Shown here: positions 1-64,000 of the stretch, piece by piece
Position numbering within the stretch: position 1 is the stretch's first letter
Layout: every line of letters begins with the position of its first letter
Assembly (NCBI GenBank): GCA_029856365.1
Contig: JAHQWW010000001.1
Location: forward strand, 90,568-154,567
Source: Candidatus Hodarchaeota archaeon
GTDB lineage: Archaea; Asgardarchaeota; Heimdallarchaeia; Hodarchaeales; Hodarchaeaceae
Reading direction: 5' to 3'
DNA: 64,000 bases
Program-made: the position numbers and the translations under genes
The notes under the pieces: generated by a model
What the model saw: the letters and a program-made list of their open reading frames with translations, nothing else
Database searches by the model: none
Told to the model about the DNA's origin: nothing

Positions 1-253
1 TCGAGATGAGCTATTAGAAACATTCCCCCAACTGAAGGAAGAGGATGAATTATGTATCCATACATTTTATAAAGATTGGCCAGTGAACTATGCTTGTCAG
101 GGAAGTGACCTTTCTAATTTCTCATCCATAATTCCCAACCTTTTCTTTGTGGGAGACGGTCATAAAGGTAACGATGGTTGGATGATGACTGAAGGTGTCG
201 CCCACGGTGTGAAGCAAGTGGTTGAGAAAATCAATGAACAGAGGTCTGATTAG
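1..253 (+). CDS. C-terminal end of an FAD-dependent oxidoreductase (phytoene dehydrogenase-like), truncated by the window edge
   Basis: Manual translation of frame 2: ...DWPVNYACQGSDLSNFSSIIPNLFFVGDGHKGNDGWMMTEGVAHGVKQVV...*; the NLFFVGD motif is typical of the C-terminal FAD-binding segment. Not in the ORF track. Confidence 0.65.
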   Translation, partial: RDELLETFPQLKEEDELCIHTFYKDWPVNYACQGSDLSNFSSIIPNLFFVGDGHKGNDGWMMTEGVAHGVKQVVEKINEQRSD

Positions 254-441
254 GTTTTGCAGCCCAGTTATAATTTTTACGATCTTATAGTGATATAGAA
301 TACTGTTCATGATTAAAATATACTAGATTTAGATTCATATTATTAATGAGCCATTAATCCAAAAACATTAAATTAAAAGAAATTATTTTTATAGCGAAAG
401 AAAGATCACTCTTACAATCTAAGTCTTATCGGGGTTTGTAA

Positions 442-1728
442 ATGAAATTCCAACTCAAGAAGATATTATTAATACTTATTCTGCTTTTCTGCTCTGCATC
501 AACTAACTCTCTCTTTATCCTCTCTAATCGAGGAATAGCTAGTAGTAACCAGTCAATTCAAAGAATTGCTTTAATCTTGGATTCTTCTGAGTTTTATGAT
601 TCTTATTTTATCAATGATGTCTTAAATGGATTTGATCTAGTTAACCAAACCTACAATATTGATTATGACGTATACCAACTTACAAACTATACCTCACCAT
701 CAACATCTGGAGATGAGACAATAAATCGGTATCCGTATCGTGCAACCTATTACTACAATAACAGTGCTACTAATCATACCGAGTTGGCAAACGAGCTTGT
801 GGGAACAGCCCAATATGATCTAATTGTTTTTATAGGTTATGAGCTAAGACGGGAGAAAAAGGAGAATTACCTCCCAGTTCGTTATCCTGATACAAAATTC
901 CTTTATTATGATTTGTCTGGTGATCTTCCTTCTCATCCAGGAGACAAACTAGGAACTAATGTTGCAGTTGTAAGTTTCAATGAAAGTCATGTTGGGTTCA
1001 TAGCGGGAACTCTGGCAGCAGCAATGTCTCCTCTACCACAAAAAATTGCTATGATCGGTACCTATCGAAATAGTGTAGGAATAGAATTGGATGATCCAGA
1101 TGATCCTAAAAGTTTACCACCAGACCCTCGCTCGTGGCAACTTATCACAGGGTTCCAAAGTGGTTTTTTACGTAAATCTGCTGATGTGGAGTTTTATATC
1201 TCCTTTATAGATTATTACTGGAAAAATTGGTCTAGTTATACCAAAGCAAGAGGATTGGTTGAAGAGCTAGATGACCAAGGATATGAATTGGTTTTCGCAG
1301 CATTACAAAATAACAATACTTTAGGAGTAATTGATGGATTTACAGGATCAGTTGTTGCTGTGGATTCTGATCGAATTATCACTGATGAATTGGAACCATT
1401 AAAAGTTGTGAAAAATAATACTAAAACAATATTGACCATATTCGAAGCATTTAATCAGAGTCAGAATGGATTTCTTTCAGGAGAATTCACTTTTGGGCTA
1501 GCAGATAACATATTTTATCCAAGTGGTTGGGAAAGGAATGATTTTGATAGTGAAGACATTAATAAAATTATGGGAGAAATTTACACTGATGTGGTAATAA
1601 GTAAAGTTAAAATTCCTACAAGTATCAAACATGCAGAGAACACCCCCAGTTTCGAAATATTGACTATTTCTGGGTTAATATTATACTTATCAGCAACTAG
1701 ATATAATCGTAAGAAGAGAAAAAGGTGA
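442..1728 (+). CDS. BMP/PnrA-like substrate-binding surface protein with a C-terminal sorting signal
   Basis: N-terminal signal peptide; BMP-like segments (SFNESHVGFIAGTLAAAM, VVAVDSD, FTFGLAD); C-terminus TPSFE + hydrophobic helix + RKKRKR. Confidence 0.65.
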   Translation: MKFQLKKILLILILLFCSASTNSLFILSNRGIASSNQSIQRIALILDSSEFYDSYFINDVLNGFDLVNQTYNIDYDVYQLTNYTSPSTSGDETINRYPYRATYYYNNSATNHTELANELVGTAQYDLIVFIGYELRREKKENYLPVRYPDTKFLYYDLSGDLPSHPGDKLGTNVAVVSFNESHVGFIAGTLAAAMSPLPQKIAMIGTYRNSVGIELDDPDDPKSLPPDPRSWQLITGFQSGFLRKSADVEFYISFIDYYWKNWSSYTKARGLVEELDDQGYELVFAALQNNNTLGVIDGFTGSVVAVDSDRIITDELEPLKVVKNNTKTILTIFEAFNQSQNGFLSGEFTFGLADNIFYPSGWERNDFDSEDINKIMGEIYTDVVISKVKIPTSIKHAENTPSFEILTISGLILYLSATRYNRKKRKR

Positions 1729-1737
1729 ATAATTAGT

Positions 1738-2562
1738 TTGGATATTGAACCCTCTTCTAATGATGGTAATAACAGCATTGCTGTCATTGGAGGGTCGGGT
1801 TTCTATGATTTTTTAGAAGAACCATCAAAAATCTCCGTTACAACCCCTTTTGATTCTAAACCAGTGGTTATTTATCGTCAAGATCATAAAGGAAAGTTAC
1901 TATATTTTTTACCTCGTCATGGGAGAAATCATTCCATTCCTCCTCATAAAATTAATTTTAAGGCAAATATTTTTGCGATACACTCACTATCGGTTCCTCG
2001 AGTTATTGCAACAAGTGCTGTTGGTAGCTTACATACCTTGATAAAACCTGGAGATTATGTACTCCTCGATCAATTTATTGACTTAGTTAGGCCAATAACT
2101 TTTTTTGATGGAGATTTCAGTGTAGAATTGACGCAAGGAACCAAAATTTCTGGAGTTGTCCACCTGGATATGACTGAGCCGTACTGCCCCGAGATACGCA
2201 AAATTCTTTCAGTTATTCTCAAAGATGATCGAAGTACACATATCAAAGGAACTTATATGACAGCAATGGGCCCTCGTTTCGAAACGCCAGCAGAAATTAA
2301 AGCATTTCAGCATATGGGTGCTGATGTCGTTGGCATGACTAATTCTTCAGAAGCAATACTCTGTCGGGAACTTGGTATCTGTTATGCTGTTATAGCAGTA
2401 GTTACAAATATGGCAGCAGGCCTTCAAAAAGAAGTGAGTCACAAGGAAGTTATAGATATTTTCAAATCCCGCTCTGCTAATCTTAAACAAATTTTTCATA
2501 AGACTATAGCACAATTACCAAAATACAGGGGTTGTTCTTGCGCCTGGTACGTCAAAAGATAG
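1738..2562 (+). CDS. mtnP: S-methyl-5'-thioadenosine/thioinosine phosphorylase (MTAP family)
   Basis: IGGSG, RHGRNH, GPRFETPAE and VVGMT motifs; TTG start. Confidence 0.9.
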   Translation: MDIEPSSNDGNNSIAVIGGSGFYDFLEEPSKISVTTPFDSKPVVIYRQDHKGKLLYFLPRHGRNHSIPPHKINFKANIFAIHSLSVPRVIATSAVGSLHTLIKPGDYVLLDQFIDLVRPITFFDGDFSVELTQGTKISGVVHLDMTEPYCPEIRKILSVILKDDRSTHIKGTYMTAMGPRFETPAEIKAFQHMGADVVGMTNSSEAILCRELGICYAVIAVVTNMAAGLQKEVSHKEVIDIFKSRSANLKQIFHKTIAQLPKYRGCSCAWYVKR

Positions 2563-2741
2563 CATAAACTTTTTAGATCTTGATGTGGAAGTCATAAGAT
2601 CGAAAAATTTTTCTCCAGTTATATTACTAATAGAAAACAACAACTTAAAATTCACAGATTAATTCTAAAAAATGACGCTTTCTTTTAAAGGAATCTGTTA
2701 AATCAATTTCTCAAGAGAAAGAACAATGAAGGAATGTAACT

Positions 2742-3905
2742 ATGGTTAGTACACGGCATTTATTCACCTCAGAATCAGTTACTGAAGGCCATCCTGATAA
2801 AATGGCTGATCAGATATCAGATGCAATCCTAGATGCAATTTTGACAGAAGATCCTGATGCCCATGTGGCTTGTGAGACGTATTTGACTACAGGAATGGCT
2901 TTGATCGGTGGAGAGTTCTCAACGACGGCATACGTTGATATTCAAAATGTTGTCAGAGAAAAAATCAGAGACATTGGATATACTGACTCAAAAATGGGTT
3001 TTGATCACAATTCTGTTGCAGTTTTAAATGCTATCCATGAACAAAGCTCGGATATAGCACAGGGTGTCGAAAGACCTCAACCAGAAGATCAAGGAGCAGG
3101 GGATCAAGGTATGATGTTTGGATACGCTTGTAGAGAAACTGATTCATATATGCCCCTTCCAATTGTGCTGGCTCATGGCCTCACAAAACAACTAGCTAAT
3201 GCACGAAAGAAGGGGGAAATTTCTTGGTTACGGCCTGATGGTAAGTCTCAAGTTACAGTAGATTATAGCAATGGCAAACCTTCTAGTGTGACCACCGTTG
3301 TAATTGCCGCTCAACATACTGAAGAAGTCACCCATGACGAAATCAAGGAAGAAATCATGACCAAAGTAATTAAAAAGGTAATTCCTCCAAAATACTTGAC
3401 TGACGATACTGAATACTTTATTAATGAAACAGGACGTTTTGTTATTGGGGGCCCTCATGGTGATACCGGATTGACTGGACGTAAGATCATTGTGGACACA
3501 TACGGAGGTGTTGGTTCGCATGGTGGTGGTTGTTTCTCTGGGAAAGACCCCTCGAAAGTAGACCGTTCGTGTTCTTATGTTGCCCGCTGGGCAGCTAAAA
3601 ATGTGGTAGCAGCTGGGTTAGCTGATGAATGTGAAATTCAGATTGCTTATGCTATCGGTGTGGCGAAACCTCTATGTATCAACTTAGATACAAAGGGAAC
3701 GAATAAAATTCCTGAAATAGATATTTTACATTTGATCAAGAAGCATTTTGATTTTCGACCTGGAATGGTGATAAACAATCTAAAGCTCAAACGGCCTATT
3801 TACACTAAAACAGCTGCTTATGGTCACTTTGGTCGTGATGATCCCGATTTTACCTGGGAACAGACAGATGTAGCTCAGATTTTGCGTGAAGACGCAGGAT
3901 TGTGA
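2742..3905 (+). CDS. metK: S-adenosylmethionine synthetase, bacterial/eukaryotic type
   Basis: [28 protein letters not shown] and YGHFGR motifs. Confidence 0.97.
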
Positions 3906-4293
3906 TTGTTACCAAAAATAATCCTCTTTTCAATAGAACTCTGGGTTATCAATTCCCATCCCAATTTGATCTAGTTTTATGATATTTTGAGTAATATTTT
4001 ATGTGAATCTTCAATCATAGAAGATTAAGAGGATTATCAATCCTATTTACGAATTCATTTGCAAAATGTTTTTTATAGAAAACAAAATAATTTGTTTAAT
4101 GAGTACTAAACTCACATTATTTGGGATAATTCATTTTCTTAACCTTTTGATTTTTTGGTACATAAATCCTTCAGATATGAAAAATCATGAATAATTAGAA
4201 TGATTAAATAATACAGATTGAAGAATGACTAATTTCTTGAAAATAAAGATATAAACATGAGAAAACGAAGAATAACCAATTATGGTGATATTA

Positions 4294-4485
4294 ATGTCGG
4301 AAATGTTAAAATGTCAAGTGTGTGATTATACAGAACCAATACCCATACACTGTAATCAACCAATGCATGTAGAATCAGTTGAGGGTGTAGAAAAATTAGT
4401 TTGTTGGATGGGTCCAGATTGCGGAGTGAAGGTACTCCCTTCCCACCATGAAAAAACAATGAAAATTATATCAATAGATGAATAA
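4294..4485 (+). CDS. Small Cys/His-rich putative metal-binding protein (candidate copper chaperone)
   Basis: CxxC-x8-HC...CWMGPxC...HH; paralogous to the N-terminus of the next gene; GGTGA SD-like motif before ATG 4294 (ORF track start 4282). Confidence 0.8.
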   Translation: MSEMLKCQVCDYTEPIPIHCNQPMHVESVEGVEKLVCWMGPDCGVKVLPSHHEKTMKIISIDE

Positions 4486-4502
4486 AAATTAGGTAATTTT
4501 CA

Positions 4503-7349
4503 ATGCCAGAATTGTTGAAATGTCAAGAATGTGATTTCACAGAAGCAGTACCAATACACTGCAAACAACCGATGCATGTGGAATCAGTTGAGGGTGAGGA
4601 ACTATTAGTCTGCTGGATGGGCCCTTCTTGTGGGGTACAAAAGATTCCAACTCATCATGAGAAACCAATGCTAATGGTAGATGATTCAGGATTACCAGAG
4701 CAGGAAAGTGTTGTTCAGGAATCTGACTTACTTCATCTTACAACAGACCCTCATGGGGAAGAGAATCTTTTGACGACTCCAATACCACCCTCTAAAGAAT
4801 CTCAGGTGGCAAATCTAGGAATTACAGGTATGACTTGTGCTTCCTGTGTATCCACAGTTGAAAAAGGATTAAGCAAAGCTGAAGGAGTTTTGAACGCTTC
4901 GGTCAATTTAATAACAGAGAAAGCTGCCGTTCAATACGATCCTACAATTACTAACATTGATAAATTAATTCAAGCTGTGAAAAGTGTTGGATATGGAGCC
5001 AAAGATATATCTTCTCCTCCAATAAGTGGATTAAAGACCATTGATCTAGATATTACAGGAATGACTTGCGCAAGCTGTGTTAATACTGTTGAATCCGCCT
5101 TAAACAAGCAAAGTGGTATAGCAGAAGTTGTCGTCAACCTAGCGACAGAAAAAGCTCGTATTACGTTTGATACTAAATCTATTACAGCAAATAAAATAAT
5201 TGATACCATAAAAAGTGTTGGTTATGGTGCTAAGAAGATATCTTCATATCGAATCACCTCTGAAGATAGAGAGAGTCTTGAACGAGCTCGAGAGTTACGA
5301 ATTCTACAATTAAGGTTATTAACTGCAATTTTTTTTAGTATACCAATTTTAATTTTTAGTATGGGTCCAATGATCGGATTATCAATTGACCTCCCCATCC
5401 CTGATAAAATTATACTTGGAATCAATAATAATACCTTGATAGTCCTGTTTCTAACTATTCCAGTTATGTTTGTCTCAGGTTGGCAGTTTCATTATGGAGC
5501 TCTGAAGGTTCTTCGTCGTGGACAATTTAATATGGACGTTCTTGTGTTTTTAGGAACAAATGCTGCTTTTTGGTATTCTATGATAAATATGCTTATTCTT
5601 GGCGGTGAAGAAATATTTTTTGAGACTGCAGCGCTATTAATTGCTTTTCTCCTCTTAGGAAAATATCTAGAAGCAAGAGCTAAAGGACAAACGTCAAAAG
5701 CGATTCGTAAACTTATTGATTTACAAGCAAAGGAAGCAAGTATTATTCGTAATGGTGAAGAAGAAAGTATTCCAATTGAGGAAGTAATTGTCGGAGATTT
5801 GCTTCTAGTTCGTCCTGGAGAGAAAATTCCTACAGATGGAATAATTCTTGAGGGTTCTTCCAGTGTTGATGAATCAATGATCACTGGGGAGTCTATGCCA
5901 GTTAAAAAAACAATTAACAACAATGTTATTGGAGCAACGTTGAATAAAACTGGATTACTTAAAATAAAAGCCACAAAAGTGGGTTCTGAGACCGCCCTAG
6001 CCCAAATTATTAAATTAGTAGAGGATGCCCAAGCCTCTAGAGCTCCAATTCAAAGACTTGCTGACGTTGTCGCAGGTCGTTTTGTTCCAGTAGTCATATT
6101 GGTTTCATTGATCACATTCATCTTTTGGTATGGTGGTGTCTCAATTAATATCCTACCAACTTCTTTATGGGGACAACAGCTTACCCATTTTATCTTTCCT
6201 TTTAAGCTCATGATAGCAGTATTAGTAATTGCTTGTCCATGTGCTTTAGGATTAGCTACACCAACTGCTATTATGGTTGGGACAGGAAAGGGCGCGGAAC
6301 AAGGAATTCTTATTAAAAACGCAGAAGCTCTAGAAGGAGCTCATAAAATCAATACCATAATTTTCGATAAGACTGGTACATTAACTAAAGGGAAACCAAA
6401 AGTAACAGATATTGTTGTCATAACAGATAACAGAGAAGAAGATGAAGTTTTGAGATTAGTCGCTTCAGTAGAAAAAGGTTCAGAGCATCCTCTTGCACAA
6501 GCGATCATTGAATCAGCAGAAGACAAAGAAATTGAATTATATGAACCAAAAGACTTCGAGGCAATTCCTGGTCATGGGATTCGGGCCAGAATTAATGGTG
6601 ACATTATTACAGTGGGTAATCGACGATTATTTGAAAAACACGGAATTCCAATAAATGATATAGAAAATAACATTAAAGCACTAGAGGAACAAGCAAAAAC
6701 AGTAGTTATCTCCGCAATAAATCAGAGACTACTTGGAATATTAGCTATTGCTGATCCCCTTAAAGAAACCAGTAAAAATGTAATTGAACAACTAAAACGA
6801 ATGGATATAGAAATTTACCTTGTTACAGGTGATAACGAACGTACTGCAACAGCAATTGCGTCTCAAGTAGGCATCACTAATATCATGGCTGAAGTTTTAC
6901 CTGAAAATAAAGCAGATATTGTCCAAAAATTACAAGAAGAAGGAAAAATTGTAGGTATGGTTGGAGACGGAATAAATGATGCTCCAGCTTTAGCCCAGGC
7001 TGATATTGGTATTGCTATCGGAAGTGGAACAGATATTGCAATAGAAACAGGTGATATTGTACTCATTAAAGAGGATTTAAGAGATGTCGTTGCTAGTATC
7101 CAGCTAAGCCGGAAAACTATTTCAAAAATAAAACAAAACCTTTTCTGGGCATTTTTCTATAATATGATCAGTATTCCTATCGCAGCTGGGATTTTATTCA
7201 TTCCATTCGGTATAACACTCGTTCCAGAGATTGCTGCCGCAGCCATGGCGTTTAGTTCGGTGTCTGTAGTGACGAATAGCTTATTGTTAAGGTTTTACAC
7301 TCCAGAGATCAAACGAAAAACACAAGGTTCGGTCAATCAAGGATTTTAA
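4503..7349 (+). CDS. copA: Cu(I)-translocating P1B-type ATPase with two HMA domains and an extra N-terminal Cys/His domain
   Basis: 2x GMTCASC, TGES, CPC, DKTGT, SEHP, GDGIND; YN and MxxSS transmembrane Cu+ ligands. Confidence 0.95.
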
Positions 7350-7540
7350 TAGATTTCATAGCCTGTACTATACAGGAGGGAAAATCATTTTTCGCATTCC
7401 GGGAAATAAACGATAGAATTATAAATTCCAAGGCTATTGAAATCACTTGATCAGAAAATTATTCTCCCTTAAATTTCCTCTAAAATAACTAGTCAGCACT
7501 TTTTAAGATGGTTTTCTGACTTGCAGGAATGGACTAAACT

Positions 7541-8545
7541 ATGTATGAAGCTGATCCGATCCAAAGTTTAGCCAATGTAGATTATTCTAGGGCTGAAACC
7601 TTTGGGGAAAGAGCTTGCTCACTTTCTCGACTAATATCTAAAGGTTACAACGTTCCTAACGGGGTAGTGGTGAGTACCAAGGTGTTTAAGCGTTTCTTAA
7701 ATCTACTTCCTGGGGCGAAGAGAATAGATCAGTTAATAAGCGAAGTAACCCCAGCTAATTTGGAAGAAACTGCTCGGGAAATTCAAGAAATCATTATGTA
7801 TTCCCCCGTTCCTATGTCAATGGCCAACCCAATTGCAGAAGAAATCTATAAACTATTAAACGAAATAAAATCTGATTCTGTTGTGATCAGAACATCAGCA
7901 CATGTTGAGGATTCCTCTAGGCATGTATGTTTTGGTCGTGGGGTTTACTTTCATTTAAAAGAAATTAGAGACATTATACAAGTGATGAAAAATTGCTGGG
8001 CTTCAGCATTCACAGTTGATGTTCTAAACGATTTGATACAGGCAGGGCTCCCTCCTGATAATGTGAATATAGCAATAATCGTTGAAGAGATGGTTTCAGC
8101 TAAAGTTAGCGGCATAATGTCTATAAAAAATGATATAAAAGATGTTCACATTCGGGCTAATTGGGGGACGTTAGTCCATGAAGGGGAGAATGGAGTCTGT
8201 TGTGATCACGTTATTGTAGATGAAGAGAAAATTGGTGAACCTGTTGAGACTTTCACTTCTTACAAGGAAAGGATTTCTAATATTCCCCCCAATAATCGCT
8301 ATGCTGTAATAATTGAAAACAAACCAGAACAAAAGAGAGAGTTGTCGTTAAAACAACAAGATATTACAACTCTCGTGCAATTAGCAAAGAAGATGCGCCG
8401 TGATTTTGAGGTAGATTATGATATTGAGTTTGTTTTTGATCATGATGGCTCATTATGGTTACTCGATGCCATTCCACGGGCAGCTCATCGTAATTTCTAT
8501 CGTATAGGCACCTCCGTTGTATCGCGTGAATCATCTAGGCGATAG
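7541..8545 (+). CDS. Stand-alone PEP/pyruvate-binding (PEP synthase N-terminal, ATP-grasp) domain protein, degenerate
   Basis: VPNGVVVST, RTSAHVED, CWASAF, IVEEMV, DIEF; no phospho-His swivel domain. Confidence 0.75.
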   Translation: MYEADPIQSLANVDYSRAETFGERACSLSRLISKGYNVPNGVVVSTKVFKRFLNLLPGAKRIDQLISEVTPANLEETAREIQEIIMYSPVPMSMANPIAEEIYKLLNEIKSDSVVIRTSAHVEDSSRHVCFGRGVYFHLKEIRDIIQVMKNCWASAFTVDVLNDLIQAGLPPDNVNIAIIVEEMVSAKVSGIMSIKNDIKDVHIRANWGTLVHEGENGVCCDHVIVDEEKIGEPVETFTSYKERISNIPPNNRYAVIIENKPEQKRELSLKQQDITTLVQLAKKMRRDFEVDYDIEFVFDHDGSLWLLDAIPRAAHRNFYRIGTSVVSRESSRR

Positions 8546-8680
8546 AGATTATTCACTATTTTTAGAATTTGTCACTCAATTTGAAAAGAATCATGCAGCA
8601 CTTTTTATCAGATTATCTGGAATCTGTTCTACTAAAGTGTTCCAATTTGGGAAGAATGGATTGGAGAAATTTTGGAGTAA

Positions 8681-10024
8681 TCAACTACCAAATAATGCTA
8701 GTTCTAAAGCTTCCTTGACAGGTGTTCGTAATTGATAAAACACTTCCCGTCCAGTTTTTGAATAAGTAACAATTTTTTCTTTTACTAGAGTTTGACATTG
8801 ATAGGTGAGAGAGGATTCTTTGATACCAGTTCGTTCTTGAAGTTCTGAACGTTTGATAATATTATTTTGTTGTGCTATAAGGAGTAATTCTTCAAGTAAT
8901 GGTTTCCAAGATAATGTAACACCTTTTAATTGCTTGAGAGATTGCATCAATGGAGAATTCCTGTTTTCAAGTACAGATTGAAGAACTGGCCATACTTTAT
9001 TACTAATTTCATGGTCGGTTTGATGCAATGAGTGGAAATCATGTTTGTATATAATTTTTAGTGCTGGACTAAATCCTAAATATTGTGCAATACTGTGAAT
9101 AAGTTCTGGGGTGACTTTTTGCCATGTTTCCTGATTTTCTAAGTTTGAAATTAAGTTCCTAACAAGCCATAGTGCTAATCCTGGTAATCCTAAGGAAAGC
9201 TCTCCAATTGCTTTCAATACTTCAGATGGTAATAGACTTGGTTTTCCTATGGATTCAGCTCTTCGTTTGATAATGTTTTCAATTTCAAGAGCAGAGGGCC
9301 GTTTAAAATGGAATTCAAATGGTTCTGTCTCAAAAATCTTAATTCTAGAGGTTTTTTGAGAAAGTCGTAGCCATTGATGTTCTATACAATTTAGAATAGT
9401 CACAATTAATATTTTATCATGGCTTGAGCGATTGATAAGATCTTCATAAGATTGACGTGTAAAATAGCTCCAAATTGGATATATGTTGTCGAAAAAAAAG
9501 ATTTTAGTTGAATTAAAGTCAGCTTCTTCCCACCAACTCCAGAAATTGGAATCATAAGCTCTATATTGTGTATAATCTTTCCCCCTATGTTGATTAAGTT
9601 CTGTAGCTATTTGTCGAACTGTTGTAGTTTTTCCACTCCGTTGAGGCCCGACTATTATAATTTGTGGGCATATTTCTTCTTCTAAAGAAGAAGCTTTCAG
9701 GATTTGGCCTAGCCTTTCACTTAATCTTAGCCCCTCTTTCGTGAAAACGAACGAATCTGGAGACTTTAAAACGAAGTTGTCTTTGAAAGCGTTGGCTATA
9801 GAGCGTGTTTCTTTGAAATGCTGCTTCCAGTCTTTTGCTTGCGATTCACCTTTTTTAAAGGCGTCATAAATGGAAGGCAGGATTATATTTCTCCTTAAGT
9901 ATGGCGATTTGTGAAATTTAAGTTCTTTGAGACAATAGTTGGAAAGAGAGCTTACATTAATCATGATACTTGAATCTTTTAAAATATTTGAAATTTGAAA
10001 TATCCGACAATATTCCATATCCAC
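8681..10024 (-). CDS. AAA+ ATPase with a C-terminal winged-helix (ArsR-like) domain, Cdc6/Orc1-like architecture
   Basis: Walker A GPQRSGKTT, Walker B-like FFFDN, C-terminal HTH ELQERTGIKESSLTYQCQTL...GREVFYQL. Confidence 0.65.
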   Translation of the reverse strand: MDMEYCRIFQISNILKDSSIMINVSSLSNYCLKELKFHKSPYLRRNIILPSIYDAFKKGESQAKDWKQHFKETRSIANAFKDNFVLKSPDSFVFTKEGLRLSERLGQILKASSLEEEICPQIIIVGPQRSGKTTTVRQIATELNQHRGKDYTQYRAYDSNFWSWWEEADFNSTKIFFFDNIYPIWSYFTRQSYEDLINRSSHDKILIVTILNCIEHQWLRLSQKTSRIKIFETEPFEFHFKRPSALEIENIIKRRAESIGKPSLLPSEVLKAIGELSLGLPGLALWLVRNLISNLENQETWQKVTPELIHSIAQYLGFSPALKIIYKHDFHSLHQTDHEISNKVWPVLQSVLENRNSPLMQSLKQLKGVTLSWKPLLEELLLIAQQNNIIKRSELQERTGIKESSLTYQCQTLVKEKIVTYSKTGREVFYQLRTPVKEALELALFGS

Positions 10025-10357
10025 ATAATATGCCTTAACAATAAGAAAACTGGTGCGTTATCATGGGATTTAACTAGTAAGAATCATTCTAAAAATCAAA
10101 AATGATTTCATACAGCTAATAGGAAGTTTAATTTACTCTTTTTTCTATTTTTAAAGAGGTATGATAATGTAAGGATCCTTTAGGAGTTACAGAGGAGGAT
10201 AAATCGAAAATGATCGAAAATATAATCCTGAGGGATAAATTCTTTTAGATCGCTAGTTCTTTTGTGATGATTGCATTTAATCACCTTGGAATATTGTACA
10301 ATGCATGACTCAAATCTTTCATTCTGGTTTCGGTGTTATTATCATATATTGGCTGTA

Positions 10358-11473
10358 ATGAACGCTTTGGGCTCCTTAAAGTGGCTTCTTCCATTTCTAT
10401 TCTTGCTCCATTTTCTCATAGGAGCTTTTATTCCTCCGTTAGTGACTACAGATTTCCAAAGAAATCTCTTTTATGGGAAAGCCTTCTGGGAATATGGTTT
10501 TAGTGTTTATGACATGACCCCATTAGAGATAGATAATCTGTACGACGTTCGTGATCCTCTCACAGGGGAATATTCTTATCCCAATACCACTTATGATTAT
10601 CCTACATTACAGTTGCTTTTCTGGGCAGGATTATCTCCTCTCCCCTTTTCGTCGATAATATCAAAGTGGATTTTATCATGTATTGATATCTTGAATTTCT
10701 TCCTAATTTATTCTTTAATATGGCGTCGACAAAATGAAGAAACAAAGCGGCCGTTTTTTGAAAATGGTTTTGCTCTTTCTTACCTATTTTTCTCTATCCC
10801 ATTCTCAGCTATTGAGGGACAATCAACTGCAATAACTATTTTATTTCTCTTACTCCCTCTAAGTTTACATAGTCAGAGTCAAATTTGTGGGTACTTAAGC
10901 ATTGGCTTTGGATTTCATTGGAAATATGTATCAGTCCTCGTTCTTCCTTATCTCCTGATATTAGATCGAGGTGTAATTAAAAAGGCATTATTGGGGCTGT
11001 CAACCGTAGTAATTAGCATAATATTACTTTCATTTCCAATTCTCTTTTCTAACTTCATATTACGTTTTTTCAGTTCTTTCGGTAATCTAGGGACGTACTC
11101 CGGTCAACTCCCTTCAAATCCTCTTTTTATATTTTATCCAAGTATTTCATCATTACTCTCGTCAGGAGTCCTGATTCTTGCATTCTTGTATTGGATAGGT
11201 ATTTTTCCAAGAGACAGGTCTATTAAAATAAGTGTTGATGGGGTTGCTGAGCGTATATATTGGCTACCATTACTATTATTTCTTGGATTTTTGAAAATCT
11301 ATATCACAGCGTTTCCTTGGTACTGGCTCTGGTTTTTTCCCTGTTTAGCTATCCTCCCACAGGCGGATCGGCGTTTATTCACTACTCTACTGGGATCCAC
11401 GATCGCCATCGGGCTGATTGATTTCATTCAGATGACAGTGGGGCTATCAACTTTTATAGGATTCTTTTCTTAA
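10358..11473 (+). CDS. Polytopic membrane protein, GT-C fold (GT87/PIG-M-like) glycosyltransferase candidate
   Basis: Many TM helices, TTDF and YDYPTL loop, EGQ, WKY and PWYWLW motifs; probable start 10358 (ORF track 10271). Confidence 0.55.
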   Translation: MNALGSLKWLLPFLFLLHFLIGAFIPPLVTTDFQRNLFYGKAFWEYGFSVYDMTPLEIDNLYDVRDPLTGEYSYPNTTYDYPTLQLLFWAGLSPLPFSSIISKWILSCIDILNFFLIYSLIWRRQNEETKRPFFENGFALSYLFFSIPFSAIEGQSTAITILFLLLPLSLHSQSQICGYLSIGFGFHWKYVSVLVLPYLLILDRGVIKKALLGLSTVVISIILLSFPILFSNFILRFFSSFGNLGTYSGQLPSNPLFIFYPSISSLLSSGVLILAFLYWIGIFPRDRSIKISVDGVAERIYWLPLLLFLGFLKIYITAFPWYWLWFFPCLAILPQADRRLFTTLLGSTIAIGLIDFIQMTVGLSTFIGFFS

Positions 11474-11513
11474 GAAAGACAATTAAAATGATTCTGAGAG
11501 TAAGGATCACTGA

Positions 11514-12881
11514 TTAGATTGAAATACTCTTCTTTCGCTTAGGTAGAAGTATCGGGATGTCAACCATTTCTCGATACATTTCAGGATGTTCAGTATGAAT
11601 CGGGATCACTAATTGGGGCTGAATTTCATCTACGATTCTTTTAAGGTCACTTCGGGGAGCGTGACCCGAGGCATGATATTGTTTAAAGTCCAAACGAAAA
11701 TGGTGAATCCATTCCATCATGCGATTGTAGTCAATTAGACCTTCTTCATCAAAAGGCTCCCCATGACTGTAAAAATAGGTTGATTCTTTCGGTTGAGGTT
11801 GAATATCAATGAGATCTGTCAGATTCCAAAAATCACAATGAAAAACATATTCAGTTTGATCAAAACCTGGTGATTCAACCATAGAGTAGTTTTCAAACAA
11901 ATTTTGTTCCCATCGATAGTATTTTCTCTTTGGCCGTTTATAGATTTTAATATATGGATCATCTAGGCGGGGAATCTCCAAATGAGGGTCTTCTTGTAAC
12001 AATTGAATCAAATAAGCTTGTTTTATATTTATTAGCAGTTTTCGGCTATTTTTTTTGGCAGAATAATAAAATGATCTAAATCGATCAATATCTCGTAGAC
12101 TATAATTAGCAATGGCTAATCCATCTGTTTTTGCAATGGATTCTGATAGTTCTTCTTGTACTCTTTTCTCATTCATGTCAAAATTTTCATTAATATTTGT
12201 GCCTTCAATTAGAAGTGCATCAAGGTTCTCTTTCTTTCCTATTTCAATGAAATCTCGTGTTAAATCTTTTCTCCATCCATGTAAACGTAGATCACCAGTA
12301 TATCCGATTTTATGTTCTTTGTTTCCTTCAACAATAAACGCGTAAGATCCTGGTAACGAATGGTCTACATGCATCGGAGTTACTTCAAATTCAGGTATCT
12401 GGATTACATCACCTGTTCGAAAAGTCCTAACATTTGATGGATAATCATCAGTGGCTTGTCGAATATAGGGTCGTCTAAAGCGAGTGCGTGTTGTATCTTG
12501 AATCGATTGAATTATTGTTGCAGCTGTCTCCCCCATATAAACAGGAATGTCTTTATGAAGTAAATTCAAGTTCCCAAAATGATCTAAATGTGCATGAGAC
12601 AGGAAACACGCATCAATTCCAGGTTTACTGATTTCGTTATCTATTGCAAATTCTTGGGCATAAAGACCTTGGATTCTAGGTAGGATATCAAACTCAAGAA
12701 AATCCTTAAGACCTTGGTGAGTGCGGGGAAGTAAAAATCCCTCAAAATAGGTTCCCTCCTGTTTAAATGATCTCCCAAAATCTAACAAAATTCTTGTATT
12801 TTTTGATTTTAAAAGAAAGCAGTTTCCACCCACCTCATTAACTCCGCCATATGGTACAATTTGCATGATTTTAACCATCAA
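11514..12881 (-). CDS. MBL-fold beta-CASP ribonuclease (RNase J-like)
   Basis: GGVNEVGGN, SHAHLDH, HVDHS, YTGDLR, HASGHA and PIHTE motifs. Confidence 0.85.
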   Translation of the reverse strand: MMVKIMQIVPYGGVNEVGGNCFLLKSKNTRILLDFGRSFKQEGTYFEGFLLPRTHQGLKDFLEFDILPRIQGLYAQEFAIDNEISKPGIDACFLSHAHLDHFGNLNLLHKDIPVYMGETAATIIQSIQDTTRTRFRRPYIRQATDDYPSNVRTFRTGDVIQIPEFEVTPMHVDHSLPGSYAFIVEGNKEHKIGYTGDLRLHGWRKDLTRDFIEIGKKENLDALLIEGTNINENFDMNEKRVQEELSESIAKTDGLAIANYSLRDIDRFRSFYYSAKKNSRKLLINIKQAYLIQLLQEDPHLEIPRLDDPYIKIYKRPKRKYYRWEQNLFENYSMVESPGFDQTEYVFHCDFWNLTDLIDIQPQPKESTYFYSHGEPFDEEGLIDYNRMMEWIHHFRLDFKQYHASGHAPRSDLKRIVDEIQPQLVIPIHTEHPEMYREMVDIPILLPKRKKSISI

Positions 12882-12894
12882 TAATTATGTCATT

Positions 12895-13695
12895 TCACCT
12901 TTTTTGGAAAATCAGGGCATAATGGTGATGAATATTTGGCACAAAGGAATATGGATACCCATAAGGCCGTAAAGTTTTTTGGTTCTGCAACCAAATGCGT
13001 TCCCCCAAGAATTTGTAATCCTCCCTTAAATTAAGGGCCAAATTAAAAGCTAATGGGTTAATTTCACCTTTATCACGAATATTTTGAACGAAAATCACTA
13101 AATGGCCACGTTCTTGTAAATAATCTTTAATCTGCTTAAAGAAAGAGACTAATTCTAAGAGAAAAAGTTCCTGTTCCTCAATCATCCCTAAATCTTTAGG
13201 ATGTTCTCCGTATTGGAGATCTAATCCTTTTTGTAAACGTTCTTGTTGATTATAATCTTTTTTTTTCTTTAATATTCGCCAATATGGGGGTGAAGTAATA
13301 CAAAGAGAAAATTTTTTCACATTTGTCATAAACGTTTGGATTACTTCACGTGCGTCTCCTTGATAAACAGGAAGGTTTGTACGAGATCGAGCTGTCTTTG
13401 CATACTTCCCATATAGTTCTATTCCGACTCCTTCTCGTCCACACTCATCACAAGCAACTAGAGTTGATCCTGTACCTACAAAAGGATCTAGTACACTATC
13501 ACCAGGTTTAGTAAAGAATTCGATGAATTCTCGAATCATTGGAGGAGGGAATGATGCTGGATGTAAGTCTATTTCATGCGAAATATCACTAGGTTTTCCA
13601 TCAGCAATGAACCATGATTTCGTAAAGCGAATCCATTGTCGTCCTGTGAGAGCATTGAGCTTGTTACGGGGGTCAATCTGTGGTTTTTCGTCCAT
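12895..13695 (-). CDS. Amino-methyltransferase (N4C/N6A DNA MTase family; SPPY suggests m4C)
   Basis: HPASFP, motif I DPFVGTGST before motif IV TSPPYW. Confidence 0.85.
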   Translation of the reverse strand: MDEKPQIDPRNKLNALTGRQWIRFTKSWFIADGKPSDISHEIDLHPASFPPPMIREFIEFFTKPGDSVLDPFVGTGSTLVACDECGREGVGIELYGKYAKTARSRTNLPVYQGDAREVIQTFMTNVKKFSLCITSPPYWRILKKKKDYNQQERLQKGLDLQYGEHPKDLGMIEEQELFLLELVSFFKQIKDYLQERGHLVIFVQNIRDKGEINPLAFNLALNLREDYKFLGERIWLQNQKTLRPYGYPYSFVPNIHHHYALIFQKR

Positions 13696-13790
13696 TTTTA
13701 ACCATCTTTACACATTTGGGGTCTTGCTTAAAAATATTTAAACCTTTCAGTGTTTTTTATCTCAATTATACTATCGGATGTTCTTGTGTC

Positions 13791-14438
13791 ATGAAACTCC
13801 AATGTCTTGTTTTTGATGTAGACGGAACTCTTGTTGACAACACAATTGCTATTATCCGCTTATTTCAGGATATTGTGAAAAAATATCTTGGTAAAGAAAT
13901 GTCAGATCAGGATGTCCTTTCACTTTGGGGTCCTCCAGGGGATGAAATTTTCAAAAGTATCTTTCCTTCTGATATATTCAATCCTGCTTGGGAAGAATTC
14001 CTTCAAAGTTATCGTGAAGCTCATTCTACGACAGGATTTTTTACTAAAGATCAATTATCAGATATAAAGAATAACATTCCATATCTCACAATTTTTACAG
14101 GGAAAAGTAGAAATACCATGGCGATTACCCTGGAAAAGCTTGGTATAATCGATATTTTTGATCTTATATTGACTGGAAATGATGTGACTCGGTCAAAACC
14201 ATATCCAGACGCGTTATATCAAATTATAAGCACTTTACATTTGAATAAAAGTGAAACCCTTTTCATTGGAGACAGTCACCTTGACGTTATTGCTGGGAAA
14301 TCCGCGGGGATTAAAACTGCTGCAGCTCTGTGGGGAGCTGTTGAAACTCAAAAATTATTAGAAAGTAAACCAGATTATACTTTTGAAACTCCTCAAGAGT
14401 TTATAGACTTTGTACTCTCACCTAAAAGGTCAGTTTAA
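13791..14438 (+). CDS. HAD-family hydrolase (Gph/PpaX-like)
   Basis: FDVDGTL, KPYPD and IGDSHLD motifs; start taken at ATG 13791. Confidence 0.9.
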   Translation: MKLQCLVFDVDGTLVDNTIAIIRLFQDIVKKYLGKEMSDQDVLSLWGPPGDEIFKSIFPSDIFNPAWEEFLQSYREAHSTTGFFTKDQLSDIKNNIPYLTIFTGKSRNTMAITLEKLGIIDIFDLILTGNDVTRSKPYPDALYQIISTLHLNKSETLFIGDSHLDVIAGKSAGIKTAAALWGAVETQKLLESKPDYTFETPQEFIDFVLSPKRSV

Positions 14439-16577
14439 ATGACTTCTAGATTAATTGAAGAAATTTTTCCCGTTCGTGAGATTAGTGAGCTGGCGATTCC
14501 AGAGCGAAGTAGTTACAAACCAATCTATCAAATTTCAAAATGGTTTGCCCGACGTGCCTCTTCCACATTTAGAGCAATATTGTTAGGATCCATTCTTCCA
14601 TCTTCAGGCGATCTTATGAATAATTTTTACATTGAACATAATTTTTGTGATTTTACAGTTATTGATCCTTTTATGGGAGGAGGTACAACAATTATCGAAG
14701 GCCTTCGATTGGGATTGAATTGCGTAGGCATTGATATTAACCCAGTTGCTTGGTTCATTACGAAAACAGAAGCTGAATTGGTTGATTTAGGAGAACTTAA
14801 GAATTGGATCATGGATTGCGAAGAAAAAATCAAAGCTCAAATCAAAAGATGGTACGTGACTGATTGCCCAGTATGTAAATCCCAAGCTGATATTATTTAT
14901 GCACATTGGGTCAAATTAGTACCCTGTGAGGTTTGTAAAAGCCAGATTTCATTATTCAGAAACTTTATAGTTGCAGTGAAAGGAGAGATAACCTCAATTT
15001 TATGTCCCTCATGTAACACTGTTTTTGAGAACTTAGGTTCTGTTCCAACTGTAATAAGCTGTCCAGAATGCCTGTTCCAGTTTGATCCCCTAAAAGGAAA
15101 TCGCATTGGGCGCAATAGTTGTAGATGTTTCAACTGTGGTTCTTTAACCAATATTCTTGACACACTCAAAAGGAATCAACAAATTCTCCCAAGTAAATTA
15201 TACGCTATAGAAGGATTCTGTCCAAATTGTGCTAGTAACGCTGATTTACAGTTCCCTCTTAAAAATACTAGATTTAAGTTTGTCAAGGGAGTATCTAAAG
15301 CAGATATTGATCTTTTTATAGAAGCAAAAGAGCAATGGCGACGTTTTTCATCAAAATCTTTGTGGCCAAAAGAATACATTCCTTTAGGAGTGGCTACTAA
15401 GACTTTGTATAATCATAATTACAAAAAGTGGGTAGAATTGTTCAATAGTCGACAATTATTAGCTCTCACAATGATTCTCGATTATATACATAAGATTCCG
15501 TATGTTATTTACCAAGAAATGTTTTTGGCTGCATTTATAAACCTCTTAAATCATAATAATGTCTTCACACGGTATTCTCCCAAAGGTCAGAAAGTTGAAG
15601 GCATTTTTGCTAGGCATGATTTTCACCCACTTTCCACATTTGCCGAGAACAATGTTTGGGGAACAAGATATGGAAGAGGAACTTGGGAAAAATGTCTAAA
15701 ACGCCTTCTGAAAGGAAAGGAGTATAACCATTCTCCTTACAATTATGTTCGATTTCTTTCTCCTAATGGAAAACCTAGCAAAAAAAAATCTTTTTCTGGA
15801 AAAATAGACGGAAAAATAACTACTGACTCCAGTAAAACTTTTCCATCAGCTGAACACAATTTACTATTACTTTGCAAAGATTCGGAGGATCTTAAAGAAC
15901 TTTCACTATCTGTTGATCTCATTATTTCGGATCCACCTTATGCAGATAATGTAAATTATTCTGAATTATCAGATTTTTTTTATGTGTGGCTTCGTTTGGT
16001 ACTTAAAAGTAGATATCAGTGGTTTTCAGCAAAAGAAACACCAAAGGATGCCGAAGCTATCATAAGCCAGAATAGATCATTAAATTATTATGATAAATTG
16101 ATAAGTATATTTAAGGCAGCAAAAGCCAGATTAAAGTCAAAAGGGTTGTTTATCTTCACTTTTCACCATTCAGATGAAGAAATATGGTACAAACTAGCTG
16201 ATGTTATAATTCAGACCGGATTTCAAGTAATCAGGACTTACCCAATCCCTAGTGAAGCTCGAAATGTGTTGAATATTCAGAAAAAGAAAGCCATTGCCTT
16301 TGATCTGATAATCGTTTGTGGTGTAAACATACAGAAAAGTCAATCGAAAATCACTTTAGAGAAATTTGTGAAAATAGTTAAAGAGCAATACAAAGAACAG
16401 CTAGAAACCTTCATGGAAGCAAATATTAAAGTCAGGGGTTTCGATAACTTAGCAATCTACTTTGGTATTCTTCTTGAGTTGGGGTCTCAATTCAATGTTA
16501 TAAGCTATTCAGGCCGTAACCTTACTCAAAAAGAAATTTGGGATTCTTGTTACAACATAGTGACTCCTTCAAGATAA
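14439..16577 (+). CDS. DUF1156/COG1743-like adenine-specific DNA methyltransferase with Zn ribbons
   Basis: KWFARR, DPFMGGGT, six CxxC pairs, SDPPYADNVNYSELSDFFYVW, FTFHH. Confidence 0.85.
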   Translation: MTSRLIEEIFPVREISELAIPERSSYKPIYQISKWFARRASSTFRAILLGSILPSSGDLMNNFYIEHNFCDFTVIDPFMGGGTTIIEGLRLGLNCVGIDINPVAWFITKTEAELVDLGELKNWIMDCEEKIKAQIKRWYVTDCPVCKSQADIIYAHWVKLVPCEVCKSQISLFRNFIVAVKGEITSILCPSCNTVFENLGSVPTVISCPECLFQFDPLKGNRIGRNSCRCFNCGSLTNILDTLKRNQQILPSKLYAIEGFCPNCASNADLQFPLKNTRFKFVKGVSKADIDLFIEAKEQWRRFSSKSLWPKEYIPLGVATKTLYNHNYKKWVELFNSRQLLALTMILDYIHKIPYVIYQEMFLAAFINLLNHNNVFTRYSPKGQKVEGIFARHDFHPLSTFAENNVWGTRYGRGTWEKCLKRLLKGKEYNHSPYNYVRFLSPNGKPSKKKSFSGKIDGKITTDSSKTFPSAEHNLLLLCKDSEDLKELSLSVDLIISDPPYADNVNYSELSDFFYVWLRLVLKSRYQWFSAKETPKDAEAIISQNRSLNYYDKLISIFKAAKARLKSKGLFIFTFHHSDEEIWYKLADVIIQTGFQVIRTYPIPSEARNVLNIQKKKAIAFDLIIVCGVNIQKSQSKITLEKFVKIVKEQYKEQLETFMEANIKVRGFDNLAIYFGILLELGSQFNVISYSGRNLTQKEIWDSCYNIVTPSR

Positions 16578-16596
16578 GAGGCAAGATGGATCTGAA

Positions 16597-17364
16597 ATGG
16601 TAAATGATTCAAAATATGAACTCATAATTGGAAACGTTCTTGAAACTTTACCATTGAAAGCTAAAGAAAGACTTTTTAATCTTATCATTGCTGATCCTCC
16701 TTTTGGAATTTCGTTCAACAAATCTAGTCACGAATATGGATCTGAGGAGTATGACCTTTATGAGGACAATTTTACTCCAGAATCTTACTTTGAATTTTCT
16801 AAAAAATGGATCCAAACCTGTTACGACTCTTTGACAACGAATGGGAGTTTATACATCATTTCTGGTTGGACCAACCTTCAATATATTCTGAATGCTATAA
16901 AACAATCTAAATTTCATGTTTTAAATCATGCAATATGGCACTTCTCGTGGGGGGTTTATACAAAAAGACGATATGTGACAAGTCATTATCACATTCTTTT
17001 ATTGGTAAAAAACAAGAAAAAATATCAGTTCTACAAACAGAAGCATTATGATGAAGACGTATTCTATTGGCCTGAATATAATCGGGGAAATGATCCCCAT
17101 CGCATAAAGGGACATCCATGTCAATTGCCCATTCTCTTATTAGAAAAATTAATTCTTACCTCAAGCTCACCTGGAGACCTTGTTGGAGATGTTTTTTCTG
17201 GAAGTGGAGGTACAATCTTAGCAGCGCGCTTGACTGGCCGTGATGTGGCGGGTTTCGAAATTAGAAAAGAATATAAAAGTATTATTCACCAGAAAGCCCG
17301 ATTTGGAGAGTCAGTCTCCCCTCAAGGGAAACAATCTACTCTGGAGAGGTTTTTAAAAGAATGA
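16597..17364 (+). CDS. Beta-class site-specific DNA methyltransferase with a C-terminal PIP-box-like motif
   Basis: Motif IV DPPF, then HPCQLP, then motif I DVFSGSG; C-terminus QSTLERFL. Confidence 0.88.
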   Translation: MVNDSKYELIIGNVLETLPLKAKERLFNLIIADPPFGISFNKSSHEYGSEEYDLYEDNFTPESYFEFSKKWIQTCYDSLTTNGSLYIISGWTNLQYILNAIKQSKFHVLNHAIWHFSWGVYTKRRYVTSHYHILLLVKNKKKYQFYKQKHYDEDVFYWPEYNRGNDPHRIKGHPCQLPILLLEKLILTSSSPGDLVGDVFSGSGGTILAARLTGRDVAGFEIRKEYKSIIHQKARFGESVSPQGKQSTLERFLKE

Positions 17365-17506
17365 TTCGAATTTATTGCAAATTTATAAAAAGAATTCAGA
17401 TATAAAGCCTGTAAATGATCAAGTAGGAGCATTGAGATCAAAATTAATAATTTTTCATTTTCTATATGTTCTTATAGTGGAACAGCTGAAAGGAATAATG
17501 ATAACA

Positions 17507-18457
17507 ATGGTTCAAGAAACAGATTTGGCAATCATTGGGGGAGGTCCAGCTGGCTTAACAGCTGCCATTTACACGGCTAGAATGGGTTTAAAGACCACTG
17601 TATTTGAAGCTGAGGCCATTGGAGGTGTCGCGAGAACAACAGAAAAGATAGAAAACTATCCTGGTTTTCTTTCGATTACTGGTCCAGAATTAGTAGATAA
17701 AATGAAAGTTCAAGCAGAACATTGCGGAGCAAACATTATTCTCGATACAGTGGGATCAATTGACCGTGCTGAAATGATTGTAAACACTTCAAGAGACCAA
17801 TGGAAAACGAAGGCAGTAATTATTGCTACAGGATCCAAACGTCGCAAACTTGGGCTTTCAAATGAAAAAGAATTAGAAGAATCTGGATTATCATACTGTG
17901 CTGTCTGTGATGGGCCATTACACCGAGGAAAAATCGTTGCTCTTGTTGGAGGTGGAAGTACTGCAGCACATGATGCCATTTATTTGGCGGGCGTTGCAAG
18001 AAAAGTTTTCTTGATTCACGAAGAGGATAAACTCGATGTTGATGAAGATCTTACAAATCAAGTGTTCTCATACAAAGAACTTGAACCAATGTTCAATAGC
18101 ACAATTGAAGAAGCTATATCTAAACACAATAGTCTAAGAAAGTTAGTAATTCGAAATCATAAAACAAATGAAATTTCAGAAATCCGAGTAAAAGCACTTT
18201 TCGTTGCGATCGGAGAAGATCCTTTCAAGCTAGCAACACTCACAGGTATTGAAACAGATGGTTCTGGTAGTATTAAAGTAAATGATGACCAAGCAACAAA
18301 TATTGAGGGCATCTATGCTGCGGGTGACGTTACAGGAGGGATTAAACAAATTGGAACTGCAGTGGGCGAGGGGGTTGTTGCTGCAATGAAAGCTGGGTTC
18401 TTTGTCAAAAGAAAAAAACGGTTGGAGAAAAAAATGGAGGAGAATAGTGTTAATTAA
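17507..18457 (+). CDS. trxB: Thioredoxin reductase-like FAD-dependent disulfide oxidoreductase
   Basis: IIGGGPAGL, ENYPG, CAVCDG, YAAGDV; start probably 17498 or 17507. Confidence 0.88.
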   Translation: MVQETDLAIIGGGPAGLTAAIYTARMGLKTTVFEAEAIGGVARTTEKIENYPGFLSITGPELVDKMKVQAEHCGANIILDTVGSIDRAEMIVNTSRDQWKTKAVIIATGSKRRKLGLSNEKELEESGLSYCAVCDGPLHRGKIVALVGGGSTAAHDAIYLAGVARKVFLIHEEDKLDVDEDLTNQVFSYKELEPMFNSTIEEAISKHNSLRKLVIRNHKTNEISEIRVKALFVAIGEDPFKLATLTGIETDGSGSIKVNDDQATNIEGIYAAGDVTGGIKQIGTAVGEGVVAAMKAGFFVKRKKRLEKKMEENSVN

Positions 18458-18588
18458 AAACACTTAAAATTCTTAATAATGGCATTAAAAAGAAATCTGA
18501 ACACCAGCTGGTTTCTATAAAAATCCGACCTATAAAATCCCAAGAAATGAAAAATGGGAAAATAACTGAATCTTTTGTTGAGGAATAA

Positions 18589-18930
18589 ATGATGAGAAGT
18601 GCATTTCCTAATATCATTACTTCACTTCCAAGGGTAGATATCTCCTTGGAAGGCGTAAAGGGGTGGATTGCTCAAGGAAAAGACTTTCAGATTGTGTTCT
18701 TTGAGATAGAACCAGTAGGGATCCTTCCTCCACACAGTCATTCTGCCCAATGGGGGATAGTTATAGAAGGAGAAATGTCGTTAACAATCGCAGGGGAAAC
18801 CAGAAAATACACTAAAGGAGACAGCTACTATATTCCCGAGGGTGTTGTACATCAAGCAGAGTTCCATACCCAATTTCGTGCTCTAGATTTTTTTGCAGAA
18901 CCAGAGAGATACAAGAAAAAAAACGAATAA
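18589..18930 (+). CDS. Cupin domain protein
   Basis: PPHSHSAQWG...GDSYYIPEGVVH. Confidence 0.85.
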   Translation: MMRSAFPNIITSLPRVDISLEGVKGWIAQGKDFQIVFFEIEPVGILPPHSHSAQWGIVIEGEMSLTIAGETRKYTKGDSYYIPEGVVHQAEFHTQFRALDFFAEPERYKKKNE

Positions 18931-18960
18931 CGTTTTCAAGGATATTAGTAAGAAATAGTG

Positions 18961-20661
18961 CTAAATATTAGATGAGGGGAGGATTTCACAGTCATAATAT
19001 TGAAGGATAAGTTCATTTAACACTTGAATAGAATCCTTTTTTGAAGTTTGGTCTTCTGTTATTTTCTTTGCTAGTTGGACAATTTGTTGAAATATAGGGT
19101 CTTTGAAATCAGGTTTTTTAAGGGGGAGTCGTCGAAGATTACGGATTGAGATTGCATTGGTGTATTTTGAACCCAAATTGAATTGACTTTGATAAAACCA
19201 ACGGTAGAGAGAAGAATTGAGAACAGAAAGAATGTAATATAATAAATCAGGATTGTTGGTGTATTCTGATACTAATTTCAGGCTATAGACGTTTTGGGTT
19301 GTCCAGTAATTGTCTGAATCATATGCAGCGCAAAGATAAGGTTTAATTTTTTGAACAACAATCTTGGGTGAGCGATAAATGGACGGATCTTTCTTGGATC
19401 GAAATTTAATTGTGGGGTCGATGAAATGTGTTGTTTTGATCGAAAATGCCTCAAAATCATCCCCAGTCAAGATAGGTTGAGTATGATGTGAAGTAGAGTC
19501 CTTCTGAATCAACATGTTGGTCTTTAAATCCTTTTCAGATAAAGATTTGTAACATTTTGCACAAATAATTTGAGGCTTTCTACTCGATAAAGGCACCCAT
19601 TCTGAGCAATTTGAGCAGAACATGATTCCACCACGTTTGGAAAGTTCCTCCCCCCTTTGAACCACAAGAAAATGAGCCAATGGACTGGAATTTTCATAAA
19701 TAAGCCGTATTAATTGTTGAATTTGTGAATCAAAATCTCTTGTAAAGATGTAATCAATATTGTTTAAATAAGAAGATTGAGGAATATGGTTCTTGTCATC
19801 AACAAGAATAATGTGGTTTGAAGGAATTACTTTTTTAAATAATCCAATTAAAGAAATAAATTCTTGGGTGACATCTTTGAAAAGACCATGAAAATTTATT
19901 AAAAGGATCTGAAAATTAGTTACGAGAAATTTCCTGAGATAAATATATTGATTAGATCGTGCGACATTTTTTGGTAGGAGATAAGCTAACATGCCTCTGT
20001 TTGGGGTCAATAAATTGGCAGCTTGATAAACAAATAATGAAAATGTATTGAGATTTCTCTTTGGACTTTTTGGTTTAAACTTATAATAATAGTGTTCCCT
20101 TTGATTTTGGGTTAATTTTCCTCCCCATGGGGGATTCCCAAGAATAATATCGAATCCTTTTGTAGCAGGAGGAAGATTGACCCAATTAGATATTGTACTC
20201 TTTAAGAAATCCCCAATAATAATGTTAGAACTTAAAGTCTTATTTACAGAGGCATGCATTGATTTTGGAACAACTGCGATAAGATTCTTGCGACAACTTG
20301 CAACTACATTGGAATCAATTTCCATTCCAAACAGATTAGATAATAAAATCTCTAAAATTATATCATCTTTATTTGATTTTTTTACTCCTAATTTTTGATT
20401 AATTTCTTCTTTAATTGAGATAATAGTCATTAAACACGCTCGTAAGAATACACCGTCGCCTGCTGCACCATCAAGGATTTTAACCTCTATTAAAATTTCT
20501 TTTAAGTATTGAATAATTGATAAATCGTTCGTATCCAATATTTCCTCAAGAGATGTGTACGTAGAAGACGTGAGGGAATTCAACTGTTTTGTCAAATATT
20601 GATTGATTGCTATTTCTGTCATTGATTTCGCTAGAAGGGGTGGGGTAAAAAAAGCTCCCAA
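18961..20661 (-). CDS. Gamma-class N6-adenine DNA methyltransferase (TaqI/Eco57I-like) with TRD and a CxxC-CxxC insertion, no nuclease domain
   Basis: GAFFTP, LDGAAGDGVFL, GNPPW, C-terminal LSVLNS...LRRLP. Confidence 0.85.
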   Translation of the reverse strand: MGAFFTPPLLAKSMTEIAINQYLTKQLNSLTSSTYTSLEEILDTNDLSIIQYLKEILIEVKILDGAAGDGVFLRACLMTIISIKEEINQKLGVKKSNKDDIILEILLSNLFGMEIDSNVVASCRKNLIAVVPKSMHASVNKTLSSNIIIGDFLKSTISNWVNLPPATKGFDIILGNPPWGGKLTQNQREHYYYKFKPKSPKRNLNTFSLFVYQAANLLTPNRGMLAYLLPKNVARSNQYIYLRKFLVTNFQILLINFHGLFKDVTQEFISLIGLFKKVIPSNHIILVDDKNHIPQSSYLNNIDYIFTRDFDSQIQQLIRLIYENSSPLAHFLVVQRGEELSKRGGIMFCSNCSEWVPLSSRKPQIICAKCYKSLSEKDLKTNMLIQKDSTSHHTQPILTGDDFEAFSIKTTHFIDPTIKFRSKKDPSIYRSPKIVVQKIKPYLCAAYDSDNYWTTQNVYSLKLVSEYTNNPDLLYYILSVLNSSLYRWFYQSQFNLGSKYTNAISIRNLRRLPLKKPDFKDPIFQQIVQLAKKITEDQTSKKDSIQVLNELILQYYDCEILPSSNI

Positions 20662-21241
20662 CTCCTTTTTTTGGTGATCTTGTGAAATTTTCTTGATAGT
20701 TCTCGCCTTCTTATTTATTTAATTCTTATCAAAAAACACCAGTTCAAGATGATTATAGAATTCAAAAGATGGATAATTTGGTAAGATTCCAACGGCTATT
20801 AAGATAAGAATCATTTTCTCGTCCCTAGGAAAAGGATCCAAGTTTTATTTTTCAGCTACTAATTTTTTCCAATGTAAAAACAGTTTTTTTCGGCATTTAG
20901 AAGGAATTTATAGTTCGAATAGTGTTTCTAAATATTATAAAAGGCTTTAAAAGCATTACTACCTTTAATAGACATTTTAAGGGACTTCTTCCAGTAATTG
21001 AATATTTTTTTGCTTAGGTGTTTTTTAACTAAAATTAAACGACTTTAATCTACAATGTCAAATTGAACCCCTTCCTAATACTTCAAGTCCGAACAATTTT
21101 ATTGTTCTAACAGTGAATTTCAAAAAAAAGAAAGGGAGGATTGTTAAGATAGGTTGTACACAAAGGGGATATACTCGACAAATTCTAGCTCTGTGCAGAT
21201 TCCTGACTCAAAAAATATATTATAACTCCGAATTTCTTGCA

Positions 21242-21409
21242 TTAATGCTTCAAACCCAAGAAACGGTCGATTTCATCATGGTAGCGCCGCTGTCTTTCCC
21301 TCTCTTTCTGTTGTTCGTTAGATGTTGTATCCATCCAGCTCTCCTTTAAGATCTGATAATACATCGCTATCCGCTTATTAAAGCTCTCTGGAAATTCTTG
21401 GTTACTCAT
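21242..21409 (-). CDS. Small hypothetical protein (55 aa), not in the ORF track
   Basis: MSNQEFPESFNKRIAMYYQILKESWMDTTSNEQQKERERQRRYHDEIDRFLGLKH; GAGGT SD-like motif upstream. Confidence 0.5.
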   Translation of the reverse strand: MSNQEFPESFNKRIAMYYQILKESWMDTTSNEQQKERERQRRYHDEIDRFLGLKH

Positions 21410-21764
21410 GATTTTCAACCTCTTCTTAGCTTCCTACTTGATAAGTTTCCAAGTTAGTTAATAAACTAGATTGAAACAATTTTCAGCAGGGCAAAGGAGA
21501 CATGTCATACAACTTTATAAGATGTTAAAATTGTAATCTTACTGAGCCTTCTGAGGCTAAAATAGAAAAAAATTCATTATCTTTCTAAAAATATGATCTA
21601 AGGTTCTCAAAACTGTTTTACAGGAATATGTGCACAGAGGATTTTACTCTTCAGTCAATAATGATTTTATAATAGTTTTAGTTCTTACAAAATGCACCAA
21701 ATGTTATACATATAAAAAGTAGAAGTTACGGTCAGAGATAGCCACCTTATAGTGGTGAGAATAG

Positions 21765-22718
21765 ATGAACATCCGTTTTGGTATTCAGATTGAACCTCAA
21801 TTGGGATATGATTATAGAACCGTTGAAAAAATAGCATTAAACGCTGAAAAAGTTGGTTATGATTCGATATGGGTAAGTGATCATTTTTTTCTTGATAATA
21901 AGTCAGAGGAAAGAAATTGCATGGAAGCTTGGACCTTACTCACAGCCTTAGCCTCAAAAACGAGAACTTTGCGGCTTGGTACCCTAGTTACAAGTAACAA
22001 TTACCGATACCCCGCAGTCCTCGCAAAAATAGCTGCATGTGTAGATATTATTTCAAATGGACGATTAGAATTTGGGATTGGTGCTGGATGGAAAGAGATT
22101 GAATACAACGCTTATGGTATTCCATTTCCCTCAATTAAAGATAGAATGGATCAGCTTGAAGAATCAATCCAAATAATCAAAAAATTATGGATCGAACCTA
22201 AAGTTACCTTTGAAGGAAAGCATTATCAAATCAAGAACGCTTTTTCAGCTCCAAAACCAATCCAACAATTACCTCCTATTTTTATTGGAGGAACTGGGAA
22301 AAAAAGAATCCTTAATATGGTTGCTAAATATGCAGATTATTGTAATTTTAGCTGGCCTCGAGATCAGAGTGAAATTCCTGAATTATTGAACATTCTGAAA
22401 AATCATTGTAAAAAAATAAATAGAAATTATGATACTGTTGGAAAATCGTTTTTTGCTTTTGTTATGATTGCAGAAACAGAAGAAAAGCTGGAGAAACTTT
22501 TGAATGAGCTAGCCAAATTACAAAATATGAGTTTCGAAGAATATCGCAAAAGTCTTGGTAAAGGAGTATTCTGTGGAACTCCTGATTTAATCGAAGAAAG
22601 ATTATATGATAGAATTAATCAAGGTTTTGATTATTTTCAGATTGAGTTTCCTTATCCTCTTATCTTGGAGCAAAGTAATAAATTTGCGAAGCTAATTTTT
22701 TCCAGATTTCGAACTTGA
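21765..22718 (+). CDS. LLM-class (F420-dependent) oxidoreductase
   Basis: WVSDHF, LGTLVT, YRYPAVLAK, GRLEFGIGAGW, PPIFIGG. Confidence 0.9.
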   Translation: MNIRFGIQIEPQLGYDYRTVEKIALNAEKVGYDSIWVSDHFFLDNKSEERNCMEAWTLLTALASKTRTLRLGTLVTSNNYRYPAVLAKIAACVDIISNGRLEFGIGAGWKEIEYNAYGIPFPSIKDRMDQLEESIQIIKKLWIEPKVTFEGKHYQIKNAFSAPKPIQQLPPIFIGGTGKKRILNMVAKYADYCNFSWPRDQSEIPELLNILKNHCKKINRNYDTVGKSFFAFVMIAETEEKLEKLLNELAKLQNMSFEEYRKSLGKGVFCGTPDLIEERLYDRINQGFDYFQIEFPYPLILEQSNKFAKLIFSRFRT

Positions 22719-23086
22719 TGAGTTATTTAAGCATTTACATAACAAATGTGTATTAACCAACGACATATTGACGTATTAAATTTAAAATAAATAAAAATTA
22801 AAGAAAAATTAAAGAAATTAACAAATATAACTGTAAGAAACAGGTGAACTTGGAATCCTTAATTATTCGCGCTATCCAACTCACAAGAAATTCATAAGAT
22901 AAACAACTTATTGTTGGGATTCTTATCGAAATGAATCTGACTTAATTTTCTTAATAAACTTAGGAGGAGGTATGAAAAAATGGGAGAAATAATGGAATTA
23001 TCAAGAATAATCCAAAATTATTACATGATAGTCCTCAACCTTTCGTCTTTTATATTATCATCTATAGGAAATAACTTATTATATGA

Positions 23087-23383
23087 TTACTCCGGTAATT
23101 CTTTGGAAATAGAAACATAATCCTCCACTGGTATAGTGACTAATGTTTCCGTCCGTACTTCTCCAGATCTTGCGATTCTAAGCACAGCTTTCATCATGGT
23201 GTTATTATCAGGAAATTCTGTAATTGCTACAAAATCATATCGTCCAAATGTATAGAAAAGGTGCTTGATTTCTCCTTGATATTCTTTAACCCAATCATGA
23301 GTTGTTTTGAGTTTTTCATCTGTTTCTTTTACTTCTTCTATTCCTTTTTGTGTATAATTTCCTAAAACAATATAAATTGGCAT
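23087..23383 (-). CDS. GYD domain protein
   Basis: YIVLGNYTQKG, FYTFGRYDFV, VRTETL. Confidence 0.85.
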   Translation of the reverse strand: MPIYIVLGNYTQKGIEEVKETDEKLKTTHDWVKEYQGEIKHLFYTFGRYDFVAITEFPDNNTMMKAVLRIARSGEVRTETLVTIPVEDYVSISKELPE

Positions 23384-23624
23384 AGCTTTTCCTCCTTATG
23401 AGTTTCTTAGTTCTTTTTGAGATTTTTCTGAACTATATTGAAAGAATTTCAATCAGTACCTGTAATTTCGAGCTTTTATCTTTTTAAGTTTTATCTGTAA
23501 AACCTCTTCTCATTAAATTTACTTATTCAATAGTATTACCTAAAAAATAGTACAAATTTTCTTTCAATATAATTAATAAAGGATGCTTTATTTAGAATGA
23601 GATCTTAGGATTCAGATTGGGAGC

Positions 23625-23830
23625 CATGATACCAAATCATCATCAAGATTATCCAAAATCTTTGGTTATGCTGCAGGAAGGATTGCTGATGCTCTGAAAA
23701 GACAAGGGGGATCCTTATAGCACAACCAGAAGGATTTTTTGTTAAAGAAATAAAAGGTCAGCTAAGAGAAGGAGAATTAGAGCGTGCTGAAAGCTGGGCG
23801 AAAGATATTGTTGAGAATAAACAGAAATAT
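23625..23830 (+). pseudogene. Flavodoxin C-terminal fragment with a frameshift
   Basis: DTK...IFGYAAGRIADALKRQGG, frameshift near 23712-23720, then IAQPEGFFVKEIKGQLREGELERAESWAKDIV; N-terminal half missing. Confidence 0.7.
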
Positions 23831-24285
23831 CAAATATTACTATTATACTGTTTTTGATTGTATTGTAAAGCAGTTGTATTACTTTTGTTAATCTAACCAA
23901 CGCTATTTTTGTAATTCATATAAGAATAGATAACTCATGAAAAACCTTACATTTGCTTCATATACTTGAATAACAATGAGAGGGATTAGTAGATACAAAA
24001 AGTCAAACGTCATTTTGACTAGCTTTAGCAATGGCTAATGCATTCAATAAGTAGTCCTGAATCTGACTTTGTTTAATTCTTTGCCTCAATGTTGCATTTT
24101 TTTTGGAGAAATTCCTCCCATTCCTCAAATTTACTCTTTATACCTTCTTCTTGAAGTATTATGAACGAGTACTTACAGTACTTACAAGAAAGAAACGATT
24201 AGGTAAAAAACTCCCCCATAATATTAAACCTTCAAAGGTAAATTAGTTGGTCATTCAACTGATGAACTATCCATTGATATATTAC

Positions 24286-24440
24286 TTTTTATATAACGTT
24301 TTATATAAAAAACTAGATATACCCAACGTTAAACGACATTATACGTATCAATATACGGATATTCGGTAACTTATCCAACGTTAAAAGACATTATTCGTAT
24401 ACGTATATTTAGTAACATATCCAACGATAAAAGACATTTT
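24286..24440. repeat. 11-bp-arm inverted repeat followed by three degenerate direct repeats
   Basis: TTTTTATATAA-cgtt-TTATATAAAAA (24286-24311); CCAACGWTAAAMGACATT at 24323, 24375 and 24421. Confidence 0.75.
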
Positions 24441-24745
24441 ACGTGTGTCTTTACGTAAGTTCATTGCCATATTCAACGAATTGTTCTGAACAAAGTTATA
24501 GCTTTGTAGATGGCTTTTTACATTACTTTTCTTTTTTAATTTCAAGACAAGGAGCTTAGTTGAATATGTATTTAATGCGATGTTTATTGATGCTGCTCGG
24601 ACACGACTCTCATAAAAGGAGTGGTTACTAAAATCCATCAGATCTGTGTGCTGGAACAATCCTAGAACAAAGTATTACTGAATTATGACACCAATTCTAA
24701 TACTAGTACTCTGTAGGATTCGAAAAAAAAAACTTGGGATTTACA

Positions 24746-25213
24746 ATGAAAGGTTTAACTCATGTTTTTTTCGGTGTGGGGTTTGTTAGTCTATTGCTAG
24801 GTATCTTCAGGATTCCAATCATTATGTGGGGAGTTGGTACATTTTTAATTGCACCATTTTTTTCTCGATTACCCGATCAGGATCAAAAAATCGCACGAAT
24901 CACCTTCAATCAGATTGTACCTCACCGAGGAAAAGGGACACACAATCTTTTGTATGGGATACCTCTATTAGGGCTTATTCTAATTGTAAATTGGCCTATT
25001 ATAGGCCATCTTCTGATATTGTTTGTTGGGTCAATTTTTGGGTCACTTTTTGCTCATGCATTCATCGATGCGTTTAATTATGGCGGAGTATGGATTGGGA
25101 TTTTTCGAGTGAAAGGATTTCTTGATTGGGATTCTTTCTGGGGAAATCTTGGTTTCAAAATAGGGGGGATCATATTAATTCTATTATCTTTACTCTGTTA
25201 CATAGATATATGA
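24746..25213 (+). CDS. Membrane metal-dependent hydrolase (YdjM-like)
   Basis: TH, LPDQD, HRGKGTHN and HAFID motifs with TM helices. Confidence 0.8.
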   Translation: MKGLTHVFFGVGFVSLLLGIFRIPIIMWGVGTFLIAPFFSRLPDQDQKIARITFNQIVPHRGKGTHNLLYGIPLLGLILIVNWPIIGHLLILFVGSIFGSLFAHAFIDAFNYGGVWIGIFRVKGFLDWDSFWGNLGFKIGGIILILLSLLCYIDI

Positions 25214-25284
25214 TGAGTACGTGCAAGGGAAATGATATTTGTAACTAATAAATTAACCCAGAAAATTGAGATTGGAAAGAATTT

Positions 25285-25866
25285 TTGGGAAATCTTATGA
25301 AAAAAGAACGATTCAAAGGGTTTGTAAAACTTTCTTTAGCCCATCATCCGTTGTGTTGGCAATTCAGACCCCATACCATCCATATTGATGGGATCGTTCT
25401 TTGTTTGGGATGTACTGGATTTTACAGTGGAATATTAATTGGCACCTTAATTATTATATTTGGAAGCTTCTTTCAATTCGATTGGTTTAGTTTGGTCAGT
25501 ATTGCAACGATTTTCGCGCTTCCTACAATTTTTCGTTTACTAAAAATTCCGTTGTTTGTTTCTGCAAAAAAGAGTCTTAGATTTTTATTTCGATGGTTAC
25601 TCGGAATTGGTGTTTCTATTGGACTAATTTCTGTAATTAGGGCCCCGAATCTAGTAATTGGCTTAGTTCAATTTGTTTTGGGCTTCGGATTGTACTTAGG
25701 TATAGCATTTAATCGAATCCGATCAAAAGACATGTGGACTGAATGTCAGAATTGTTCTCACACCATGTCACTTGATTGTCCAGGGTTTGCACCCTTTTAT
25801 CCTAGAAACGAGTCGAGAGAGGAAATTAAAAATCAATATAAATTAAATGAGAATATGACAAGTTGA
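25285..25866 (+). CDS. Cys/His-rich membrane protein (DUF2085-like)
   Basis: HHPLC, LCLGCTGFYSG, 4 TM helices, C-terminal CxxC-x6-C. Confidence 0.55.
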   Translation: MGNLMKKERFKGFVKLSLAHHPLCWQFRPHTIHIDGIVLCLGCTGFYSGILIGTLIIIFGSFFQFDWFSLVSIATIFALPTIFRLLKIPLFVSAKKSLRFLFRWLLGIGVSIGLISVIRAPNLVIGLVQFVLGFGLYLGIAFNRIRSKDMWTECQNCSHTMSLDCPGFAPFYPRNESREEIKNQYKLNENMTS

Positions 25867-25885
25867 TCACCGAAGTGAAAGTAAA

Positions 25886-26596
25886 ATGGCTAAAGCACTC
25901 TATTTAGAAGATATGTTGCTAAAAGAATTTGACGCAGAAGTTGTTTCTGTAAAGGATGGGAAATATGTAGTTTTAGATCAAACTGCGTTTTATCCTAAAT
26001 CCGGTGGTATCGCAAACGATGAGGGAACTCTTACTAGAGGGTCTGATATTTTTAATGTTGTATATGTTGGTAAGTTTGGAGGAGAGATATCCCATGAGGT
26101 TGACAAAGAAGGACTTATCCCTGGTGATAAGGTGACCGGGAAATTGGATTGGGATCGACGGTATCATCTGATGAGGTATCACACAGCAGCTCACGTTTTA
26201 AGCGGCGCTTTCTATAAGAATCTAGGAGCTAAGATCACAGGAAACGATATTGCTAGCCTTGATCAAGGACGTATAGATTTTAACTTGGAACAATTCGATC
26301 GTTCATTAATCGAGGAACAGGTAGAGAATAGTAATAAAATCATCCAAGAAGATCACCCTGTAGAAGTTTATTACCTCGATCGATCAGAAGTAGAAAAGGA
26401 CCCTGATTTAATAAAGCTAGCTATGGGGATTCCTAAAGGTATTAAGACCATTAGGATTGTCGATATTAAGAATTTTGATCGTCAACCTGACGGAGGGTGC
26501 CACATTCAATCATTGAAAGAAATTGGTAAAATAAGCGTTATAAAACTCGTGAATAAGGGAAAGAACAATAGGAGACTCTACTTCACTATAGAATAA
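25886..26596 (+). CDS. alaXM: Alanyl-tRNA editing protein AlaX-M
   Basis: LDQTAFYP, HTAAH, DGGCH, NKGKNNRR. Confidence 0.9.
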   Translation: MAKALYLEDMLLKEFDAEVVSVKDGKYVVLDQTAFYPKSGGIANDEGTLTRGSDIFNVVYVGKFGGEISHEVDKEGLIPGDKVTGKLDWDRRYHLMRYHTAAHVLSGAFYKNLGAKITGNDIASLDQGRIDFNLEQFDRSLIEEQVENSNKIIQEDHPVEVYYLDRSEVEKDPDLIKLAMGIPKGIKTIRIVDIKNFDRQPDGGCHIQSLKEIGKISVIKLVNKGKNNRRLYFTIE

Positions 26597-26621
26597 AAAC
26601 TATAATCTGCTTGATGATTCA

Positions 26622-27374
26622 ATGAAAGTGTGTATTTTTGGTGATCTGCACGGAGAACCGTTAAAAATCCCAGTAGCGAATACTTACCTATTAGTAGGAG
26701 ATTTTTCAGAATATTTCGATACTAGTGATTCTATATGGAAATTTTTTGTGAAAGCGCTTTTATCACGTTCAACTAAAGAGAAAAATCAGATGTTTTCTTC
26801 GGATAAAATGGCTAAAGCTATTCATTTATCAATAGAATCATGCATTAAGACTTTATAGGTTTTTGATGATCTCGAGAAACCTGTTTATTATGTTACTGGT
26901 AATCGTGAGTTTTTTCCTGACTTTATTATAAAACAATTTAATTTTAATGTTTCTTTTTTCTTAGAAAGATCAGAGGAATTAAACAATTGTGTATGCATTG
27001 ACTTAAAAAAAATAAATCTTGGTAAAAAGAGCGTCTTTGGTATCCCCTATATTCCAACTGGATTTCATAGCGAAGACTGGAATTTGCCTGGGTTTAAAAA
27101 AATCTGGGATCACAATGCAGAAGAAACAAAAGAATTCTTGCAAAAATCTCCATTTTCAGATATTGTTCTAGCTCATAATCCTCCTCTGGGAGTTCTTGAT
27201 GCTCATCATGATAATACACATCTTGGCATTGATTTCTTAGCAGAATATGTTTTAAATAAGAAACCCGAACTGTATATCTGCGGTCATGCTCATGGTTATT
27301 ATGGAGAACAAATTTTTGGTGAAACACTAATTAAGAATTAAGGATTTAGAAATTTTGAGATTATAGAATTATAA
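26622..27374 (+). pseudogene. Metallophosphoesterase (calcineurin-like) interrupted by in-frame stop codons
   Basis: GDLH, VGD, TAG at 26856, then GNRE, AHNPP and CGHAH in the same frame; second stop TAA at 27339 followed by GFRNFEIIEL*. Confidence 0.75.
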
Positions 27375-27415
27375 TTTCGGTTATAAAAGTAAAAAAAGGA
27401 GGAAGTTTCAATCTT

Positions 27416-28153
27416 TCATTTTTTCTTAAAGGCTTCAATTATCAAAAATGAATCTCTCTCCTTGAAGGGTGAAAAATAATAATCACCATATTCATTCTTA
27501 ATTGAAAAGCCTGTTTCTTGTAACAATTCGTGGACTTTTTCTCGTGAAGTAGTAACTGCCGCTGATGGTTGTTCAATTTTCTCAATTAGTTTTCCTTGTT
27601 TGTAAGTCTTATAGACAAGCAGTACTTCTATTGTTTTATCTGGGAGAGTTTTGGTACCAATGAACCGTTGGTATTCATAATCCCCTCTTTTAATAGTATC
27701 AATAAGTGATAACGGAGAATCTTTCATACCTCCAATATAAACATCAAAGATAAGCTTCCCTTCAAGTTTTAAATGACGATTAATGTTTTGAAGTGATGCA
27801 ATTCTCTCATTAGAAGGAATATGATCAAAACTACCAGAAAGAAATGCAGCTGGGAAAGTTTCGGTCAGTTTGAAAGATTGAACGTCTCCAGCTATCAGAG
27901 TAATTTTATCAGAGAGATCAGGTTGGAGTTTAAATTTTTGAGAAAATTCATTTCTCATAGCTGGAGAAGGTTCAATACAGATAACTTTTACTCCTCTCTT
28001 TGCTAAGGGGATTGCAATTCTCCCCGTACCTGCTCCTATATCTAGGATCAGACCAGCTTCTTTCCCATACCGATAGAAAAAGTCAATGTTATCTTTGTTA
28101 TCAAATATGTCATACAAATGAGCAGCTTTTTCGTAACCTTTATTCACTACCAT
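27416..28153 (-). CDS. Class I SAM-dependent methyltransferase
   Basis: LDIGAGTGR, IEPSPAM, HLKLEGKLIFD. Confidence 0.85.
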   Translation of the reverse strand: MVVNKGYEKAAHLYDIFDNKDNIDFFYRYGKEAGLILDIGAGTGRIAIPLAKRGVKVICIEPSPAMRNEFSQKFKLQPDLSDKITLIAGDVQSFKLTETFPAAFLSGSFDHIPSNERIASLQNINRHLKLEGKLIFDVYIGGMKDSPLSLIDTIKRGDYEYQRFIGTKTLPDKTIEVLLVYKTYKQGKLIEKIEQPSAAVTTSREKVHELLQETGFSIKNEYGDYYFSPFKERDSFLIIEAFKKK

Positions 28154-28400
28154 ATTTCCTCAATTTCCTTCGATTTATATATCAGAGAAAGGACAAATAA
28201 TAATGAATTAGAAGAGAAAAATTAAATCATGCAATTGAGAATGTTTGGTTAAATATAAATTTAGATTAAGGCAATGAATTGTATTTCCGTTGACGTATTG
28301 TTCAAATAATCATCTTTATTGTTCCCTTAATAGTCTTTTTTGAAAATTTCAAACTAAAAAAAATGTAGTTCTTAAAACAAACTATTTGGTCTGCTTTATT

Positions 28401-29516
28401 ATGCTATCTAGAGAAGGTATTATCCAATTTCTCGCAAATTTGGCGACTCTCTCGGTCTTTACATACATTCCTTATTGGGGGCACCGAATTGGCCTTTCTA
28501 ATCCAGAGATTGCCCTTACTGCGTTAATCTATGGCATAATTGCATTCAGTTCCGGTATTCTTTCAGGGAGGCTATCAGATTTAGTCGGAGTTAGGAAAAT
28601 TTTTGTTATCATAGGTTCACTCTCTGCGGCAGCGGCTATTATTGGATTAATTATCCCCTATAAATTCGAATTTGTACTTTTCAGAGGCCTCAGCGGTATT
28701 GGAATGGGGATGTTTGCTCCTGCACTTGTTGCTTTGGTTTCAGACAAAGGGGATAAGATTGGTAACTTTTCAGCATACGGATCATTTGGTTGGGCTGTTG
28801 GAGTTCTTGTCAGTGGTATCATAGGCTTATTCTGTATTGAGGGAATTTTCATTTTTGCTTCTCTTTCGTTCATTGGAGCAGCATTAATAGCATTTACCCT
28901 CATCGAAGAGAAGTCAATCTCTAAAAAGTACAAAGATTCTGTTCTTGTGGTTTTTTGGGAACGGAAGGAAGTCTTTTTAACTTTGACCATAAGACACAGC
29001 TTTGCTTCAGCAATATGGGTTTTTTGGTCATTATTTCTTATAATCGAATTGGGAGCTGATACATTTTGGGTTGGAATTATACAATGCTGCAATGGTTTAA
29101 CCCAAGCCATCGTTATGAATACTCTTACTGATAAATTGAACAGTCGAAGAATGATTTCTTTGGGTTTGATTTTATCAAGCATTTCATTTATTTCTTTTAC
29201 GATCCCACAAACTTTCTGGGGAATCATTCCTCTCCAAGTCATTCTTGGCTTTTCTTGGGCTTTTCTTTATGTGGGAACGTTACGCTCTTCTATTGAACAG
29301 AGTAGTTTTGATAAATCAACAGCTGCAGGGATAATTACTAGCATATTACCTGTAGCAAGTCTCATAGGCTCATTCATTGCATTAATCATAACTGCCATTG
29401 GTGGGAGTTACATTGACATAATGCTAGTAGCAACAATTGCTACTCTCATAACTTTAAGCGGATTTCTCTTCACTGAGAGGAGGTCTCAGATCAGTGCTGA
29501 AAAGACGTTAGAATAG
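28401..29516 (+). CDS. MFS transporter
   Basis: GRLSDLVGVRK motif A, about 12 TM helices. Confidence 0.88.
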   Translation: MLSREGIIQFLANLATLSVFTYIPYWGHRIGLSNPEIALTALIYGIIAFSSGILSGRLSDLVGVRKIFVIIGSLSAAAAIIGLIIPYKFEFVLFRGLSGIGMGMFAPALVALVSDKGDKIGNFSAYGSFGWAVGVLVSGIIGLFCIEGIFIFASLSFIGAALIAFTLIEEKSISKKYKDSVLVVFWERKEVFLTLTIRHSFASAIWVFWSLFLIIELGADTFWVGIIQCCNGLTQAIVMNTLTDKLNSRRMISLGLILSSISFISFTIPQTFWGIIPLQVILGFSWAFLYVGTLRSSIEQSSFDKSTAAGIITSILPVASLIGSFIALIITAIGGSYIDIMLVATIATLITLSGFLFTERRSQISAEKTLE

Positions 29517-29517
29517 G

Positions 29518-31398
29518 TTAATTTCCTTCCTTTACAGTTGTTACGAATTCTTTTGCCTTTTCAATGTATTCAAGTGACTGATGACGGAAATATGTGTCAT
29601 ACAACTTGGCATAATGCCCCTTTAATTGTATCAATTCATCATGATTTCCTTCTTCGACGATTTTACCATGGTCCAACACTATGATGCGATCAACATGACG
29701 GACTGTCCAAAGTCGATGGGCGATGATAATACTTGTTCTCCCCTTAATTGTCTTTTCAAGAGCTTCCTGAATTCTTGTTTCGGTGAAGGGGTCGACAGAA
29801 GCCGTGGCTTCATCAAGTATAAGAATTGATGGATTTTCTAATAGTGTTCTTGCGAATACTACTAGCTGTCGCTGACCCATTGACAAGAGAGTTCCTCTTT
29901 CACGAATGTTAGTTTCCAATCCATTAGGTAAATCATCAACCCAATCAGCTCCTCCAGCCTGTTCAAGAGCCCACAGTACTTCCTCTTTCGTAGCTGATGG
30001 CTTGGAATATTTAATATTGTTCTCAAGGGTGTCAGCCCAAAGAAATGGAGTCTGGGGAATGATGCCTATATGCTTACGATAAAACTTTAGATTGAAGTTC
30101 CTGATACTGATTCCATCAATTGTTATATCTCCGTCCTGAAATTCATAAAATCGTGCTAATAACTTCGCTAAACTTGATTTACCTGCTCCTGTATGACCAA
30201 CAATTGCTAAAGATTCACCAGAGTTTATTTTTAACGAAAAATTGCTGAAAACTTTTGCTCGAGCTATTTCAGGAAGAATATCTTGTTTTCCTCGATCAAG
30301 AACATCCGCACTTACCACATAGGAAAATCCCAAGTTCATGAACTCGATTTTTCCTCTTATCTTTTCAAGAACGAGATCCTCATCTTGTAAAACTGTCGGA
30401 GGAGTATCAACTAACGCAAAAATCCGTTCTGAGGCTGCTAAACCAGCTTGAAATGAGGGCCAAAATGATGCAATGGAGAGTAATGGAAAGAAAAATAACC
30501 ATAGACTCTGTAAAAATAGATAAAAGTCACCTGCTTTGAGTTGTCCTCCTAAGGCACCTTCTCCTCCAATCCACATAATGAGAACTAAAGCAATCCCCTG
30601 CACAATGCTTAAGGCAGGAAAAACAAAATTGAAGACGTAGGCTCTTCGTAGATTAGCACGATAAGACTGCTCATTGACGCCATTAAACTTATTATACAGC
30701 TTTTGTTCTTGTCTAAATGTCTTAGCAATACTAATTCCAGAGACAGTTTCTTGAACAAAGCTATTAACAGTAGCGAGTGCTCGTTGTCCCTCTAATGTTC
30801 TTTTTCTGGCCACTTTTCTAAAAGCTAGCGCTATAATAAAAATAAAGGGTACCATGCCCAAAACCGTAATGGTTAATGGAATATTGATAGTCAACAGTAC
30901 TCCTAGGACTACAAAAACGATAAGAAAAGAAGAAATAAGCTGCATTGAGAGCTCTGCGGTCTGACCAAAATCCTGGCTATCTGTATTGATTCGAGATACA
31001 ATTTTCCCTGTTGGGTACTTATCATAGAAGGAAAGGTCATGGTTCAAGACGGCAGCATTAACATCTTGACGGAGTTTAAGGACTACATCTCCAATAACAA
31101 GTGAGGAATTTCTTTGTCTGAAATAATTAAAAATCCATCCAAATCCATTTAATGTGAAAGTAAGTAGGATTAAAAGTAACAAGTAACTCCAATCTCTGGT
31201 CGATTCTAACTCATTGATAGCTTCACGCGATAGTAAAGGGCTAAGAGAATTAACAAAAGAAGTAAGCGTTAGAAAGATAATTACCACAGACATCTGGAGT
31301 TTATGATCAACAAAATAGGAGACAATTCTACGAACGAGATCTCGATCCCTATAGATCCGATCGTACTCCTCGGAGCCCAAACCTAATCCAAATCCCAC
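29518..31398 (-). CDS. ABC exporter, fused permease/ATPase (heterodimer subunit, MdlB-like)
   Basis: TM domain; GHTGAGKS, LSMGQRQ, LDEATA, IAHR. Confidence 0.92.
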   Translation of the reverse strand: MGFGLGLGSEEYDRIYRDRDLVRRIVSYFVDHKLQMSVVIIFLTLTSFVNSLSPLLSREAINELESTRDWSYLLLLILLTFTLNGFGWIFNYFRQRNSSLVIGDVVLKLRQDVNAAVLNHDLSFYDKYPTGKIVSRINTDSQDFGQTAELSMQLISSFLIVFVVLGVLLTINIPLTITVLGMVPFIFIIALAFRKVARKRTLEGQRALATVNSFVQETVSGISIAKTFRQEQKLYNKFNGVNEQSYRANLRRAYVFNFVFPALSIVQGIALVLIMWIGGEGALGGQLKAGDFYLFLQSLWLFFFPLLSIASFWPSFQAGLAASERIFALVDTPPTVLQDEDLVLEKIRGKIEFMNLGFSYVVSADVLDRGKQDILPEIARAKVFSNFSLKINSGESLAIVGHTGAGKSSLAKLLARFYEFQDGDITIDGISIRNFNLKFYRKHIGIIPQTPFLWADTLENNIKYSKPSATKEEVLWALEQAGGADWVDDLPNGLETNIRERGTLLSMGQRQLVVFARTLLENPSILILDEATASVDPFTETRIQEALEKTIKGRTSIIIAHRLWTVRHVDRIIVLDHGKIVEEGNHDELIQLKGHYAKLYDTYFRHQSLEYIEKAKEFVTTVKEGN

Positions 31399-33236
31399 TA
31401 TGTCACCCCCATTTCTTTGAGTAGCTGTTCCTCTCTGAGATCAAAACGTTTTACGAAGATCTTTCGATATTCTTCACTTGTTTTGATTAATTCTTCATGA
31501 GTCCCTTGAGCAATGATGGTCCCTCGTTTCATAACCAAGATTAAATCTGCCCATCGGATCTGTGATAATCTATGAGTAATTAAAAAAGTGGTTCTCCCCT
31601 TCAGAATATTTGATATCGCATACTGAATTTTGTCTTCTGTTTCAGAATCAATTGCACTTGTGCTATCATCAAGAATCAAAATCTTCGGATCAGCCAAAAA
31701 AGCTCGAGCTATCGCCACACGTTGTCTTTCCCCACCACTAAGTTGAACTCCACGTTCCCCGACTTCCGTGTAATAACCTTTTGGGAATTTTGAAATGAAG
31801 TCATGGGCTTGGGCTTCCTTAGCTACTTTAATAACCTGATCAATTGAACCTGTTTTTCCAAAAGAGATATTCTCGAAGACTGAAGAAGAAAATAAAAACA
31901 CATCTTGTTCAATATAGGAGATTTGTGATCGTAAGGATTCAAGATGATAATCCTTGACGTCAACGCCATCAATAAGCACCTGGCCCTCTATAACATCATA
32001 TAATCTAGAGATTAATTTAGTTAAAGTCGTTTTTCCTGCACCTGTTGTCCCGACGATTGCAACAGTCTGCCCAGGTTGGACTTCAAAACCGATGTTGTGG
32101 AGTACTGGTTGAGACGAACCAGGATAGCTAAAAGTGACATTTCTAAACGAGATGCCTCCAACAATCTCTGCTGTACGTCCTTGAATGTTCTCATCAATAT
32201 CAGATTCTGTGTTCATCACTTCCAATAATCTTTCTGATCCGGATATAGCAAGTCGTACTATGGAAAAAACCCAAATCGAGATAAAAGTTGGAAATCGCAG
32301 GTTACCTAACAACCCTACATATGCAATTATCTGACCGATCTCCATTGATGGAACACCCTGAAGATTGAGAAAAATAGCATGCCCAAGGCCAAAAGTAACA
32401 GCAAATGCAATCAATAAAAGTGGGAGGTAACGAGCCATAATGTAGCCTTGTTCGACAAACGCGTTTCGAAAGAGTTGGGCGTTTTTCAAATATTTTTTCG
32501 ACTCATATTCTTCATTACTACTCCCCTTGACAACCTCGATGCCACTGAGTGTTTCATTGAGGATGGCATTCATTTGTCCAAATTCGCCTCTTAATCTAGC
32601 AGCGACTGGCCCTAATTTTCTTATGTAACTTCTCAAGGTGATCACAAAAAGAACAGTAAAGACGAGAGGTGCTAATAGTAATTCCGTTGGGTAAAATAAG
32701 AAAATAAAGAGAATTGGAATGACAAGGGCAGAGAAGGATTCAAAAATTAATGATAAAGCGGGTGATATTAAAAAGTTGAGCATACGGACGTCGTTTGTAG
32801 TTCTTGCCATAATGTCTCCAATTTTCTGCTGGTCGTGGAAGCTCTGACTTTTTCCTAAAAGGTTGGTATAAAATTCCTGTCTCGTATCTCTCTCCATCCG
32901 TTGCGCCAGTGTCTCCCTGAGAAGATTGTTGACGAGATTCAGAAATGGACTGCCAACACCAATTATAAAAATTACTACAACATATTGAAAAAGACGGTCT
33001 CCCATTCCCGCCATAAATTCATCAATAGCTACTCCTATGATAACCATCAAAGCAGAGTTTAATATAGAAGTGAGAATCGTGCCAAAAAAGATGATTAACA
33101 CAAAAAATTTATTGGTTCCATGAAATATATGAGCAATGATCCAGCGTTTAGCCCCTTTTGACCTGATGTCACCAAAGGGGTCTTCTTTTGCTGTGAATTC
33201 CATTTTGTGGTTTTGTACTCTAGTCCCTGTAGCCAT
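31398..33236 (-). CDS. ABC exporter, fused permease/ATPase (heterodimer subunit, MdlA-like)
   Basis: GTTGAGKT, LSGGERQ, degenerate Walker B LDDSTS. Confidence 0.92.
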   Translation of the reverse strand: MATGTRVQNHKMEFTAKEDPFGDIRSKGAKRWIIAHIFHGTNKFFVLIIFFGTILTSILNSALMVIIGVAIDEFMAGMGDRLFQYVVVIFIIGVGSPFLNLVNNLLRETLAQRMERDTRQEFYTNLLGKSQSFHDQQKIGDIMARTTNDVRMLNFLISPALSLIFESFSALVIPILFIFLFYPTELLLAPLVFTVLFVITLRSYIRKLGPVAARLRGEFGQMNAILNETLSGIEVVKGSSNEEYESKKYLKNAQLFRNAFVEQGYIMARYLPLLLIAFAVTFGLGHAIFLNLQGVPSMEIGQIIAYVGLLGNLRFPTFISIWVFSIVRLAISGSERLLEVMNTESDIDENIQGRTAEIVGGISFRNVTFSYPGSSQPVLHNIGFEVQPGQTVAIVGTTGAGKTTLTKLISRLYDVIEGQVLIDGVDVKDYHLESLRSQISYIEQDVFLFSSSVFENISFGKTGSIDQVIKVAKEAQAHDFISKFPKGYYTEVGERGVQLSGGERQRVAIARAFLADPKILILDDSTSAIDSETEDKIQYAISNILKGRTTFLITHRLSQIRWADLILVMKRGTIIAQGTHEELIKTSEEYRKIFVKRFDLREEQLLKEMGVT

Positions 33237-33339
33237 GGAAGCTGTATCCTAATTAGTTCTGGAAGTGATATGCATTAAATCCTAATATTATTGAAAAGCT
33301 TTGTAGGTATAGGCTTTTTCAATTTAAAAATAAAATTAG

Positions 33340-34080
33340 TCATGTTCTCAAATTCCAATTAATTTTCCTTGGATTATATCTAGGTTTGATAATAATCTCT
33401 GCAGTGTTTACATTTTCTGATTCAGAAATTAGATAGTAGCATGCATGAGCTACATCTTCAGGTTCCATACTCCAGTCTACTTTTTCAGGTTTCTTTCCTC
33501 CGAAACCTGTGACCACACTGCCTGGACACACAACTGATACTTTTATCTTGTATTCCTTGAGATCCTCTCTTAATGACCATGTATAGCCTACTACGGCATG
33601 TTTAGATGCAGCATACAATGTTCCTGTTTTAAATCCATTTTTACCTGCAATACTTGCAATATTGATGATTTGACCTGATTCTCGTGCCACCATATGGGGA
33701 ACAACATATTTAGTAACGAGAAAAACTCCCTTGACATTGACATCAAACATATAATGGTAATCATCTAATGTAAATTCATCAGCTCGTTTGAATCGTGCTA
33801 CTCCCGCGTTATTTATTAAAATATCAACTTTTCCAAACTGGTCAATTGTTTTATGGACTAAAGCTTTCACCTGTTCTTCATTAGTAACATCGGTTGGAAT
33901 AATCAAAGATTGTACATTGAATTCATCAATTTCTCTTTGTACCCGTTCTAATTGAGTTTTGTCCCTCGCAGCTAAAATCAAGCTTATATTATTATTTTTT
34001 GCAGCAAATTTTAAACTGATGGCCTTTCCAATACCCTTGGAAGCTCCTGTAATAATTGCGGTTTTTATCTTATCATTCAT
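33340..34080 (-). CDS. SDR family oxidoreductase
   Basis: TGASKGIG, NNAG, YAASK. Confidence 0.92.
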   Translation of the reverse strand: MNDKIKTAIITGASKGIGKAISLKFAAKNNNISLILAARDKTQLERVQREIDEFNVQSLIIPTDVTNEEQVKALVHKTIDQFGKVDILINNAGVARFKRADEFTLDDYHYMFDVNVKGVFLVTKYVVPHMVARESGQIINIASIAGKNGFKTGTLYAASKHAVVGYTWSLREDLKEYKIKVSVVCPGSVVTGFGGKKPEKVDWSMEPEDVAHACYYLISESENVNTAEIIIKPRYNPRKINWNLRT

Positions 34081-34176
34081 TAGTTTTCCTCCAGAATAGT
34101 AACAACTTACTTAATCAAAGTTAGAAATTTATTTGAGAAAAAAGTCGCGATAACAAAATCGTTATCCGTTATTCTT

Positions 34177-34638
34177 ATGACGTTAATTAATTGGAGGAAC
34201 CGACAAGTGGGTGATTCATTCACAATCAATATAGAAAAAACTGGCCCAATACAGTTCACAACTACATTCGATAAAGCTTTCCCTGAATTATTGTTTGATG
34301 AGGATAAAACAGTCGGGGGGGAAGATAAATACCCCAATCCTTCCAGAGTTTTAACTGCTGCAGTCGCCAGCTGTCTTTCAGCCTCTCTTACCTTATGTTT
34401 AAACAAATCGAGAATTCCAGTAGACCATATGAAAACTATAGCAACATGTTCAATAACAAACAATGCAGAAGGATATCAAAGAATAGCACAAATTGATGTG
34501 AAAATAATCCCAAAGTGGGATTCAGATATTAATATGAAAAAGAAAACTCGTTGTGCTAAGATTTTCAAAAATTTATGTGTGGCAACCAATGCAATAATTA
34601 ATGAAGTTCCCGTCAATGTTGATGTCCAATTAGAGTGA
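34177..34638 (+). CDS. OsmC/Ohr family protein
   Basis: DEDKTVGG...PNPSRVLTAAVASC and a second Cys in NLCVAT. Confidence 0.8.
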   Translation: MTLINWRNRQVGDSFTINIEKTGPIQFTTTFDKAFPELLFDEDKTVGGEDKYPNPSRVLTAAVASCLSASLTLCLNKSRIPVDHMKTIATCSITNNAEGYQRIAQIDVKIIPKWDSDINMKKKTRCAKIFKNLCVATNAIINEVPVNVDVQLE

Positions 34639-34686
34639 GGATCATCACATACGATACAAGTTATCTTGTATATTCTATAATTGTAA

Positions 34687-35556
34687 TTAAACTTCTTTCA
34701 TTTCCACTTTTTTACCTATTGCAGCGTCATAATAAATTTTCCTTGGAGTACTTTCAAAGACTCCATTTGGGCAACGTTCAACGCAAAGATTACATCCAAT
34801 GCATTTTTCTTGTTCTATACTAGTAATTTGATTGCCAGGCTTCTTATCAATGGCTTTCGCATAACACGTTTGCAGACATATATCACAATCTGGATCGCAC
34901 CTGTCAGGATTAACCACCTGACTTATTGAAAAGGATGGTAAAAGGCCCCATCTAATTTCTGGGGTGTAAAGGCCAGCACAATATTGATCACAGTTACAGA
35001 TGCAATCAACTTTTGGTCTTAATCCCCATAATACAGTTCCGTAATGCCCGAGTTTTCGTTTCTCAATTATCATTTCTCTTGCTTCATCCAGATCTATGTA
35101 TCTACCCTGTCCTTTGTCTTTCATGTGCTTTTTTCGATTGAATGTAGCATTATGATTAAGAAAGATACATCGTAAATCCTCTCCTCCTCCTGCTGACTTC
35201 TTACAAGAGCAATAGGAAAGATAAACATCCTGTGCATTATCTAATACTTGCATCATTTCATCAAGCGAAGTAACCACTTGCCCTCCGAGAAAATTTCGAG
35301 TAAAATAGTTATAGAAAGCTTTTTTCAAGCCAGTAAAAGGTTTTCTATTTACACCTCCTGACTCTGCAATATCTGTTGTTGCTCCATCTACAAATCCTTG
35401 CAATTTCGGAGAATAAAAATCGTACCAAAGTTCACGGAATCGTCCAGGAAGAATCTTTAGAAATCTTCCAGATCGAATATCATAGGATTCCTTTTGAAGA
35501 TACCAAGCCTTTCGAGTATGTTCAAAACAGTATTTACACATAGTGAAGCCATCCAT
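34687..35556 (-). CDS. 4Fe-4S binding protein with additional Cys clusters
   Basis: MCKYC, CSCK, CICNCDQYC; C-terminal CDICLQTC and CIGCNLCVERCP. Confidence 0.8.
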   Translation of the reverse strand: MDGFTMCKYCFEHTRKAWYLQKESYDIRSGRFLKILPGRFRELWYDFYSPKLQGFVDGATTDIAESGGVNRKPFTGLKKAFYNYFTRNFLGGQVVTSLDEMMQVLDNAQDVYLSYCSCKKSAGGGEDLRCIFLNHNATFNRKKHMKDKGQGRYIDLDEAREMIIEKRKLGHYGTVLWGLRPKVDCICNCDQYCAGLYTPEIRWGLLPSFSISQVVNPDRCDPDCDICLQTCYAKAIDKKPGNQITSIEQEKCIGCNLCVERCPNGVFESTPRKIYYDAAIGKKVEMKEV

Positions 35557-35585
35557 ACATCTAGAATTTCATTATCTTTTTCAAT

Positions 35586-36338
35586 CTATCGACTGGCTAA
35601 TCCTCCTGCAATCTCACCTCCATCAATCACAAAACATTGCCCAGTAATGAACTTTGCTTCGTCAGAAGCGAGAAATGCAAAGAGAGATGCCACTTCTTCT
35701 GGTTGGCCAAGCCTACCTAAGGGAATTTTACTTTCACATTCAGGCAGCGTATCAGGTGTGTATTCTGCTTCCTGCATTGGTGTTAGAATGTAACCAGGGC
35801 AGATAACGTTTACACGTACTGTAGGGGCTAATTCTAGTGCCATTGAACGAGTTAATTCAATAACACCTGCTTTTGAAGCATTATAATCAGCATAATAAGG
35901 ATATCCCATAATACCATTAGTTGAACCCATGTTTAAAATAACTCCACCCCCATTTTCTAACATTCTTCGTGCTGCCTGTTGGGCTACAAAGAACATACCA
36001 TTCAGGTTAACGTCCATTATGCTTAGCCATTCTTCAGGGGTTATTTCCATAAAGGGATGTCTGATACTGATTCCAGCATTGTTAATCAAAATGTCTAATC
36101 CTTCCAGCATATTATCTAATTCTTCGAATGCATGGGCTACAGCTTTGTAATTCGAGACATCGGCCCCAATGGTGCCGCTTAGTGCAGGTAATTTTTCCTC
36201 AATTTGCTGACGAGTCTCATCATTAATATCCAATACAACAACACAGGCTTCTTCTTCTAAAAAACGCGTTGCTGTTGCTGCACCGATACCCCTCGCTCCA
36301 CCAGTAATGAGAACCCGTTTATCTTTTAATCCACGCAT
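35586..36338 (-). CDS. SDR family oxidoreductase (FabG-like)
   Basis: TGGARGIG, NNAG, YNASK; true start at MRGLKDK (36338), since the longer ORF overlaps the upstream gene. Confidence 0.9.
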   Translation of the reverse strand: MRGLKDKRVLITGGARGIGAATATRFLEEEACVVVLDINDETRQQIEEKLPALSGTIGADVSNYKAVAHAFEELDNMLEGLDILINNAGISIRHPFMEITPEEWLSIMDVNLNGMFFVAQQAARRMLENGGGVILNMGSTNGIMGYPYYADYNASKAGVIELTRSMALELAPTVRVNVICPGYILTPMQEAEYTPDTLPECESKIPLGRLGQPEEVASLFAFLASDEAKFITGQCFVIDGGEIAGGLASR

Positions 36339-36354
36339 GATTTTCTCCTTATCC

Positions 36355-38220
36355 TTATGATTTATTTTCAAGTTTAGGAAAGAACAGTCCTTCTGTAAAA
36401 AAAGACTGGAAATTTGGAAATCTTGTGAGTTCGAGGCGTTCCACGCTTGTCGCAATAGTATTTGCTGTCTTACGAGCATCCATGGACAATAAGAAGGTTC
36501 TTCCTCCTTTTTCTGCAGTGTTCCCTTGAATAATGAAACATTCATTGGGTAAATTAGGTAATAAACCGATAGTTTTTACACTGTTAATATTTAAATTAGA
36601 ACCAAATACACCAGCAATATTAACCGAGTCAATCTCTTCAATCCCTATGTTTAGATGAGTAGTTAATGTTCGGATAGCTGCTAGTGTTGCTGCTTTTGCT
36701 TTCTGGATTGCCTCAACATCTTTTCGGGTCAGATAAATCGCCTGATTTGTTGAAGTTTTTTGAGCTGGAACAAGAATAATTTTCTTTATTAGTTCACCTG
36801 ATTCAGTAAAGAGCCGCCCTCGGTAATCTAATTGGCCATTGACTAAAAGTTCCGCAAGAATGTCAACAATTCCAGTTCCACAAATTCCTTTAGGTTTTGT
36901 TAACTGTATGGTTTGATATTGATAATCAGTATTCACAATTTTGAATTTTTCAATAGCTCCTGCCACTCCTCGCATACCACAAGCAATATGTTGTCCTTCA
37001 AAAGCACCCCCTGCTGCTACTGATGCAGCATATAGATTACTATCTTTCGAAAGGATTATCTCTGAATTCGTTCCGAAATCAATGAGTAAATGGATTCCTT
37101 CTTTTTGATTGAAACCTGTATAAAGAATATCTACTACAGCATCTGATCCGATAAATCCACCTATTAAAGGGGGCATGGTAATAATAGCATTAGGTAACTT
37201 GGATAGGTTTTTCTCTTTATCTATGTCTGTACTGAAAAACGACAATTCCTTGGAGATGACAGGAACAAATGGGGCACGAGATAATCCTGTAACTGGCAGA
37301 TTTAGGAATAAATGGTGCATTGCAGAGTTACCAACGACGATTACCTCGTAAATATTAGTAGGAGAAGAGTCTGACGATGAAGTCAGACTTATTAACAGCT
37401 CTGAAATACCACTAAGGACTTTATTTTGTAACTGTTGTTGCTTAAAGGGCGAAGCTAAAGCATAAGTTAACCGAGACATAATGTCTCTTCCAAACTCAAT
37501 CTGTGGATTAATGATAGAATCTGCACCAAGAATGATTCCTTTTTCAAGATCAATTAAAGTAGCTACAATAGATGTTGTTCCCACATCAATAACAGCACCG
37601 AGAAGTTGAGGTTTCTGCTTATTTATTTCAATCAGTTTGCTATCTTGTCTATCAATAACAGTGAAGACTTCTCCATTCTCACCTCGTAGTGTATGAGCTA
37701 TTCGAGAGAGAATTTCAGGATTGATAACTGGTGGTGGCTTTGTTGTTAGTTCTTCATTAGCACTTAATAAACGTGAAAAGTCATCCTGAGCATTTTCCAA
37801 TGTAGAAAGTGGTACTGATAAATTTTGAACGAATAATCTAGGGTGAAACGGAAAATTCAGCTGATAATTACTGTAAGAATCTTGAATTTTGAATATATTG
37901 TCTTGATACTCGCTTAAATCCAAAATTGTGATCTTTAAATCTACATCTCCTGGAATTACCTGACACGCTAAACGAATATCTTTGAAAATAGCATCTCCTA
38001 ATAACTGTTTTTCAACATTAGTTGGAGGATTCATTTTTCTAGCTGCTGCTGAATCAAGTGTTAATTCACCTGAAATATGAATCCGACACTTACCACATTT
38101 TCCATTCCCTTTACATAATGAACTGATAACATTCTTCTTGATTCCATCATGAATAATGGTTAGGAGGTTATTTCCATTTGGTGAGAAATGAAGAATTTGG
38201 TTTAAATTAGTGATTTCCAA
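36355..38220 (-). CDS. ASKHA-domain reductive activator of corrinoid proteins (RACo/DUF4445) with an N-terminal 2Fe-2S domain
   Basis: CKGNGKCGKC...RLAC, DVGTT, GGFIGSD, DFGTNSE, GICGTG, AGVFG. Confidence 0.88.
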   Translation of the reverse strand: MEITNLNQILHFSPNGNNLLTIIHDGIKKNVISSLCKGNGKCGKCRIHISGELTLDSAAARKMNPPTNVEKQLLGDAIFKDIRLACQVIPGDVDLKITILDLSEYQDNIFKIQDSYSNYQLNFPFHPRLFVQNLSVPLSTLENAQDDFSRLLSANEELTTKPPPVINPEILSRIAHTLRGENGEVFTVIDRQDSKLIEINKQKPQLLGAVIDVGTTSIVATLIDLEKGIILGADSIINPQIEFGRDIMSRLTYALASPFKQQQLQNKVLSGISELLISLTSSSDSSPTNIYEVIVVGNSAMHHLFLNLPVTGLSRAPFVPVISKELSFFSTDIDKEKNLSKLPNAIITMPPLIGGFIGSDAVVDILYTGFNQKEGIHLLIDFGTNSEIILSKDSNLYAASVAAGGAFEGQHIACGMRGVAGAIEKFKIVNTDYQYQTIQLTKPKGICGTGIVDILAELLVNGQLDYRGRLFTESGELIKKIILVPAQKTSTNQAIYLTRKDVEAIQKAKAATLAAIRTLTTHLNIGIEEIDSVNIAGVFGSNLNINSVKTIGLLPNLPNECFIIQGNTAEKGGRTFLLSMDARKTANTIATSVERLELTRFPNFQSFFTEGLFFPKLENKS

Positions 38221-38528
38221 GCGTGGAATGGTTATTCCCTTCTATAAATAGTACGGATTAACTCCAAATTACAACAACACTTCTTCTGAATGTTTATAGT
38301 TGCCCCATTCTCTAGGCTTATTAATCCCTGTTTGTTACTCAACTATGAAGTAAGTTTTCGCATTTTGATATGTCACCTTTTGCTAAAACAGCAGACGAGA
38401 GTGGGATGAATCGTCCTCTGGACATATTCATCCCCTAAGGTTTTCTTGAAAATAGAATATTAACGAATCAGTTATTAAATTATTTTTTATTTTGCTGTTT
38501 GCTACTGAATAAAAAGGATTAATGAGAG

Positions 38529-38813
38529 ATGACGAAGAAAGGGGAAATTAAAGAATGGCTGTCACGTATTCAATATGGTTCGAAGAACTCTCAAGATTTT
38601 ACAATTATTTTCCGTGATTTCAATGAATACATCGAACTTTCCTTTGAAGAATTTATGGAACGGCGCCGAATAGATAGTATACCTTTACATAGAATCTCTC
38701 AGGTACGTGAGCAAGGGGTTCCAGTTTTCACCAGACCAAATTTCTGCTCGAGTTGTGGTAACCCTCTAGAAGCGAATAAATGTCGAAACTCTCAATGTCC
38801 AAAGCCTGTATGA
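38529..38813 (+). CDS. DUF504/MJ1316-like protein with a C-terminal Zn ribbon
   Basis: IPLHRI motif; CSSC...CRNSQC. Confidence 0.6.
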   Translation: MTKKGEIKEWLSRIQYGSKNSQDFTIIFRDFNEYIELSFEEFMERRRIDSIPLHRISQVREQGVPVFTRPNFCSSCGNPLEANKCRNSQCPKPV

Positions 38814-39015
38814 AATAGCAAGAACTTTATCATAACAATTCAAAAATTATGTGATCAAAATTCCTCTTAATCCAGCGAAAGTAAATTATTACTGGAATTC
38901 AACTTCCACTATCTTTATGTTTAAAAAATTGGATGAAATTATCGTACATATTACGTTATACTCTTTGGTGAACGTTAATCATCACTAAAATTCTTAACAA
39001 AAGAGTGACTCTAAG

Positions 39016-39948
39016 ATGGAAACTGAAATTATTGTCACGGATTCTCTGACAAAGTTTTATGGAAAAATTCGAGGTATTGAAGATATTTCGGTGAAAATTC
39101 CCAGTGGAGGTGTTGGATTTCTCGGGCCGAATGCAGCAGGGAAAACTACCCTCATTCGGACGTTACTCGGTATTATTCGGCCGACACGGGGTAGTGCACA
39201 GGTGCTAGGATACGACATTCGCCATGAAATCAATGAGGTTCGAGACCGAATTGGATATGTGCCAGAATTTAACACTTCTTTCATTCCTGATACAACCGCT
39301 ATGAGTTTTGTGGCATTTTGCGGCCGAATGAATGGTTTATCCTATCCTGAAAGTAAACAACGAGCAAGTGATAGCTTATTCTACGTTGGGTTGGGCGAAG
39401 AGCGTTACAGAAAATTTGACACCTTTTCTCTTGGAATGAAACAAAAGGTAAAATTAGCTGTTGCCTTGGTGCATGATCCAGAAATTATTATTTGTGACGA
39501 ACCAACCAATGGATTAGATCCATCTGGACGTGTCCAGATGCTAGAATTAATTCGAAATTTACAGATTGATGAAGGGAAAAATGTTATTCTTAGTTCCCAT
39601 CTCCTTCGTGACGTCGAAAAAACCACTGATTATGCATTGGTCATATCAGAGGGAGAAATTCTTGCTAAAGGGAATATTAGGGAGTTAACAGCTAATAAGC
39701 GTTCAACAGTGAGTGTAAAAGTGAAATCAAAGTATAATGATCTCCTAGAAGCACTTGAAGTTAACGGATTGAATGTATGGACTGATGGAGCGTTTATTGA
39801 GGTTGAAAAAACCCCTGCTGTTGAAAAGGAAATTTTCATAATCGCTAATCGGATAGGAGTTGATATCAGATATCTAGGGAGTCGGTCAAGAAGCCTGGAG
39901 GATGTATTTGTGAGCTTATTTAAAGAACAGGAGGTTCAAATTCATTGA
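39016..39948 (+). CDS. ABC transporter ATP-binding protein
   Basis: GPNAAGKT, FSLGMKQ, CDEPT, SSH. Confidence 0.92.
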   Translation: METEIIVTDSLTKFYGKIRGIEDISVKIPSGGVGFLGPNAAGKTTLIRTLLGIIRPTRGSAQVLGYDIRHEINEVRDRIGYVPEFNTSFIPDTTAMSFVAFCGRMNGLSYPESKQRASDSLFYVGLGEERYRKFDTFSLGMKQKVKLAVALVHDPEIIICDEPTNGLDPSGRVQMLELIRNLQIDEGKNVILSSHLLRDVEKTTDYALVISEGEILAKGNIRELTANKRSTVSVKVKSKYNDLLEALEVNGLNVWTDGAFIEVEKTPAVEKEIFIIANRIGVDIRYLGSRSRSLEDVFVSLFKEQEVQIH

Positions 39949-40943
39949 GTGAGTCAATCAAAAGTTCAGAGGCTTACGTCAAAAAATTTGCTTTTAGACC
40001 TTTTGACGGTGTTCGCCGTGGGCGCATCTACAGATTAGGGGCTATTTCTTGGCAATGGTGGATTCATGAATGGAAACGCTCCAAAGCAGTTAAATTCCTG
40101 ATAGGATTTTTGATATTTACTTTTATATTGATGAACATGTTTTTACTTTTCACTAGAGATATGATGCTTGCAATGGATCCTGATCTTACAACGAATGATC
40201 TATTAGAAGATAATCTCTTTACGATGGTTCGTGGAATAGTTTCTTTCGGAATATCTTTTGAAGTTGAAAGTGATAATGGCATGTCAGAAGCCCAATTCAA
40301 CTTTGGGGGTACCAGTATCTTTATACTCATTCTCTTAGTTATTGTAGGATCAGGGCTCATAGCTGACGATATTTCCAATCAAACAACTGAAATATATTAT
40401 AGTAAGTTAGAAAAATATGAATATGTGTTGGGTAAATTTCTAGCATTCTTTATTTTTGGGAATATAGTACTTACATTACCTTATGTCTTTGAATTCTTCC
40501 TCTTAGTAGTTGGTCTAGGAAATATCGACCTAATAACTGCTTTTCCAGCTTTAGTGCACGTAATCTTATTTACCGAAATTATTACAATTACTTATTCAGC
40601 AATAATCCTAGCCTTTTCTTCCCTTACGAATCGACGTTTATATGCTGGATTAACATCGTTTATGCTTATATTCACAGTAAATATGATAGTTTCCTCCTTA
40701 ACACTTTCAGGAGGTGAAGCTGGTTTTGAAATATTATTCGATGTGCTTACTGTTTTGTTATTAACATCCTATATATTAACTGGAGCGACTACAGTTGAAT
40801 ATCGCTCTTTTAGAGGCATTCAGTCAATAAATTTGATTGATGGTGTTGGAATTGAAGGCTGGATGGTACTAGGGGCATTGGGTCTCTTCATATTGTTAGG
40901 TTTTCTTATTGTTGTTGTTCAGGTCTGGAGGCACTCAAAATGA
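39945..40943 (+). CDS. ABC-2 type permease
   Basis: GSGLIADD...YYSKL...YVLGK; multiple TM helices; overlaps both neighbouring ATPase genes. Confidence 0.85.
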   Translation: MSESIKSSEAYVKKFAFRPFDGVRRGRIYRLGAISWQWWIHEWKRSKAVKFLIGFLIFTFILMNMFLLFTRDMMLAMDPDLTTNDLLEDNLFTMVRGIVSFGISFEVESDNGMSEAQFNFGGTSIFILILLVIVGSGLIADDISNQTTEIYYSKLEKYEYVLGKFLAFFIFGNIVLTLPYVFEFFLLVVGLGNIDLITAFPALVHVILFTEIITITYSAIILAFSSLTNRRLYAGLTSFMLIFTVNMIVSSLTLSGGEAGFEILFDVLTVLLLTSYILTGATTVEYRSFRGIQSINLIDGVGIEGWMVLGALGLFILLGFLIVVVQVWRHSK

Positions 40944-41860
40944 TTGAATTACATGAAGTTTCAAAATCGTTTGGAGATGTAGTCGCTCTTTCTCGCTTAA
41001 GTATGTCAGCTACGGACGGTCACGTTACAGGTTTTCTTGGACCAAATGGAGCAGGTAAATCCACAACATTAAAACTTATTATGGGAGAAATTCGTCCAGA
41101 TACTGGAACAGTTAGAGTGTTCGATGAAAATCCTATCAATAATGCTGTGTTAAAGAGACGAATTGGATATGTATCAGAACATGAAGATCTATATCCTTGG
41201 ATGAAAGGAAAACAATTTGTCACCTCTTTAGCCAAGCTAATTCTTCCCTTAGAACAAGCTGAAGCAGCCGCTAAGGAAGCTTTAGAGAAAGTAGGTCTCA
41301 GTGTCAAGGGAAAACGTATCAAATCTTACTCGAAAGGTATGAAACAACGTTTGAAGGTTGCAGCTGCTATCGTCCATAATCCTGATCTTCTTATTCTGGA
41401 TGAACCTTTTGGTGGACTTGATCCACTAGGTCGTCGAGAAATGAAAAGACTTGTCTCAATATTAAATAATGAAGGGGTTACAGTCTTAATCTCAAGCCAT
41501 ATATTATATGAGCTAGATGAAATGAGTACAAGAATGGTTTTAATCCACAGGGGGCAAGCACTAGCAGAAGGGCCTCCTGAAGAGGTACTCAACCTTATTG
41601 ATCAATTCCCACATCAAATTTTATTCCGTGCCCCGCGTAATGAATTACAAAAGCTTTCTAAACTTTTGATTGGAGAGGATGTAGTTAAATCTATCACTTT
41701 TGCGTCAGATAAAGCAAAAAATGATCTTATAGTAATTACGGATACTCCTAGTAAGTTTTATCCTATCGTTACACAAGTGATTGCAGAGAATGGTCTTCAA
41801 ATAAATCATTTAGAAAGCCAAACCGATAATATTGAAGCAATATTTGATTTCTTAACATAA
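40940..41860 (+). CDS. ABC transporter ATP-binding protein
   Basis: GPNGAGKS, YSKGMKQ, LDEP, SSH. Confidence 0.92.
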   Translation: MIELHEVSKSFGDVVALSRLSMSATDGHVTGFLGPNGAGKSTTLKLIMGEIRPDTGTVRVFDENPINNAVLKRRIGYVSEHEDLYPWMKGKQFVTSLAKLILPLEQAEAAAKEALEKVGLSVKGKRIKSYSKGMKQRLKVAAAIVHNPDLLILDEPFGGLDPLGRREMKRLVSILNNEGVTVLISSHILYELDEMSTRMVLIHRGQALAEGPPEEVLNLIDQFPHQILFRAPRNELQKLSKLLIGEDVVKSITFASDKAKNDLIVITDTPSKFYPIVTQVIAENGLQINHLESQTDNIEAIFDFLT

Positions 41861-41879
41861 TATAGTATAGGTGTAAAAA

Positions 41880-42695
41880 ATGAGTATTAATGTTATGGAA
41901 ACCCCGTATTCCCCTTCCATTTTGACTAGAATCGTCTTTTTAGGGCAAATATTTCTTACTAAAATTCTATACGATAAGAAGACCTACATCTTAATCTTCG
42001 TGAGTATTCTTCCCCTCTTGCCCTACATTCATAAAACAACTGCTAGTACAAGTGACTATATGGATATAATCGTTATTGGTCAAGAAACCAACATTTTTAA
42101 CTTTTTAATTCTGCCTCTAATTTGTCTAATATTAGGAATATCCGCTATTTCGGATGAGAAGGAGAATAAAACGATTAGTCAATTATTATCAAGACCAATT
42201 AGAAGAGAAGAGATAGTATTAGTTAAATGGATCTCGGTTCTTATGATTGGGGTCGCAATCGCTTGTTTAGATGTCATAATTATTTATTTCGGGTTGTCTG
42301 TTATTGTTAATGAGTATACATTCTTATTTGAACGATTGGATGTTCTTTTGGGAGCATGGTTATTCGTAGGGTTATGGGTAGCTGTATATGGTACGATATT
42401 TTTGCTTTTAGGAGTCCTCATTGACAAAAATGCATTAGGATGGGGACTAGCTATTGCTTATTTCGAGGTTTTCTTTGCGCAATTCATCTTTGGGCCATTC
42501 GCAGGTGGTGCAAATAGTCCCTACTCTATTGCTAACCATATCTATTATGTTACAGCAGAATATTTCTTAGTGGATTATTTTAACTTTAATATTCCTGATT
42601 TTGATCCATTAAATTCTCTTATAATCTGTATCGCTTTGGTAGTTGGATTCTTGCTACTATCAATGTTTACAATACGCAGAAAAGATTTTCCATAA
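41880..42695 (+). CDS. ABC-2 type permease
   Basis: ISDEKENKTISQLLSRPIRREEIVLVK; C-terminal RRKD. Confidence 0.88.
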   Translation: MSINVMETPYSPSILTRIVFLGQIFLTKILYDKKTYILIFVSILPLLPYIHKTTASTSDYMDIIVIGQETNIFNFLILPLICLILGISAISDEKENKTISQLLSRPIRREEIVLVKWISVLMIGVAIACLDVIIIYFGLSVIVNEYTFLFERLDVLLGAWLFVGLWVAVYGTIFLLLGVLIDKNALGWGLAIAYFEVFFAQFIFGPFAGGANSPYSIANHIYYVTAEYFLVDYFNFNIPDFDPLNSLIICIALVVGFLLLSMFTIRRKDFP

Positions 42696-42717
42696 GTTCA
42701 ATTACCTCTTCATTCTT

Positions 42718-43485
42718 TTATTTTTTTCCTAAATAGCGAAGAGAGTTATCTATGATAATTTGCTGTAATTCATTTCTCTTTTGATTGGTTAAATTTGCAA
42801 TAAGGTCAATAACTTCTGACATCATTCCAGGGTGTCCCACCCGCCCTTGATACTTGACATTCCCATCTGATTCAGTTAACAATCTGTCGAGAGGGACCTT
42901 TTTAGGAACTTTTTGATGTTTTGAATAGCTTAAAGCTGGTCCACAGGAAAAGTAGCAATCAAGATCCACGAGTTTCTTTAAAATCTGGGTTGGACCAGAA
43001 TACCAATGGATACAACAGGTCTTACCCAGAAGAGTTCTTGTTTCGATGTAATCAGCAATATCTGCCTCTGCTCCTTTAACATGAAGCATAAGTTGAAGCT
43101 TTCGTTTTTCCGCATGTGTAAAAAAGAAATCTAGTACTTTCTTTTGAAAAGAGTATCTTTCCTTTTGTTTTATGAAATGATAATCTAATCCAATCTCACC
43201 TAGAATTTTAATTTCTTTGTTTTCTGAAAGTAATCGATCAAAATTATTTAGTTCAATATGTTTTTTATGAGCTTTCCAAGGATGAATTCCAACAGCTGGG
43301 ATAATTTCTGCGTATTTCTTTGAAAGCTCAATAGAACGGAGTGATTCGGCATAATTTTGGCTTACTGAGACCACATACATAATTTTCTGTTGACGCCACT
43401 GCATAATGTGAGTATTAATGTCCTTGAAGAAATAATTTTCAGGTAAATGACAGTGGACATCAATATAGAATTCAGGCTTTGTCAT
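42718..43485 (-). CDS. tatD: TatD family nuclease
   Basis: DVHCH, GIHP, GEIGLDY, IHWYSG, LLTESD. Confidence 0.9.
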   Translation of the reverse strand: MTKPEFYIDVHCHLPENYFFKDINTHIMQWRQQKIMYVVSVSQNYAESLRSIELSKKYAEIIPAVGIHPWKAHKKHIELNNFDRLLSENKEIKILGEIGLDYHFIKQKERYSFQKKVLDFFFTHAEKRKLQLMLHVKGAEADIADYIETRTLLGKTCCIHWYSGPTQILKKLVDLDCYFSCGPALSYSKHQKVPKKVPLDRLLTESDGNVKYQGRVGHPGMMSEVIDLIANLTNQKRNELQQIIIDNSLRYLGKK

Positions 43486-43520
43486 TCAAAGTTGCACCTT
43501 TCTGAGACTGGAAATGATGG

Positions 43521-44981
43521 TTGATGCGATATACAAGGAAGAATATGCTATTAAAATTCTTTGAGCTAGGAACAATAGAACCTGTTTTACGTATCCTTGC
43601 TAACCACCTTGTTACTGCTTGTCCTCGGTGTCATAAAATCCCTATTAATGAAGTATTTGCAGAAGTACAAAGAAATCAATCATCATTTTGTTGGCGCTGC
43701 CAACCTGACCGTATCAGCGCCAAAATATTCTTGAAGAGAGTACTCCGCCTTAAGGACAAAGAATTCCAAGAATTTACATCGAATACCTTGTATACGCGTT
43801 CTGTAATTGCATGGCTTCGAGGAGTTGGCAGATTTGGCGTGAGTAGACCTCAACCAACTCTTCCTCCAATTGCCATTGTTTGGAACTTTACTTACCGCTG
43901 TAATTTAAAGTGTTTGCATTGTTATCAAGATTCTTTTTCACATTCAGAGGTATTTAATTATTCAAAAGAACTATCTACAGCTGAAGCTCTTCAGGTTGTT
44001 GACATAATAGCGAAATCTGGTTGTGGTTCTTTAAGCTTCTCTGGTGGGGAACCATTAATCCGTGATGATTTTTTTCAAATAGCAAGACAAACAACTAAAC
44101 GTGGATTAATGTGTACTCTCTCTAGTAACGGAACAATGATCGATCATACCATTGCTGAAGAATTAGTAGCTTCAGGAGTTTCTGGGATATCAATTAGTCT
44201 TGATAGTCTTAATTCCTCTTTTCATGATGAGCTTAGGGGTGTTAAAGGGGCACATACCAAAGCTCTTCAGGGAATAGAAGCATGTGCTGAAATCGGACGA
44301 TTCAAAGAGCTCATTATTGCTATGACATTGACCAATAGAAATTCGAAGGATATCTCAGGACTTATTGAATTGGCTTTTGAAGTTGGTGCTACACGCCTAT
44401 ATATTTCTAGGATTTTACCAGTAGGAAGGGGGAAGGCTTTACAACATTTTAATATGAAACCATCAGATAGAAAAAAGATCTTAAAAGATCTTGCGCAAGA
44501 ATTCGTTAATTATTCTCGGACTGGGGAACGAATAGCAGTAATGACTCGTGGAATGACTTATTTTGCTCCTCAATGTGCTGTATTATCTAATTATGAAATA
44601 TTTCCTATCAGTGAAATTGTTGTAGGGTTCGAAAAACGTCATAAAGATATTTTGGGGAGTAAAACTGCCAAGAAACTTTTCAGACAATTCGCAGAATATG
44701 CAGGAGGCTGTGCAACAGGTCTTACTTATTGCGGATTAAGTCCTGAGGGAGATATCCTACCATGTGCTCCTGCTACCGATGTTCATCTGGGTAATATACT
44801 ACGTTATGGATTAGAAGAAATCTGGGTGAACCACCCCATTTTACGCACTTTACGTAATCGCTCCCATATTAAGGGAAAATGTGGTAGATGTGCACATAAT
44901 CTTATTTGTGGTGGTTGTCGGGTAACTGCTTATGGAGAGACTGGTGATTGGCTTGCGTCTGATCCGTCATGCCCATATTGA
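43521..44981 (+). CDS. Radical SAM/SPASM protein (NirJ/Ahb-like)
   Basis: CNLKCLHC, SGGEP, SPASM GGCATG...PC...CGRC...CGGCR...DPSC. Confidence 0.88.
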   Translation: MMRYTRKNMLLKFFELGTIEPVLRILANHLVTACPRCHKIPINEVFAEVQRNQSSFCWRCQPDRISAKIFLKRVLRLKDKEFQEFTSNTLYTRSVIAWLRGVGRFGVSRPQPTLPPIAIVWNFTYRCNLKCLHCYQDSFSHSEVFNYSKELSTAEALQVVDIIAKSGCGSLSFSGGEPLIRDDFFQIARQTTKRGLMCTLSSNGTMIDHTIAEELVASGVSGISISLDSLNSSFHDELRGVKGAHTKALQGIEACAEIGRFKELIIAMTLTNRNSKDISGLIELAFEVGATRLYISRILPVGRGKALQHFNMKPSDRKKILKDLAQEFVNYSRTGERIAVMTRGMTYFAPQCAVLSNYEIFPISEIVVGFEKRHKDILGSKTAKKLFRQFAEYAGGCATGLTYCGLSPEGDILPCAPATDVHLGNILRYGLEEIWVNHPILRTLRNRSHIKGKCGRCAHNLICGGCRVTAYGETGDWLASDPSCPY

Positions 44982-45004
44982 TTTAACTTTCCTCTTTGGT
45001 AATA

Positions 45005-45520
45005 TCACTTCTGTAATAATAAATCACTATAGGAACTAGAGATCAGATCTTCCTCTGATACTCCAAATAGTTCAAGAAAAAAACGGCATTGTTCCTCTAG
45101 TTTTTTTATTCCAATCATCCCCTCATTATCAATAGCCTCAACTTCAACGAAAGAGCCTAAATCCTTTATAAAATCAATATGAAACTTTACGTTTTCTATG
45201 AAAAAAATCGCTCTTTTTTTCTCTACTACTACAAGGATACCTAGAGATTTCGTTAGAATTTCTTTTAAAGAGGAATATGAATTAAGAGGAAAAAGACTCA
45301 CATTGGATTGTTTTGGCCATTTTGTGGCCTTTCGCTCATAATAAATCAAAGCATTCTCGATGTTTCCTTCCCTCAACTTCAATCTTCCTGAATTCACTTT
45401 AAAGTATGTATCTACTTGATTATCCGTACCTTGATAATTAGCATTTCTGGAGATAAGAATTTCTTTAATTTTATTGGGATTAGCGCACTTTGCCTTGAAT
45501 TCTATATTTCTATGAACCAT
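45005..45520 (-). CDS. CYTH domain protein (class IV adenylate cyclase-like)
   Basis: NIEFKA, QVDTYF, RLKLRE, GSFVEVE, SYSDLL. Confidence 0.88.
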   Translation of the reverse strand: MVHRNIEFKAKCANPNKIKEILISRNANYQGTDNQVDTYFKVNSGRLKLREGNIENALIYYERKATKWPKQSNVSLFPLNSYSSLKEILTKSLGILVVVEKKRAIFFIENVKFHIDFIKDLGSFVEVEAIDNEGMIGIKKLEEQCRFFLELFGVSEEDLISSSYSDLLLQK

Positions 45521-45683
45521 AGCATTTCTTTCTTAAGTGTCACCAAGATTAATATAAAGAATTTTTAAGCGAGTAATCCGAAATTTCAATTAGGTTTGGT
45601 ACCTAGATATCTTTTTGTAGAACAAATGAAAAGGAGTTAAAAGGAGAATAACAAGTTTAGATTATCTTATTCATCTCCAAAAG

Positions 45684-46079
45684 GTGGGGTTAGCCGTAGT
45701 AATGCTTATGGTTTACCTTAGAACGACTTCTTTACGTAGAACCTTTGCTAGATATCTTACTTTATATCCTGATCTCTTTGCAGGTAAATTAGTTGAAGGA
45801 CTATTTCTTATGAAGAATACTGGAAAAAGTATGACCTTAATTTTGCCTGAAATGCAAAAACATAAGGGGAACATTGAAGTATCAATTCTTGAACCGCTAC
45901 GAATTGAAGATTTATTAGATGATTTAGAGCTAGAAAGGATGGCCTCTTGGCTGAAGGACAAAAATCGAGTTCGAAAAATATTGCAAAATGATAAAGAGGA
46001 GCAACTTCCAAAGGAAATCGCAAAACTTCTACAACAAGTATCAAGGAAACGCTTCTCTGTTCAATGGAGACTCACTTGA
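45684..46079 (+). CDS. Hypothetical protein, first gene of the SMC-like operon
   Basis: 131-aa ORF co-oriented with and 24 bp from the next ORF. Confidence 0.6.
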   Translation: MGLAVVMLMVYLRTTSLRRTFARYLTLYPDLFAGKLVEGLFLMKNTGKSMTLILPEMQKHKGNIEVSILEPLRIEDLLDDLELERMASWLKDKNRVRKILQNDKEEQLPKEIAKLLQQVSRKRFSVQWRLT

Positions 46080-46103
46080 TTTTGGAGAATAGAAATCAGA
46101 AAT

Positions 46104-46292
46104 TTGGAGGATAATTTCTTGGTTAATGAAAAGGTAAGTGACAAGGAATCATTTCTTCATTTAGCTGAAACTGAGTTGATTGACTATCTTAAACAGCTTA
46201 GCTCTTTACCAACGCAATCTTCAAAAAAAGAAGACCCCATATCAAGTATTCTGCAAAAATACGTAAAAAAATGGCGGGGGATTAAGAAATGA
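46104..46292 (+). CDS. Small hypothetical protein coupled to the SMC-like gene
   Basis: 62 aa; stop overlaps the next start (ATGA). Confidence 0.55.
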   Translation: MEDNFLVNEKVSDKESFLHLAETELIDYLKQLSSLPTQSSKKEDPISSILQKYVKKWRGIKK

Positions 46293-48133
46293 CCTTGCAT
46301 ATAACCTTAGAAAATATTGGAGGGATTGATAAGGTCGGATTGGACTTTAAGAAAGGGAAGAATTTAATCAAAGCACCAAATGCAACTGGGAAAAGTTCAC
46401 TTGTCCGAGGAATTGAACTACTTAATTCACCAAAGGAGAGAATTGAAAATAAGCGTTATTATATCAATTTTTTCTCTGCTAAAGGGAGAGTTCAATTAAA
46501 ACAAGAGGGTAAAAAGCTCTGTGAAAGAATCTTTAAAACAACTGCGAATAAAGTGAATGTAGAAGGGCCTCCGTTCTACCCAGAAGGTCAAAAAGCAAAC
46601 TTATTTACTTTAGCGACCCCTGATAATGAGCTTATAGCTGCAATCACAGCTGGAAAAAAGTTAGAGAGTTTACTTACTCAGTATTCTGACGTGAGGTATT
46701 ATTCCTTCTTAATTTCTCACCTTAAAAGTCTTCTGGCTAATTTGAAGAAAGATCTCCGTATATATTTGATATATGAATCTGATATTGATGATATGCAGCA
46801 AGAACATTCTCAACTAGAGAAAGAACTGGAAACCACCAAAATCGAACGTGAAACCCTTCCTGAAATTAATATGGAAGAGATTCAATCATATTCAGAGCTA
46901 GAGAATCGGTACCATAAATTGTCTAAGGAGGTTCTCTCTCTTAAGAATGAAATAGAAACAGCATCTGATATAATTAGGCTAAATATGGCCAGAAATCGCG
47001 ATACAAAGGTCCAAATCAAATCCATGGAAGAAGAGATAAAGAATTTCATGGTAGAACACCCAAGCGTTGATCAGGAAATTGCTCGGATAGCTGATGAAAT
47101 CAAAGAATACCGACGATATTTAGATGAAGTAAAAAATGAAAAAACTGAAACTGAAAAGTCAATCAAAGAAGTACGTAACTGGATCTCCCTTTCTCAAAGG
47201 ATGCCAGACTTGCGTAAGTGTATAGTTTGTGGAAGACCTTATACTGAAAAGCATGCTAAGACACGTGAAGATAAATTACTAGTGGACGATTCTCATCTCA
47301 GCAAGCGTGTTCGTGAATTAGAATTCCAGATTGATGATGCAGAACGTCGAAAAGAAGACTTAGAAGTATTAATTCATAAGATCAAAAATGATAATCAAAT
47401 AAGGATTAGTAAAGCGAAACAAGAAATTAGACGATTGCAAAAGGAAATAAAAGAGAAGAAGAAAGAAATAGAGGCTTCTGAGCAGAAACATGTTCAAAAA
47501 GAGTCTGAATTAAAAATTCTCGAGAAATCCATTGATCAAGGACGAGCTGACTCAATTAAACTAATCAACGAGCTTGATGCCAAGATCCAGAGAATTTTAG
47601 GGAAGATCGAGCAGCTTGATAAACAGATAGAGGAAAAATCAAAGCGAATCGATCAAATTGACCAAGTACAATCAGAATACGATTTCTTTAGTGCATTACA
47701 AGCTCATCTCGAAGAGCGGGAAAGGATTGTGAAATTGGGTGTAATAGAGAATTTTAATCGTCAAATCAAGAAGGTATATCAATTGATGTCATATCGGGAT
47801 TTTGAAGACATCCGAATTGATCCTACTTTCAAGCTAATTGTCAAACGTAAACGTAAAGGGAAGTTGATTGATCAACCGATTGAAAGCTTAAGTGACAGTG
47901 AACGAATCACTATTGCATTGATTGTCATGTTAGCAGGTCGTGAGGAATACCTTAGCAAGTATCCACTTTTCGTATTGGATAAAGTGACTTTAGATTACGA
48001 CCCCTCACGTCTTCTGATGATTTTGGATTATCTTAGTTTACGGGAGGTTCCATACATCTTGGTAACTTTAGCCCAAAGTATCGAAGATAGTAGTGGTCAC
48101 CTAGAGGTTGAACATCTCGGAGCTGAAGTCTGA
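46289..48133 (+). CDS. Archaea-specific SMC-related protein (Sph-like) with a Rad50-type zinc hook
   Basis: LENIGGI, Walker A APNATGKSS, long coiled coil with central CIVC, signature LSDSE, Walker B FVLDK. Confidence 0.85.
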   Translation: MTLHITLENIGGIDKVGLDFKKGKNLIKAPNATGKSSLVRGIELLNSPKERIENKRYYINFFSAKGRVQLKQEGKKLCERIFKTTANKVNVEGPPFYPEGQKANLFTLATPDNELIAAITAGKKLESLLTQYSDVRYYSFLISHLKSLLANLKKDLRIYLIYESDIDDMQQEHSQLEKELETTKIERETLPEINMEEIQSYSELENRYHKLSKEVLSLKNEIETASDIIRLNMARNRDTKVQIKSMEEEIKNFMVEHPSVDQEIARIADEIKEYRRYLDEVKNEKTETEKSIKEVRNWISLSQRMPDLRKCIVCGRPYTEKHAKTREDKLLVDDSHLSKRVRELEFQIDDAERRKEDLEVLIHKIKNDNQIRISKAKQEIRRLQKEIKEKKKEIEASEQKHVQKESELKILEKSIDQGRADSIKLINELDAKIQRILGKIEQLDKQIEEKSKRIDQIDQVQSEYDFFSALQAHLEERERIVKLGVIENFNRQIKKVYQLMSYRDFEDIRIDPTFKLIVKRKRKGKLIDQPIESLSDSERITIALIVMLAGREEYLSKYPLFVLDKVTLDYDPSRLLMILDYLSLREVPYILVTLAQSIEDSSGHLEVEHLGAEV

Positions 48134-48135
48134 CT

Positions 48136-48495
48136 TCAATCCCTAGTAGCAATTGCCTCAATCTCTATACGAGCACCTAATGGAAGTGCAGCTACTTGGA
48201 TTGTAGCTCGAGCTGGTGGGTCAGATGGGAAAGATTTGGCATATACTTCGTTTACTGCAGCAAAATCGTTGATATCTACTAAATAAATGGTGGTTTTTAC
48301 AATATCACTTAGAAAAGCATCTACTTCACCGAGAATATTTTCAATTTTTTGAATCACTTGTTCAGTTTGGGTCTTAATATCAGCATCTAAGTCAGTAGCA
48401 ATCTGACCAGAAACATAAATTTGTCTTATTCTTGATGTTTCAATCGCAGGACTATATGGTCCTACTACTTTGCCAGTTTTTATTACTCTTCTCAT
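48136..48495 (-). CDS. ridA: RidA/YjgF family deaminase
   Basis: GPYSPA, VSGQI, DFAAVNEVY, PPARA, IEIEA. Confidence 0.9.
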   Translation of the reverse strand: MRRVIKTGKVVGPYSPAIETSRIRQIYVSGQIATDLDADIKTQTEQVIQKIENILGEVDAFLSDIVKTTIYLVDINDFAAVNEVYAKSFPSDPPARATIQVAALPLGARIEIEAIATRD

Positions 48496-48533
48496 AAGAT
48501 TTCACTTCTCTATAATTAATAAAGAAGATTAAT

Positions 48534-48965
48534 TTATTCAATTACATAAGGTAACTTTAATAGCTTCAACTTCGTATGAGGATCTTCTTCCCGAATGACT
48601 TGGGGATCAAATACTGATATTTGGATTTCGCAGGTGACAGATACAATACACCCTGACATTATATGTCCACCAATACAGGAACCATCTATTCTCCCGAAAA
48701 TACCATGTAGGTGAACTATCTGATTCTGAGCAACGTTTCCCAGCAAAGATACAATCTCTAAATTTTCAGTAAAAGTATTTACCAGATATTTTGTACCATC
48801 AAAAAATCCAATTTTCGCTGCTGAGACGGCACCAATTCCCTGTATTTGTCCAGATCCAATATCAGGGTTATGTTTACAGAATTTTTGGAGGGATTCAAGG
48901 ATATCTTCTCCCCGAAAAAGACGGAGAAGGTATTTCTTCTGACTAATTTGAGGAAGATACTTCAC
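48534..48965 (-). CDS. PPC domain (DUF296) protein
   Basis: GEDILESL, GIGAV, EIVSLLGN, HLH, GGH. Confidence 0.88.
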   Translation of the reverse strand: MKYLPQISQKKYLLRLFRGEDILESLQKFCKHNPDIGSGQIQGIGAVSAAKIGFFDGTKYLVNTFTENLEIVSLLGNVAQNQIVHLHGIFGRIDGSCIGGHIMSGCIVSVTCEIQISVFDPQVIREEDPHTKLKLLKLPYVIE

Positions 48966-49198
48966 AGCTTTATGGTCTCCTTAACACACCAATAGAGTTC
49001 ACGAATAAATAAAGTTTGAGTTAATTTCAACGATTTCTTCCTTAAAGAAATATCAAAGAAAAGGTTTTTTAAGATGATTAACTGATGTTATTTGGAATTA
49101 CTTTTAAATTCTCGAATTAGAGCCTATTAAGTTGATTAAAAACAACTAACAACATAGATCTTCTTTGTTGTAGAAGTTTAATTGTGGGGTTTTAACTC

Positions 49199-50185
49199 TT
49201 GAAAATGCACTGTGATAGTAATTGTCGGCCCTGTGTGTTAGAGGGGGGTCCTAGTCGTGATCTTAACGATTCTTCTCATATCTTTTATGCTTATTTTTGT
49301 CCAACTTGTCGCTCCGCATTCTTTTGTGAGATAGGAGTAGTACGACAGTTTTCATCCAATAAAACTAATTATTATTGTGTGGAATGCGGTAAAACCCTAG
49401 TTACAAAATCTCTTGAAGAAATTGCTTTAGAAAAAGCTCGCTTCTTAATGGATAACCAGAAACTTAGCAGAAGTGGAAAGTTTAGACCAACTCTTGTACA
49501 AAAGAAGGGGGGTAGATCTGTTGAGTCTCTTTCAATGTTATATGACACAAAAACAACCAGTGCTTTTCATCAGTCGTTGATCACCGAAATGACTCGAATT
49601 TCGGGTTTATCACCTCAAGTTATTAGTAATTTCGCTCTAGATTTTGGTATAGGAGAAAATGTAATTTCAAGTCTTTCTAGCGATAATGAGGCAGATAATG
49701 AGGCGATATTATTAACCCTTGCAAGTGTCTCTCCGAAATTTATTGAGATTCTTCATTCCATTCTAATTGGTCATGATCCTGAAGGGTTAGCTTTACGTTT
49801 CTCGGTATTTACAAACAATATTGCTGATATTGTGTTTATCCAACCATCTCGATCTCTAGTAGAATCAGGCCCCTACGATTTAATAGCTTATGATGGACAG
49901 GGTATGCGAATTTGGGTGTTCTGTGTCCAAGGAACAGTTGATTCTAAAGATATCGAGAAAATTGTTGGACCATTATTGAATCAAGAGTTATCAGAATTTA
50001 GTGGAGTATCAAAAATTTGTATTGTTGCTCAAGGTTTCTCATGGGTGGCTTTACAAATATTACGAAAATATCGGGGGGTTGTAGTTAGAGGAGATAGTGG
50101 AAGAAAATCGATACCATTTGAACTATGGCAAGAAAAGATTATTGAGGATCGTCCTGAAATCATATTTGAAAATATCCGACTTTAA
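49199..50185 (+). CDS. Zn-finger protein with a C-terminal degenerate Mrr-like restriction-endonuclease fold
   Basis: CPTC...CVEC; YDLIAYD...WVFCV...ICIVAQGFSWVA, where the catalytic ExK is absent. Confidence 0.45.
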   Translation: MKMHCDSNCRPCVLEGGPSRDLNDSSHIFYAYFCPTCRSAFFCEIGVVRQFSSNKTNYYCVECGKTLVTKSLEEIALEKARFLMDNQKLSRSGKFRPTLVQKKGGRSVESLSMLYDTKTTSAFHQSLITEMTRISGLSPQVISNFALDFGIGENVISSLSSDNEADNEAILLTLASVSPKFIEILHSILIGHDPEGLALRFSVFTNNIADIVFIQPSRSLVESGPYDLIAYDGQGMRIWVFCVQGTVDSKDIEKIVGPLLNQELSEFSGVSKICIVAQGFSWVALQILRKYRGVVVRGDSGRKSIPFELWQEKIIEDRPEIIFENIRL

Positions 50186-50193
50186 CATTTAAG

Positions 50194-50763
50194 GTGTTTT
50201 CAATGAGTTCTTCCTCATCAGAGACATCATTCATGGACTATTTTAGAGTTATACTTCTTGGTAGTCCAAGGGTAGGGAAAACTTCAATAATCCATTGGAT
50301 TCTTAATCTTTCCCCTTTAGACGAATATCACCCCACAATAGGCATAAAATTCTATAATCTAGACACTAATCTTAATAATAATCAGTATTTCCTCCAGTTT
50401 TGTGATGTTTCAGGTAATGAAGTCTTTTTTAGTCTTCCTCCCTCTTTTTTAAAGACTGCTACTGTTGTTGTTCTAGTTTTTGACTACAAAAGCAAAGATT
50501 CCCAACTCGAAATTCAAAATCTATACAGTAAAGTTTGTGAGTATCTTCCTTCTACAAAAATTTTAGTCATTGGAAACAAATTCGAGAATGAAAAGCGAGA
50601 TATCCCTAAGACATTAGCTTCATGGGCTAATACCAATGATATAGCTATAATTTCTCTGTCTATTCAGGAAAATATTGGAAAATCTCTTCTCTTGCAAAAT
50701 ATAATTGGAATTATCACCGATATTTCTGATAAACAACTCACAGAAGCAGTTGAAGTGGAGTAG
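50194..50763 (+). CDS. Ras/Rab-like small GTPase, divergent
   Basis: G1 GSPRVGKTS, G2 PTIG, G3 DVSGN, G4 NKFE, G5 SIQ. Confidence 0.85.
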   Translation: MFSMSSSSSETSFMDYFRVILLGSPRVGKTSIIHWILNLSPLDEYHPTIGIKFYNLDTNLNNNQYFLQFCDVSGNEVFFSLPPSFLKTATVVVLVFDYKSKDSQLEIQNLYSKVCEYLPSTKILVIGNKFENEKRDIPKTLASWANTNDIAIISLSIQENIGKSLLLQNIIGIITDISDKQLTEAVEVE

Positions 50764-50810
50764 GCTCCCCCATATTTTGATCAACTAGATTTTAGTATAT
50801 TAAACCTGAT

Positions 50811-51212
50811 CTATTTCCATTCATCATCAGTGTTTTGACATGATACCTGGACAATTTCGCATTTCCACCATTGTGATCTCTGTTGAAAAGCGCACATATC
50901 ATCAGTAATCTGACACTTGTGGTCTTCCTTTAAGTAAAGGCAAAGACTTGTCATTAGCAAGCGGAGGTTCATTTTTTCTGGCTGTTTACCAGTTTGATAG
51001 CTCTGGTATAATTGATCTCGGATTTCTTGATAATTATGCACCTGAACAGTTGTTAAAATACTTCCAGTTTTGAATGTTATTCCTCCTGTTAAAGTAGAAT
51101 CATCGAATTCTAGAAACTGAAAGAGCTGACGTTGGAGTGAATCAAGCATTTCATCGTCTATGTCTCCCACACCCATCATATTTAATAAATCACGCAATTT
51201 TTTCCGAAACAC
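50811..51212 (-). CDS. Hypothetical protein with a C-terminal Cys cluster
   Basis: C-x8-C-x6-C-x10-C; fills the space between the GTPase and the large ORF. Confidence 0.6.
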   Translation of the reverse strand: MFRKKLRDLLNMMGVGDIDDEMLDSLQRQLFQFLEFDDSTLTGGITFKTGSILTTVQVHNYQEIRDQLYQSYQTGKQPEKMNLRLLMTSLCLYLKEDHKCQITDDMCAFQQRSQWWKCEIVQVSCQNTDDEWK

Positions 51213-51415
51213 TTACACAACGCCTTCATAACAATTTTTAGTGCCATAACAAGTGGTCTTCATAGATTTAGATGCTTCATTCCACATTTTTAGTTTAATT
51301 AAAGTTAAATTTATATTAGTATAATTTATGCACCCTTCATATTTTTATATAACTAAACATTTTGAATAGAGCGCGCTCAAGTAGAAATAACAATAACGTT
51401 GTGGAGAATCCTTCA

Positions 51416-54310
51416 ATGACTGATTACGATTTCAATCCCGTAGTTTGGGTTAGTCTAGCTTCCGTCTCAGGTTTGAGCTTGATCAGCCTTGGTAAACCAG
51501 GATTAAGAACCGACCTTGATGAGCAGGTATACACTGGCGGGTTAACTGCCGTCCAAGCGATGCTAGGCGGAGAGGTTGGGGGTGATACTGCTAGATTTGT
51601 GGGTGGAAGTCATAGTAACAGAACTGGTAGATTCCTTGTTAAAAATGAAACAGGGGAACTTGTTGGGCAATTCTTATTGATTTCTCCCAATAATCTTACT
51701 GTAGCTCCAGATTTAGTTGAATATTATGAAGAACTTGTCACAATTTTTGCTGAGGATACAATTCAAACTGAAGTATATGAACGTACACAAAGAGAATTCA
51801 GAGCATTGGGAGTTAATGATGTCTTAGATCTCTTTTTTGAGAGTATCAAGAAATCACGGAAGCGGAAATCAATCCCCATGGATAAGAATAATTTTATTTC
51901 AGCGCTCAGCCGAATTGCAGTCCAATCTATCAATGATTATGAGTACTCTGCAACTCTAGTTAAGATTTCAGAATATAAAGGCAAGTATCATGACCTTCAT
52001 TCTAAAGTACAAAATGAAAGAAATGATCTTATAACGGAATTAGCTAAGGATATGTTAGAATTCCTGACTAGTGAATATCCTCATGCTTTAGTAACGTTCC
52101 CTAAAGTTGATTCATTACAAAAAGATTTCTTAAAATATGTACGATCCGAAATAGATAATATTTTGAAACAGAACAAGGTAGATGAAGCCCTTGAAGAAAT
52201 AATTGAAGATTTTGAAAAAAATTATTTGAATAAAGTTCTAGCAGACTTCGCACTTCATGAGGTAACTAAAACAAACCTCTATGCACGTCTTGAAGATGAA
52301 GTTTTCACGAAGTTTCAACGAGAATTCCCCCTTCTTTTTCTTGTAGATCCCCAGATCAACGGATTTCTAAGTGCTATAGAGAAGCTTACTGAAAAAATCA
52401 ACGAAGAATATGATTTAGCTGGAACATTATCTCGAATTGGGCATGATATGTTAAGAGAATATGAAAAAGAGGAAATCCTTGCTATTCCTTTCATTCGACA
52501 TTTTTGTGAGCAATTTTCAACCGGATTAACCTCTACAGCGTGGAAATATATGCAAATCGTCTTTAAATTAATTACACTGGAGTCAAAGATTGAAGTGACT
52601 GATGTTCTTCCAGCTTTAGAAGGTCAAATTCCTGACTCTCACTTTTCAACAGTTCAAAAGATGATAACTAAATATAAAATCACAAAACTTGATCCCTTAT
52701 CTTTTTCGGTAAAAAAAGCAACCGACATATTACCATTTTATAGAGCTTTGTTTTCTTCTTTAGGTTATGGGATTAATTCTTTAATATGTCAAGTTGCTCT
52801 TGGAGAGGAAAATCCAGATAATTATCTCAATCATACTATTAGGAATTTTCACAAATTTAGTACTCAAATTCTTCATATTTTTGCATTATTTTCAATCTAT
52901 TCTTACCTAGAAAAAGTAGGTGAACGTTTAGACTTCAATTTAGTTTATCCAAAACCAGAAATATTTGGGAAAGATGTAGATATTGCCACGATAAATGTAC
53001 AATCTTTAATCGCGGCTTTTATCAAAGCTAATACTGAATATCTTCAGAAAGAACATCAATTGGTAAAACATCGTTTGGAAGAATTTCAAGAAGCCTTTGA
53101 TAAACGAATAAAGGATATTAACAAATTCTTATCACGTAATCCTATTGATATCTCAAAAGGATATTCTCTGGATCTTAAAGAGATAAAATTATTTCATTTC
53201 TCGACCAAATCCGTTAGTAGTGTTGAATCAATTCTCGAAAAGGCTCAAGATGAATATAGGAAGATAATAGAGAGAATTGAACCAGATTTGAATAAAGCAA
53301 AGGATGCTGCCCAGCAGTTTGTCGATGGCCAAATCACTGAAAAGAATCTTGATTTAGTTCTTAGAAAACGTGGTTTTCTTGAAAAAACTCGAGATAATTT
53401 TCAAAAATTCCTTCAGAAAATCCATGAATCAATAGATAAAAGCTATTCTGGACTTCCTGGAGATGTTGAGAAAAGTCTTAACAAATTTGAAAAAGAATTT
53501 ACCAAACAATTTTCTCAGGCTTGTCCTTTCCTGAATATTGACCAAAAAGCATTTATAAAAGGTGATCAACAGTTTCTACAGGATCCATCCTCCAAGATTA
53601 GCAGAATCCAAGATTCAATCAAACAGATAATTTCAAAAGAAGAAGTCATTTCTTGGGAAAACTTGGGAATGTATTATTTTAGTTCTAAAAATCGGTCGTT
53701 ACCAACCAATCTTCAATTAGATGTTTCGAATTCCTTAGTTTATAAGAAGTCATACCCCTTTTTGAAAGAAGCAATGGAAGTCTTGAAATCCAATCCACGT
53801 CAGGATATTTATAGAAGTTATACAGAAGTTCTAGAAGGTTACACTAAAGCGATAGTTGCTCAACTTTTCCATGAAACAGGAAATATCATCGACAAAGAGT
53901 ACCTGAAGACAGACCTTGACATATTTTTCATAGAAAGAGACAAAAAACCTATACCAACCATTGAAATGGGAGTTCTCACGAATACTGATGCCATGAACTC
54001 TCTACGAGGTATTTTAGGATCAAAAATTGCTGTTGAGTCAGAAGAACGGGAAGAGATCACTTTTTTCCATATTTCCGCAGTAATACCAGACTTTGGTTGT
54101 GATTATACGGAATTAAAGAATGTATGGAAAAAAAGAAAAAAGGAATGGACTCTACGTAAAGTGTTACTACTCTTAAGTTGGCGTTCTCTCCTAAATTCTA
54201 ACACTTTTTACATGAATTTATTAAGATATTCAAGTGGGTTTTACTCAACTCGAGTTAAAGATTCATTAGAGGATATCTTACAAGAAATCGAAAAAGCAAT
54301 TGTCTCCTGA
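51416..54310 (+). CDS. Large helical protein with an N-terminal longin-like domain
   Basis: SGLSLISL...DEQVYTGGLTAVQAMLGGE resembles the Asgard longin helix; the rest is helical/coiled; probable start ATG 51416 (ORF track 51362). Confidence 0.55.
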   Translation: MTDYDFNPVVWVSLASVSGLSLISLGKPGLRTDLDEQVYTGGLTAVQAMLGGEVGGDTARFVGGSHSNRTGRFLVKNETGELVGQFLLISPNNLTVAPDLVEYYEELVTIFAEDTIQTEVYERTQREFRALGVNDVLDLFFESIKKSRKRKSIPMDKNNFISALSRIAVQSINDYEYSATLVKISEYKGKYHDLHSKVQNERNDLITELAKDMLEFLTSEYPHALVTFPKVDSLQKDFLKYVRSEIDNILKQNKVDEALEEIIEDFEKNYLNKVLADFALHEVTKTNLYARLEDEVFTKFQREFPLLFLVDPQINGFLSAIEKLTEKINEEYDLAGTLSRIGHDMLREYEKEEILAIPFIRHFCEQFSTGLTSTAWKYMQIVFKLITLESKIEVTDVLPALEGQIPDSHFSTVQKMITKYKITKLDPLSFSVKKATDILPFYRALFSSLGYGINSLICQVALGEENPDNYLNHTIRNFHKFSTQILHIFALFSIYSYLEKVGERLDFNLVYPKPEIFGKDVDIATINVQSLIAAFIKANTEYLQKEHQLVKHRLEEFQEAFDKRIKDINKFLSRNPIDISKGYSLDLKEIKLFHFSTKSVSSVESILEKAQDEYRKIIERIEPDLNKAKDAAQQFVDGQITEKNLDLVLRKRGFLEKTRDNFQKFLQKIHESIDKSYSGLPGDVEKSLNKFEKEFTKQFSQACPFLNIDQKAFIKGDQQFLQDPSSKISRIQDSIKQIISKEEVISWENLGMYYFSSKNRSLPTNLQLDVSNSLVYKKSYPFLKEAMEVLKSNPRQDIYRSYTEVLEGYTKAIVAQLFHETGNIIDKEYLKTDLDIFFIERDKKPIPTIEMGVLTNTDAMNSLRGILGSKIAVESEEREEITFFHISAVIPDFGCDYTELKNVWKKRKKEWTLRKVLLLLSWRSLLNSNTFYMNLLRYSSGFYSTRVKDSLEDILQEIEKAIVS

Positions 54311-54334
54311 ATAATATCTAGGAATACCTAGACC

Positions 54335-54964
54335 ATGGCTTTTCCTAATGAGCTATCTGAAGACACAAAAGTTTACTCACCTCAAGAAGATACCTGGTTT
54401 CTCACAGATATTTTAGAATCTCAATTTATGCAACCGTTGAATCAGCTTCGTCCATTATTGGTGTGTGAGATAGGAGTGGGTAGTGGTTTTATTTCTATCT
54501 ATTTAGCTAAGAAATTTCCTCAGAATCATTTCATAGGAACTGATCTTTCTCCCCATTCCGCTATTTACTGTTATAAGATCATGTCTAAGCAACTTAAACA
54601 CAATCAATTTGATGTAATGTCAATGAATCTTCTTCGTGGACTTAATCCATTAGCATTTCATCCTGATATTATATTTTTCAATCCACCTTATGTAAGAACA
54701 AGTGAGGAAGAAATGAAGAAGGGATTCTTTGAAAGATCCTGGGCCGGTGGCCCTAGTGGGATAGTAGTAATTCAAGAGTTTCTTGAAGACCTATCAAGGT
54801 TCTCTTTCGGAAATGCATTCTTTCTTTCATCTATTCATAACAAAAACGAATTATTAGAGAAAGGCTTTCATGAGATTTTTGAGTTTCAAGTTATTGCCAA
54901 AAGAAAGATAGAGGATGAGAAACTCCTTTGTTATAAGGTTTGGCTTAAGAAAAACTCAAGATAA
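54335..54964 (+). CDS. HemK2/Mtq2-like protein-glutamine methyltransferase
   Basis: VYSPQEDT, EIGVGSG, FNPPY, WAGG. Confidence 0.88.
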   Translation: MAFPNELSEDTKVYSPQEDTWFLTDILESQFMQPLNQLRPLLVCEIGVGSGFISIYLAKKFPQNHFIGTDLSPHSAIYCYKIMSKQLKHNQFDVMSMNLLRGLNPLAFHPDIIFFNPPYVRTSEEEMKKGFFERSWAGGPSGIVVIQEFLEDLSRFSFGNAFFLSSIHNKNELLEKGFHEIFEFQVIAKRKIEDEKLLCYKVWLKKNSR

Positions 54965-55684
54965 ATTGGAATCAATATGATCAAGAAAATCAACTATATT
55001 TTTCAACGATTTTTCGGGATCCTCTAAATATAGTAGTAAACGGTCATTTTCTTGTGTGGGTTGATCAAGAGGGAAAATCTTATTTTTAGAGTCTTCTCTT
55101 AAAATGTTAAGGACGCGAACATCAGGAATCTTAAGATCGTCAACAGGCTTGAATAGTTTGCTTTTAGGAACAGGAATAGAAATAACTGGTGGTTTGGCTA
55201 ATGGGAGTTTCATATGTTGATATAATCCATTGACAATCTGCTTTATATTATCTACAATAATGATTTGACCCTGCTTTTGACCAGAAAGATACTGAACAAA
55301 AGGAGGAGCAAATTGTGCCAATAAGATAACCTTTAATCCCTCATTATCTGAAACAAAAGACATGATATTTTGAATAATAAGAGGATCCTCATGAAGTATT
55401 ATGACTTTTTCCGCATTCTGAAAACCTATTGTTTCATAAAGGTTTCTCTTAGCATACTCCTCCCTTTGTTCCTCGTAGAGGATATTTATTTCTTCTTTAA
55501 CTTCCTCTATCCAGTTTAATTTCTTATCTGAAATTAAAGCTAATTTACTTTGAGCACCAATTTGGATTAATTGGTCAATGAAGGCTTCTGCAAAGATATT
55601 GCTTCCAAATACAAAAATATTATTTTGTTGTTCTACAGCTTTTTCTGCAAATTTACGAATTCGACGTCTTTTAAAAAATCCCAT
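54956..55684 (-). CDS. Soluble RCK (TrkA-N/C-like) domain protein
   Basis: Paralogous to the cytosolic part of the upstream gene (VFG, NLYxxIGFxNA, ILLxQxAP); RCK-C-like end. Confidence 0.6.
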   Translation of the reverse strand: MGFFKRRRIRKFAEKAVEQQNNIFVFGSNIFAEAFIDQLIQIGAQSKLALISDKKLNWIEEVKEEINILYEEQREEYAKRNLYETIGFQNAEKVIILHEDPLIIQNIMSFVSDNEGLKVILLAQFAPPFVQYLSGQKQGQIIIVDNIKQIVNGLYQHMKLPLAKPPVISIPVPKSKLFKPVDDLKIPDVRVLNILREDSKNKIFPLDQPTQENDRLLLYLEDPEKSLKNIVDFLDHIDSNLS

Positions 55685-56986
55685 TTAATCTACCTCCTCA
55701 TCAGGAGTTGTTGAATCATAAATCATTGTATCTTTAACCATTGGAATGTCTAATGTAGGTATCTCAATTTCTGTTTCTGGAATTTTAATATCATTAATTT
55801 CTTTCTTCTCCTTCTTTTTTTTAGGTTTTTTAGGTATTAATGGTAACTCAGTGACAACTCTATTAGTAAGTTTCATGAAGTAATTAGAAAAGAAATAAAT
55901 GATCACACGATCTCCAAGTTTCATTTTCTCTTCTGGAGGTAAAATTTCCTTTTCTCGACGAATGAGTAGAATTTTTTGCTTGACAAGATCCGAACTCATG
56001 GCTATTCCTGTAGAACCAACATAGGTTCGTGGAACGTCTATTTCAACTGTTGGAGGATAATCAAAATCCATACTAAGGGAGTGAACTAATCCTTGAATAG
56101 TAGCATCTAGATCCTCGATGACTATGAGGTTTTCATCTTGAACAAGGTCACTGAAAACGAAAGCAGGGGCATATTGTGAGAGAAGGATTATTTCAACGTC
56201 TGGTCGAACGCGTCTGATGTTTGTTAAAATATTTTGGTTTAATTCTATGCTTTCGGTAAGAATCATGATACGACTGGCATTTTTAAAGCCTATGATATCA
56301 TAAAGATTTGGTTTTTCGAATTCCAATTGATTCTCAACAACATATTTGTCAATTCCCACTAGACTGCGTATCCAGAGTAGATCAACATCAGCAATTAATG
56401 ACACTCTTTCTTCATAACCATATTGGTAAATCATTTCAAACAAGAATTGTTCAGCTGGTCGTGAGGTACCAAAGACATAGGTTACATCTTTCCTTGTATT
56501 AACTTTGTCTCGATACTTTGCTATCGGTGATTTAATCATTGCTCGGATGAGTATAGTTACAGTACCGATGATCCCAGCACCATAACGTACTGTTGTTTCG
56601 TTAAAGATTGAATTCAATAGACTAATATGCAAGCCTGGATTCCCTGGGTCGGAGCTTCCCAACCAACCTTCCCAGGCAGATCCTCCCCATGCATTCCAGG
56701 GATCTCCAGGGATGAACCAAAGTGTTAGAGGTAATCCCCAAATCACAAGAATTAGTAAAAATGCGATAATAATACCAATCCAGAAGAAAAGAAGGAATAA
56801 GTCTTGAAGAGGTATATAATATTTTATTTCTCTAAAGACAATTCGAAGGACAAGCTTTGCATTAGCTCTAGCTGCAGTTAAATTAAACTTTATTTGACGC
56901 ATATTGTCTCTGAAGGTTCTTTTATGACCTTTTTTCTTATCTTTCTTCTTTTTCTTACCTTTTTTTGATTCAGGGGTTTGACTCAA
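55685..56986 (-). CDS. Membrane protein with about 2 TM helices and RCK-N/RCK-C domains (putative ion channel)
   Basis: TM1, W/G-rich loop with DPGN, TM2, then VFGT...FKNASRIMILT...ILLIRRE...MKLGDRVII. Confidence 0.6.
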   Translation of the reverse strand: MSQTPESKKGKKKKKDKKKGHKRTFRDNMRQIKFNLTAARANAKLVLRIVFREIKYYIPLQDLFLLFFWIGIIIAFLLILVIWGLPLTLWFIPGDPWNAWGGSAWEGWLGSSDPGNPGLHISLLNSIFNETTVRYGAGIIGTVTILIRAMIKSPIAKYRDKVNTRKDVTYVFGTSRPAEQFLFEMIYQYGYEERVSLIADVDLLWIRSLVGIDKYVVENQLEFEKPNLYDIIGFKNASRIMILTESIELNQNILTNIRRVRPDVEIILLSQYAPAFVFSDLVQDENLIVIEDLDATIQGLVHSLSMDFDYPPTVEIDVPRTYVGSTGIAMSSDLVKQKILLIRREKEILPPEEKMKLGDRVIIYFFSNYFMKLTNRVVTELPLIPKKPKKKKEKKEINDIKIPETEIEIPTLDIPMVKDTMIYDSTTPDEEVD

Positions 56987-57178
56987 TCAATGTCACCAAA
57001 TTATCACTTGTTCTTAGCTGAAGGATGTGTTATGCTTGTATAATTGGTTTTCAATACCAATCTCTTCACAATGATCTGAAGTAGTCTAGCAACTATACTT
57101 GTTAAAAAATTGTTGGTACTAAGTCTAGAACCTGTATTAAAACAGTACTTTTTAGAAAATACGCCTGATTACTTAATC

Positions 57179-57358
57179 TTAGTCAACTTCTGCTAAAGAA
57201 GCTGGTGTACTACCCGCTTTCCAGTTTAATTCTCGTTTGAGTAAGTCTCGAATAGCCATCCTGATGGCTTCAGATCGCGAGCTATATACCCCTGCTCGAA
57301 CTAACTCGTCTAGCCCTTCCAAATATGTACTGGGTGCCTTAAATGAAATTAGCTTCAT
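57179..57358 (-). CDS. Ribbon-helix-helix transcription factor, CdrS/aCcr1-like (59 aa), not in the ORF track
   Basis: MKLISFKAPSTYLEGLDELVRAGVYSSRSEAIRMAIRDLLKRE...; strong archaeal RHH pattern. Confidence 0.88.
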   Translation of the reverse strand: MKLISFKAPSTYLEGLDELVRAGVYSSRSEAIRMAIRDLLKRELNWKAGSTPASLAEVD

Positions 57359-57671
57359 TTTAACAACACTCTTTAATCAAATAATTCCCTGAAGTAAGTA
57401 TATTTCTATGTGTAGTTCGAGTTTTACCATAAACTTGTATTAAGTTTAAATTCCTTTGGCTTTTATAAGGAAACGACTAACTGTCAAAAAGAAATAATTT
57501 AATGCTTTTTTCCGTAGGAGTTGGCAAAATAATTATCATGACTATTATAATTAGAACATAGATGACAGTATGATAGCTATCATAGTTATTTCGTTAGTTG
57601 AAAGAAAAAATAATGGGTATGAAAAAGACAAATGCTTTAAATGGATTGATAGCTCTTCATAGACAAGGTGT

Positions 57672-58079
57672 TTGCTTATGACAAATTCTTTCAATGAAGT
57701 TGCTGAACAAGTAACAGAAATCCAAGAGAATCTCAAACAGGCCGTAAATATCGTAAAAGAGGTACCAGCTAAAATTAATCAGTTGCTTGAAGAGAAAAAA
57801 GCTTTAGAAGAGAGAACTGAAGAAATTAACAGGGTTAATACTGATCTTAAGAATAAAGTTTCAACACTTGAGAACAGACTTGCTAATCAACAAACTGATT
57901 TTGAGAAAAAGATAGAATCAAGCGAAAATAAGATTATCTCTTTACAACGCGAGCTTGATCTTGCTAAGGATGATATTAAAAAGCTTAAAGATCAATTAGG
58001 AGAAAAAGATGAACGAATCAAAATACTTGAGTCGCAAAAAAAAGAGTTAACGGACTCATTGAGACAAATCTCCAGTTAA
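57672..58079 (+). CDS. Coiled-coil hypothetical protein
   Basis: Continuous heptad pattern, E/K/Q/L-rich. Confidence 0.75.
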   Translation: MLMTNSFNEVAEQVTEIQENLKQAVNIVKEVPAKINQLLEEKKALEERTEEINRVNTDLKNKVSTLENRLANQQTDFEKKIESSENKIISLQRELDLAKDDIKKLKDQLGEKDERIKILESQKKELTDSLRQISS

Positions 58080-58091
58080 ATCCTCGAAAAC

Positions 58092-58850
58092 TTGAAAAGG
58101 GAGTCTAAAAATGTGAAAGTGGCCTTTATTTCAGATATACATGGAAATTTAGAAGCGCTTTCAAATGTTTTTCAAGATATAGATAATAAAAATGATATTG
58201 AATTAATCTGCTGCACAGGAGATATTGTTGGCTATTATCCTCATCCTTTAGAATGTATTGACCTTATTAAGAAGCGATGTAATCATATTATTAAGGGGAA
58301 TCATGATGAAGTTGTCACTAACAAGGATTTCGAAAAACAGAAAGCATGGTTTAATGCAATAGCCGCGGATGCTTTAACTTGGACTAGAAAACAGATTTTA
58401 AACTCCAGTTCTGCTTCTCATTTTCATTTTCTTGAATCTTTACCTATTAGTAAAGAGATTATAATCGAAGAAAGAAAAGTTCTAATTGCTCATGGAACAC
58501 CCGAAGAAAAATGGGAGTATTTTCTATATCCTTTTTGGCTTGGCGAGCCTCTTCCTGAACAAAAAGTAAGGCTAAATAGATGGTTGAAAAAATGGGAACT
58601 TGTTGTGATAGGCCATACACATCAACCCTTCATCTATAGGTTTCGTAAAAAAGTTGTTTTAAATCCTGGAAGCGTAGGCCAACCCCGAGATGGTAACCCA
58701 AAGGCAAGCTATGCAATAGCTGATATTACTAAATTAAAAATTCATGTTGAAATCATCCGCCTTGATTACAATATCAAAAAAACCTGTGAGGCTCTTATCA
58801 AAGCAAATTTACATGAATACCTTTGTTTAAGGTTATTGACAGGAAATTAA
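58092..58850 (+). CDS. Metallophosphoesterase (YfcE/MJ0912-like)
   Basis: SDIHGN, GDIVGY, GNHD, HGTP, GHTH, NPGSVGQPRDG. Confidence 0.92.
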   Translation: MKRESKNVKVAFISDIHGNLEALSNVFQDIDNKNDIELICCTGDIVGYYPHPLECIDLIKKRCNHIIKGNHDEVVTNKDFEKQKAWFNAIAADALTWTRKQILNSSSASHFHFLESLPISKEIIIEERKVLIAHGTPEEKWEYFLYPFWLGEPLPEQKVRLNRWLKKWELVVIGHTHQPFIYRFRKKVVLNPGSVGQPRDGNPKASYAIADITKLKIHVEIIRLDYNIKKTCEALIKANLHEYLCLRLLTGN

Positions 58851-59111
58851 GTGATTTCAAGATTTTTTTAGTCTTTACAAAATATCTTTTATATCGAATA
58901 TGGAATTAGAGAGGCTTCGCTTCTTTGATGTGCAAACAAAAAATACAAAATTGAGTAAATTGTGTCTGAAAGAGGTTATTTCTTTAGAAAAAACTTAAAA
59001 GTCATTTTGTTGAAATTTTTACATAATAAAGTTGAATTTCTTTGCTTTACATTCATCACATAATGAATTTTTACTAAATTTTTCTAGAATAGGATCTTTT
59101 GGTGTTAAATT

Positions 59112-61073
59112 TTGTCTGGAGAATATGATGCAAGTAGTATACAGGTCCTAGAAGGACTTGAGGCGGTTCGTCGTCGTCCTGCGATGTACATCGGTAGTAT
59201 TGATGAGAATGGGCTACATCACTTAGTATGGGAAATTGTGGATAATTCAATCGATGAGGCAATGGCTGGGGTATGTGATAAGATAAATGTCATACTAGGA
59301 CAGACAGAACATGGATTTGAGTCAGTCACTATTCAAGATAATGGCCGCGGGATTCCAACAGAGCCCCATCCCCATTATAATATGTCATCCTTAGAGCTTG
59401 TGACAACACGATTACATTCAGGGGGGAAATTCGATCATTCTTCCTATAAAGTAAGTGGTGGTCTACATGGTGTCGGAATTGCTGTTGTAAATGCGATATC
59501 CAGTTGGATGCAAGTAAAAGTTAGAAGAAATGGGGGTCCAATTTTAATGCAAGAATACGTTCGTGGAGAAACCATTTCTCACGGACTGATTGAAGTAGAA
59601 GAAGTGTGGGAGGATAAAAGCGGGACTCACACAACTTTTATTCCAGATTATGAGATATTTGAAACAGTTCATTTTAACATTATAACGATTAAAAATCGAC
59701 TACGTGAGCTTGCTTTTTTGAATAAGGGTTTGACGATTACTTTAATCGATAATCGCAAGCAAAAAGAGGATCTCAAACTTGATGAAGAGAAAGAAAATGT
59801 TTGGATTTTCCATTATAATGGCGGAATTCAAGCATATATTGAACAATTGGCAACAAATCGCACACATGATGACATCCCCTATTTTGATGAAACAATAGAA
59901 AAAACTCAAGTTGAAGTGGCTCTAGCTTATGATAAATCAGAACGAGACCTAATTTATACATTTACTAATAACATCAACACTCGTCACGGAGGAACACATC
60001 TTTCAGGATTTAAATCCGGCTTAACTAGAGCAATCAATGCTTATGTTCAGAAGAATGAACACTTAGTTAGGAATATCCATTTGAAAAAAGGATTAAAGGA
60101 GAAGCGTTCAATTTTCAGTGGGAACGATGTTCGAGAGGGATTAATTGCTGTTGTTTCTGTAAAAGTAATGAATCCACAGTTTGAAGGGCAAACAAAAAGT
60201 AAATTGGGCAATAGCGAAGTAAAAGGAATAGTTGAACGTTGTTGTTATGAAAACATTCTGAAATTTCTTGAAGAACATCCTGAAAGTGCCAAAGAAATTA
60301 TCGAAAAATGTGAACTGGCAGCAACTATTCGAATGAAATTTAGGCAAATCCGTGAAGCAGTAAAAAAGACTCAAGCTAAAGGAACAGGAAAGCTTATCGA
60401 TTGTACCGAAACAGATCCCTCCAAACGTGAACTGTTCCTAGTGGAGGGGAATTCTGCGGGAGGTACAGCTATAGAAGGGCGTTTCAGTGAGTTTCAAGCA
60501 ATTCTTCCTTTACGAGGGAAGGTAATAAATGTAGAGAAAGCGAGATTAGAGAAAGCCATGCGCAATAAAGAGATTCTCGAGATAATTAGGGCAATTGGCG
60601 CTGGATATAAGGAAAATTTCCAGATCGAAAAGGTTCGTTACCATAAAGTTATTCTATTAATGGATGCAGATATTGATGGTCATCATATTGTTTGCTTACT
60701 CCTTACCTTCTTTTTTCGTTATATGCCTGAATTAATTGATGAAGGTTATCTTTATATAGCCCAACCACCACTATATCGTATAAAAAAGGGAAATAATGAA
60801 AAATATGTTATTTCTGATCAGGAACGAGACAAATTAGTAGAGGAGTGGGGAAAAAATGTTGAGATTAGCCGTTTTAAAGGTTTAGGGGAAATGAATCCAA
60901 TTCAATTGCAAGATACTGTAATGGATCCTTCTCAACGTACCTTATTACAAGTTACTCGGATTAATATTATTGAAGCTGAACGCATTTTTAACACGTTGAT
61001 GGGTGATGAAGTAGGCCCTCGTCGTGAATTTATTGAAACACATGCTTTAGAAGTTGAAAACTTAGATATTTAA
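59112..61073 (+). CDS. gyrB: DNA gyrase subunit B
   Basis: GLEAVRRRPAMYIG, EIVDNSIDE, SGGLHGVG, EGNSAGG, PLRGK, DADIDG, RFKGLGEM. Confidence 0.97.
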   Translation: MSGEYDASSIQVLEGLEAVRRRPAMYIGSIDENGLHHLVWEIVDNSIDEAMAGVCDKINVILGQTEHGFESVTIQDNGRGIPTEPHPHYNMSSLELVTTRLHSGGKFDHSSYKVSGGLHGVGIAVVNAISSWMQVKVRRNGGPILMQEYVRGETISHGLIEVEEVWEDKSGTHTTFIPDYEIFETVHFNIITIKNRLRELAFLNKGLTITLIDNRKQKEDLKLDEEKENVWIFHYNGGIQAYIEQLATNRTHDDIPYFDETIEKTQVEVALAYDKSERDLIYTFTNNINTRHGGTHLSGFKSGLTRAINAYVQKNEHLVRNIHLKKGLKEKRSIFSGNDVREGLIAVVSVKVMNPQFEGQTKSKLGNSEVKGIVERCCYENILKFLEEHPESAKEIIEKCELAATIRMKFRQIREAVKKTQAKGTGKLIDCTETDPSKRELFLVEGNSAGGTAIEGRFSEFQAILPLRGKVINVEKARLEKAMRNKEILEIIRAIGAGYKENFQIEKVRYHKVILLMDADIDGHHIVCLLLTFFFRYMPELIDEGYLYIAQPPLYRIKKGNNEKYVISDQERDKLVEEWGKNVEISRFKGLGEMNPIQLQDTVMDPSQRTLLQVTRINIIEAERIFNTLMGDEVGPRREFIETHALEVENLDI

Positions 61074-61093
61074 CCAAGGAATGTTGGATAATA

Positions 61094-63598
61094 ATGAGTA
61101 GTAACATAAAGTCGACTCCCATTGAAAGAACAATGTCAAAGAGTTACCTGGAGTATTCTATGTCAGTCATTACCAGCAGGGCTTTGCCACATGTTCGAGA
61201 CGGCCTTAAACCCGTCCACCGCCGCATTTTATGGGCTATGCATAATTTAGGCTTAGTACACAATAAACCTCCCCGAAAGTGTGCAAGAACTATAGGTGAA
61301 ACCCACGCCAAGTACCATCCTCATGGAGAAACAGCAGTATACGATGCTTTAGTAAGAATGGCTCAACCATTTTCTTTACGATACCCCTTAATACAGGGTC
61401 AGGGAAATTTTGGGAGCATGGATGGTCAGCTAGCAGCAGCTCAACGTTATACAGAGGCTCGTATGCGGAGAATTACTGAAGAACTCCTTAAAGACATCGA
61501 AAAAGATACAGTTGACTTTATGGATAATTTTGATGGGTTAGACAAAGAACCAGTTATCCTTCCTGCTAGAATTCCTAATCTTTTAATTAATGGTGTAATG
61601 GGTATTGCTGTCGGGATGGCGACATCAATGCCTCCACATAATCTCACTGAAGTGATAGATGGTGTTATTGCGACTATTCAAAATCCTAAGATTAGTATCA
61701 AAGAATTGATGCAATTCATTCCTGGTCCTGATTTTCCTACTGGGGGTGTTATATTTGGAACATCTGGTATTAAGCGAGCATATCATACTGGTAATGGGAA
61801 TGTTATTTTACGTGCAAAATACAAAGTTGTCGAAAAGAAAAATAAAACCCAAGTAATTGTAACAGAAGTTCCTTATCTTGTTAAACGTCAAGATACGGTT
61901 GAGCATCGAGGTTTAGTAGACATTATTGGACGGATGAAAGATTCAGGTAAGCTTCCTGAAATTGGTAGTGTTAAGAATGAGTCAAACCTTATTCATGGGA
62001 CTAGAATCGTAATCAATCTCAAAAAAGCAGCCAATCTTGACATAGTTTTGAATCGATTATTTAAATATACTCCTATGCAAATTTCCTACTCCATAAAAAA
62101 TATGGTACTCGTAGATGCTCGTGTGGGTGATGAAACTCGTTTTAGGCCTAAGAGATTGAATTTGAAAGCTTTAATCACTCAATTCATTGATCATAGATAT
62201 GAGATTGTCGTTCGTCGAACTAAATTCGAGCTCAGAAAAGCCTTAGAACGCGCTCATATTCTCGAAGGACGAAAAATTGTCATAGAAAACCTTGATGAAA
62301 TTTTAGCAGTGATCCGAGGGTCTGAGACTGGAGCTGAAGCTCAAAAATTACTGATAGATAAATTTCAACTCTCAGAAATTCAAGCTAAAGATATTCTTTC
62401 ACTTCCTTTACGGAGCTTGACACGTTTCGATAGGCAGAAAATCATTAAAGAACATGAAGAAGTATTAAAGGCCATTCAGAATTATCAAGAGATCTTGAAA
62501 AGCAAAAATCGTATTTTTAATATAATTACCGAGGAACTAGAAGAGATTAAAAAGAAATATGGTGATGAACGCCGAACAGAGATCTTGAGAGACGATTCTG
62601 AGGGATTTCAAGATTGGAACGGGAAAACAGAGGAAGATTTCATTCCCAAGGAAGATATCGTCGTCACTCTTACTCAAGATGGATATATTAAATCAATTTC
62701 TGCTGAAGCTTATACAGCCCAACATCGAGGAGGGAAAGGGATCAAATCAATGGAGATTGGTAAAGATGATTTTCTAAAAGAAATGATTATCGCATCAACT
62801 CATGATAGTATTCTTTTCTTTTCAGTCAAAGGGAGAGTCTTCACAGTTCGTGGGTATCAAATCCCACTATCAAAACAACGGGTCACAAAAGGAATCAATA
62901 TTGTTAATCTAATAAAAATAGAGAAAGATGATGAACTTGAAACAATGATCCCAGTCTCTGAATTTGATGAGAATCATTTTTTGGTTTTAGCAACTAAAAA
63001 TGGACTCGTTAAAAAAACTCCACTTGGAGACTATGCAAATATACGTTCTACAGGTATCATAGCTATTCAGCTTAGAGATTTGGATATGATTGTTGGTGTC
63101 AAAGTCACTGATGGAACCAAAGATATCATGTTAGCTACTCAAAAAGGTAAGGCGATACGCTTTTCTGAAGAGGAAGTACGTGCTGTTGGACGAAGTAGTA
63201 TCGGGGTATTAGGAATACAATTAAGACCAAATGACTCGGTAGTGGATATGGCAATTGTTGATGAGAAAAAGACATTATTAACAGTATGCGAAAATGGTTA
63301 TGGTAAGCGAACCAATTTCAATCGGTACCGGGTCACTCGACGAAATGGAAAAGGTGTAATAAATATTAAAACAAAAAGAAGAAATGGTAACGTTATTGCC
63401 GTGAAAAGTGTTGCAAGCACAGATTATTTACTGTTAGTTGCGAGTGATGGAAAATTAATTCAGATGCCAATCAAAGATATCAGGACTATTGGGAGATCTA
63501 CTTCTGGTGTGACATTGATGAGGCTAGACAAAAGCAAGGGGGTTACGATCACTTCTATTGCTATTCTTACAGAAGAAAAAAATGGTGGAAATGAATAA
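61094..63598 (+). CDS. gyrA: DNA gyrase subunit A
   Basis: DGLKPVHRR, YHPHG, AAQRYTE; GyrA-box QHRGGKG and beta-pinwheel repeats. Confidence 0.97.
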   Translation: MSSNIKSTPIERTMSKSYLEYSMSVITSRALPHVRDGLKPVHRRILWAMHNLGLVHNKPPRKCARTIGETHAKYHPHGETAVYDALVRMAQPFSLRYPLIQGQGNFGSMDGQLAAAQRYTEARMRRITEELLKDIEKDTVDFMDNFDGLDKEPVILPARIPNLLINGVMGIAVGMATSMPPHNLTEVIDGVIATIQNPKISIKELMQFIPGPDFPTGGVIFGTSGIKRAYHTGNGNVILRAKYKVVEKKNKTQVIVTEVPYLVKRQDTVEHRGLVDIIGRMKDSGKLPEIGSVKNESNLIHGTRIVINLKKAANLDIVLNRLFKYTPMQISYSIKNMVLVDARVGDETRFRPKRLNLKALITQFIDHRYEIVVRRTKFELRKALERAHILEGRKIVIENLDEILAVIRGSETGAEAQKLLIDKFQLSEIQAKDILSLPLRSLTRFDRQKIIKEHEEVLKAIQNYQEILKSKNRIFNIITEELEEIKKKYGDERRTEILRDDSEGFQDWNGKTEEDFIPKEDIVVTLTQDGYIKSISAEAYTAQHRGGKGIKSMEIGKDDFLKEMIIASTHDSILFFSVKGRVFTVRGYQIPLSKQRVTKGINIVNLIKIEKDDELETMIPVSEFDENHFLVLATKNGLVKKTPLGDYANIRSTGIIAIQLRDLDMIVGVKVTDGTKDIMLATQKGKAIRFSEEEVRAVGRSSIGVLGIQLRPNDSVVDMAIVDEKKTLLTVCENGYGKRTNFNRYRVTRRNGKGVINIKTKRRNGNVIAVKSVASTDYLLLVASDGKLIQMPIKDIRTIGRSTSGVTLMRLDKSKGVTITSIAILTEEKNGGNE

Positions 63599-64000
63599 TG
63601 ACTAAGGCTGCTAAAACCCAGAAAGCTACAAGAGAAAAAGTCGTACGCAGATCTGCAGCCGATTTCTTTCAGGACAATAAAGCTATTGCTGGTTTTGACA
63701 ATACAATGCGGGTTGTTTTTACCAGTGTGCGAGAATTAGTTGAGAATGGATTAGATGCAGCTGAAAGAATTGGGAACTTACCAGAAATACATGTCAAAAT
63801 ACAACGATTGGAAAAAGAAGAAATTACTAAATTATTGAACATTAGTTCATTTGAATCAGTAGAGAAACTTGATTTCCTTAGATTAACAGTTAAAGATAAT
63901 GGGAGTGGGGTCCAAAGTGAATTCGTACCACCATTGTTTGGTAGAGTATTAACAGGAAGTAACTATGGAGCTCGCCAATCACGGGGCCGGTTTGGCCTCG
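63598..64000 (+). CDS. top6B: DNA topoisomerase VI subunit B, truncated by the window edge
   Basis: Manual translation: SAADFFQDNKAIAGFDN...RELVENGLDA...DNGSG...FGRVLTGS...QSRGRFGL; TAATG overlap with gyrA. Confidence 0.92.
   Translation, partial: MTKAAKTQKATREKVVRRSAADFFQDNKAIAGFDNTMRVVFTSVRELVENGLDAAERIGNLPEIHVKIQRLEKEEITKLLNISSFESVEKLDFLRLTVKDNGSGVQSEFVPPLFGRVLTGSNYGARQSRGRFGL

Follow-up and report, generated by a model that had tools for sequence, protein, structure and literature searches.

Results

A conserved island of DNA methyltransferase genes

The window, by which we mean the whole stretch of 64,000 nucleotides that was analysed, is located on contig C160 of a 4.24-Mb genome assembly that is 84% complete. 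It contains an island of methyltransferase genes, one of which encodes a 255-aa enzyme with a PIP-like C-terminal tail (Table 1). The gene of the DUF1156-type methyltransferase is co-oriented with the PIP-tailed gene, ends 19 nt before it, and is itself preceded by a HAD phosphatase gene. Downstream of the PIP-tailed gene are a TrxR-like gene, a cupin gene, and the gene of the Eco57I/TaqI_C-type methyltransferase. Using Pfam and PADLOC, the neighbours were assigned as methyltransferases, HAD, TrxR-like, cupin, and beta-CASP proteins, together with a 447-aa protein that received no assignment. The PADLOC matches on the island were generic methyltransferase matches without a defence-system partner, and the PIP-tailed enzyme itself best matched type II methyltransferase profiles (1.3e-43).

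Table 1. Features of the methyltransferase island in the window and further PF01555 enzymes of the genome that carry PIP-like tails
Feature	Position	Strand	Basis or tail
SPPY-type PF01555 methyltransferase, 266 aa, first island member	12895..13695	-	PADLOC MTase_II 2e-38; synteny
DUF1156-type methyltransferase, 712 aa, no PIP tail	14439..16577	+	PF01555, PF06634, PADLOC DUF1156_MTase
Beta-class DNA amino-methyltransferase, 255 aa, C-terminal PIP tail	16597..17364	+	PF01555, E 4.2e-39
Catalytic motif IV, DPPF, residues 33-36	16693..16704	+	D33, P34, P35, and F36 invariant in 73 aligned sequences
SAM-binding motif I, FSGSGG, residues 200-205	17194..17211	+	F200, G202, S203, and G204 invariant in 73 aligned sequences
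Variable unstructured linker GESVSPQGK, residues 237-245	17305..17331	+	Column entropies; AlphaFold2 coil
PIP box QSTLERFL, residues 246-253, predicted PCNA-docking peptide	17332..17355	+	Conservation; co-fold interface
Eco57I/TaqI_C-type gamma-class methyltransferase, 566 aa, fourth island member	18961..20661	-	PF07669, PF12950; synteny
PF01555 enzyme, 308 aa, contig C67			Tail KLTDFIE
PF01555 enzyme, 270 aa, contig C187			Tail DLKNFL
PF01555 enzyme, 356 aa, contig C162			Tail KIVLDKFFD
PF01555 enzyme, 264 aa, contig C104			Tail NLDNWLIKNEN

The layout of the island was conserved in two complete Heimdall-group chromosomes, with the TrxR-like and cupin genes swapped in one of them. Pfam and PADLOC recognised no nuclease, helicase, or specificity subunit near the gene, and none was seen within ~8 kb here or in two complete Heimdall-group genomes. 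To this extent the first-pass description of the enzyme as an orphan holds, but it is accompanied by three further methyltransferases in a conserved island. A single orthologue with 70-90% identity was present in 18 of the 21 other genomes of the same genus, including all five of the high-quality ones. The three genomes of the genus without an orthologue match were 71-80% complete. The gene is single-copy, near-universal in the genus, and syntenic, as is typical of a solitary methyltransferase that belongs to the core genome and is inherited vertically. In Asgard archaea of the Hodarchaeales type, it is carried on the chromosome in one copy and passed on vertically.

The catalytic domain

The PF01555 N6_N4_Mtase profile matched the PIP-tailed enzyme with 135.2 bits, compared to a curated cut-off of 26.7, and was the only Pfam assignment apart from a sub-threshold PF02384 match. 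Motif IV is N-terminal to motif I, which is the order of the beta class. The assignment to this class in the first-pass annotation was therefore borne out, both by the PF01555 match and by the position of DPPF ahead of FSGSGG. The nearest solved structures were CcrM (6pbd), M.BceJIV (8urk/9c3u), M.RsrI (1eg2), and M1.HpyAVI, with Foldseek E-values of 2e-17 to 1e-13, TM values of 0.6-0.77, and 22-24% identity in the fold comparison. For CcrM, M.BceJIV, and M.RsrI the Foldseek E-values were 2e-17 to 3e-14, the TM values 0.69-0.77 (0.71-0.77 for CcrM and M.BceJIV), and the phmmer values in the sequence comparison 8e-19 to 2.7e-10. By sequence and fold, the enzyme is a compact beta-class DNA amino-methyltransferase similar to CcrM, M.BceJIV, and M.RsrI. 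Its orthologues were labelled 'adenine-specific' by JGI, and based on the DPPF motif and the source annotations it is probably an N6-adenine methyltransferase. When 5.8 billion proteins were searched for homologues, 219 matches were obtained at E <=1e-10, and the best 120 of the 219 were mostly Asgard. Among the matches listed, the closest homologues carried the names Hodarchaeales, Heimdallarchaeota, and Promethearchaeota, which confirms the Asgard origin that the first-pass annotation had considered probable.

The C-terminal tail and its conservation

The 255-aa protein ends ...GESVSPQGKQSTLERFLKE / ARFGESVSPQGKQSTLERFLKE, followed by a stop codon. The PIP-like motif that the first-pass annotation had placed at 17332-17355 is exactly QSTLERFL (Q246 at 17332-17334, L253 at 17353-17355), which is terminal, stopping two residues short of the C-terminus, and strictly fits the canonical PIP pattern Q-x-x-[L/I/M]-x-x-[F/Y]-[F/Y/L/W]. 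The residue at the final PIP position is Leu and not an aromatic one.

An AlphaFold2 monomer model of the methyltransferase was built from 73 sequences (mean pLDDT 79, pTM 0.83). In this model the catalytic domain terminated with a helix at residues 224-233, residues 234-248 were coil, and residues 247-255 had a pLDDT <50. The tail, some 18-19 residues in length, was predicted to be unstructured and did not pack on the catalytic domain. It is laid out as a freely varying linker of ~10 residues and then the PIP box KQSTLERFL. The 'flexible linker' reported previously was thus unstructured in the model, but at ~10 residues it is short.

We found that the ending L-[D/E/x]-x-[F/Y]-[L/F/M/I] was present in 59/59 full-length homologues, unselected and with >=66% identity, among the matches listed. 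A 73-row Asgard alignment with 56-98% identity was then used, in which the more distant rows had been chosen for having the tail. Position 249 was Leu in 72/73 rows, position 252 was F or Y in 73/73, and position 253 was L, F, M, I, or Y in all 71 rows that reached it. The linker columns 238-248, by comparison, had entropies of 1.7-3.7 bits. The canonical Gln (246) was present in 30/72 orthologues (~40%), and in 21 others it was shifted one residue earlier. The retention of the motif in close orthologues, which the first-pass annotation had put forward as a check, was confirmed by a near-invariant core in 73 Asgard sequences next to a highly variable linker. Of the pattern Qxx[LIM]xxF[FL] that it had given, L249, the aromatic residue at 252, and L/F/M at 253 were conserved, but the Gln only partly.

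A scan of one genome per species yielded 80 loci. Tails were read from the DNA, and their inheritance was followed on a quick IQ-TREE maximum likelihood tree with SH-aLRT support. The ortholog clade (support 99) contained 33 rows, 29 Asgard and 4 non-Asgard. A PIP-like tail was present in all 29 Asgard rows, which spanned Hod, Heimdall, Hermod, Thor, Odin, Hel, Sigyn, and Loki-type genomes; one subclade ended KKVQTGLDAF, and orthologues of the Loki lineage end ..KKVDLTTFL. The 4 non-Asgard rows (Thermoplasmatota and Methanobacteriota) ended ..PVERRGL or ..KAWF, without a PIP motif. These Thermoplasmatota and Methanobacteriota orthologues have similar identity and lack the motif despite having PCNA. 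In the sister clade of 36 rows the motif was found in only two, and a Thor group located there ended ..AYREYLRREKE. Four bacterial homologues were fetched, and in three of them (Kaiserbacteria and two Chromatiales) an ending resembling QL[S/D]LF was absent. The fourth (Ichthyobacteriaceae) ended ..VQLKCF, at best a loose resemblance.

Some orthologues end ..YL, which raised the HbYX proteasome motif as a candidate. This was rejected because K-E follows the motif and a conserved Leu is located three residues upstream of the aromatic residue. The host Cdc48 ends LKDYL and is a likely true HbYX case.

Predicted docking on the host PCNA

A single PCNA gene was recognised in the genome (L001:1495-2364). 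Residues 1-256 of this PCNA (47-row alignment) were co-folded with residues 216-255 of the methyltransferase (71 of the 73 rows). The co-fold score was 0.66, compared to 0.03 for the best of 3 controls. This mark was reached by 58/80 solved complexes and by 2/110 mismatched pairs, counts that hold only roughly here because custom alignments were used. The runs shared >=40% of contacts, and the partner pLDDT was >=42. On the methyltransferase side, confident contacts were made by residues 245-253 only. On the PCNA side they were made by residues 43, 46-50, 127-133, 207, 210, 232-233, and 249-254, which we take to be the hydrophobic pocket, the interdomain connecting loop, and the C-terminal strand. 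Co-folding with the host PCNA, also proposed earlier as a check, therefore gave a predicted complex in which residues 245-253 occupy the canonical PIP site. Many PIP-PCNA complexes have been solved, so the passing score may reflect how closely the tail resembles a PIP box and not that this copy binds.

Rarity of the motif and other tailed proteins of the genome

The frequency of such motifs was determined in all ORFs of the genome with >=100 aa (n=3345), using the strict PIP pattern within the last 14 residues. It was found in 11 of the 3345, the methyltransferase included. By Pfam, these ORFs included PolB (GQVNLMEFFG), Fen1 (DQLALDKFF), a Y-family polymerase (QLTLLPFL, tail GQLTLLPFLNSNA), a SplB-like radical-SAM/HhH protein, and a DUF72 protein, and about five of the 11 were proteins without an evident link to DNA. 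The loose core L-x-x-aromatic-hydrophobic within the last 10 residues was present in 7.9% of all ORFs and is therefore weak evidence when taken alone. In a hydrophilic context, a looser core was found on NreA (KTLDDFF) and NucS (KKLDEFFNL), as well as on Hel308, Ogt, and a DUF4130 protein. NucS and NreA have been described as archaeal PCNA clients (PMC4929162). The looser core also occurred on a second, intein-bearing PolB (NPTLESFLLV) and on RNase HII (TLEEFL, tail KTLEEFLEDQKNGS). With TLEEFL on RNase HII and TLESFL on the second PolB, the STLERFL core of the methyltransferase is one common to the host's own enzymes. From this distribution and from its conservation among orthologous sequences, the motif of the methyltransferase is more than a product of chance.

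The genome is rich in methyltransferases, with 37 PF01555 and 26 PF02384 matches, and PIP-like tails were identified on four further PF01555 enzymes (Table 1). The loose motif was present in 9/45 methyltransferases versus 7.9% of all ORFs (Fisher p = 0.0075). In the C162 enzyme, the ending [V/I/L]LDx[F/Y][F/L] was kept in 20/22 orthologues with >=70% identity, but the tail was missing from many more distant relatives. An exhaustive search of representatives found that the relatives of the C187 enzyme had <=51% identity and were mostly halves of ~570-aa fusions. Even the loose core was present in only 3 of 60 distant PF01555 representatives from the search seeded with the C187 enzyme, which served as a rough negative control. 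A 702-aa HsdM-like PF02384 protein on contig C10 contains a strict match, QDKLHRYL, which is N-terminal and may sit inside a folded domain.

Discussion

We propose that the C-terminal tail of the PIP-tailed methyltransferase is a functional PCNA-docking motif, a prediction that we consider likely to be correct. The first-pass reading of a replication-coupled maintenance methylase on the sliding clamp is supported in part: computation speaks well for docking on PCNA, and maintenance through a preference for hemimethylated DNA would be a possible role. Full-text literature searches that covered few subscription journals found no report of an archaeal PCNA-binding DNA methyltransferase, or of any prokaryotic methyltransferase attached to the clamp. 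To our knowledge, PCNA-directed DNA methylation is known only from eukaryotes, through DNMT1 for 5mC and Tetrahymena AMT6 for 6mA.

We infer physical binding to PCNA, coupling to replication, and a purpose for the methylation. In the proposed mechanism, the PIP box would lodge its residues L249, F252, and L253 in the hydrophobic pocket of the PCNA homotrimer, which is flanked by the interdomain connecting loop and the C-terminus of PCNA. Clamps that stay behind on newly replicated or repaired DNA would keep the methyltransferase on the nascent duplex, and the tethered enzyme would re-methylate its sites soon after passage of the fork. The methyltransferase would in this way probably mark new DNA just behind the replication fork. 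Such methylation might be epigenetic or regulatory, might protect the DNA from the cell's own nucleases, or might re-mark repair patches.

Other explanations of the tail need to be weighed against PCNA docking. That the motif is a chance occurrence without function has a vanishingly small probability in our view. Proteins without an evident DNA link do account for about five of the genome's 11 strict C-terminal matches. However, all Asgard orthologues with at least ~51% identity have kept the core of the methyltransferase motif but not the linker ahead of it, and the loose core was rare (3/60) in the distant PF01555 representatives. Because of this conservation pattern, chance is effectively refuted. 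The conserved tail could still be a short linear motif or an amphipathic helix that has another task and resembles a PIP box by coincidence. It could then bind a partner other than PCNA, contact DNA, act as an autoregulatory element, or help to form a dimer, as CcrM, M.BceJIV, and other enzymes of the beta class are active in dimeric form. Consistent with a different job, strict conservation is limited to three hydrophobic positions and does not include the Gln, the loose core is common at C-termini (7.9%), and the co-fold could simply reproduce PIP complexes that have already been solved. Moreover, other conserved tails are found at the same place in the non-Asgard orthologues (..PVERRGL, ..KAWF) and in the Thor paralogue clade (..AYREYLRREKE), so that the tails of this methyltransferase family may serve family-specific roles. 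However, the 18-19 residues of the tail were predicted to be unstructured and not packed on the catalytic domain, the core TLExFL also ends RNase HII and the second PolB of the host, similar tails are present on unrelated methyltransferases of the genome, and the co-fold score dropped to 0.03 with an unrelated protein in place of PCNA. Taken with these observations, a different job appears quite improbable.

It is also conceivable that docking on PCNA is real but serves self-protection and not epigenetic or regulatory maintenance. The island of four methyltransferases would in that case be part of a restriction-type defence, the nucleases being encoded elsewhere or unrecognised, and clamp docking would then shorten the period in which nascent DNA is unprotected. 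The large number of PF01555 and PF02384 matches in the genome (37 and 26), the type II methyltransferase profiles as best PADLOC match (1.3e-43), and the upstream DUF1156-type neighbour, a kind that occurs in defence systems, all point in this direction. On the other hand, the ~8 kb around the gene, here as in two complete relatives, contained no recognised nuclease, helicase, or specificity subunit, and HAD, TrxR-like, and cupin genes are interleaved in the island. In addition, restriction-modification genes are typically patchy, but this gene occurs once, in a syntenic position and with 70-90% identity, in nearly all genomes of the genus. We therefore regard a role in self-protection as unlikely.

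If the tail is a PCNA-docking motif as we propose, the archaeal PCNA interactome gains DNA methyltransferases as predicted members. The 255-aa enzyme with a homotrimeric PCNA would also be a simple system for clamp tethering, in which the hemimethylated window, restriction avoidance, and strand discrimination in repair could be addressed. A broader idea, which we put forward tentatively and consider rather unlikely, is that Asgard archaea have coupled DNA methylation to the clamp generally and since ancient times, with several unrelated methyltransferases per genome having independently gained PCNA-docking peptides. The tailed set would then comprise the PIP-tailed enzyme, the four other PF01555 enzymes, and possibly the HsdM-like one. 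If this were true, PCNA would organise post-replicative methylation in these archaea, as it does for 5mC (DNMT1) and 6mA (AMT6) in eukaryotes, and the logic of replication-coupled maintenance methylation would predate eukaryotes.

Comparison with known systems

The PIP-tailed enzyme shares its fold, motif order, and DPP[Y/F] with the bacterial beta-class N6-adenine methyltransferases CcrM, M.BceJIV, and M.RsrI, although the identity is only 22-24% and a PCNA-type docking peptide is present in none of them. Like CcrM, it is a conserved chromosomal methyltransferase without a recognised partner nuclease, but the C-terminal DNA-binding domain of CcrM is missing here. The MT-A70 enzymes, AMT1 among them, are distant structural relatives of the beta-class methyltransferases, and the MT-A70 structures of MTA1 and METTL3 were weak and remote fold matches of the PIP-tailed enzyme, with 13-15% identity.

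The presence of a PIP box on a DNA methyltransferase, here with predicted docking to PCNA, is shared with DNMT1 and AMT6. DNMT1 is recruited to PCNA via its PIP box (Jimenji et al. 2019, cited after PMC11761967). In the Tetrahymena AMT6 complex, recruitment by PCNA via PIP speeds the start of 6mA re-methylation at hemimethylated sites after replication; AMT6 is a subunit of the MT-A70 family, and its PIP is located in an internal loop (PMC11761967). Neither is orthologous to the enzyme described here, in that DNMT1 is a C5 enzyme (PF00145) and AMT6 belongs to MT-A70. The parallel to DNMT1 drawn in the first-pass annotation holds for the PIP box by analogy only and does not extend to homology, because the PIP-tailed enzyme belongs to the PF01555 amino-methyltransferases, unlike the C5 enzyme DNMT1.

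The closest likeness of the tail is to the archaeal clients that bind PCNA by a C-terminal PIP box, which, according to two reviews, include PolB, Fen1, RNase HII, the RFC large subunit, Y-family polymerase, NucS, and NreA (PMC3504372, PMC4929162). No word beginning with 'methyl' was found in the review of archaeal PCNA partners PMC3504372. In PMC4929162 'methyltransferase' occurs once, and we found no DNA methyltransferase listed among the archaeal PCNA partners in either review. With these clients, the enzyme shares an extreme C-terminal peptide of the form Q-x-x-L-x-x-aromatic-hydrophobic on an unstructured tail, a predicted docking site at the interdomain connecting loop, hydrophobic pocket, and C-terminus of PCNA, and a core that is also found on RNase HII, the second PolB, Fen1, NucS, and NreA of the same host. 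By its pattern, its accessible terminus that is modelled as unstructured, and its selective conservation, the tail has the features of an archaeal PIP client, and binding is predicted. It differs from these clients in that the cargo is a DNA methyltransferase and in that the Gln has been kept less strictly than in the motifs of the polymerases and Fen1. The tail would therefore make a prokaryotic-type DNA methyltransferase a PIP-box client of the clamp, with a predicted docking in which we have reasonable confidence.

PIP-like tails on DNA methyltransferases and on other predicted PCNA clients

The 255-aa enzyme lies in an island (window 12895-20661) of four DNA methyltransferases (SPPY-type, DUF1156-type, beta-class DPPF, and Eco57I/TaqI_C-type), interspersed with HAD, TrxR-like, and cupin genes, and it alone among the four carries a PIP tail. 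This gene set was shared, in nearly unchanged order, with two complete Heimdall-group genomes. Among relatives of the enzyme, Thermoplasmatota and Methanobacteriota orthologues (loci L033, L035, L044, and L034) ended in a conserved W[D/G]xPV[E/D]RRGL or in ..KAWF instead of the PIP tail, and a Thorarchaeota paralogue clade (among L047-L084) had a conserved C-terminal segment, YPxAYREYLRREKE.

Four more PF01555 DNA methyltransferases of the genome had PIP-like C-terminal tails, and that of the C162 protein was conserved in 20 of its 22 close orthologues. A strict PIP pattern was found at the N-terminus of an HsdM-like methyltransferase, which starts MPEKQYQDKLHRYL.., and this pattern may lie within a folded domain. 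Judged by their PIP-like C-terminal peptides, the DUF72, Ogt, DUF6884, and GNAT-SCP2 proteins are candidate non-core PCNA clients.

The host PCNA itself ended in an acidic extension of about 35 residues that contained Trp (..EEEEDVEGVYADEDWDEDEDEDEDWDEDEE) and was conserved in a consensus sequence covering 46 PCNAs of the Hodarchaeales type. Since the extension starts immediately after the residues forming the PIP pocket, it might modulate client binding.

The SplB-like radical-SAM/HhH and DUF4130 genes were neighbours on one contig, each with a PIP-like C-terminal peptide, and this combination of adjacency and sequence suggests a PCNA-linked repair pair. In PMC4929162, SplB-like genes are linked with NreA, and the linkage is left unexplained.

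Table. PCNA, intein-containing genes, and proteins with PIP or PIP-like peptides in the source assembly (G000; C, contig; L001, PCNA locus)
Feature	Peptide or insertion	Coordinates
Host PCNA		L001:1495-2364 = G000:C46:5113-5982
PF01555 methyltransferase	KLTDFIE	G000:C67:19732-20658
PF01555 methyltransferase	DLKNFL	G000:C187:6254-7066
PF01555 methyltransferase	KIVLDKFFD	G000:C162:11301-12371
PF01555 methyltransferase	NLDNWLIKNEN	G000:C104:1363-2007
PF02384 (HsdM-like) methyltransferase, 702 aa	N-terminal PIP pattern	G000:C10:17648-18583
DUF72 protein	RRQMSLREFF	G000:C18:113125-113961
Ogt O6-alkylguanine transferase	KKILTEFL	G000:C161:9476-10009
DUF6884 protein	NPLTDFMK	G000:C160:72990-73544
GNAT-SCP2 acetyltransferase	TSLRDFF	G000:C96:55485-56687
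SplB-like radical-SAM/HhH	RRQSRIKEFFG	G000:C199:18644-19819
DUF4130	KKLDEFFETPS	G000:C199:19839-20447
Hel308	LAGLIDADG intein	G000:C171:9564-13172
Second family-B polymerase	LAGLIDADG intein	G000:C200:125-2233
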